A DNA stretch of 64,000 nucleotides from the human T2T-CHM13v2.0 reference genome, Homo sapiens. The notes under the pieces were generated by a model. That model was not told where the DNA came from. It worked only from the letters and a program-made list of their open reading frames with translations, and did not search any database. Location: NCBI RefSeq assembly GCF_009914755.1, contig NC_060931.1, one strand, 5' to 3'. Within the stretch, counting starts at the first letter, position 1. The number at the start of each line of letters is the position of its first letter. The position numbers and the translations under genes were made by a program. Shown here in pieces: positions 1-64,000 of the stretch.

Positions 1-309
<309 letters not shown>

Positions 310-2739
310 TAAATTGATTTGTATGTGAGGGCAAGAGTGCTGCCAACTCCTATTCTGCCGTCTTGCTGTCACTTGAGGAGTCCCCTGATTTCCCTATATG
401 TGATCTCCTCTACATCTCCAGCTGTCTGGCCCAGGCTATTAGCACTATATTGTCTAACAATTCGTTAAGGGCCCTATTGCCTAATCTTAATAATTGAATA
501 TTAACATCTGAAATAACTACAGCTTCCTATCCCTCTATCCTTATTGCTATTATGTCTGAAATCTCTCTGGCATTAAGTTTATCTTACCCTCAGGGGGATT
601 AGATTTTTGAATACTGCGATGTAAATGAAATTTTAAAATACATTCAATTAAAATATTGTTATACTTGAAGTTGAAAACTAAAATGACCTCTTTACTTTTT
701 ATTATCCTCTCAGAAATATGCATCTCCTCTGTGTTAGACTTCTGTCAGACTGCATCTATGGGGCTTCTCTTGTATGTGTCCATTTGTCTCCCAAATATAC
801 AGTATGTGCCTTTGGTTTAGGTACTACTTGCCAGTATCAGTTATGACTAGGTTAATAAGATCATATTAAAATGAATGATAGTTTATGCTCAGAAAACAAA
901 GTATGCCTAGGTTATAAAGGTTATGTGTTATTTATAACTGTCCAATGCAACTAATAAACATTTCCCTGACATTAAGCTGTTTAGACTCAATATTATGTGG
1001 GTCTCACTTTTGCTGATACAAACTTGTGAAGACGAAGAGAAAGAAGGAGTGAGAGGTACAAAAGAAGAAGTCGGAGGGGACTATATTCTATAGATGAAAA
1101 TTTTCGATCTAGAGGAACAAGTAGCTTTTCTGAGGCTACAGAACCAAGAGAAAGGACCAAGATTTGAGTTGAAAGCATTGTACCTGCCTTATACTCTCTT
1201 GCTACATCCGGAAGAGATTTCAGATTATTTTTATCATGCTTTCTTCACATCCTCAATCCAACCTCAATGAAAGTATTCAGCCATTTGTTGAGGGTGCAGG
1301 AAGATATACACAGCTAGTGAATTACTGGACAAAATGAATCTATTTCTCTGATCTTGATATCACATGATAGAACATAGAATTTATCCTCATTAATGAGGAA
1401 GGGTGCTATTTAAAATGGACCACAGAATATAGAATCAGATGATTGCATTTGAGTTTCAACTCAGATATACACTAGATAAAATGTTAGTTACATCACCCAG
1501 CAACCCTGAATCTTACTCAGTTTAACCATATGCATGTTAATTAGCATTGATCTATTTTAAACTGTTGTAATATATATTGGAAAGTACTTCTCTATATATT
1601 TTATCAACCCTACATATACATACATAGAGTACTTTATATATTTCAATTATTATTTCTAGCCACTTCTAGTTACCTAAAAATCTTTCTTTCTGTGCAAAAT
1701 TGTGTCTCTGTTTGTTTTCCTCCATAGCAAATGCAGCAGTGTGTGATCAAGTATATTCTAAAAGTAAAATAAGAAATAAAAAATAGAACCCATCTGAGAT
1801 TTTTCCTCTTTACCCCATCTTCAGCCCTTCCATAATACCTTGTAAGGAATTTTCTTACCATGAGTATTCACAAATTCGGATTCATTCCCTAGAGTTAACA
1901 ATGTCCCTAGCACTGGGTAGTGTAAACAACTGGGTTTTTCTTTTAAACGTGGCAAGGCACCAGTAGAAGTTGGAGGAAGTCCCACATTCAATTCATTATA
2001 GTAACGATATAAAAAATTCACAGAATTTTAAAGTAAATAATAAGTTATGAAAAAAAGACAAATGGGCACGACAATGTGAAGAAGTCTGAATCTGTTGTCA
2101 GAACAAAGCAACTTTCTTAAAACTGTTCTCCATTGCCTGGGTAAGAAGTATTTGTAATCAACCAGCTTGAAAACTCCTCTTGAAAGAAGATGTAAACTTG
2201 AAACAAAAATGAAAACATTCCCATTTAAGCCTTGGAAAAAATAAAATAATTTAGTTAGAGGTGTTTTAGTGATTAAATATTTTAATATTAATCACCCTCC
2301 TATTGCTACTACACATAATGCAATCAGCAGAGTCAATATGTGTATACTCTTATGATGATAAAGATCAAGACATAGAATTCAATTAAAGACATTTCACTCT
2401 ACTTGCAGCATCTCCCTTGGCCCCTAATTAAGTGGGAAGAAAGAAAAAAAGAATAAGAATTCTTGAAATCTTTTCAGAGCACTGTGAAACACGAAGCACA
2501 TCCAGAGATTACTTGGTGACCTGTATGTTGTTGCAAAAGTAAGAATAAATAACAAGGTTAAAATAATGCCCTTGCTAAAGACTTTCACGTGTAAAAAATA
2601 ATATAATGCATACCTACTCCTAGATCCTGAACTTAATGTTAATTCTCTCTATTGATTCATTCACCAGAGTTTGTAAAAAAGCCCTTCATCTTTATTACAC
2701 TGTCTTCTCATCTCTTTTTTTTTTTCTCCTCTTCTCCGT

Positions 2740-3020
2740 GCAGCTAAGCTTTTAGTATGGTTATTTGCACTTTTTTCTTCACTTTCTCACCTTCCATTTC
2801 ACTGTTCTGTAAACTGCAATCAGGCTTTGAGCATGTGCTCCAACCCCAACAAACCTGTCGCAGCAAAGATCACTGAGGTCCTATTAAGTGTGAGACACAG
2901 TGCACATATTTCTGTCCTATATTCTTGACCTTTCTGAAGCTCATGAAATAATTCTATGTGCCAGAAACCCTTATTTCTAGCTTTTTAAGGTAGTGTTCTC
3001 TTATGATTCTCCTCATTCTT
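2740..3020 (+). mobile_element. Degraded L2 fragment
   Basis: Pyrimidine-rich L2-like motifs (ctgcaatcaggcttt, ttcttgacctttctgaagc); boundaries approximate. Confidence 0.4.
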
Positions 3021-3039
3021 TATTAATCATTCTGTCTAA

Positions 3040-3500
3040 ATACTGGCCAAGTTTTGTCTATTTCATTAGACTTTGAAAGAACTAGCTTGTTTGTTTTATT
3101 TGCTTATCTATTGAATCTTTGCTTTTTACTGAATCAGTTTTTACTTTTATCTCTCATATTATCTTCCTCTTCCACATACTCTGCATTACTGCCATTTTCC
3201 TAAATTTCTGAGTTGATCTCTTAGCTCATTTATTTTTATGCTTTCTTCTTTCCTGGGACTTCTTTCTTAGTACTTTCTTCTTTTCTAGTACTTGTATTAT
3301 AGTCATATTGATTTCTCAGCTCATTAATTTTTAATCTTTTTTGTAGTACTTTTATAATTTTCCCTTTAAATACCACTTGAAAGCCTCTCTTAAAGTTAAT
3401 CTACAGTATTTTATTTTTATTTCCATTCTAAAATAAATATTTTATTTATTTATTTCATTTTGATAGTTTAGAATTTCCAAATGTATGAATACTTGAAGTG
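3040..3500 (-). mobile_element. Old L1M fragment
   Basis: T-rich antisense L1 ORF2-like text (ttttgtctatttcattagactttgaaagaactagctt); boundaries approximate. Confidence 0.5.
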
Positions 3501-3529
3501 CTATTTTTTGTATTTTATAAAAAATATTT

Positions 3530-3790
3530 TAAGTGGGAAAATGAAATGATCTGTTTTACATGTTTTAAAAGATTACTCAGGTTGTTATGATAGTTAATGG
3601 AATATAGCCAGAGTGGATATTTTGAAAATAAATTGGAGGTTATTGCATAGTTTGAGAGATTAGGATACTCAGTAAAGGCAGAAGAGATGTAGACAGATTC
3701 AAATATGCATTGAAGGTATAATGGACAAAATAAATAGTAGCATCAAGAATAACATTAAAGAGAAAAGTGAGGAAAGTGTGAGCAAGGGCC
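3530..3790 (-). mobile_element. Degraded L2 fragment
   Basis: atgatctgttttacatgttttaaaagattactcagg...gacagattcaaatatgcattgaagg resembles antisense L2. Confidence 0.5.
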
Positions 3791-3858
3791 AGGGCCAATA
3801 AGCTTCTCCTTGGTTTTTTCTATATGTATCTCTTCTAATTAAATTATGAGAATAACTC

Positions 3859-4209
3859 AGCTGGGCACGGTGGTTTACATCTGTAATCCTGGTACTTTGG
3901 GAGGTTGAGGTGGGAGAATTGCTGGAGCCCAGAAGTTTGAGACCAGCATGGGCATCATAGTGAGATCCTATCTCTAAAAACAAACAAAATCACCAGGAAT
4001 GGTGGCATACTCTTGAAGTTGTAGCTATTGGGGTGGCTGAGGTGGGAGGATTAATTGAACACAGGAATTCAAGGTTACAGTGAGCTATGATCTTGCCAAT
4101 GGACTCTAGCCTGGGTGACAGATTTTTTATTCTGTCATTTATTAGAATAAAATAGAAAAATTTATTCTGTTACTAGAATAGAATTTTATTCTAATTTTTT
4201 TAAAAAATT
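3859..4209 (+). mobile_element. Alu SINE (AluJ) with rearranged 3' end
   Basis: Diverged Alu dimer to ...ctgggtgacaga (4122); TSD agaataactca on both sides; the tail is replaced by AT-rich inverted repeats. Confidence 0.9.
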
Positions 4210-4407
4210 AGAATAACTCATATTAGTTCTAGGCTTTCTGTTACCTGAACACGAAATGCATTTACGATTTCTACCCTCAACAAAACACAGACATTTTGAT
4301 TAGCTTGGAAAACAGACTGTAAGTGGTGTCAATACAAAAGAATGCCATTCTTTATTTGGAAGAGTCTCTGAGTAGCATAACCAAATAAACCAACGGACTA
4401 TGATGTG

Positions 4408-5078
<671 letters not shown>

Positions 5079-6306
5079 ATGAGTAAAAGTTGACATATTT
5101 AACAGAAAAATTTCTTCTAACTGTGAAAGGGATTAATATAAGTTTTATTCAACATTCACATTTTTGTAGAACAGTACGACTTTGTGATACCATGTATTCA
5201 AGTATGGTTGAATTTAATTTTTAAAGGATTACCAGAATAAGAAGACTGTGTGTTAAGAATAGAGGTAATCATGCTTGGAGAAGGTATTTTGGATGAGAAG
5301 AATATAGATTAGTTTTGTTTGTACATTATAACTTTTTAAAGTTAAGAGCCAGTAAATAGTCTGGATTAAACACTTTTTAGATTTGTTGACTAGGAGAATA
5401 ATTAAAGACATGTTTTCAAAGACTACAGATGAAATTTATAAACAGCTGAAATTAGGGGGAAATGCAACAGGATATTCTCTGCCACTTTGTCCTATAGCTT
5501 CCTTGCATAATCCAAGAACATTTAATCAGTTCAAATTTGCCTGAATGGAAGAGAACAAGAATTGCTAGAGGGTGAAAGGAATGGGAGGGAACAACCCCAG
5601 AGACAGCAAATGCAGCTGCAGCTCTCCAATGGCAACAAGTGTTATGGAAATACGCATAAGCACAATCAAGTCTATGTACAGCAGGAACTTGGTCTTTGGT
5701 GCAAAAAGGAACAGACTTTTCACAGTTGATTTAATTTGTCTATGTTATAAATGGAATAGTAATCATATAAAGGAATAAAAAAGAATCCATAGCCCTAGGG
5801 TACGTGTGTTGCTTCAACTGTGCCTATCCCTCAAAAACATGTGATTCTTCCTAGGAAAATCTGCAGCTTTTGAATTATTATTGGGGGGCACTTTTTTTCA
5901 AAACAGGAAAATTTTGACTCTTAAAGCCTGATTTAAGTCCTGCTCTAATTTGTAATGTAGATTTCAGATGGCTTTGTCTATGAAATTTGTTCAATAGATT
6001 CAAAGCAACCATTCTATACAGTGTAACTTTCCTTGTTGAACATGGTTTAAAAAAAAGCCTTGAACACTCATCTCTGTCTCTCCTAGTATAGAGAACAGAT
6101 TCACAAATGGGCATTGACTGTCTCTGTCCTACTTAATGAGTTTCTTCATAGAAAGGCAAAAGGTGAATACAACACAAAGACGATAGTGCAATTATGTGTA
6201 GAAATTGTTGACATAAAAAAGCCTATTTTATATATTTATGAGCAAAAATTATGTAAAAATGCAATACTGGCAAATTAACAAGGTCTATTAAGTTAACCTC
6301 AATTAA

Positions 6307-6770
<464 letters not shown>

Positions 6771-7056
6771 TAGCTATGGGGTTCTCTTTTCTGGTTCGTA
6801 ATAGGAATGTCTGACATTGTCATTGAAACATTAAAATTATAGGAATGTTTTATTGTTTGCTACCATTTCTCTTTTTACCTCTGATCCAATATTAAATGGT
6901 GTTCCTCAATTTCACAAGCATGTTATGTAAAATAAATACATTTCAAATTGTTGAGCACTTTTATCTTCTGGGTTTGAAATTATTCATGTCCTGACTTTGA
7001 AACTTTATTGCAGATTAAAAACAAATTAAAACACATATACATCCCTACATATGTGT

Positions 7057-7099
7057 ACACACACACACACACATGAACACACACACACACACACACACA
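7057..7099. repeat. Interrupted (CA)n microsatellite
   Basis: Direct reading. Confidence 0.95.
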
Positions 7100-9208
7100 G
7101 TTGAATTTGCTTAGGAAAGAAATCCATCAAAATAAATAATTCATGTTGGGATGGACTGAAATCTAGTCTTTTAGGAGGTGCCAACAGATGGTTTACATTT
7201 ATAGAATGCACACTTGCTGACTTCCAAACAGAAATGAAAATTCATAAAGTATATCATTAGGACTCCTTATAAGCAGCATTATGATTATGGTATGAATTTG
7301 GATTTTCCCAGGTGAAGAGTTTTCCATCATAATTTTACTAAGAAAAAGTGAAACAAATTACTTTCCAGTTACTATCTTGTGTTAGCAAGTTTGAAATCAA
7401 ACCCTGCTGCTGATCATCCAGCAGCACATGCCAATAAACTCAGACCTCAATAAGGCTGTTGTTCTCATGATGATCATCATTTTATAAGAAGTCTTGGGCA
7501 TTTTTAATCCTTTAAATAATAGGCATTATTGCAACTAATAAAATAAGGCAGTTTCTTTAGCTTTCACTTCCTATTACATCAGTTAGGTTAGGAACTTTCT
7601 ATCGGTATAATTACGGGTGAGACCTCAGCTTATTAAAGTTCAGGCAACAAGGCACTTTTAGTTAATTTTAGCAACCCTTTTGGCTTAAGTAGAGCTACTT
7701 AATACCGTGGGATAATAGTAACATTTTATTTTTAGTAAATGTTGCTGCTCACCAAAATGTTAACATTTATATCAGGTAAGGTTATAATTAAAACGTGTTT
7801 TACATCTACAAAAAGCTAATTCATTGCTCATGAAGATTTTGTCTACACAGTACAAAGTAAAGTGGATTATGATTGGTTATACATTTAACGAAATCAAAGA
7901 GTCATGAAAATCACTTAAAACCAAAACACGCCTGAGATTTTATTCACTAAGTGTGTCTAGTAGCTCACTTGATCAAATTAGCTGAATAAATGACAAACCC
8001 TATCCAGAATGGTAGTATTTACAATATGGAGAATATAAGAAAACATAAAAAAATTAATTGGGCAATTGCTAGATTTTCTTAATGATATTTTAACCGGTCT
8101 AAATTATGCAGGCAATTGTTTTCAGTCTCTTTTTCAACATGTTGGGTTGCCCACTACCAAAATAATTTAGACAAATATTACGGTGGGAAAAATCTGTCAT
8201 TTCAGTGAAAAAAAAAAAGCCAAACTATAAATGTTTTGTATCATAGAAATAAAATAACTAGTGTTTTAGGCTGAATTTGTTGTTTTTAAATCAATGATTT
8301 TAATAATGTATAGGTGGCCTCTTCATATTTTTATGCAGAAATACCTAAGTGTTGGCATAGATCATTCCAAGCAAATACAATATTCTCCGTCTGTAAACTT
8401 TAGATATCATATACTGTACAGTGAAGGATGAGTGAGGAACAGAACTTTTAGACACATTTATTCAACAAAAACACCTAAAGTTGATATTTTTGCCTTTCCA
8501 GTGATTGACTTGATATCCTCAATTAGGGGAAAAACTAGATATTATATTTGGATTCAATTAATCCATAATCCATTCAATATATAGTCTATACATGACTAAA
8601 TATAAAATAAGATTGAGCAGCACTTTCTTGCTTAAAATGGATATAGGAAAGAAACAAAAACATAGTTTATATAGATATAATTTGTGACGTTTTAACAGAG
8701 GTAAAATAATCTGGTGATATTTTTGAATTTTATATGGTAGAATTCAATATTTTAATCTGTCAGCCTGATTCTTTTACGACTAGACACAATATTCCAAAAG
8801 CTTACATTCCATATTTTTCTTGGAAAGCAATTGGCATTAAATGTCATTAAGAACACAAAGCAGAAATAAATTCTTCCATGTAAAACTCCTCAATTAAATA
8901 CCTTAACAGCAAGTCATGATAATACGATTATGCATAGTGAAATGTGCTATACGCACTGCAGAAGACTTTGAATGAATCCTGGGTTGTGTGGTGAATAATC
9001 AAGAAGATGTATTTATCCTATCTTGTCTTAGGTTAGGAGAAAGTATAAGTAAGGCAGAGGGGTCCTCTGGAATATAGGAGCTTCCAAGATAATGACGTAT
9101 CAGTTGAATTTGCAGCCTAAAAAAGGAAACCCAGTAGTCCAATGGTCTTGGGTAGAAAGAGTTTAGCATAATTGAGCCCACGTAGAATTTACGTTGTAGA
9201 ATGGATGG

Positions 9209-9565
9209 TACTGTGGTTTGAATGTTTATGTCCCCTCAAAATTCATATGTTAAATGTGATAGCATTAAGAGGTGGTGCCTTTAGGAGGTAATTAGGTCAT
9301 GAGGGTAGGACTTCCATAAAAGAGATTAATTTTTTTATAAGAGACACCCAGGGGACCTTGCTTGCCCCTTCTACTTTGTGAGGACACAATGAAAAGAAGC
9401 TGTGTCTGAGTGAGAGTGAGAGCACAGGTCCTCTTCAGACATTGAATCTGCCTGGGCCTTGTTCTCAGACTTTCCAGCCTCCAGAACTGTGAGAAATAAA
9501 TTATGCTGTTTAAAAGCCACCCAGTATGTGATATTTTGTTACAGCAGCCTAAACAAACTGACACA
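9209..9565 (+). mobile_element. MLT1A-type MaLR solo LTR
   Basis: tactgtggtttgaatgtttatgtcccctcaaaattcatatgtt ... cagcagcctaaacaaactgacaca; perfect 5-bp TSD gatgg (9204-9208, 9566-9570). Confidence 0.9.
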
Positions 9566-10384
9566 GATGGGACCCAAATGTAGTTACTGTTCCTAGAAGA
9601 ATAGCTTGGAAGATTTCTGAGCTCAGAGCCAGGCATCTTTCTCAGGGCTATTGCAAAGGCCAGTCCAAGAGGATGAAGGGGCAAGATAGGGAGTGCATGT
9701 GGAATGATAAACTCAGAATTAGGGCCAAGCCAGCTCCAACTAATCAGACCACTTTAAAGTAGAATCAGACTGCAGCTTAGAACACTAACTGGGCCAGCAG
9801 CAGTAAACTGAACAAGGGTCATTGCCCAGGGAACCAAGAAAATCAGAAGACGTTTTATTAAACAAATCATTCCCACCAAGAGGTAGCTTGGGCCACAATT
9901 CTCCCATTACACATCAAGGAAGATTCCTTCCTTCCTTGGAAGGAATCTGAGGACTAAGATGGGTAGTTAACATCCTGAAGGGCTGCACATTCTATCTTAG
10001 AAATACTATGCATTATGTAAAGGGATTCATTAAGAATTGGAATAAACATGTTTTAAAGTAGGTAGGACTATATCTTGTTTTTCTTCCCCACTACTCAGCA
10101 AATGGAGGTAAATTCAACTAGATTAATTATTGATAACATAGACCGTTTTCTATGTGCCCGAGTAAACTGTGAGTTTGCAACCCTACAACAGCAGGTAGTA
10201 TTACTACGATTGTCATCACCTTTTTCATTGTATTGTCTTACAGTTTCCTTTCAGGCTAGTATTTCTAATACACTATAGCTATAGCTCTCTTTAAAATATT
10301 TTGGTGGATACATAATGATGAGATGAACCTTTGCTTTTTAAAACCTATTTATCTCCCTAAGCTCATCTATTGCAATTTTGCCCC

Positions 10385-10560
10385 AACCCACAACTCATTT
10401 TCCAGCCAACTTTTAGATTGCTATTCCTGAAGTATGCCATTTTCTCTTTTGCCTCTGGGTTTCTGTACATGACATGCTCTCCTTACATGCTATGCATGGC
10501 TAAATCCTGCATATCTGTTAGGAATCAGTTCAGATATTACCTTTTCCAAAAATCTCCCTA
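10385..10560 (+). mobile_element. L2 3' fragment
   Basis: ggctaaatcctgcatatctgttaggaatcagttcagatattaccttttcc L2-like. Confidence 0.5.
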
Positions 10561-11554
10561 ATTTATGGTGGCCACCTTCAGAAGAGCAACATTCTTTCTT
10601 GCTCTTGAGGACTCCTCAGAACCAAGGTTGAGAAATGATCATTTTTGAGAACATTGTAGATTCATAAAGTTAAAGGCAAGATCTTCCTAATCTGAGAACT
10701 CCACTGTCCTAAGAATTGCTACTTGAGGTTTCTTTATCCCTTAGGCAATCATTTTTTATTGTATTTGTCTCTTTGGCTAAAGGAATCCTTTATGTTATAT
10801 GCCACTTCACACACTGGAGGTTTACACTGAAACATGAGAGTTAAGTCTCCAAGTAATGCTGATTATTTATTCTTAATGTATAGCAAGGCTTCTGTATGAG
10901 CAGAGTCCTGGCATTTAGAAAAAAATCTTTTGCGGAAATATCAAGATTTTTGTAATAGGGAGAGCCTCTGTGGTTTGAAGTTTGTAGAGGGAGTGCAGTT
11001 CTATTTTTGAAATGTATCCAGGACTTCCAACAGGTAGAGTCACAGAGCTCCATGTGATCAAATCAGATTCATCATGAATTGCCAGTAGTAAGATGAGGGA
11101 CTTAATGGTATGAAATAGACATTGGTAGATGACAGTGGATTGACTGTTATATGTTCTGTTCTTTATTGTATGATGACATATCCAGGTGAAGCAGAGAAAC
11201 AGGAAAAGATAATTCACAGCTCTTCTTAGGATTAATGCATTTTTATCAGAAATTTATCTGAAATAGCCAAACCACACGCTTTCAGGTTGGCCCTGATTTC
11301 TATATTAAATAGGCCCTAAAGACAAATGAAAACAACCGCTTCTGGGGACCTCAGTAGCCTGATTGTGACACACATAGGCATGCCTCTGTTGCTTTGTTTT
11401 TTTAGGCAGAGGTCCTAAGAGAATATTGTTAAGTCCTGACCATAATTAAATATCTCACCCACAGTAGAGGCTCCACTCATGAGTACTAGAGATTATTAAT
11501 GAACAGGGCCTAAACCTTAAGAAAGTCAAGCAACTTCTATTTTTGCAATTTTTA

Positions 11555-12030
11555 GATCTATGAGTTGCCATATAAGAAGTCTGGCTGTTCTACACAGTGC
11601 CTTTTAGAGAAGTCATGTGGAGAATGATAGTCCCTGAGACAACACAGAAAGAAAGAGAGGTCAAGGTGTGCAAGCATCCCAGTATAGGTGGCAGCTATGT
11701 AGATGAGACATCTTGGATATTTCAGCCCATTTGTGCACCCAGATAACCACAGCCACAGCCAACATCACTAGAAGCAGAAAAGCTGCCAAATTTGGCCCAA
11801 TAAATGCACAAAATCATGAGAAAAATGGGGGTTGTTGTTTTAAACTACTAAAATGTGTGAAGGGTTGTCATACAGTAATAAATAACTGAAACAAAGACTT
11901 TACCAGAAGTAGGGCTTTGCTGTAACATAAATAAAAAATATATGGCATTTGCTTTGTGATGGACACTGGCAGAATCTGTAAGGACTTTAAGTAGACTGTC
12001 AGTAAAAGCTGGAGGGACTTCTTTTTTCAG
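11555..12030 (+). mobile_element. Old MLT1 LTR 3' part plus start of MLT1 internal sequence
   Basis: LTR end gttgttttaaactacta...aataaataactgaaaca (11893) followed by taccagaagtagggctttgctgtaaca, typical of the MLT1-int start; 5' boundary uncertain. Confidence 0.7.
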
Positions 12031-12329
12031 GTTTCTGTCACCGCCCCACCCAAATTTATGCAACAGCATCTTAATCTTCCTGTCTCCAATCCGGAGATCA
12101 TTTTTTTTTTTTTCACCTAAAAACAAGTCTAAAACATTCAGAGACACTCACTAAACACTAAACAATATTTTTCAGTTTCATACAGAGGGCTTCAGGGTTT
12201 GGCTCGGGCTTACTTCTCTGATCCTACTGGTTAGCATACACTTTCTCAATTTGGACTGCTGTCTTTTCTCTTGCATTCTTTTTTTTTTTTTTTTTTTTTG
12301 CTTAGTAGTCTCATTCAGATATTACCCAT

Positions 12330-12765
12330 CTTAACATTAACTAGCCATGCTTTTCTGCTACTCTCCCGTACTGTGCTAATTGCTCCAGCTAGCACATTTC
12401 CCCCTAATCCTGTGACAGTTTCATATTATCTTCTTTCTATTGTGTCTTCTACATCCCTTCCTTGGCCAGGCTAATTCCCACATGCCCTTCTGGTACTTCT
12501 TTTGGAAAACCTTTACCCACTTCTCTAAGACCGAGTTAGATGACTTCTTCATATATTCCATAGTATCTCATCCTTGCTCTAATAATTACATTTTTTTAAG
12601 CTATGGTATAACTACCTGTTCATATCTGCCTTTCCCTTAGATTCTCAGAATATTGAAGGCAAGAACTGTGTCTGTTTTTCAATATACCCTCATGGTTGAC
12701 AACAGTATCTGGCACATAGGAGGTTCTTTATCAATATATTTTAAATGAATGAATTAAAAATGAAT
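12330..12765 (+). mobile_element. L2 3' end
   Basis: gaaggcaagaactgtgtctg...acagtatctggcacataggagg...aaatgaatgaa. Confidence 0.7.
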
Positions 12766-14043
12766 AGATGATTGGGCCAAGTACTTGTGTACTTTTTTCC
12801 AAATACCATGCTTATTCTGGCAAAGTAAACATATATAAAACAATTTCCAAATTGGGGTGTTTATGTGAATTTTAGTTTGTTTCTTATCTTTACTGCAAGG
12901 GGGTTATATAGTAAGAACAGTGGCGAAAGAGGGTAGCCTATTTTGTTTTTGAAGCATCCTCTTGCCCCTGCCCCAGACTAAGTCGGTAAATGCTACTGAG
13001 TGCATGTTAGTGCTACATAAAAGGCAACCTTTTCTGTGGCGGCCTGTTCCCTGTGCTCGTTCAATTGTTATTTTTATAAGGCAAATAGCTATCAGTGTGT
13101 AGAGAAGCCATCAAGCTCTTATAGCTGGTTTTAAAATACTGTTTTTAGTTTGTATGCCTTCAAATTGCGCCTAAATAACACAGTTATTTTTGACTGATTG
13201 ATTCTAAGAATTTTGCTATTACAGCCAAACTATGACATTTTGCATCATATATTTTTAGCATTTTTAAAGAATGAAATGCATTTCTATTTTTTAAAATGAT
13301 TTTTTCATTTTGAGTTTGAGCCAAATATCTCAAAAATCCACAGCTCCTAGAACTCAACAGAAAATTTGCAAGGCCAAATAAAATATATGTGGCTTACTGC
13401 TGCAGCTGTATGTTTTAAAGAAAGCTAATATATTGACTAATTCTTAGAAGAGCATCCATAAATTGCTGTCTCTGAAAAATGTTTATAGTTATAAAGGCTA
13501 GAGATGATGTCATTTTTGCTGTTACAGGTAAAGAGGCATCTGTGTTTTTGACCTTTTAAGTATTTCTATTGAGATTCTAAATACCAACGTACCAAAATAC
13601 ACCTACCATTATTTATCCAACAACACTCAAAATAAAATGACAACATTTTGTCATTCCACTCTATCAATTTATGTCTCTTTAACCCTTTGATTGCTTTAAT
13701 GGTTCAGTTGCTTTTAATACACAAAGGAATATACAATTGTTTAACTAAATAGACAATACTGTTTATTTTAATATAACCTTATAAGGTGATCATTCTGTAA
13801 CCAATTTCTTTGATATTAATGATCATCACTATGTTAAAATACGTTAATACTTAAGCAGACTGATGTACATAACTGTAACAGGTTTTTTGTTTTAATTTCT
13901 TTGTCATCTAAACATTACCTTATATTTTAAAGCCAATTTGTTTTGTAATATAGATAATGAACAAGTTGGTTTCCCCCTAGAGATGTCTATGATACGTGAA
14001 AGATGTTTGTGAATGAATACATGTCTTTGTGTGTATTCTATGG

Positions 14044-14810
<767 letters not shown>

Positions 14811-15149
14811 TAGGGTAAATGGCATGAATATCTGAGGTGACACCCCATTTTATGATTCTTTTTCATCAAACTATTTTAGAACAATTCTACTAACTAGGTT
14901 ACAACAAGATAAATATCCAAATACCATAAAATTACTCACAAGGGTACAAAGAAATATTGAAACTATTAAGTCTATAATTCCATGGTTAATGAAAAAATCA
15001 GGATTTTGCCAGCCAAGTATTATCCAGTTTCTATATTCGTTTTGGAGATGAGTCAAGTCTGCTAGCTTACTATCTAGCTCACTGATCTAACCACTATATA
15101 GAACTACATGACCTCTAGATTTAAAAACCTTTATCTTAAACATTAAAAT

Positions 15150-15207
15150 CACACACACCCATAGTCACTGTACCACACACACACACACACACACCACACA
15201 CACACAC
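15150..15207. repeat. Imperfect (CA)n microsatellite
   Basis: Direct reading. Confidence 0.9.
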
Positions 15208-15829
15208 TGCCTCTCTTCAAATATTTCTCTCACATCACCAGATTATAAGACATTTTATAAGGATGCTGTGAGATTCACCCACCACCCACAGGCAGCTGCT
15301 CTGAAGAGGAATTAATCTACAACAGCAATAAATAAATAAATAAAACATGGAATGAAAAACAACATACGTATTTTAGTATCCAGATATACCTATATAAATA
15401 CATGGAGATACTTCAAGCATATGCAAGGTTATTGATTTAGAATTCAGCAGGAAGAGGTACCCAAAGAGTTCTCAGAATAACAATGTAAAAGCACATGAGA
15501 AATTCTTCTTTCATTTGTTTTTTTCTAAGATTTAAAAATGAGATTAGTGCAATTTAAGAAATGAATAAAAGAAATATGTTAGAAGATGTAGATTCTTTGG
15601 GGATTCCTAGCATTCAGTTTCGGGGAAATTTTGCCTTTCCTTTAAGGAAGCAGGTATATCTTATGTTGGCTTAGCAATTTAATCTATTTAACTCCTACAA
15701 AGCATAACTTATTTAGAACATATACTGGACATTTTATGTATCACTTCTGATTAAGAGTTATTAAAAATAATGTGAATAGCAAAACATTAATTTTGGCTTT
15801 GATAGTGTCTCTGTAATATGTAAGAGCAG

Positions 15830-16364
15830 TGTATTGGTTATCTATTGTGAATAATAAGTTACCTTTTTGTTTAGCAGCTCAAAACAACACACATTTATTA
15901 GCTCACAGTTTCTGTGGGTCAAGGATTCAGGGCCAGGTGACTCTGACTGAGTCTGTCATGATGATTCAGGTAAGCCATCACCAAGAAGCTGAAGGTTTAA
16001 CTTGGGCTGATCTGATTCCATGATGGCTCATTTGCGTGGCTGTTGGCTGGAGGCCTCAGTCCCTCAGAGGCTATCGGCAGAAAGCCTTAGCTCCTTGCCA
16101 TGCTGACTTTTCTGTGGAGCTGCTTGATCTCCTTATGACATGGCAGCTGGCTTTACCCAGAGTGCACAGTTAGGAAGAAAGGAGGAAGCTGCAGTGATTT
16201 TTACGACCTAGTTTCTGCAATCACACACTAACACTTGTGCTTTATTCTGTTCATTAGCAGTGAGCCACTGCGTCCACCCCACACTCCAGGAGAGGGAAAT
16301 TAAGCTCCACCACTTAATGGAAGCAGCATCAAAGAATCTCTGGACAAATTTTAGAACCACCACA
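15830..16364 (-). mobile_element. MLT1F-type solo LTR
   Basis: tgtattggttatctattg ... caaagaatctctggacaaattttagaaccaccaca; TSD agcag/agtag. Confidence 0.85.
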
Positions 16365-17012
16365 AGTAGGTTTAAAGACTTGCCAAGAATCAACTTAAAT
16401 GGTCTGTTTGGTTCTGAATTAGAGGTGACAGTGTAACTAGTGAACATTTTGCTGCTATGAGCCACGGTTAGTATATATTTTGAAGGCTATATTCTTACAT
16501 TTATCTGAATTCACTATTTCCCTGACTCCACCTCTGAGTCTTACAAGAATCAAATATATCTTCTCAGAATGCAACCTTATATTCTGGCAGAGCGGGACCA
16601 TTATAGGTCAAGACGATAGCTAGATCAGGAGAAATAGTGCAAGGCTGAAAACAACCAGAATGGAATTGCAGTTCATGGATTTAGAAACTTCCTATTTCAA
16701 TTCAATCTGTATATCTTCTTTATTTTATTTGTTAGGGAAATTTTATTTTCACTCCTGAGGAATATTGTAATATGATTTTAGTCCAAAATAAATCTTAAAA
16801 TCAACTACACAGAGAAGACTTTATAACACAGTTTCTTTAAATATGTGGCAAATATTCAATTATCTGTATTAAAAGCCTGTAACACTTCATAAAATTAAGA
16901 CAAGGAATTAATAAGTAGGTACCTTGGCAAGATTAAAATGTACTGACCTTTCTCAATTGAGGGTCATTGATTCCTGTGCCATTCACTAAGTTTATTATAA
17001 GGCTTTTTTTGC

Positions 17013-17046
17013 AAAAAAAAAAAAAAAAAAAAAAAAAAGAGAGAGA
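17013..17046. repeat. Poly-A tract followed by (GA)n
   Basis: About 26 A residues, then gagagaga. Confidence 0.9.
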
Positions 17047-20025
17047 TTCCTGAATGCACTTCACGATAAGGGAGTTTTATATATAATGTGCATGTAAGAT
17101 GGTAGTAGAAACAGAAAAGTAAAATTGTCAAAAGTGATGCAGTTCTAGCCTTAGGTTACTCAGTTTCTCTCTCATAGGCTATGCTCTCCGTTTCTCGAGG
17201 CATCTCCATTTTTAGTGCACATATGCTGCGTTCTCTTCTTTCTCCTAACCAATTTCCTCTGCTTACTCATAGTTTCTGCTCTGTCACAATGTTAGCTGGC
17301 ATATGAACCTTCTTAGCCTCTCTTGCCTCTCTTTATACCTTGTTGTTAGCTTCTAAGTCACTGGTCAGCCTATGGTCTGTAGTGTGTAATGTGGGTCAGG
17401 GTCCCTCTTATCCTATCAACCAATCAGCTCTAGATGGGGTAGACAGGGGCACGGGGTTTACAAAGCACTTCCTTTTCAGGAAGGGCTGTGGTCACATTCA
17501 TTCCTTTCAAATGTCAGTTATTGGTAGTACAGGCAATCTGAGTCTTTGTCCATGTGGTGCAATGATAAATAAATAGGTGCATAAGTTAAAAACTATATTT
17601 TGGTTCTCTTTTCTAATTGATGATCTTAAGAAAACATATACATAAGAAATATTTTCTCATCTGTCAAACAGAAACTCATTTGCTCATTTACTAAATAGAT
17701 GTCCTGAAGGCCTATTGCCTGTGAAGCCCTGTGCTGGAATTTGCGGGTCTTGAAAGTTGCTTAAGGAGATTTCCTGCCTTCGAAAGCTTTCTGTAGGGGG
17801 GTGGGGTAGAAGGGTTAGGTATTCAAGCAAACAAGTAAAATATGATGTAGAAAGTGATTTTTCAAGAAGAGAGAAAACTTAAACATATGGTTACTGGAGT
17901 CCAGATTAAAACTAAGTAAATCACAGATAATAATATCTTCTTTCCCATCTTACAGAACTACTAACGTGTTAACTGTTACAATACAGGTACAAGCCTAGAA
18001 GGATGATTTTGGGGAGAACAGAGTTCTACAGAAATACAAGCTGTCTTATGAGTAAATAATAACAGAAATCGTTTACAGGGCAATTTTTTTAAACTGACTT
18101 GAATCACATATTTTTATAAGACTCATATCTTTTTCAATAAAATGTGGCCAAATTTAAGTTCACTTTCCCTTGTATTTTAACAGAAATCTGAACTTCCATT
18201 CAAAGAGAGATAACATGAGAAGCAGAATATATAGTGGTCCAAACTGTGTTGCTCACTATTTTTATGATCATGTACGTGTCTTTGAACATCCAAGGCCTCA
18301 GTCTTCCTTAAAAATATGAGATGATTAGACCAAAGCATCTTAAAGGTCCCTGTGGCCCTGTGATTCTATTGAGCCTGAGCCAATTAGTCAAACAGTTACC
18401 TGTCATTACACAGGCTGTGGTGTACACATACATTTTAGCACCAAACACAATTTAATAACAGGGCACAGAGGCCGCAAAGCCTCCTGATTCTGTTCCATTA
18501 CTAATTTATCAGGGGCTGAAAGCAACCAAACTTAGGATCCCAGGCAGACAATGGAGCCTTTGAGGGGCAAGGGAAGCATCATTTAAAAGGAAAGCATTAC
18601 CATTCTAAAATAATGGCAAAGCACATGAACTGAGTGCTCTGAAAGAGAGCACTACAAAAAAGGTATTCTCAGCTTAAATGCCCCAAACACAAAAGCTTTT
18701 AGTTGGGACTTAGACGGGAAAAAGAAAATAGCTCCCAATAAATTGGTTTTACCAGTATCCTTTTGTGTGTGCTGGTGCCAAGGGGGCGAGGGTACAGGCA
18801 AAGCGTGATTTTCCAAAACCTAGCTGAATTATGTTTCTTCTTTAGAACAAAACCCAACATTTTGCTAATGAGGATAAAGACAGTAAAACTGATATTCCTG
18901 TGCTATTACTAACTTGGGTATTGAAAGATCATTCACACAATAATTGTACCATGTTAGCACTATATTTGCATATCTTCTATTGTCTCCTTTCCTTGATATT
19001 TTGATTTAAAACCAGTAGATAACCATACAGTACCATATATGCATATACAACTTAATAATCTGATGTGCAAGGCAAAATGAGATTAAAAACTGAACACTTC
19101 ATGCTAACCAACTGTTATTTATATGCTATTTTTCATAAACAATGCAAGATGACAGTGTATTTATTTGAAGAACTAGGTAAGTTAATGGTGTGTCAATTTA
19201 AGACAATATAAAACATGTAAAATCTTTTAGCATCCCCAGTCAGGTAGGCAAGGTGTTTGTTCATAGATTCTTGGTACTAACACTCTTTTTGAAAAATTCT
19301 ACACAAATGCCAGGCATCATTATTAGCAATACATATACGTAAAATTATAGGTTTGAAGAAAAATCTCATATGATAAAGAAGAAATGCATTTTATAAATCT
19401 TTATAGGTGGCATAAACTATAAAAAATTGAAGATTTAGTTCAGAAAAACCTATTTTCCAACCATTTTTCTATTGAGATTTATATCTTTGAAGAAGCTATG
19501 CACATAATGACTTCAAGATTCATTGCACAGTAGTTATCTTTATCTGCCATACTGTTAGCACCTCCTTAACTGTATCTATGGTCACTCTACTTTTTTTGCT
19601 TAAAGCAGATGTCCTACATGACTGAAAACATTTTCTCATAGACCCATTAGTGTCTATGAGACATACATAAAAAAGTGAATCCCGTAAGAACTAGGAGATG
19701 ATCTTAATGCATATTGTTGGTTTTTAACTATTTAGCAATTTCACTTATCTTGCAGAAATGGCTGTTGCCCTACCATCCTTAAGTGAAAGATAAGTTTCAA
19801 TTGCAAATTCTTTCTGAATAATGAGTTTGAAAGGAAAAAAAAGATATAAAATGTGTAGGTTTGCATGTTGAGACTAGAGAATCTATTTGGGGGAATACAT
19901 GGAATAGTTGAGTGAAAGGATGCACCTAATAATATCTGATATACCCGGACCAGGAAATGAAGACAATGTGACCAAATGTGTTTGTTACACTATTAGTTCT
20001 GAATTCATTAGAAAGATCACAGTGG

Positions 20026-20458
<433 letters not shown>

Positions 20459-21519
20459 CTATAGTCAGAGCCAAGATATTTATATCAAGTACTGTGGGCT
20501 TTCTGATTTATTACATTGTTGTATTGACACAAGGCAGAAGTGCTAGTTTTGAGAATAATTTGGGATATTAGTTGAATGGTAAATTTTCACGTGATAAGGT
20601 TCAGAAAATAGATTTTAACTGAATGACAACTCTACATACAAATACTGGCTGTATCTCCACTGGCTAAGCTCATTTTTCTTTTGAAAAGGTGTCTTCTAAA
20701 ACTATACAGACATGATACCACTCAGTTGTTACTAGTAAGTAGCTTTAAGTTCATTCTTTGTGTAATTTACTTTTTTAAAATTTAGTTCATATTGAGGTGA
20801 GTATGTATATATGTGTGCAAAAAAGATGTCTGAATATCAGTAATTTCTCATTGTACTAACAGATAATCAAGATGACAATACCTAAGATTATTTACAAACT
20901 TTACTTCAGGAATTACTCTTTTGAGGATTTTAAATTATTAGAAACATATTTGTATTTCATTGTTTTGTGGGAGATTATTCTAGACCTCATGACAAATGTC
21001 CCTTTTTGATACACTTGAGGGGCTTTGGCTAATAGGAGTTCATAAGTTGCTTTGCTCAACTGCAAGACGGTTCCAGGATTTACAGTAGCAGGTGATTGCC
21101 AGTTTGGTCAATGAATGGCTGTTAGCTCCTGAATAGCTCCTCAAAAGAATGTGACAGCCCCATGATCCACATGTTCCTCTGCTCTTGGCACTGTACTCAG
21201 GAGATTCCTTGAAGGTGATACGCAGTGATAGTTTCAGTGTTTGGCAACAGCCTCCAAATTTTATTTTATTTTTTCTCTCGGCAACGACTAATCCTACCTT
21301 AATCCACCTGGCTGGAGTTTTCTTACTAAAATGCAGACCTCCTCAAGTCACTTTCTACTAAACTCTTCAATGAATCCTAGTTACCCCAAACTCAAAATTG
21401 TTGGCATGGCATAAAAGGCCCTCCCTGCTTGCTTTTATATTATCTTTATCACTTGATACCTTTCCGCATTAACATCAGACTTATAGTTTCTCACTCTGTA
21501 TTGTTTCTAACTTTATGTG

Positions 21520-21902
21520 TGTCTTAGTTTGTGCTGCTATTAAAAAATGTCATAGACTGAATGACATAACAATAAAATATTCATCTCTTACAGTTTAGAA
21601 GGCTGGGAAGTCCAAGATCAAGGTGACAGTGAATTTGGTATCTGGTATTTGGTATCTGGTGAGGGCTCTCTTGTTGGTTTGCGTACACTTTCTTCTTGTT
21701 GTGTTCTCAAATGGCAGAAAGAGGGAGAGGGCTCTGGTCTGCTTTTTTTTTCTTATAAAGGCACTAATCCCGTCATAGAGGCTCCACCTTCATTACCTCA
21801 TCTACACTTCATTACCTCTAAAAGGCCTCACCTCTAAATCCTATCACATTGAGGATTAGAAGGTCAAATATGCATTTTTTGGGGGGTGCACTTCAGTCCA
21901 TA

Positions 21903-21905
<3 letters not shown>
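21520..21905 (-). mobile_element. MLT1A-type solo LTR
   Basis: tgtcttagtttgtgctgctat...ggctgggaagtccaagatcaaggtg...ttcagtccatagca; TSD atgtg/gtgtg; internal tandem duplication tttggtatctggt. Confidence 0.9.
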
Positions 21906-21940
<35 letters not shown>

Positions 21941-21953
21941 TGTGTGTGTGCGT
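21906..21953. repeat. (TG)n microsatellite
   Basis: Direct reading. Confidence 0.95.
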
Positions 21954-23649
21954 GTTATAAATGTGATTTCTTCTGTTTGAAATGGCCTTCTCTGTTGTCC
22001 TAGATGAAAGTATTTTCCTTCTTTAAAATACAGATTAAACATCACTTTCTCTGAAGCATCTCTCTGTCACCTCTGGGCAGAAATAATTCACAGTTTTTAT
22101 GTTACCACTGCCTTGAATATACTTAAGTTCTATGTTTATTCTCATGACATTATAGATTTGTTTTGCTTTGTATTGTTTTGTTTTTAAATGTGCATATCTT
22201 CTCATCTTAAGGCAGTTACCATATTTCATACATCTTTATAGTCCCAACTCCTAATACAGGCCCTGGTATAGGGTTGACACACAATAAAAAGTTTTTGTAT
22301 GAATATTTCTTGAAATAATATTGGATTATGAGCATTCTTTTCACCAAGAATGAAACACAAAGTCCTTGGTCACAATTTGACATGAGCCTACTTCTTCAAC
22401 TAATCCAGGCTTACATTTAAATCTTTCCACATTTTTTTTCCTTCTAATAGCTTTTCATGCAGACAGAGGAAAGCAACATTTAACAAGCACTTAATTGCAA
22501 CATGTGGGAATGAGTCAAATAGTGGTCATGTGTGGAACTTTTAATAGCGCCAATTCACATAGGGTCTCTGCTCGCTAGAAAGGCCATGCTTCCTCTGCCT
22601 CAGATATTTGACAGAAGACAAGCAACAGCTGAAACAAATACTGTCTTTAAACAAATCAACTAGCAATTCTTAATAGTGGTAGGTTTAACAATTACATAAT
22701 GTCAGTGATGTCCCACCAGTAACAGATTAGAAGAATTCCAAGTTTGGAAACATCTCTAAAACTAATTCATAATTGCCATGATATGATGATGAGGCCAAAT
22801 TTTGGCACAATGCAAATTTTAAATAACAGAATAAGCTGTCATTTAGTCCTGACTTTGTACAGTAGGTGAGCGTTTAATTAATTCTTATCTAATTCATAGA
22901 GTAAAGAAATTACTCTTTACTAACATAAAGACAGATTTCTGAAATCCTCTTCTTGCTTTTAGTTGCTAGCCTCACATACTATAGTGATAGACCTATTCGT
23001 ATACAGGGAATATTTGGGGGCTTTTAATATTCAAAAATTAGATGGTACAAAGTTCATATCACTATGAGGCAAATCACTGAAGCTTTATTCTCAACTTAGC
23101 ACAGTTCCATGTAATCTGCTCTGCTAAGAATTCAGCCTCAGTATTTGGTAACAGAAAAATTTCCAATGATACCACACAGCTCTCCATTCCCTAAAAAAAG
23201 GCAAGTAAATCTATGCATCATTCTCATTGCAGAACTATATATTTTCTTACATTGTATCGACACCACGCAAGCCAACATCTTTTAATAGTTTAATATTTCT
23301 TGCTATTGTACTTCTTTCAAAAAGTATTTTCTCAACCAATAAAGACATGATAAAATATGAATTAAATCAATTACAGTATGTCTACATGATAAAATACTGT
23401 AATGCCATTGCCATCATATTTTTAAAAACATTTCTGACATAAAGGAAATACCCAGAGTACATAAGAGAAAATTTTTGTTCTGCAATATTATATATACATC
23501 ACTATTCTACATTTTTGTAGACTATACATCATATACATGTTAGAAAAATTACTGGAATATATATAGTAAATTATTAGAGCAATCATGCCTAAATTGCATT
23601 ACTATGAATGGTTTCTAATTTTTTGGTGCTTTTAAGTATTATAAAAATA

Positions 23650-23780
23650 GTAGTTATTGATATTTAGCAAATATGTGAGCTACTTTGCTAAGATATTTTA
23701 TATGGATTATCTCACTTAACACAATAACCACATGATGTAGATACTATCATGACCTTTAATTTACAGATAAAGGAAGAAAA
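23650..23780 (-). mobile_element. MIR fragment
   Basis: atggattatctcacttaac...atgatgtagatactatc...ttacagataaaggaa, the MIR core. Confidence 0.7.
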
Positions 23781-23793
23781 CATTTATATTTTT

Positions 23794-25805
<2,012 letters not shown>

Positions 25806-26033
25806 AAAATGTTTATTATTTTAAGAAATGAATTGGAAAGGAGGAGCCAAGACGGCCGAATAGGAACAGCTCAGGTCTACAGCTCCCAGCCTGAGCAACG
25901 CAGAAGACGGGGGATTTCTGCATTTCCATCTGAGATACGGGGTTCATCTCACTAGGGAGTGCCAGACAGTGGGCGCAGGTCAGTGGGTGCACGCACCGTG
26001 AGCGAGCCGAAGCAGGGCGAGGCATTGCCTCAC

Positions 26034-26288
26034 TCAGGAAGCGCAAGGGGTCAGGGAGTTCCCTTTCCTAATCAAAGAAAGGGGTGACGGACGGCACCTG
26101 GAAAATCGGGTCACTCCCACCCGAATACTGCGCTTTTCCGATGGGCTTAAAAAATGGCGCACCACGAGATTATATCCCGCACGTGGCTCGGAGGGTCCTA
26201 CCCCCACGGAGTCTCGCTGATTGCTAGCACAGCAGTCTGAGATCAAACTGCAAGGCGGCAGCCAGGCGGGGGGAGGGGCGCCCACCAT
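26034..26288 (-). CDS. ORF0: L1 antisense ORF0, uninterrupted, 84 aa
   Basis: MVGAPPPAWLPPCSLISDCCASNQRDSVGVGPSEP...VGVTRFSRC matches primate L1 ORF0; ATG at 26288. Confidence 0.75.
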   Translation of the reverse strand: MVGAPPPAWLPPCSLISDCCASNQRDSVGVGPSEPRAGYNLVVRHFLSPSEKRSIRVGVTRFSRCRPSPLSLIRKGNSLTPCAS

Positions 26289-26500
26289 TGCCCAGGCTTG
26301 ATTAGGTAAACAAAGCAACTGGGAAGCTCCAACTGGGTGGAGCCCACCACAGCTCAAGGAGGCCTGCCTGCCTCTGTAGGCTCCACCTCTGGGGGCAGGG
26401 CACAGACAAACAAAAAGACAGCAGTAACCTCTGCAGACTTAAATGTCCCTGTCTGACAGCTTTGGAGAGAGCAGTGGTTCTCCCAGTACGCAGCTGGAGA

Positions 26501-26637
26501 TGAAATTCTGGGTTGAAAATTCTTTTCTTTAAGAATGTTGAATATTGGCCCCCACTCTCTTCTGGCTTGTAGGGTTTCTGCTGAGAGATCCGCTGTTAGT
26601 CTGTTGGGCTTCCCTTTGAGGGTAACCCGACCTCAAA
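26501..26637 (-). other. Templated insertion: antisense L1 ORF1 fragment inside the L1 5'UTR
   Basis: 26501-26633 is the reverse complement of 27581-27713 (4 mismatches); absent from the sister L1 (gagatctgagaacgggcag at about 60887-60905). Confidence 0.97.
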
Positions 26638-26870
26638 GGCAGACTGCCTCCTCAAGTGGGTCCCTCACCCCTGACCCCCGAGCAGCCTAACTGGCAGGCA
26701 CCCTCCAGCAGGGGCACACTGACACCTCACACTGCAGGGTACTCCAACAGACCTGCAGCTGAGGGTCCTGTCTGTTAGAAGGAAAACTAACAAACAGAAA
26801 GGACATCCACAACAAAAACCCGTCTGTACATCACCATCATCAAAGACCAAAAGTAGATAAAACCACAAAG

Positions 26871-27923
26871 ATGGGGAAAAAAACAGAACAGAAAAACTGG
26901 AAACTCTAAAAATCAGAGCGACTCTCCTCCTCCAAAGGAACGCAGCTCCTCACCAGTAACGGAACAAAGCTGGACGGAGAATGACTTTGACAAGCTGAGA
27001 GAAAAGGCTTCAGTCGATCAAATTACTCTGAGCTATGGGAGGACATTCAAACCAAAGGCAAAGAAGTTGAAAACTTTGAAAAAAATTTAGAAGAATGTAT
27101 AACTAGAATAACCAATACAGAGAAGTGCTTAAAGGAGCTGATGGAGCTGAAAACCAAGGCTCGAGAACTACGTGAGGAATGCAGAAGCCTCAGGAGCTGA
27201 TGCGATCAACTGGAAGAAAGGGTATCAGCAATGGAAGATGAAATGAATGAAATGAAGCGAGAAGGAAAGTTTAGAGAGAAAAGAATAAAAAGAAACGAGC
27301 AAAGCCTCCAAGAAATATGGGACTATGTGAAAAGACCAAATCTACGTCTGATTGGTGTACCTGAAAGTGATGGGGAGAATGGAACCGAGTTGGAAAACAC
27401 TCTGCAGGATGTTATCCAGGAGAATTTCCCCAATCTAGCAAGGCAGGCCAACGTTCAGATTCAGGAAATACAGAGAACGCCACAAAGATACTCCTCGAGA
27501 AGAGCAACTCCAAGACACATAATTGTCAGATTCACCAAAGTTGAAATGAAGGAAAAAATGTTAAGGGCAGCCAGAGAGAAAGGTCGGGTTCCCCTCAAAG
27601 GGAAGCCCATCAGACTAACAGCGGATCTCTCGGCAGAAACCCTACAAGCCAGAAGAGACTGGGGGCCAATATTCAACATTCTTAAAGAAAAGAATTTTCA
27701 ACCCAGAATTTCATATCCAGCCAAACTAAGCTTCATAAGTGAAGGAGAAATAAAATACTTTACAGACAAGCAAATGCTGAGAGATTTTGTCACCACCAGG
27801 CCTGCCCTAAAAGAGCTCCTGAAGGAAGGGCTAAACATGGAAAGGAACAACCGGTACCAGCCACTGCAAAATCATGCCAAAATAGAAAGACCATCGAGAC
27901 TAGGAAGAAACTGCATCAACTAA
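26871..27923 (+). pseudogene. L1 ORF1p (RNA-binding chaperone), disrupted
   Basis: ATG at 26871 with an extra A in the A-run, a 1-nt deletion near 27003, TGA at 27198-27200; normal stop lost (aaaatagaaaga), so it reads through to 27923. Confidence 0.93.
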
Positions 27924-27950
27924 CGAGCAAAATCACCAGCTAACATCATA

Positions 27951-31774
<3,824 letters not shown>

Positions 31775-34700
31775 ACAATGAGATTGCATGGACACAGGAA
31801 GGGGAACATCACACTCTGGGGACTGTTTTGGGGTGGGGGGAGGGGGGAGGGATAGCATTGGGAGATATACCTAATGCTAGATGACGAGTTAGTGGGTGAA
31901 GCACACCAGCATGGCACATGTATATGTATGTAACTAACCTGCACAATGTGCACATGTACCCTAAAACTTAAAGTATGATAATAAAAAAATAAAAAAATAA
32001 TAAAAAAAGAAATGTATTGGAAAATTATACTGCTAAACCTTACTTAGTGAGTGATATTTTCTCACTCTGCATCCTTAGAGACCATTATTTCTTTACATTG
32101 AATCAAAAATAACATGATTTACTCCTATTTCCTAATATATGCATCTCATTGATTTGACCATATAGGTATACTCTGCCCTAGCAGGGCTCCTAAAATATAC
32201 TGCCATTAGGTGGGTGCTACAAAGTTGAAAAAGACGTGCAACTTACTAGCTTGTGCAGAGGCAAGTCACTGATTGAGTCTGCCACAATTACTGCTCTAAT
32301 AGAGGGGCTACAAATTACTATTGGAGCAAAGAGGTGGGAGGATGTAGTAAGTAAATGTCTCATACAGAAATGCCCTTTTCACTGGTGTTTCAGCTGCTCA
32401 TCCTGTTCATCTTTCTCAAGGCATTACAAGTGCAGAAGTCTGAGTGAAGACAAAAAAGCCTAAAATTAAATATACACTGATTTAGCAAAAGCCAATAAAA
32501 TATTATTTTCAGCTGAAAGTCTCACAGACTACTTCATGGATGAAGTATCAGTTGGGCTGGGCTCACTGAAGGTTGTACTAAACTGCACCTGATAATTCAC
32601 ATTGTATATTAATTGGACACTAATATGTGCCAAAGGATAGATATGAAATGCTTTTTATATTTGAAAACAATTATGAAATATATTTTTGGAAGGTACATCT
32701 ATGTATGTAGGAAGATGTTATATAAATGATTTAGAGAAACAAAGAACACAGTTATGAGACAAATCCATATTTAGCATATTTGAGAAATCCTTGGCCTTAA
32801 AATCCCTAATGGCAGTCAGCATTTTTGGAGTAGGTTCAAATACTTAAATATCACATCTTCTTTGTGCTTAAAAAAATACAAAGAAAACCCTGTGTTTGGA
32901 TCTACCTTTTCTCTATTACTAGAAATTGTATGCATCAATAGATCAGTATAGGTTTTTGTTGTAGTTGTTTTCTAACTCCCTTTAGAAGGTGACAGAAATT
33001 AAAGGCTGGAGATCTCCTTGCCTATTGACTCACAAAGTTTGCAATGTCAGAAATCATTATTTATAATTAATGCCAGTGTACAACCAAGCATTCTCCTCAA
33101 CCAGCGGCTGTCTGTAACCATAAAGAAATTTTAGGGAAGCCCTACATGAAATCTATCTTATAGATTTCACACAACACCTGTGAGTCAGCCTTGCCCAGGG
33201 CTATGTCATTTCACTTCCTATCTGTCTGAAAAATGTGCCTCACTGAGAGGGCATAATACTTTGGAAGGGCAGAGTATTTATAACTGAAGACACGCCATAT
33301 AGCTTCACATGTTAGCATGGTGACGATATCAATTTTTTGGCATCTAAACTTTGAATAGTGAAAGAATACAGAGAATGTATTACTTGGGTACTAAAGTCTG
33401 CTCTAAAGGATGTAAGATAAATCAAGATTTGGAATTGGATGTTAGAATCTCTTATGGTTAACTATTGCTATTTTAAAATGGGAAATATGTCTGAATTAGG
33501 AATTGGGTAAATAGTCACATAATGGAAAAGTTTGCTTGTGAACTTATATCTGACTTTGTTACTTATACTCAGTACTTTTCTTTGCCCTAAATTCTCATTT
33601 TTGCAGTCCTTTAAATATGCTATAAAATACATGTTTTTCAAGTCTTTCTGGATAGGAAACTTTCCTAAGTTTATGGAACATTAAATGTCTGGATAATTTC
33701 TGAGATTCCAGACTGTGTTTCAATAACTGTAGTTATAAATACATAAGCATATTATAACTTAACATATTTTGGTTATTATTAGAATTATAAAATATGTGCC
33801 AACAACCTAAGATGGTTTTAGAAAAATGTTTCAATGGACAAAAAGGCATGAACAATATGACATTTTTTCACCTGCAACCAACACATTCGCCACTTACATT
33901 ACCTTTCCTATTGGTCACATCTTCCTATATAAGGTGATATATATACACATATTAACTTTTACAACAAAACGTGTTATTTTTGGTGTATGTGGGGGTGGGG
34001 GAAAAGCAGGCCCATGTGATCTCTACCATTTCTTTCAGCATTAAAATTCTGTGACTGTGATGTAAACTACAGTATTTTTGTCCATTAGAAAAGCAGATTT
34101 GTGAACTTATTATTACAGAATTATTAATCAGACCCTAAAGACTCTAGAATTCCAACATAACAGAATAAAATTTAGGTTTTGAGCATGTTGAATATATCTG
34201 ATTTTAAAAATTGAAACTAGAGGGTTTAAGATTTTATTGATCCCTCTACCATCTGTCCTTTTAAAACATTTTAATGGGTTCTCGGGTTCTACATTTCAGT
34301 GTATCTCTTCTGTTAAGATTAGCTTTATCTCAATGAAATCGGGTTTGTGATGCTACTTTTTCTTATATCTAGAATTTTTAATAGAAAATTTCTAGGAATT
34401 TCTAAGTTGTTCTAAATGATTTTTATCATGGTTGGCATTTGGTAAATGCACAATGAAGATTTGTTGAATTAATATGAACTTATTTTCCTATAGTTGTCTT
34501 TTACTTATTTCTACCGCACGGTCTACATGACTGATAATGAAACTGTGTCACTATAAATACAAGAGTAGTATCTGTGGTTAATGTGATATTAGACCCTCAA
34601 CAGGAATACACAGACAACTGATAGACTTCAATCAAAGCTTTAAAGTTAAGCATGTTCTTAAACTAGGTGAGGAGTCATGAAGATGGAAAATAGAAAAGTA

Positions 34701-35186
34701 TCTCTGAACACATGGGTCCTGAAATGGAGCTTTCCAGAAGTTGGTGTCCAATTACCATTTAATATTTCATGAACATGTTTAGATCTAAGACATTTTAACA
34801 ATTTTAATTAATAGAAGGACAGCCTGCCCTCACAGAAGTCATTGTGAAGTTTATCTAAAAGGTGAGATTTTTAAACATAATTATTCCCTTGATACTGCCT
34901 CATTTCCACATTAGTCCTGTTGGAATACACTGGACCATATAATGGAGAGGAATGACAGAACCAGCCAAGGCTATGATGCTTCAGGAATAGTGCAAGGTTT
35001 CTCTGCAAATAGCTTCTTGAGATGCTTATGGTTCTTATATTGTTAAAATTAGAACTAGAAGCAATGGCAAGTAGTATCTTATTGGAGCCAGAAAGACCAT
35101 GTTTTCTTGTATATAAGAAATTATACTTTGAACTACCTGAACTGATCAGGCAGAATTTCAGGGTTTCTAGAATTCTTGATAATCTG

Positions 35187-35271
35187 TTTTTTTTTTTTTT
35201 AATTTTTTTTTTTTGTTAAAAGAAAAAAAAAAAAAAAGAAACAAACTACCCTGAGTTTTTTTTTTTTTTTT
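35187..35271. repeat. Juxtaposed poly-T / poly-A / poly-T tracts
   Basis: Direct reading. Confidence 0.85.
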
Positions 35272-37354
35272 ACTGATATAGCTCTATACTGCTGCAACCT
35301 GGGAGAGAAGGATCACAGTGTTTATTTTTAAATAAATTTTAGTGTCATTTCTGTGTTATATTTCATATACTGAATTCAAATTCCTCAATTTAAAAAGAAC
35401 TCACTCAGGTATTGATTGCAAAGATATATTTCTAGTAGTTATGCCTAATTGACAATTGCTGTCATTTACTTCTGGCCAACTTAAGAGTCCCAGGAATAAA
35501 GTGCTTCTTTCACTTTTAATCATTCATTACTCTCTCCTTTTCCTCCCTTGCAAAGTTTTTCCTGATTTTCTTTGTTTTCCCCTTGGCCATCCACCTTACA
35601 CCCCTTATTCCTACTCTTTGCCTTCATCATTTTGTCCTTGTAGAGTAGCTCAAGTCAGCCTTTGATTGTTAGTCAGACTCCATGGGCAATTCCCTCAATG
35701 TTTTCATTGTTTACATGAAAGCATCCAAATGTATAGCAAATAGACCAGCTGGAAACCTCCCCACAGACAGACGCATCCAAACAGGAGGTTCCTTGACGTG
35801 TTGTGGTGGGTCAGTCTGGTTCTGCTATCAGAAAGAACAGCCCACACCCATATGCACTGTTGCTCTTGAGTGGAAGGCTTGTGATAGCATCCACATGGAC
35901 TGGGCCTCAGCCAAAACTTAGCCTTTAGCACATACAGCAATACAGAATGATGTGACAACGACAGAGTTTTGGAATACTGTTTGTAGCATGCTGTTCTTTG
36001 GCATACTTTTTCAGAATGTAAGAACAGATTTCTCCTAATTTTCCCAAGACATATTGTTTATTATAGAATGAGGCTTTAAAAATGACTATAGATTTGAAGG
36101 CAATTGATCGACTTAATATTAAACTCAATATTTAGTGTACATATCTTGGAAATTTATTTTGAAATGTTGCATTGGTGACTCGTGCTTGAAAAAAACCACC
36201 TAATTTTAAATATTTCTCCAGGGTGTGAAAAGGGCAACATTAGTAATGAGACAAATAGAGTGATCCTTGACTCTAATTAGAGAAATACAGTGAAAATTTA
36301 TCAATAAAAGTAAAATGCTTAAAACCTAAAGCAAATATATTTAAAGACATTTCACAAATATAATATTGGCAGTTTCTGAACAATAATAACATATTTGCTG
36401 AGTATACATTCATGTTATACACTACACTAAAATCTTGTTTAAAAAATAAGCATAACATTTACACATTCTATTTAGAAGATGATGTATATTGTCTAATAAC
36501 ACACATTAAATCAGTACATATTTTTGTCATCAGTGATTTGAAAGAATAATGTGTTATAAATTTCTACCTAATTCATAGCACTATGCCATAATAAAGAAGA
36601 ATAATACTATTAAAAAATAACCATCTTGGTTTCATTTTTTAAAAGTCCCTTTCTTTACTTATCACTATTGTTTTAAAATAAATAAGGCAAACATAAATCA
36701 GACATGGACCAAAAAAAAAAAAAAAACACAAAACCCTAATGAAAGCAATTCTATGGGGGTAAATGTGGTTTGAGAAACATGTCCTTAGCCTATTCTAAAC
36801 AAACACCTTGGTAAAGGCAAACGGAACTTTGCAAATCAAATATCATCATTAGTAAGAGGAAAAAACAGTAGCATATTTCTGCCTTTCATGCTTGTTACTT
36901 CAGGTGGTTAACCTGAACTACAAACTCATTACTTGACACTCAAGATGTAGGCAAAATCAAATGCTATATTCCAACCCAAAATATATGTAGCAAGTCTACA
37001 GATTTGTCATACAACATGGGCAACATGCAACCACCAGTTTAAAGGGTTGCAACCAACTTCTTGTCTGTGTTCACAGACAAACTGCAGGAACCTGACCTCA
37101 AAGCCCAACCAGGCTCTGGAGGAAAAGCTGTGTGCCTCATTCCAAGCAACTTCAGAGTTTCAATGGATTTAAGACCTAGAAAGAGATCTGGAAAATAAAA
37201 GAGTAAAAATAACATTTCTTATCCCTCTTGATGAAAGACATATAATTGAATTCCAGAGAATGACTGATTGAAATTTTTATTTGTTTTTTTTCCAATTTGC
37301 TTATCTAGTGTAGACTTCACATATAGCCTGAAAGCCTATAAATTATGAGAGAGA

Positions 37355-37746
37355 GAGATACAATACCACTCACAAAAAGCTAGGTTATCCTGCACACAAA
37401 GAACCCCAATGTGTTTGTGGTTTACAACCATGGAGTTTTATTTTTCACTGATGCTCACGTCCATCAAAGCTGAGTTGTCAATTGGCTTCATCTTTCCTTC
37501 CCTCAGACTCAGGCTGCCTCGGTACCCTCTACCTGATTATTGTTGGTGGTTGTGATGTGGAAGGAAATGACATACCAACCACATGTTAGCTCTTAAAGCT
37601 TCTTCCCAGAGGAGACACTAACTACTCTTCACATGCTATTAGGTGAAGAGTCTCATGCCATGATGAATGTCAACAGGTCATACAAGCAAAGATAACTGTC
37701 TCCTGTCAAGAAAACATCTCTGTGGACAATAATATAGTTTACCACA
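37355..37746 (-). mobile_element. Old MLT1 (J/K/L-type) LTR
   Basis: taggttatcctgcacacaaagaaccccaa...gtggtttacaac...ttttatttttcactgatgc ... aataatatagtttaccaca. Confidence 0.65.
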
Positions 37747-37779
37747 GGTAGCAACAGGCACCATATATTCTGAGAGTTA

Positions 37780-38126
<347 letters not shown>

Positions 38127-40861
38127 AGAGAATGTTAGACTGATAGATACTTGGATGAGCTATGACGTAAGTAAGGCCAAGTACAATGGCCATGAACAGC
38201 AGATCCATGGTGCTACCATTAAAGTATTAGGGAGGAATTGGCAAAGTATCATGCTATCTAAAAACAGGCAGATGCTATTCAAAGTTAAGTATAGGGAGAT
38301 GAAATATTAAGCAACTTCCTTTCTTGCAAATTCAAGGGATTTCTTCATTTTTGACCCAGATATAGGAAAGAATTTTATTTATGCTTTAAGTAGCCATGAG
38401 ACTGCACTGCTTGAAGTAAAATGAGGTCTAAAATATCTTCTCAGATTTTGGCTCTTTCCTTGGTAATCCCAAAATTGGTTTCGTTCAGAAATCAGTGAAT
38501 TCTCCTATCTTTATTATAGGGAATCTACAGTTTTTGAGGTTCTGAGGACCTGATCTCTAATAGAAGCTTGAACTCTTTCTGACATTTTTGTTTTGATGGG
38601 AAAATTTTTCAATGTAATCACTTTTACAGGACCCAGACAAAAGTCCCAAATTTAAAATTTTATTCTCAGAAAATTTTTATAGATTTTTACAGTGAATACC
38701 AGGAATGCATCCAACAGAATTATTCAATGAAAGCAGAAAATACCACCATTATGAGTGAGATATCATGAACCCTATGCGGCAAAGATCTTGTTGCCCTGAA
38801 CATTTTGCTTCTTTAATCATCAGCTCTAGTTGTCATTTTAGACAACAAGGCAAACATTGGCATAGAGAAGCAGGAGGTAATATCAGGAGTTTCAGATGGG
38901 GTAACTTCTGGAAGCTGTTAGTAGCTTCTACTGTTTACCTCCTTTTCAATTTTTTTTTCACAAAAAAGGCACAATATCTGAAGGACACATGCTTCCTTTT
39001 AAAGTGTGAATGTTATTTTTAGCACTGGTATGGAAAGCAGCAGAAAATACAACAATTTATTTGCTCTGTTCATGAAAAGTGATTTTATTTTTGGGTTTAA
39101 AGAAATAATTGTGAATGTCTTTTGGGAAAACACAAATTTTAAGGTTTAAATTCAAGTGTCCCTTTCTGTAAGAACTTTTCTCATTTACGCGTTTTCATCT
39201 ATGGTGGATATGACATGATTATTTATGTCATCTTTTCTCCTTCCTACGGGGTCTTCTCTTGCAAAATGGCGCTGCATGGTCAGCACTGACTCAGAATGTG
39301 GAACAAGGTGAGGCTGCCTTTCTCACAGTATTTTATGTATATTCAAGCTGTGAAAAGTGTCACAGCAATACTCCCATTCTGTGTCAGCTGAACTGTATCT
39401 GCTCATATTCACATCTCGGATTGACTACAATTCAAACCTGGTTATTTGTTTCTTTATCAATTGTCACAAAATAAAAGGCATATTTTAGCAGTGTTTTTGA
39501 GCCCCCAAATAGGAAACTAATTTTTATAGAAATCTATACCATTCCGTCTTTGGGAGTATCAATCCTTAAACCAGCAGGTGAGACCACATTTTATTAAATG
39601 GCTCATTCTAATTCAGATCCTGGGGTGGTCTTACTTATGGATGAATTGTGCTGCTACCCCAAGAAAACCATTTAACCTATCTGCACTTACAGAGTGCCTC
39701 TGTGTACCTGCTGCTGTCTGATTTGAAGCCATGAAATGAGAGGCTTCTGTTTTTGAAATCAGTTTTTCAGAGGTGCTGGCTTTGACAGTGGCTACTCTTT
39801 ATTAAAGAAAGAACAAGACAAATAAACAGAGGTTTGACCACTACCTGTTTCATATTGGCCATTTCTACATGATGCAAAATGCCAGGTCATAAATGAGTCA
39901 TTCAGTATTCTGGGCTTCTCTGGATGGCCAATTCAGAGACTGAGGAAACTAAAATTACTGCCTGTAAATCATTCTTAGGATGAGAGAGAGAAAGAGGGAA
40001 AAGAAAGATTCACTGGATACATATTGACATATCCTTTGAGTACATGTATAAAAATTATATTCTTTATATTTTACTTACAGATATTGCTATTTGTTAAATA
40101 TGAACATGGTCAGTTTAATACATGCATTATGTTAACAAAATTTCAATTATTGAATAATTTGGGAATAAAGTTTCTTTTATAAATTCACTCACATAAAAGC
40201 AGGAAAGCTCTGCAGAAATCATGTCAAGAAGAACAGTTTACCTGAATTTGCAGGTGCATGATAAAAATATCCCAGTGCCCAGCTTCTATTTGTACCTGCC
40301 TAGATGAAGGTAAACAAATGCAACTAAGATCTTCCAATGACTTCTGTTTTCTATTGCATTGCTGGGTTATTCTTTGTCTTCTTTCTTTACAAAATAGGAA
40401 CTAACATACCTGTGTCTGATTTATTCTCCATATGTTATGCCATTTATTGTTATTTAAAAAAAACCACAATGTAAAATGTACTCAATAAAGAAACTTGTAA
40501 GACAGAAAGAAATAAATAAAAAACACATAAATCATCTGTCATGTCATCACCAAAAATAACTAATGGTAACATATGGTTTGCCCTTCCGGTAATTTTTCTG
40601 TGTCTGTGCCTCATCTCTTCCTTGGCTGCCTTCTCTTTTCTATCCGCATTCTTTTTCTAGGTGATATCCTCTAGGCATGCCTATAATCCATCCTTCACAG
40701 GCTAGATGGAGTTTACTTTTAAAAACTCTCCAGTTTGAAACCCTCCAATGGCTTCCTGCTGCACTTGGAATACATTTCAAAGTCCTTATGTTCTTCTTGC
40801 TGAGTCTTTTACAACCTTCCTCTCTGACTTTGTACAGTCTGATTTTCTTGCCCTCCTCATT

Positions 40862-41336
40862 TTTGTTTGCTTTCTATTGCTGAAATAAATTGCTACTAAT
40901 TTAGTGGCTTAAAGCAACACAGATTTCTTATCTTTTTGTTCTGGAGTTCAAAAGTCAACAAGAGGTCTCTCTCGGCTAAAATCAAAGTGTTGGCAAGCTC
41001 CATTTCTTTCTGGAGGCTCAATGGAATAATCCATTCCTTTGCCTTTTCCAGCTTCTAGTAACCATCTGTATTGCATGGCTCATGGCCCCCTTCAAAGGCA
41101 GCAATGTTTGGCTCAGTGTCACCCTGTCATCTGTCTGGTCCTCCTTCTGAGTGTCTTCCACTTATAAAGACCCTTAGGATTATATTGGGCCCACCCAGAT
41201 ATTCCAGGATAATCTTTTGGTTAGCCACCTTATCCATCTGCAACCTCAATTCTCCCTTACTATGTAACATAATGTATTCATAGATTCTGAAGATTAGGAT
41301 GCAGTCATCTTTGGAGAGGGGCCATATTCTATCACA
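40862..41336 (-). mobile_element. MLT1D-type LTR
   Basis: ttagtggcttaaagcaacacagattt...ggctaaaatcaaagtgttggca...attgggcccacccagat...gattaggatg. Confidence 0.82.
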
Positions 41337-41999
41337 TTCTGAAGCATTCCTTAGAGAGTCAAAGATGACTATCCACTATCCCTAACTTCACCAAGCATGG
41401 AGACCCTGCATTGGCCCAGTGATAGCCACTATGATATAAAGATTACCATACTTGGCCAAATGAATAAATTGAGAAGTCAGAACTGTTGGAATATTGCAAA
41501 CAGTATAAGGTGAGAGAAACATTCGGAGGAAGTGCAAGTTTATTCAGCTAAAGTTTATAGGGCTAATAAAAATACTTGTTTCATTGTCCTGACATCAGTT
41601 TATTGTAATTAACCAAATATAGACTTTAGCTTTCTTTTCTTTTTATAGAACTTCCTCAAAAACAGTTAATACATTTTGTTGCAACCTATTATCTGACCAC
41701 TCAAAGATTATTGAATATATTATATGGGATGGCCCTGGGGATATAGTTTTGAATGAGACTAGAACTGCCTTTCAAGTGACTCACTAGTTTAATGAGATAA
41801 TCAGATAAGTGACCATTTAAAATACAGACTACATAGGATTTAGCCTGGGTTTTGGAGAGTCTTGTTGGAGTTCAAAAGAGGCTAAGCAGAAAGAGTGACC
41901 TAATGCAGTCTAAATTAGAAAGGTTCCCGAAATTTTTCCAAATGGAGATGAACCAACAATTGAGGAAGGGCATCCATCAACAGGTATCAAACTTCTTCC

Positions 42000-42132
42000 T
42001 TTGTTGTATTTTTCCTTCCCCTAGAAGCAGCTTTATGAAAGGCTCTTACTTCTCTCACCTCATCACTGTTTCCCCAGCATGTAGACTGGTTTCTGGCACA
42101 TAGTAGGTTCTCTATCGATATCTACTGAATAT
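42000..42132 (+). mobile_element. L2 3' end
   Basis: tccccagcatgtagactggtttctggcacatagtaggttctc. Confidence 0.65.
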
Positions 42133-42668
42133 GAGAATAATATATGTATACAAAATATGCAATTTTACTTTATAGAAAGGAAGTCATACAAAATGGCCTA
42201 TTTGGTAACATGTTTGCTTTTAGTTAGCAATATGTAACCATCATTGTCTGATAACCATTTTGACAGAAATTCAATCTCAAATAAATGTTTATTCAATCAG
42301 AGCTTTCTATGTTAGATTTCTTTATTTATAATTATGGAAGAATAAACATTGTTTCCTTTAGTTCTTAAAGGAGCTTCGGGGGCCAAAAGTGTGTTTGAAT
42401 TATAATTCTCCAAAGCCTAAAATCTGCATTTGTTTAACAAGAGTCTATTCAAAGTCCTTTGTACTTTAAATCTTTCCTTATATCTGTTTCCTGCCTGAGC
42501 TTGGAGCTATGGATCCTGGAGACTCACCTATTTTTTTTTTAATAGATAGGTTTTCTGTGATAGTTTATTTTCAATACAACTATCTCAAAATTTTGAGCAT
42601 ACTCTTGCTTTCCAGTAAATAAATATGCCAACCTTCAAACCTCCATCCACCTGGTTCCAAGACTTTTT

Positions 42669-46065
<3,397 letters not shown>

Positions 46066-49000
46066 GTTCCAATACTTTAATGTTATTTTATATAATAGTA
46101 ACCAATCCTCATAACTCTATTCCAAATCTATCAAATTATAGTGAGGCATGGCAGTAGAAGGAGAGTATTGGAGGAAAGGTAAGTAGAAGCAGATAGAAAA
46201 AGAGGCATTTCATAATCATTTCAGGTTGTCTATAATGTATAGTTTTCAGAGGAAAAGTAAACATAAAAATGCCTAGATAGAAAAGCCTGTTTAATATGTA
46301 GAATTACATTTCTGTAACAAGAATCCCTTCCCCAATGTATCACAATCTTCTAGAACAGCTTTTGATAAATTTTAAAGACTCAATATCAAATGAATGGATA
46401 GATAAATTACAGAATATATTAGTGAGAGGTTTTGAAGAAAAGGCAGTTTTGTTGCAATACAGAAAGCTAAATTAACTTAACACTACAAAGATGCTTCATG
46501 CAGACCAACAAGAACAATAGTTAACAGTTGAAAACCTGTTTCTGTGTTTTAGCCGCCCCTCACCCACAATGTATACCCATAGTGATAACATTTTCTTAAT
46601 AAAAAATTGAATCACATCATTTGACTGAATGAAAAGGAAAGGGTATGAGGGGAAGAGGTTTTGGAAGAAAGGGAAAGAAGCCACAGTGCATCAACTCATG
46701 AGGAATGCTTTCACACCTGCCGCTTCCCTCCCACTTTGTTACACATCCCTGTAAGGCGTGCCCTTCACTCCTCATTTCTGAGAAGCACTAGCCAGTGAGC
46801 TATATTAATCAAGGTATTATTTCTCTGAAAGTTATTCAGCAAAAAAAAACCTTTAAAGTAAAGCAAAACACAAAAAAAATACAAAAAAGCAAAAACCTTG
46901 TATGTAGCACCATATAAAAATATTTTAAAATGGCATGATCCTCTATAACACGGGATATATGGCCACTATATTTGTATAGCAACTACTTCCAGACATACAC
47001 GGAAGAATATGTTATCATACTTTAATGATTTCTGAAAGATATCTACCAAAAAATAGTATAAAATACTATAAAAGAGCTCCCGTGTAGTTTCCAAAGTCCA
47101 CCAATATTTTCAAATCCTACGTTACATAAAGAGTTTCTTTAAAAATTGACTCGAGGAATGTTTCCTATTTTAGATGTCACTATGATTTTAAATGTTAACA
47201 TACAATAGCAAAGTGCACCTCATTTTTCCTATTTCATTTTTTTCCCTCATCAATCTGACTTTGTTTTTGTAGGGAGTGCTCTAGGTGAGGCATGAACTTA
47301 CAGCCTTGGCATCATAAATACCGTGTACTAATCAACTGTGCAACTGGAACAACCAGACTTTTCTTAAATGGTTAATGATATGACTCATACATTGATACAT
47401 ACAATGATATTGTTAAAATCACCCAGTGTATCACTTACTCTACATTTAAAAGCCCTGTGTGAAAATGACTGCTTATTTTTATTAGTAATTAATCATTATA
47501 AAGCCATTTAATGGAGTTATGTATTCTTATAAATCTCTGAATACCTGCAGTCAAATTTAAATATTCTCTTAGTTTTATATTTCCTCTCTACATTAGATCT
47601 TTTTGTTGGTTTTTTAAAGACATGCCACTTTTGATCTTAATATTAAGCATATTGATTTACTTAAGGACATGAAGAATCCAGTTTTAACAAGTGTATCGTT
47701 CACAAAAATGTCTCCTATATGGCTGTACTCTTTTTCCATTTCCTGGTTTTGAATAGTCTTATTTCTGTCATCAACAATGAACTTTAAGGTACCTCATTTC
47801 AACTAGAGCAAATGGCTGTTGAATTCAATGACTCACTCAGCATAGAAATTCATTAGACATTGGTTTATCAGTCAAAGATGACATTTGTTTTGAGCCAGAT
47901 GGGTTTTCTTGAGGAAATCCTCTAACTGGATTGGATTTTAGCTTTCCTACACTATTAAACATCACTGTTTCATATGGCACACACAGCCTGTAATATATTT
48001 GTATATATTTGACAGGATTTTAATAGCCATGGTTTTAAAAATAAAAGATTACACTTTTTCTGAAGTTTATCTGTTTGCAGTATTTGATATTTTATGGGTT
48101 TTAAAACATGCATCATCTTATAAATATATTTCCAAAGCCTAAAATCTTGGGATATATTTTTAAATTAAAATGTTAAACAATAACACCAAAGAAGAAAATC
48201 TCATTTGACTAGGCTACATAGTAACAGTGGGATAGAATAGTTGATCCACAGTGCAACTTTTCTTGGGCATTGGTGTCTCTATCTTTTCTATTTTCTATAT
48301 CCTACACACCCTAACAATTGGCAAGTCATGAGATTTCTACTTAGAAGAAAAACCATTCTATTTTCACAAATACCATACCCAGTCAAGACATCTTCATGTA
48401 CTGCAGAGACAACAGCAATACTGATCTAATTTGCATTCCATCTTCAAATCTTACTGTTTAAATTAATCCTCATAAGAGCAGTCAGTAATCTTTTAAAAAG
48501 ATAGATTAGGGAATGTTACTTATTGTAATAAGAACTTGGTAATTTGGGCCAATCCTACCAATGTGGACAACTTGTGCTGCTGTATACATATACATCTCCA
48601 GATGCATCTTTGTGTATATATACATGAATAGGTGTGTACACACACACACATACACACACATTTGAAAGCTTAGAAGACTAATAAGAGAGTAAAAAAATGG
48701 TGTTACCATCTGGCTAAAGATGGAGATCTGGAGAGGTGGGCTACTCTTGCCTTATGGGTTTTCACTCATTTCAGGAGGGTTGGTTGATCAAGTGTACAGT
48801 GCTTTTGTCAGACTCATGGGACTGAGTCCAGGGTCTACCAAAGTATGGGGCTTGGCAAATGTCCCTGGTCTTGGGTTGGGACCCCAAATGGCAGTGCTTT
48901 AGCAATAAAAGAAAATCAGAATCAGGCACTCTCACAAGGACCACAGCTTTGCTTTGATTCTCTCCATCTCTGTAATCCTACAGAGCAAGGACGATGAACA

Positions 49001-49384
49001 AACCAAAGCCAAAGCCAACAAAAAGCAAATTCCACAAACATAGCATGGAATAAATGTACCTAGACACAAAAGAATAGATACTAAGTTATTTTATTTATTT
49101 CAACACACAATATATAATGTTTAGGAATGTATTCTTAGGTGTTAAGGTCATATGAAAAATCAAGAAAGTATTTATAATAAAAGGCAAGATAATGGTTCCT
49201 CTGGTGTACAGAGGAGAGAGAACATAAGAAAATCTTCTGTGTTACTGCCAATCTTCCTCTATTTTGGAGTGATGTGTACACATATGATCACTTTGTGATA
49301 AATCAGCAAGTGTATATTTTATTTTGAAATTTGTGTACCTGTGTGCTGTATTTATACTAAGAATGTTAAATTGTAAGTTAGATC

Positions 49385-49870
49385 ATATTACTCTGTATTG
49401 AAAATATTCCAGTTACCTGTGATTGTCTACCTCCCTGTTCTCATCTGGAAACAGCCTGCCCCCGGCCCCATTGCTCGTTTTACTCTAGGTACATGGAATT
49501 CCTTGCTCTTGTTCAAAAGGACAAAAATCTTGCCCATTTTAGTCTTTGGACTTGAACTTTCTTCTCTTCCTGCAATACACTTTTATTGACTTGATCCATA
49601 ATTGTTTCCCAATCCTTCAGCCCCCTATTAATTGTAGCCTTCTTAGAGACGTATTTCTTGACCAGTCATTCTAAATTGACAACTGAAAACCCAACAAATG
49701 CTCCATATCGCCTTGTTTATTTCCTTCATATTGGAAAGCAGATGATGACATTTGATTTGTAATTAATATATCTTTTATCCAAGGTAAAATATTTGCTGTA
49801 ATGTAAGATCTATGATGGGAGGTATACTTTTGGTTTTTATTCTCAGCACTAAATGAATCATAGGCCAACG
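49385..49870 (+). mobile_element. Degraded L2 fragment
   Basis: gatcatattactctg...ccttgctcttgttcaaaagg...taagatctatgatgggagg. Confidence 0.5.
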
Positions 49871-50992
49871 AAAATTATTTTGAGAAAAGACTTTGTGCAA
49901 TTCCTAAAAATTAGTCTATTATACCATGGGTGGTAGGAGAAGCTTAGGATCTCATCATATAATTTGGTTATCCTAGCTATGCTGCTAAGCAAAACAAATA
50001 TTTATTTAGCCCAGATATGTAGAATTATCTTAGACAAATTTTCATATGTGTCCAGTGCCAGTTTTCAAAATGACGTCTTTTTATGGCAACACCTAAGTGA
50101 AGTATTTCTTTCAGGGACATTATACACAAAGGAAAGTAAATGTTTTAGTTCAGGTGGTAATGACAAAGTTTTCGTAATGATACAAGTTATTTGTAATGCT
50201 AAAGTTATTGCGTTTCATTTTTACTTGAGGAATTACATATGCCATTTTAGAAACTTTACTTGGATGTGTATGACTGTATTTCCCGCCGTAGTTAGTTTTT
50301 AAGAAAGAATGTTTCACCTAAAGCCATATTCACCTTTCCAGAGTAAAAAATCAATATTTAGCCTTAAATTAATAAACTATGTTTTTGTTATTATTGGTCC
50401 TTTTGATACTGTATCTCTTTCCATTTCATTAAAATTAAATAACTTACCTGCCATATTTATTATCTGAATACTAATTTATTTTCCCATTTAATTTTTTTCT
50501 TTACTCTTTGGTGTTTCTTTGCTCAGACCAAACCTAGTCTTGATCTAGTTGCACTGTGCTTTCTTTGAAGTTCAAATGCATCTAATGAATCATGGCAGTA
50601 CTCTCTATCACCTTACAGGCATCAAAGTAAATCAGCCAGAACAGGGATAGAAATTCCAAAGGTCCCTGCCACCTGTGCTGCAACATTCACTCCAAGTAAA
50701 CACTTAGTCATCTCTTTAGTTGTGAACAGTGATGTGGCCCAGGAGCCTTTCACCGAAGGTGGCCCAGCACTTGCTGCTGAGTTTTCATGCACTTTGCTTG
50801 CATTTATCGCCACCATGAAAATTACCCAAGGATTGAAAAGTCTATCAAGTATAGAGGAGAGAAAGCTAACAGGTTCACAGATGCAGATAATTTAGTGTTT
50901 TAATGAAACCCTGGATTAGATAATGCACTTCTCTCTTTTATTTAATTTTTTAATGTTACCTGTCTGCTATTATACACCATTTGTTCTTATAG

Positions 50993-50993
<1 letters not shown>

Positions 50994-51044
<51 letters not shown>

Positions 51045-51059
51045 CTCTCTCTCTCTCTC
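50994..51059. repeat. Compound (CA)n(CT)n microsatellite
   Basis: Direct reading. Confidence 0.97.
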
Positions 51060-51959
51060 ACCCCTACCTCAAGCAAAGGAGGTTGCAACACTTTTTCTCA
51101 AAAATAACAAATCAACCTGTAATTCTTCACACTAACGGTAAGGTTTATGTGTTTGCTTCAAGTTAAAATTACTACCTTTCAGATGGATTATCTTTTTATT
51201 TTTATTTTTTATTTTTTTTGAGATCCACCTAGGCTGTCAGAGTTCCACATTTGGCATCATTACACCCAGTTAATGTAAGACAGCTTATTTTTATATTGCG
51301 GTGTTTTATAGATTTTTTTATTGCACCATTAAGAGCATTTTGTTTTCTGCAATATTCCCAGATTTTCTTGTCATAATACACAACATCCCACAGTCCCACT
51401 TTGTGCCAAATCTCATAGCATTCACTTACATTCTACTTTTCTGCCTCAGAAGGCTAGGTAATGAGCTGAGCTTCAGAAAAAGAAATTGCTGGTTTAGTTT
51501 TTTTGCATTACAGCCCAAACAGATTGTTTTCTTTTCGATAACTAGCCAATGCTCAGTTCACAGATATTTCCCCTGGTAGGTAAGCATTGCCGATTTAGTG
51601 TCCAGTAGCATGTTTACAGTTCATAAATGTCATCTGATTTTCAATTTTTAACCTGAGAAATACAATGTTTCTTTCAATATTCTGTAAATTTTAATGGAAA
51701 TTTTGTGGAATTTCTCAGTTGTTCAGTGAAGCAAAAATTTGTTCAGCATGCCTGTTTTAATCCTAATGAAAACTATTAAGGAGTTTATATTCTTGATATT
51801 GACTATTTTTGACAATATAGTATTACAAAACCATTTCGACAGAAGCAGTTTTAGCTTTGGAGTTTACACAGATTATTACTGTATTATCTATGACTTTCAT
51901 TCACTCAAAGTACATACATATCTCATAAAGACACCATTTGAGATTGCCACCATTTAAAA

Positions 51960-52360
51960 AATTAATAAATAATAGTTGTTCACATTTATGAGGTACATAT
52001 GATATTTTCACATATGCATACAATGTGTAATGATCCAATCAGGGTAATTGGGATATCTGTCACCTCAAACATTTATTGTTCCTTTGTGTGGGGAACATTA
52101 AAAATCTTCTCTCCTAGTGATTTTGAAATATATGATAAATTATTGTTAACTCTAGTCACCCTACTGTGCTATTGAACACTAGAACGTATTCCTTCTAACT
52201 GTATTTTTGTACCCATTAACCAACCTCTTTTTGACCCCTTCTCTCTGATATACTTCTCAGCCTTTGGTAAACACCATGCTACTTACTACCTCCATGAGAT
52301 CAATTTTTTTGCTTCTACATGTGAGTGGGAACATGTGATATACGTCTTTCCGTGCCTTCT
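51960..52360 (-). mobile_element. L1MA 3' end fragment
   Basis: catttatgaggtacatatgatattt...caatgtgtaatgatccaatcagggtaattgggatatc...gtgagtgggaacatgtga. Confidence 0.85.
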
Positions 52361-53789
52361 TGCTTCATTTTTGATAATATTAAATAAAGGTCTAACACCT
52401 AGTGGTCAAGTTTGAGGTTGACATGGAGGAGAATAAGACAGTCATATTTAGGCTGAAATGATTTTAAAGACAATGAACTCTCTAATGTACATGGATATAC
52501 ATTTGGGATTCCTATTCAGGGCTGGAATTCAAAGCATTCTAAACATGTTAACAACAGCATTTATTTATAGTTCTAGTGGCTTGCGATCCATCAAATGGCA
52601 CAATTGCTACTGGCCTCAGGGTTGACGGTCTTCCTGGCAGTGGTCCCACAGATTGCACCAGTGTAATTTCAAGGCCTTGATTTGCCAATGATCTTATCAT
52701 TGTAATGATCCCTATATTCTCTTTAGCTTTCTCATTTTATAAGACTGACATTAGAAAGCAGGTTCATATTAACATCATAGCTTGACCAGGTCTTAACAGA
52801 CAGGATGACTAAACTACCAGTCTACTTGAATTTGTTTTTTCAGAGGTCTATATTTAAGCTTTTTTCCAAAAGATTAATGTTGGTTAGCATGAGAATAGAA
52901 GACAGTGAAAGCAGATGAACTTTCAAGGAATAAAAAGAATTCATGAGACCTAGGTTAATTCTAGAACTTTGAAGATTAGATTTATTCATCTAGTTGGTCT
53001 GAAATCTAAGTGATTTTTTTTCTTTTTTTCCTCAGAGATAATATTCCCAAATAAGATTTTTAAGTTCATTCTAAAGCAGCTAAAATTCTTGAGTAGCTAT
53101 CTACTTATTTGGACTAATTTAATTTTATCCCAGTGATATTAAATATATACACAGATACACATATACTTAAATATATGAATTAATATTTTCAATAAAGCAA
53201 CATTTTAGAAGTTAAATAGACTGGAATCAATCAGCTTAATAATGCATAACACCGAAAGAAAGTAAGAAAGGAACAAAATAAAAAAACATTAGGGGAAAAG
53301 CAGGTAAGTTAGGAGAGGGATACATGATTCTACATTTCCTTGTTAAGGAGGAGCTAATTGATTTCACAAGAGCCAGCTGGGGTTTTAAATGCTCACTCTT
53401 TTTTTCTGGTCAATATTAATAACAATAAAATCAATGCCTAATATGATATTAGCCATTAAATGGTTATTCCACGTTCATATTTGGGCTTTCACAAAGTCAC
53501 TGAAGTTTTTTTTCTTTTTTTCTGAGAATCTGTGGATAGTCCAGTCGGTACAGTAGATAATTGAAATAAAGTGTTCCCTGCATCCTTTGGCTCTGCGCTT
53601 CAGAACTGGGCCATGGGTTTTCTTTTAAGAGGCGTAATGTTGTGCTGGAAACCACATCAGCTTTGACAATTGAGTTCTTATTTTCACTTCACTATACACC
53701 AACTTTATGAGCCCTCATGGTGCTTAAAGTTTATTAGGAAAGAAAGAAACAAAAGCTTCAGGGGCCAATAATTAGCTAATTTCATTGTG

Positions 53790-54125
53790 ATTTCATGCTA
53801 CGATGCTTTTGGCTCTTCAAATGTGTCCTCTTGCCCCACCAGGAACCTGGAATAACATGAGCATTCCTCTTCCCCTTAGCTTACCTAATTTGTTCCTGTT
53901 CTTCAGGTCTCAGTTTAATATCATGTATTCTCTTACTTCCCTAATCTTTTCAACAGATTTGGTGCCCTTAGTGTGCCTTTATCATCAGTACTTTCTCATT
54001 ATAGCACTTATCATACTTTATTATAATTACCAACTTAATTTTCTTTTCCACCTTATTTCTATTTGAATCTACCACATTTCTTGGCATATAATACTAGCAC
54101 AATAATATTAGTAGACAATGGATAA
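53790..54125 (+). mobile_element. L2 3' fragment
   Basis: ttcttcaggtctcagtttaatatc...catagcacttatcatac. Confidence 0.55.
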
Positions 54126-55817
54126 ATAATTGAGGGTTACATTTAATTGTGTCTGGACTATAGTAAGAATCCAATGCCTAATAACTGTGATCACTATCTC
54201 AAACTATACCTCTTTCTAATTTCTAAAACAAAAGAATTTTAATAGTATAGAAAATGCTGATAGTCATTTAATATTTTCCGACTTCAATTAATTAAAGTCT
54301 TTCATAGAAAAGGATGTGGTGTTATAAGCTTTCATCCAAGACATTTAATTCAAGTTTTAACATATTTCTAATGTATGACTAAGCATATTAATTGAATAGC
54401 GTTAAATAACAGTAAAGGTTAAAGATTAGAGGATGTTCTAAATGAAAGATGAGCAGTTCGCTGCTGTATATGCATATAGGCAAAGAACAGCTGGGACTTC
54501 TCTTAGGATAAAGAAATATGCTCAAAACTGTACAAATAAAATGCAGATCTTTACCACATATTGTATTGAATGTCAATTTACAAATGGACTAATCTGTGGA
54601 GAAATATAACATTTGTAGTTAATATGAATAAAAGTAATGTTAGACAATTTAAAGCAGGTAATTTGTTTCACTTATACATTGCTAAGTATATAGTGTGATT
54701 TTCCCTGAACACAGAATTATATCACATAGAGTTTTTCTTTTTCTTTTAGAATCATAATGTCTTAGTCAAAATCTCATATAAGCTCTAGCTTTTTCTGTCA
54801 TTCAAATATTCCCACATTGACTCCCTTAAATTATGTGGAAGTTTCCTTCTCCCCAGCTCACATGTGTCAATGAATTTATCTAAAGATCTTACTGGCTTAG
54901 GACTTCAAGAACAAATATCAGTAAGAACCTTTTTAAATAAAAAGTTTTGAAATAACACATTTTCCTGATTTTAAAAGTAATGCAAACTAATTTCAGAAAA
55001 TCTGAGAAAATTAAAATAATGTAAAAATTATATTATCCTGTTTTAGAGATAATTGCTTTTCTTTTTATGTACTTCAAGAATGTATATATTTTAAAAGAAA
55101 ATCATAAAGATAACCCGTATAGTTTTATAGCAGGATTTCCTCATGTAATTTCATGTCATAAACATTTTCAAATGATATTAAAATTATTTAACCTCAGATT
55201 TTTAATGGCTATGCCATGAGTAATTTAATAATACCCCTAAATTTGGACATTTTCATTATTTATCCTTATGCAATGAAGATATTTGTATATAATTTGTTTT
55301 CTGTACTTAGCAATTTGTAATAGGTGTTTTCTATAATGATTATGAAATTAAAACACATATACCTCTAATAGGATATTTCTACTATTTAGATACTATTAAA
55401 TGGTATAAAAACATGTTTAAAAGAATATTCAAATTACAAATGAAATTTTTCTTTTATCAGAAATATCTTTGCCAAATTTTATAATAGAGAAAGTAATATT
55501 GAGGCATAATTATCTTCTTTAATATTATATGAGTGAATGGGGATATGCAATTAGTTACAAGACCACAAACATTAAACAACAGAAAGTTATCAGCTAAACC
55601 TAAAAACAAGTGTGAATTTGTCAATATGAAGGTAGATAAAAGGGAAATGTGTGGGCTATATTGAGGACCTGAAAGAGGGACTAGGCACTATTAAACCTGA
55701 TGGGAAGCTTAAGTGAAGAAAGCCCTTAGAGATTATGCCAGGAAAGAATGAGGTCTCCTTTGTAAAATAAGTGAAACAATGGGACACATTTTTTTCAGTT
55801 CCACAAGTAGGTTTCTA

Positions 55818-56253
<436 letters not shown>

Positions 56254-57810
56254 TTAGCACATAGTAGATCTCCAATACATTTATGTGAATGGTTCTATGT
56301 AAAAGCAAACACCACACTGATTAATCACTAATTAAAAGCAAAAAGCAAAAAGCAAAAGCCAAAAGTCCTCTTATACAAGATTCTGCAGCCAAAGAGCAAG
56401 GACAGCAGAGGACCAGGCTCAGAATCTAATCATAAAAGCAGCAGATTTCAAAGAATTCTGATTTATTCCATGATCAGAACCCTGATAGTTGTTATAATGA
56501 TACATGAATATCTGGAGCAATGCAATTTAAAAGTTTGAACTTCTAGATTTCTAGATTTTCTCTGGGCCTGCAGAAGTTGTTCACTTCCTCTTTTCACAAG
56601 ATAGTATCTTCTACCCACTTGAAGTCATACAGAGGCTGACAAAGGGTAGATTTCTTATAGGATAATTCTTGTTCTTCAGGGATTACTCTCATCACTCCCT
56701 CTGACAACCAGACAAATACTGAATGTCAAATACCAGCACAACTGGGACAAAGATGCTATGGGATTTCTAAGAGAGAAGAAGGGCTATCATTGAAGTTACT
56801 GAAGGATCTGCAGGTGCAGGAAGAGTACACAGAGTATGTAGCCTAAGGGGCTCTGACAAAGGGTGAAAGAATATACATTTGGATACAGTAGCTAATGGAT
56901 ATGGAAGCACTCTACTATGATATTAAGATTTAAAATCCTGGCACATACCCTAGATGATGTTAACAGCTGCTAGGATGGTACCTGGAAAATTTATGGCTCA
57001 CATTGAGTGAGGTAGAAATTCCAGAACTGCCACAGAAGATGAAGGAAGAAGGGAACAAAGGACTCAGTGTATTGAGCATGCCTGAGAAAATATATATGGA
57101 AAGCTAGAAATCCCGCAAGATAAATATAATCCAAAGGATGGACCACTGGACACTCCATTTACCAAAATATAAAGAGTGTGTTGTGGAGAAGGACATCAGT
57201 ATTGTTGAGAAGCTCAGTGGTAACTGTCTTCTGAAGGCCAGCTGGTAGGAGATCACATTACAGAACAGGGATTCTTGAATAAAAATGGGAACGATAGAAT
57301 CTCTAAATAATAGATACCAAGAGGTGATATTTCATTGACAGAAGAAACATAGATGTAGATTTCGCAATGAGAAGGAAGACAGGAGTGGCAAACATGGAGT
57401 CTAAAATTTAGAAAACAGTAGAATAATAAATAGAGTATGGAGTTCCTATAGGCAAGACAGATGGACAGCTACCAAGGATTTTGATTAATTTATACAACCA
57501 AAACCAATCAAGAATGGATAATCAGGAGGTTAAGGCCAGGCACCCTTCTTCTTCCTCCACAACTCTCTATCTTTTGCCCAGTTTCTAGACCTGCATTGAT
57601 TCTCAGACTTTTAATTGAAGATGACTGATAAAGTAGATAACAGATCTTTCAGGGAAAGAACCTAATAATACCAGGAACATATGAAGTTGTAATTTTCCCA
57701 GTCCTTTTCCAACAGGACCTGAGACTCTTTACTCAAGTGACTATGTACTAGGTAAGAGGAACATCCAGAACTTCTGAGGTTTGCTTGATTCAGAATCCAA
57801 ACTCAAATTA

Positions 57811-58111
57811 GGCCAGGTATGGTGGCTGACGCCTGTAATCCCAGCACTTTGGGGAAGGTGGGAGGATGCTTTGAGACCAAGAGTTTGAGACTAGCCTGGG
57901 GAACAGAGTGAGACCTCGTCTCCACAAAAATACAAAAATTAGCCAGATGTGGTGGTGTGCGCCTGCAGTTCCAGCTACTTAGGAGGTTAAGGTGGGAGGA
58001 TCACTTAAGCCCAGGAGGTTGAGGCTACAATGAGCCAAGGTCACGCCACTGCACTCCAGCCTGGGGAACAGAGCAAGACCCTATCTCCAAACAGAATGAA
58101 ACAAAACAAAA
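57811..58111 (+). mobile_element. Alu SINE (AluJ) inside ERV-L
   Basis: Alu dimer with small left-arm deletion; flanks actcaaatt/actgaaatt. Confidence 0.93.
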
Positions 58112-58388
58112 ATACTGAAATTCATCCTTTGATATCCAAACTGATTCCATAGTCCTAATAGAATGAAGGCATATGGGAGCCAGATAGTAAGTAGAGTTTT
58201 GGCTGGCATTTGGCTCACGGTGTAATCACTGGGTCCACAGACCAACCAGATGGTGTTTTCCAAGATCTTCCAAGGTATTACTGGATTATACATCCTTGGT
58301 AGTTGGCAGATCCCCCACACTGGTTTTTTGTTCTATATGTAACAGCCATCAACTGTCGCTTCACCCACAACTTTATTCATTTTTCATC

Positions 58389-58685
58389 ATTTTTTTTTTT
58401 AGACAAGGTTTCACTCTGTCTCCCAGGTTGGAGTACAATGACATGTTCATGGCCCACTGCAGCCTCCACCTCCCTGGGCTCAGGTGATCCTCCCACCTCA
58501 GTCTCCTGAATAGCTGGGATGACCGGTGCATGCCACCATGCCTGGCGAACTTCTTTTGTGTTTTTTGTAGAGACAGAGTTTTGCCACATTGCCCAGGCTG
58601 GTTTCAAACTCCCGGGCTCAAGTGATGTGCCCACCTTGGCCTTCTAAAGTTGTAGAATTAAAGTCATGAGCCTCCATGCCTGGTC
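58389..58685 (-). mobile_element. Alu SINE (AluJ)
   Basis: Antisense Alu, gcagcctccacctccctgggctcaggtgatcctccc; flanks tcattttt. Confidence 0.93.
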
Positions 58686-59221
58686 ATTTTTTTAATCTTT
58701 ATTGATTTTCCTAACATTTATATTGTCAGAAACAATTTTTTACAATGTTTCCGTATTTTTGGTGTAATATCAAAATACTTCTATAGTAAATCATTTGGGT
58801 TAAGCCATTTTCTTCTTAAAGAAGGCGGGGGAGGTGGTCTCTGGAATATTCCTATTTATGACACTAGTCTAGCAACTATAAAAATATGGATAGATAATGG
58901 TATATGACAGTGGATAACTGTAAACTTATCCAGACAGTAACACCAATTGCTGTTGCTGCACCAGCTATGTTATTTTTTTTTCTGAAGCAGATTAACACAG
59001 CCTTCAGTGTGAGATATAAAGCCATCAAAATGAAAATGCATTTATTTCCAGCCATTTCAAAAAGAAAAATCAGAATCAGTTTAGATCCACATGGAACAAA
59101 AAGAATACACTTATAGAGTTTTAACTTGAGTTCTGTTAACTCTCTTGACCCCTATTATAATGCAGTATAGAGACCTGAAACATTGACACAGTATGTGGAA
59201 CGCCACACTGGTCCATTATAT

Positions 59222-60217
59222 CAGCAGTTCTGCAAATGTGGTCTTTGAATCTTGAAGGTCCCTGAAACACTTTCAAGAGATTAATGAGGTCAAAATTATT
59301 TTTATACGCATTGTGTTAACATTTGCACTGATGAGGCAAAACAATGTTGTATAAAATTGCTGGATCTCTAGCATGAAACAAGTAGCACCTAACTATACTT
59401 GTTATTAATGCCTTGTTCGTTGCTATGAATTACAGTTTTTAAACAAAGCTTTAAAATGTCCTTGATGAAGCAGTAAAAATTTTATTAAATATTTACTCTT
59501 GAGTACAATTTTTTAGTATTGTTTGTGGTGAAATGGGGAATATGCATAAAGCAATTGTGCTGCATAACAAACTGTGATACTTGTTTAAAGAAAAACACTT
59601 GTGTGATTGAGAACAAAATCAGCCACTTTGTTCATGGAACACCTTCAAAGGTACTGATGGTAAAATTATGGTTATTCAGACTTGGGTATCTTGGGGTAGT
59701 TGGCAGATATTTTCTTAAAAATGGAAGGAGTTTTTCAGTTTGATGGAAAACAACTGACAGTATTTGTTCCCAATAATAAAATTCAATGTTCCAAGTGAAA
59801 ATTAGGAATTTAGAAACTTTTTGTATTTACTAGTCTTAGCTTGAAATCAACAAGTATGATTTTTGATATTGTATAATAATCTGTGTCAATATTTGAAAGC
59901 CTGCATAACAGAACTGATATTATTTTCAAATGATTAATTCATGGTATTAAAAATCACTCATAGTTAAGAAATCCATTCAAAGTTCAAGACATACCTGTAG
60001 ATTTTAATGCAAAAGAGTACAAAAAATTGATTGATGTTTCTATATTTCACATTGCAAGTAACCTTTAAGAAACTACTACTTGTTGAATTTTGATATAATG
60101 CCAAAGAATAATATCCAAAAGTATTTGAACAGATTATTAACATATCACTCTTTTTCCCAACTACATATCTGTGTGAGGCTTGATTTTCTTCATAGACTTC
60201 AATTAAAACAACATATT
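59222..60217 (+). mobile_element. Charlie1-type hAT DNA transposon, interrupted by L1
   Basis: TIR-like start cagcagttctgcaaatgtggtc, gaggtcaaaattatttt, and near-3' ctacatatctgtgtgaggcttgattttcttcatagacttcaa. Confidence 0.78.
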
Positions 60218-61133
60218 GGGGGGAGGAGCCAAGATGGCCGAATAGGAACAGCTCAGGTCTACAGCTCCCAGCCTGAGCGACGCAGAAGACGGGTGATTTC
60301 TGCATTTCCATCTGAGGTACCGGGTTCATCTCACTAGGGAGCGCCAGACAGTGGGCGCAGGTCAGTGGGTGCGCGCACAGTGCGCGAGCCGAAGCAGGGC
60401 GAGGCATTGCCTCACTCGGGAAGCGCAAGGGGTCAGGGAGTTCCCTTTCCTAATCAAAGAAAGGGGTGACAGACGGCACCTGGAAAATCGGGAAAATCGG
60501 GTCACTCCCACCCGAATACTGCGCTTTTCCGACGGGCTTAAAAAACAGCGCACCACGAGATTATATCCGCACCTGGCTCGGAGGGTCCTACGCCCACGGA
60601 GTCTCGCTGATTGCTAGCACAGCAGTCTGAGATCAAACTGCAAGGCGGCAGCGAGGCTGGGGGAGGGGCGCCCGCCATTGCCCAGGCTTGATTAGGTAAA
60701 CAAAGCAGCCTGGAAGCTCCAACTGGGTGGAGCCCACCACAGCTCAAGGAGGCCTGCCTGCCTCTGTAGGCTCCACCTCTGGGGGCAGGGCACAGACAAA
60801 CAAAAAGACAGCAGTAACCTCTGCAGACTTAAATGCCCCTGTCTGACAGCTTTGAAGAGAGCAGTGGTTCTCCCAGTGCGCAGCCAGAGATCTGAGAACG
60901 GGCAGACTGCCTCCTCAAGTGGGTCCCTCACCCCTGACCCCCGAGGAGTTTAACTGCGAGGCACCCTCCAGCAGGGGCACACTGACACCTCACACTGCAG
61001 GGTACTCCAACAGACCTGCAGCTGAGGGTCCTGTCTGTTAGAAGGAAAACTAACAAACAGAAAGGACATCCACACCAAAAACTCATCTGTACATCACCAT
61101 CATCAAAGACCAAAAGTAGATAAAACCACAAAG

Positions 61134-62150
61134 ATGGGGAAAAAACAGAACAGAAAAACTGGAAACTCTAAAAATCAGAGCTCCTCTCCTCCTCCAAAGG
61201 AACGCAGCTCCTCACCAGCAACGGAACAAAGCTGGACAGAGAATGACTTTGACGAGCTGAGAGAACAAGGCTTCAGATGATCAAATTACTCTGAGCTACG
61301 GGAGGACATTCAAACCAAAGGCAAAGAAGTTGAAAACTTTGAAAAAAATTTAGAAGAATGTATAACTAGAATAACCAATACAGAGAAGTGCTTAAAGGAG
61401 TTGATGGAGCTGAAAACCAAGGCTCGAGAACTACGTGAAGAATGCAGAAGGCTCAGGAGCCGATGTGATCAACTGGAAGAAAGGGTATCAGCAATGGAAG
61501 ATGAAATGAATGAAATGAAGCGAGAAGGAAAGTTTAGAGAAAAAAGAATAAAAAGAAATGAGCAAAGCCTCCAAGAACTACGGGACTATGTGAAAAGACC
61601 AAATCTACGTCTGACTGGTGTACCTGAAAGTGATGGGGAGAATGGAACCAAGTTGGAAAACACTCTGCAGGATATTATCCAGGAGAATTTCCCCAATCTA
61701 GCAAGGCAGGCCAACGTTCAGATTCAGGAAATACAGAGAACGCCACAAAGATACTCCTCGAGAAGAGCAACTCCAAGACACATAATTGTCAGATTCACCA
61801 AAGATGAAATGAAGGAAAAAATGTTAAGGGCAGCCAGAGAGAAAGGTCGGGTTCCCCTCAAAGGGAAGCCCATCAGACTAACAGCGGATCTCTCGGCAGA
61901 AACCCTACAAGCCAGAAGAGAGTGGGGGCCAATATTCAACATTCTTAAAGAAAAGAATTTTCAACCCAGAATTTCATATGCAGCCAAACTAAGCTTCAAA
62001 AGTGAAGGAGAAATAAAATACTTTACAGACAAGCAAATGCTGAGAGATTTTGTCACCACCAGGCCTGCCCTAAAAGAGCTCCTGAAGGAAGCGCTAAACA
62101 TGGAAAGGAACAACCGGTACCAGCCGCTGCAAAATCATGCCAAAATGTAA
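61134..62150 (+). pseudogene. L1 ORF1p with one premature stop
   Basis: ATG at 61134, CGA>TGA at 61278-61280, native stop at 62150 (NHAKM*). Confidence 0.9.
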
Positions 62151-62186
62151 AGACCATCGAGACTAGGAAGAAACTGCATCAACTAA

Positions 62187-64000
<1,814 letters not shown>

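What the first reader, a model, noticed from the sequence alone, without database searches (positions are those of the whole stretch)
26493..27721. Full-length L1 whose 5'UTR carries an antisense copy of ORF1: a built-in hairpin L1
Seen: 26501-26633 is the reverse complement of ORF1 27581-27713 (129/133 identical) and replaces 9 nt (ctgagaacg) present in the sister L1. Inference: any sense transcript from this promoter folds into a roughly 133-bp duplex with a roughly 950-nt loop that encloses the ORF1 start. That duplex is a potential substrate for Dicer, ADAR or dsRNA sensors. Small RNAs from it would match a conserved ORF1 segment of all young L1s, so the locus could act as a trans-silencer, analogous to maize Mu killer. 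Function is not demonstrated.
Basis: partly seen in the sequence, partly recalled or inferred. Interest (0 to 1): 0.8.

Follow-up and report, generated by a model that had tools for sequence, protein, structure and literature searches.

The report
Inverted ORF1 patch in dead L1
One old, broken L1 retrotransposon carries a 136-base backwards piece of L1 gene sequence in its leader, most likely a scar of DNA break repair, which would make its RNA fold into a long hairpin but shows no sign of having a function.

Summary
Window 26493-26633 is the reverse complement of 27581-27721: 141 nt with 5 mismatches, 129/133 in the core. It sits in the 5'UTR of a full-length L1 that has a target-site duplication. 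It replaces the 9 nt that the sister L1 keeps.

Both junctions are single-copy in this genome, against 1,537 copies with the uninterrupted site.

The junctions look like templated break repair. There is 8/9-nt microhomology on the left, and a short filler completing a 9-bp mini-palindrome on the right. The patch meets all four published criteria for endonuclease-independent L1 insertions.

At the only lineage-diagnostic site inside the repeat, the patch has the common base (1,307 copies). It lacks the rare base of this element's own ORF1 (3 copies). I therefore favour a template from another L1 over self-copying.

The element is coding-dead. The arms have drifted at about the neutral rate. Both RNA strands are predicted to form the stem. 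No evidence supports a trans-silencer role. Ordinary origin, low interest.

The parts
25840..32006 (+). Full-length L1 (L1PA2/PA3-grade; no repeat library was at hand for a formal assignment) with an A-rich tail. Lies in a DGKB intron, antisense to the gene.
   Evidence: 5' end and tail read. About 3.6% mean distance to 12 ordinary copies. DGKB strand taken from the hub annotation supplied with the finding.
25823..25839 (.). 5' copy of the target-site duplication (17 nt).
   Evidence: 16 of 17 identical to 32007-32023.
32007..32023 (.). 3' copy of the target-site duplication.
26493..26501 (+). Left-junction microhomology. The native 5'UTR GCTGGAGAT matches the ORF1-antisense GCTGGATAT at 8 of 9 positions.
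   Evidence: 1,537 genomic copies carry this 9-mer followed by the uninterrupted site.
26502..26633 (-). Antisense L1 ORF1 patch (arm A core). With the microhomology it forms the 141-nt arm 26493-26633.
26634..26639 (+). Filler CAAAGG; the last GG may be original 5'UTR. It completes a 9-bp mini-palindrome (26613-26621 with 26631-26639, 9-nt loop), the pattern expected from snap-back synthesis.
26871..27923 (+). ORF1 remnant. Four in-frame stops in the first about 115 codons, with +1 and -1 indels at about 26877 and 27003 relative to the sister.
27581..27721 (+). Arm B, the resident ORF1 segment. It carries the rare lineage base C at 27591 and a private C at 27659.
27951..31774 (+). ORF2 remnant, broken into pieces of 215, 639, 159, 83 and 80 aa.
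60220..64000 (+). Sister L1 (runs off the window) with the uninterrupted 5'UTR site. It is the closest relative of the element found here: 2.47-2.49% divergence and about 21 shared derived states.

Best explanation
The patch is a one-off scar of DNA break repair inside a resident, now dead, L1. A break in the 5'UTR lost 9 nt. I infer the following steps. The left 3' end annealed through an 8/9-nt microhomology to a sense-strand L1 ORF1 template and was extended for about 132 nt. The new end then snapped back on itself and added a few bases. It was finally joined to the right end through a GG overlap. The template was most likely not this element's own ORF1. It was more likely another L1's nucleic acid, probably L1 RNA copied by a reverse transcriptase. 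That makes it a non-classical (endonuclease-independent) L1 insertion of the Sen et al. 2007 type, which happened to land backwards in an L1 about 950 nt from the homologous segment. The resulting 141-nt inverted repeat is an accident. Any transcript through it, whether L1 sense RNA or DGKB intron RNA, should form a long imperfect duplex. That duplex is a plausible ADAR substrate, but there is no sign of a selected function. Shown: the structure, its single-copy status, the junction anatomy, the diagnostic-site state, the broken ORFs and the predicted folds. Inferred: the break, the nature of the template, the order of steps, and any RNA consequence.
For: Single copy: the right junction (up to 2 mismatches) and a 34-nt left junction (up to 3 mismatches) each hit only this locus. 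By contrast, 1,537 copies have the exact uninterrupted 29-mer. Junctions: 8/9-nt microhomology on the left (about 1e-4 by chance, my arithmetic), a 9-nt target deletion, and a 4-6-nt filler completing a 9-bp palindrome with a 9-nt loop. There is no TSD and no poly(A) around the patch, and the target is not TTTT/A-like. These match all four criteria of Sen et al. 2007 and their common extras (PMC1920257, passages read). In that study 18 of 21 loci had target deletions, 15 of 21 had extra nucleotides, inserts were 34-4410 bp, junctions showed microhomology, and 3 of 21 lay in pre-existing L1s. Non-self template: at 27591 the element's ORF1 has C. That state is found in 3 exact 34-mers genome-wide: element, sister and one copy 370 kb away. 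The patch has A, found in 1,307 copies; G and T occur once each. Element and sister share about 21 derived states interleaved along 3.8 kb, so C looks inherited. A self-copy would then need a reversion at exactly that site, about 0.75% given 3 substitutions in 133 nt (my arithmetic). Age: the patch differs from the common state at 2 of 133 sites. The element has 27-40 private changes in about 3,679 sites. So the event is old, and its exact 55-mer exists nowhere else, which argues against a misassembled read. Enzymology: ORF2p shows template switching, DNA-directed synthesis and priming from short hairpins (PMC10830420, passages).
Against: The non-self argument rests on a single site. The template lies only about 950 nt away in the same element. 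That is what a local template switch would predict, and it would be a coincidence for a captured foreign fragment. My rough estimate is that well under 1% of such insertions would land this way. Rare variants are shared oddly among neighbouring L1s in this region. A later short conversion could therefore have put C into this element's ORF1. No orthologous empty site could be examined, so the pre-event state is inferred from paralogous copies only. Whether the template was RNA or DNA cannot be told from the sequence.
Confidence: 0.5

Rival explanations
1. Self-copy by local template switching. A polymerase replicating or repairing this element jumped to the element's own ORF1 region 950 nt away. 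It copied 132 nt of the opposite strand and returned 9 nt beyond its point of departure. The polymerase could be a replicative or repair enzyme after integration, or the L1 reverse transcriptase copying its own nascent cDNA during integration.
For: The source is close and within the same element. Microhomology sits at the switch points and a snap-back filler is present. Template-switch mutations are known to create reverse-complement copies and hairpins (PMC7954356, passages; PMC8794818, abstract in listing only). ORF2p can switch templates and copy DNA. Arm divergence of 4/133 (3.0%) is close to element-sister divergence of 2.5%, so the event is about as old as the insertion.
Against: The patch lacks the element's lineage base at 27591. 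The sister has that base but not the patch. A self-copy therefore needs either an exact reversion (about 0.75%) or a later conversion that carried C between element and sister without carrying the patch, even though shared states lie 14 nt and 27 nt from the patch edges. The described short-range events act over tens to hundreds of nucleotides. Here the distance is 950-1,230 nt.
Confidence: 0.3
2. One reading: the locus is a natural trans-silencer. Hairpin RNA from it is diced into small RNAs that repress young L1s, as Mu killer does for MuDR in maize.
For: The stem is predicted on both strands, with perfect runs of 55, 26, 21 and 18 bp. It matches a widely conserved ORF1 segment: 1,307 exact 34-mers. 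DGKB transcription would supply the antisense hairpin without needing the L1 promoter (hub annotation). Mu killer is likewise a partial inverted duplication read through from a flanking gene (PMC3440606, abstract).
Against: No expression, editing or small-RNA data were available. The arms carry uncompensated mismatches at about the neutral rate. It is single-copy and sits in a coding-dead element. The stem is 141 bp of coding sequence, against the roughly 4-kb Mu killer hairpin that includes the promoter-bearing terminal repeat. From recalled knowledge, not checked here: younger L1 families went on amplifying after elements of this age, and mammalian somatic cells process long dsRNA into siRNAs poorly.
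Confidence: 0.03
3. Assembly artefact: a chimeric join in the assembly.
For: None found. L1-rich sequence is in general hard to assemble.
Against: The arms differ at 5 sites. The patch's exact 55-mer occurs nowhere else in the genome, so it is not a misplaced copy. The junctions carry a coherent repair signature. Raw reads could not be examined.
Confidence: 0.02
4. Inherited subfamily feature: the patch was already in a source L1 and spread by retrotransposition.
Against: The 8 other loci fetched are all ordinary ORF1 antisense variants. Stricter junction searches find only this locus. The closest relative, the sister, lacks the patch. A source that left this one offspring cannot be excluded.
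Confidence: 0.01

Closest known systems
Non-classical (endonuclease-independent) L1 insertions at DNA breaks (Sen et al. 2007, PMC1920257, passages read; Morrish et al. 2002, recalled)
   Same: An internal L1 fragment lacking the 3' end, poly(A) and TSD. A small target deletion, a few extra nucleotides, junction microhomology and a non-EN-like target. The size lies within the reported 34-4410 bp. Three of their 21 loci also lay inside older L1s.
   Different: Here the fragment landed in inverted orientation about 950 nt from its homologue, creating a long hairpin. The pre-insertion state is inferred from paralogous copies, not from an orthologous empty site. A DNA template cannot be excluded.
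Short-range template-switch mutations, four-point model (Walker et al. 2021, PMC7954356, passages; Monttinen and Loytynoja, PMC8794818, abstract in listing only)
   Same: A reverse-complement copy of nearby sequence replaces a short stretch and creates an inverted repeat or hairpin in one event.
   Different: Described events act over tens to hundreds of nucleotides. Here the distance is 950-1,230 nt and the copied piece is 132 nt. The copy does not match the local template at the one diagnostic site.
Twin-priming 5' inversion of L1 (Ostertag and Kazazian 2001, recalled; mentioned in PMC1920257)
   Same: An inverted L1 segment within one insertion event.
   Different: Twin priming puts the inverted part at the 5' end of a truncated insertion. 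Here the element is full-length and the inverted piece is flanked on both sides by direct 5'UTR.
Mu killer of maize (PMC3440606, abstract)
   Same: A partial inverted duplication of a transposon that can be read through from a flanking gene to give hairpin RNA.
   Different: Mu killer's hairpin is about 4 kb, includes the terminal repeat with the promoter, and its siRNAs and heritable silencing are demonstrated. Here the stem is 141 bp of ORF1 only, and nothing is demonstrated.
Inverted-repeat Alu pairs as ADAR1/MDA5 dsRNA substrates (PMC8118290, abstract in listing only)
   Same: An intronic inverted retroelement pair giving an intramolecular duplex of 100-300 bp.
   Different: The sequence is L1-derived, both arms lie within one element, and no editing data were seen.

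Membership tests
Non-classical (endonuclease-independent) L1 insertion, criteria of Sen et al. 2007 | L1 fragment truncated at its 3' end by at least 20 bp | tested here: met
   The patch covers only the ORF1 positions homologous to 27582-27713, several kb from the L1 3' end.
Non-classical (endonuclease-independent) L1 insertion, criteria of Sen et al. 2007 | No target-site duplication of any length | tested here: met
   The patch flanks are contiguous 5'UTR minus 9 nt, which is a deletion and not a duplication.
Non-classical (endonuclease-independent) L1 insertion, criteria of Sen et al. 2007 | No poly(A) tail on the fragment | tested here: met
   Neither end of 26502-26637 carries an A or T run at the junction.
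Non-classical (endonuclease-independent) L1 insertion, criteria of Sen et al. 2007 | Target deviates from the TTTT/A endonuclease site | tested here: met
   By inspection only: the junction reads GGAGAT/G on the strand that would be nicked. No divergence score was computed.
Non-classical (endonuclease-independent) L1 insertion, criteria of Sen et al. 2007 | Pre-insertion state verified in an outgroup genome | not testable with these tools
   No ape genome was available. The empty state is seen only in paralogues: the sister and 1,537 exact copies.
Short-range template-switch mutation (four-point model) | The inserted stretch is the reverse complement of nearby sequence in the same locus | tested here: inconclusive
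   129/133 identity to the local ORF1, but the patch lacks the local lineage base at 27591.
Short-range template-switch mutation (four-point model) | Template within tens to hundreds of nucleotides | tested here: not met
   947 nt lie between the arms. Scale taken from PMC7954356.
Twin-priming L1 inversion | Inverted segment forms the 5' end of a 5'-truncated insertion | tested here: not met
   The element starts at the normal 5' end and direct 5'UTR lies on both sides of the patch.
Mu killer-type hairpin silencer | Inverted duplication of part of an autonomous element | tested here: met
   The 141-nt inverted repeat, although it is probably not a duplication of this element's own sequence.
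Mu killer-type hairpin silencer | Hairpin transcript, derived small RNAs and trans-silencing | not testable with these tools
   Only folding predictions were possible. Rfam found no known RNA family in 25000-33000.

The most novel reading that the evidence does not exclude
The accidental hairpin is transcribed, either within DGKB pre-mRNA in neurons or from the L1 promoter in germ or early embryonic cells. It is then processed into ORF1-matching small RNAs or heavily edited dsRNA that measurably dampens young L1s in trans. That would make it a natural, fixed 'killer' locus in a primate genome.
Probability: 0.03. Interest if true: 0.75.

Novelty: new member of a known kind. Interest (0 to 1): 0.2.

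Why it matters
As it stands this is one more example of how break repair or template switching rearranges transposons. It has a neat by-product: a single event made a 141-bp near-perfect RNA stem inside one element and inside a brain-expressed gene's intron. Its practical value is as a uniquely mappable L1-derived dsRNA source, because the junctions and three private bases allow unique mapping. That could be used to test whether long L1 hairpins are edited, sensed or diced in human cells. It would matter much more only if trans-silencing were shown.

Tried and rejected
(1) Subfamily feature. The 18 exact hits of the left-junction 20-mer looked like many copies. The 8 other loci fetched are all ORF1 antisense with a T>G change. 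Stricter searches find only this locus. Rejected.

(2) A recalled lead: that the size gain might be the 129-bp 5'UTR segment tied to ZNF93 binding in older L1PA families. This was recalled and no paper was consulted. It was dropped because the junctions are single-copy and the net gain is 127 nt.

(3) Hypervariability of site 27591. The counts are A 1,307, C 3, G 1 and T 1. Rejected.

(4) A donor lineage for the patch. Its two private states occur together nowhere else. The T>A state occurs alone in 2 of the copies listed, and the CpG change in most of the 116 other one-mismatch hits, of which 100 of 117 rows were listed. No donor was identified.

(5) Local conversion patch between element and sister. 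Shared and private states are interleaved over the whole 3.8 kb compared, so there is no block structure. The 3' 2.3 kb was not compared with ordinary copies.

(6) The 'GT' marker at 28729-30 as a lineage marker. The two extra carriers are not close relatives, at 3.5% and 7.7%. Not usable.

(7) Rfam scan of 25000-33000: no family at gathering score.

(9) Subfamily assignment and absolute dating were not attempted beyond divergence counts, because no repeat library or ape genome was at hand.

Full report
**1. Observation**

Window 25500-32500 holds one long inverted pair. The arms are 26493-26633 and 27581-27721, 141 nt, 96% complementary, with 947 nt between them. There are five mismatches. 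Four lie in the 133-nt core, at 27591, 27610, 27632 and 27659. One lies at 27715, inside a 9-nt stretch where the 5'UTR's own sequence resembles the ORF1 antisense.

The sister L1 (from about 60220) has the uninterrupted site GAGAT-CTGAGAACG-GGCAGACTG. In the element, 26502-26637 (136 nt) replaces those 9 nt, a net gain of 127 nt.

**2. The host element**

The host is a full-length L1 at 25840-32006 on the + strand. It has an A-rich tail and a 17-nt target-site duplication at 25823-25839 and 32007-32023, 16 of 17 identical. It is coding-dead.
- The ORF1 ATG frame has four stops in about 115 codons.
- It has +1 and -1 indels relative to the sister.
- ORF2 is split into pieces of 215, 639, 159, 83 and 80 aa.

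The element lies antisense to DGKB, according to the hub annotation.

**3. One locus or a family?**

It differs from plain ORF1 antisense by one base. The 8 other loci that were fetched are all ordinary ORF1 antisense, 0.58-1.00 identical to the ORF1 flank and 0.13-0.21 to the 5'UTR flank. The other 9 hits were not inspected.

A 34-nt left junction (up to 3 mismatches) and the 22-nt right junction (up to 2 mismatches) each hit only this locus. The exact uninterrupted 29-mer occurs 1,537 times. The tool warns that repeat counts are lower bounds. So this is a single-locus event in this genome.

**4. Junction anatomy**

- Left: the native GCTGGAGAT matches the ORF1-antisense GCTGGATAT at 8 of 9 positions.
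- Right: the ORF1 antisense stops at 26633. Then CAAAGG follows before the 5'UTR resumes at CAGACTG.
- This filler completes CCTCAAAGG (26631-26639). That is the reverse complement of CCTTTGAGG (26613-26621), with a 9-nt loop between them.

This pattern is what a 3' end produces when it folds back on itself, primes on 2 nt and copies a few bases. My inferred sequence of events is microhomology-primed synthesis, then snap-back, then rejoining through GG with loss of 9 nt.

**5. Whose ORF1 was copied?**

At 27591 the element's ORF1 has C and the patch has the equivalent of A. Exact 34-mer counts genome-wide are:

| Base at 27591 | Exact copies |
|---|---|
| A | 1,307 |
| C | 3 (element, sister, one copy 370 kb away) |
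| G | 1 |
| T | 1 |

I compared the element with 12 ordinary copies. These were taken from 20 loci spread down the listing; the 8 that were 4.8-14.8% distant were left out as older. Element and sister share about 21 derived states, interleaved with 27-40 private ones each, along 3.8 kb. They differ by 2.47-2.49%, against a mean of 3.28% among the ordinary copies.

So C looks inherited by both element and sister. A self-copy should then carry C. Rescuing self-copying needs one of two things:
- an exact reversion, about 0.75% given 3 substitutions in 133 nt (my arithmetic); or
- a later transfer of C between element and sister that did not carry the patch, although shared states lie 14 and 27 nt from the patch edges.

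I therefore favour a non-self template. This rests on one site.

**6. Fit to known kinds**

Sen et al. 2007 (PMC1920257, passages) define non-classical L1 insertions by four criteria: 3' truncation, no TSD, no poly(A), and a non-EN-like target. They also report:
- inserts of 34-4410 bp;
- target deletions in 18 of 21 loci;
- extra nucleotides in 15 of 21;
- junction microhomology;
- 3 of 21 loci inside older L1s.

The patch meets all four criteria. The fifth step, an orthologous empty site, could not be checked.

ORF2p's template switching, DNA-directed synthesis and hairpin priming (PMC10830420, passages) could account for each step. A repair polymerase could do so as well.

The rival is a local template switch (PMC7954356, passages). 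It fits the proximity of the template, but not the scale (tens to hundreds of nt) and not site 27591. Twin priming does not fit, because direct 5'UTR flanks the patch on both sides.

**7. Age**

The patch differs from the common state at 2 of 133 sites, one of them a CpG change. Arm B differs at 2 sites, one lineage and one private. The element's private load is 27-40 in about 3,679 sites. Of the 42 'private' sites listed, two (26529, 26531) are alignment artefacts inside the patch and were dropped.

The event is therefore old, roughly as old as the insertion. No absolute date is given. The patch's exact 55-mer is unique in the genome, which argues against misassembly.

**8. RNA consequence**

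Both strands are predicted to form the long stem in minimum-free-energy and centroid structures. No shuffles were available at this length.
- Sense RNA: 136 Watson-Crick pairs, 1 G-U and 4 mismatches.
- Antisense RNA: 136 Watson-Crick pairs and 5 mismatches.
- Perfect runs are 55, 26, 21, 18, 10 and 6 bp.

Rfam has nothing here. DGKB intron RNA would contain the hairpin regardless of the L1 promoter. It is a plausible editing substrate, but that is inference only.

**9. Function**

Nothing supports trans-silencing. The mismatches are uncompensated and accumulate at about the neutral rate. The locus is single and the element dead. The Mu killer comparison (PMC3440606, abstract) is structural only. 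The idea is not excluded, and I give it 3%.

**10. Verdict**

This is a real and correctly described structure. Its origin is an ordinary kind of event: a break-repair patch, most likely a captured non-self L1 fragment, otherwise a local template switch. No function is indicated. Interest is low.

Supplements of the cited papers were not consulted.

Noticed in passing
window 27591 and 28729-28730; loci L011, L032, L033, L034: Ultra-rare L1 variants are shared only by neighbouring, independently inserted copies on this chromosome. 27591-C is found in 3 copies within 370 kb, and the only G-state copy lies 470 kb away. The adjacent double change GT at 28729-30 is found in 4 copies within 3.4 Mb, all on the + strand. 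One of them belongs to a clearly older family (7.7% distant), while all 20 sampled copies carry AC. Each copy has its own flanks. The shared states are isolated within 12-34 nt. Very short-tract exchange between neighbours is one possibility, but this remains unexplained.
   Followed up: partly
window 27978 (genome listing): The 117 genome copies carrying C at 27978 look locally clustered. By eye, at least 17 pairs lie within 200 kb among the 100 listed places, for example four within 71 kb on contig 12. My arithmetic gives about 0.9 pairs expected under uniform spread. Ordinary copies also cluster, and segmental duplications were not excluded.
   Followed up: no
window 25853: A private T>C change in the element's first 20 bases falls in what I recall as the YY1-binding box of the L1 promoter. 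The sister and the other four copies examined keep T. The motif identity is recalled and was not checked.
   Followed up: no
window 60480-60500: The sister L1 has a 9-nt tandem duplication in its 5'UTR (reads gggaaaatcgggaaaatcggg) that the element lacks.
   Followed up: no
L032 (G000:C7:13937600-13945100): This full-length L1 is nested in an older L1 with a clear 15-nt target-site duplication. A few non-L1 bases precede its slightly shortened 5' end.
   Followed up: no
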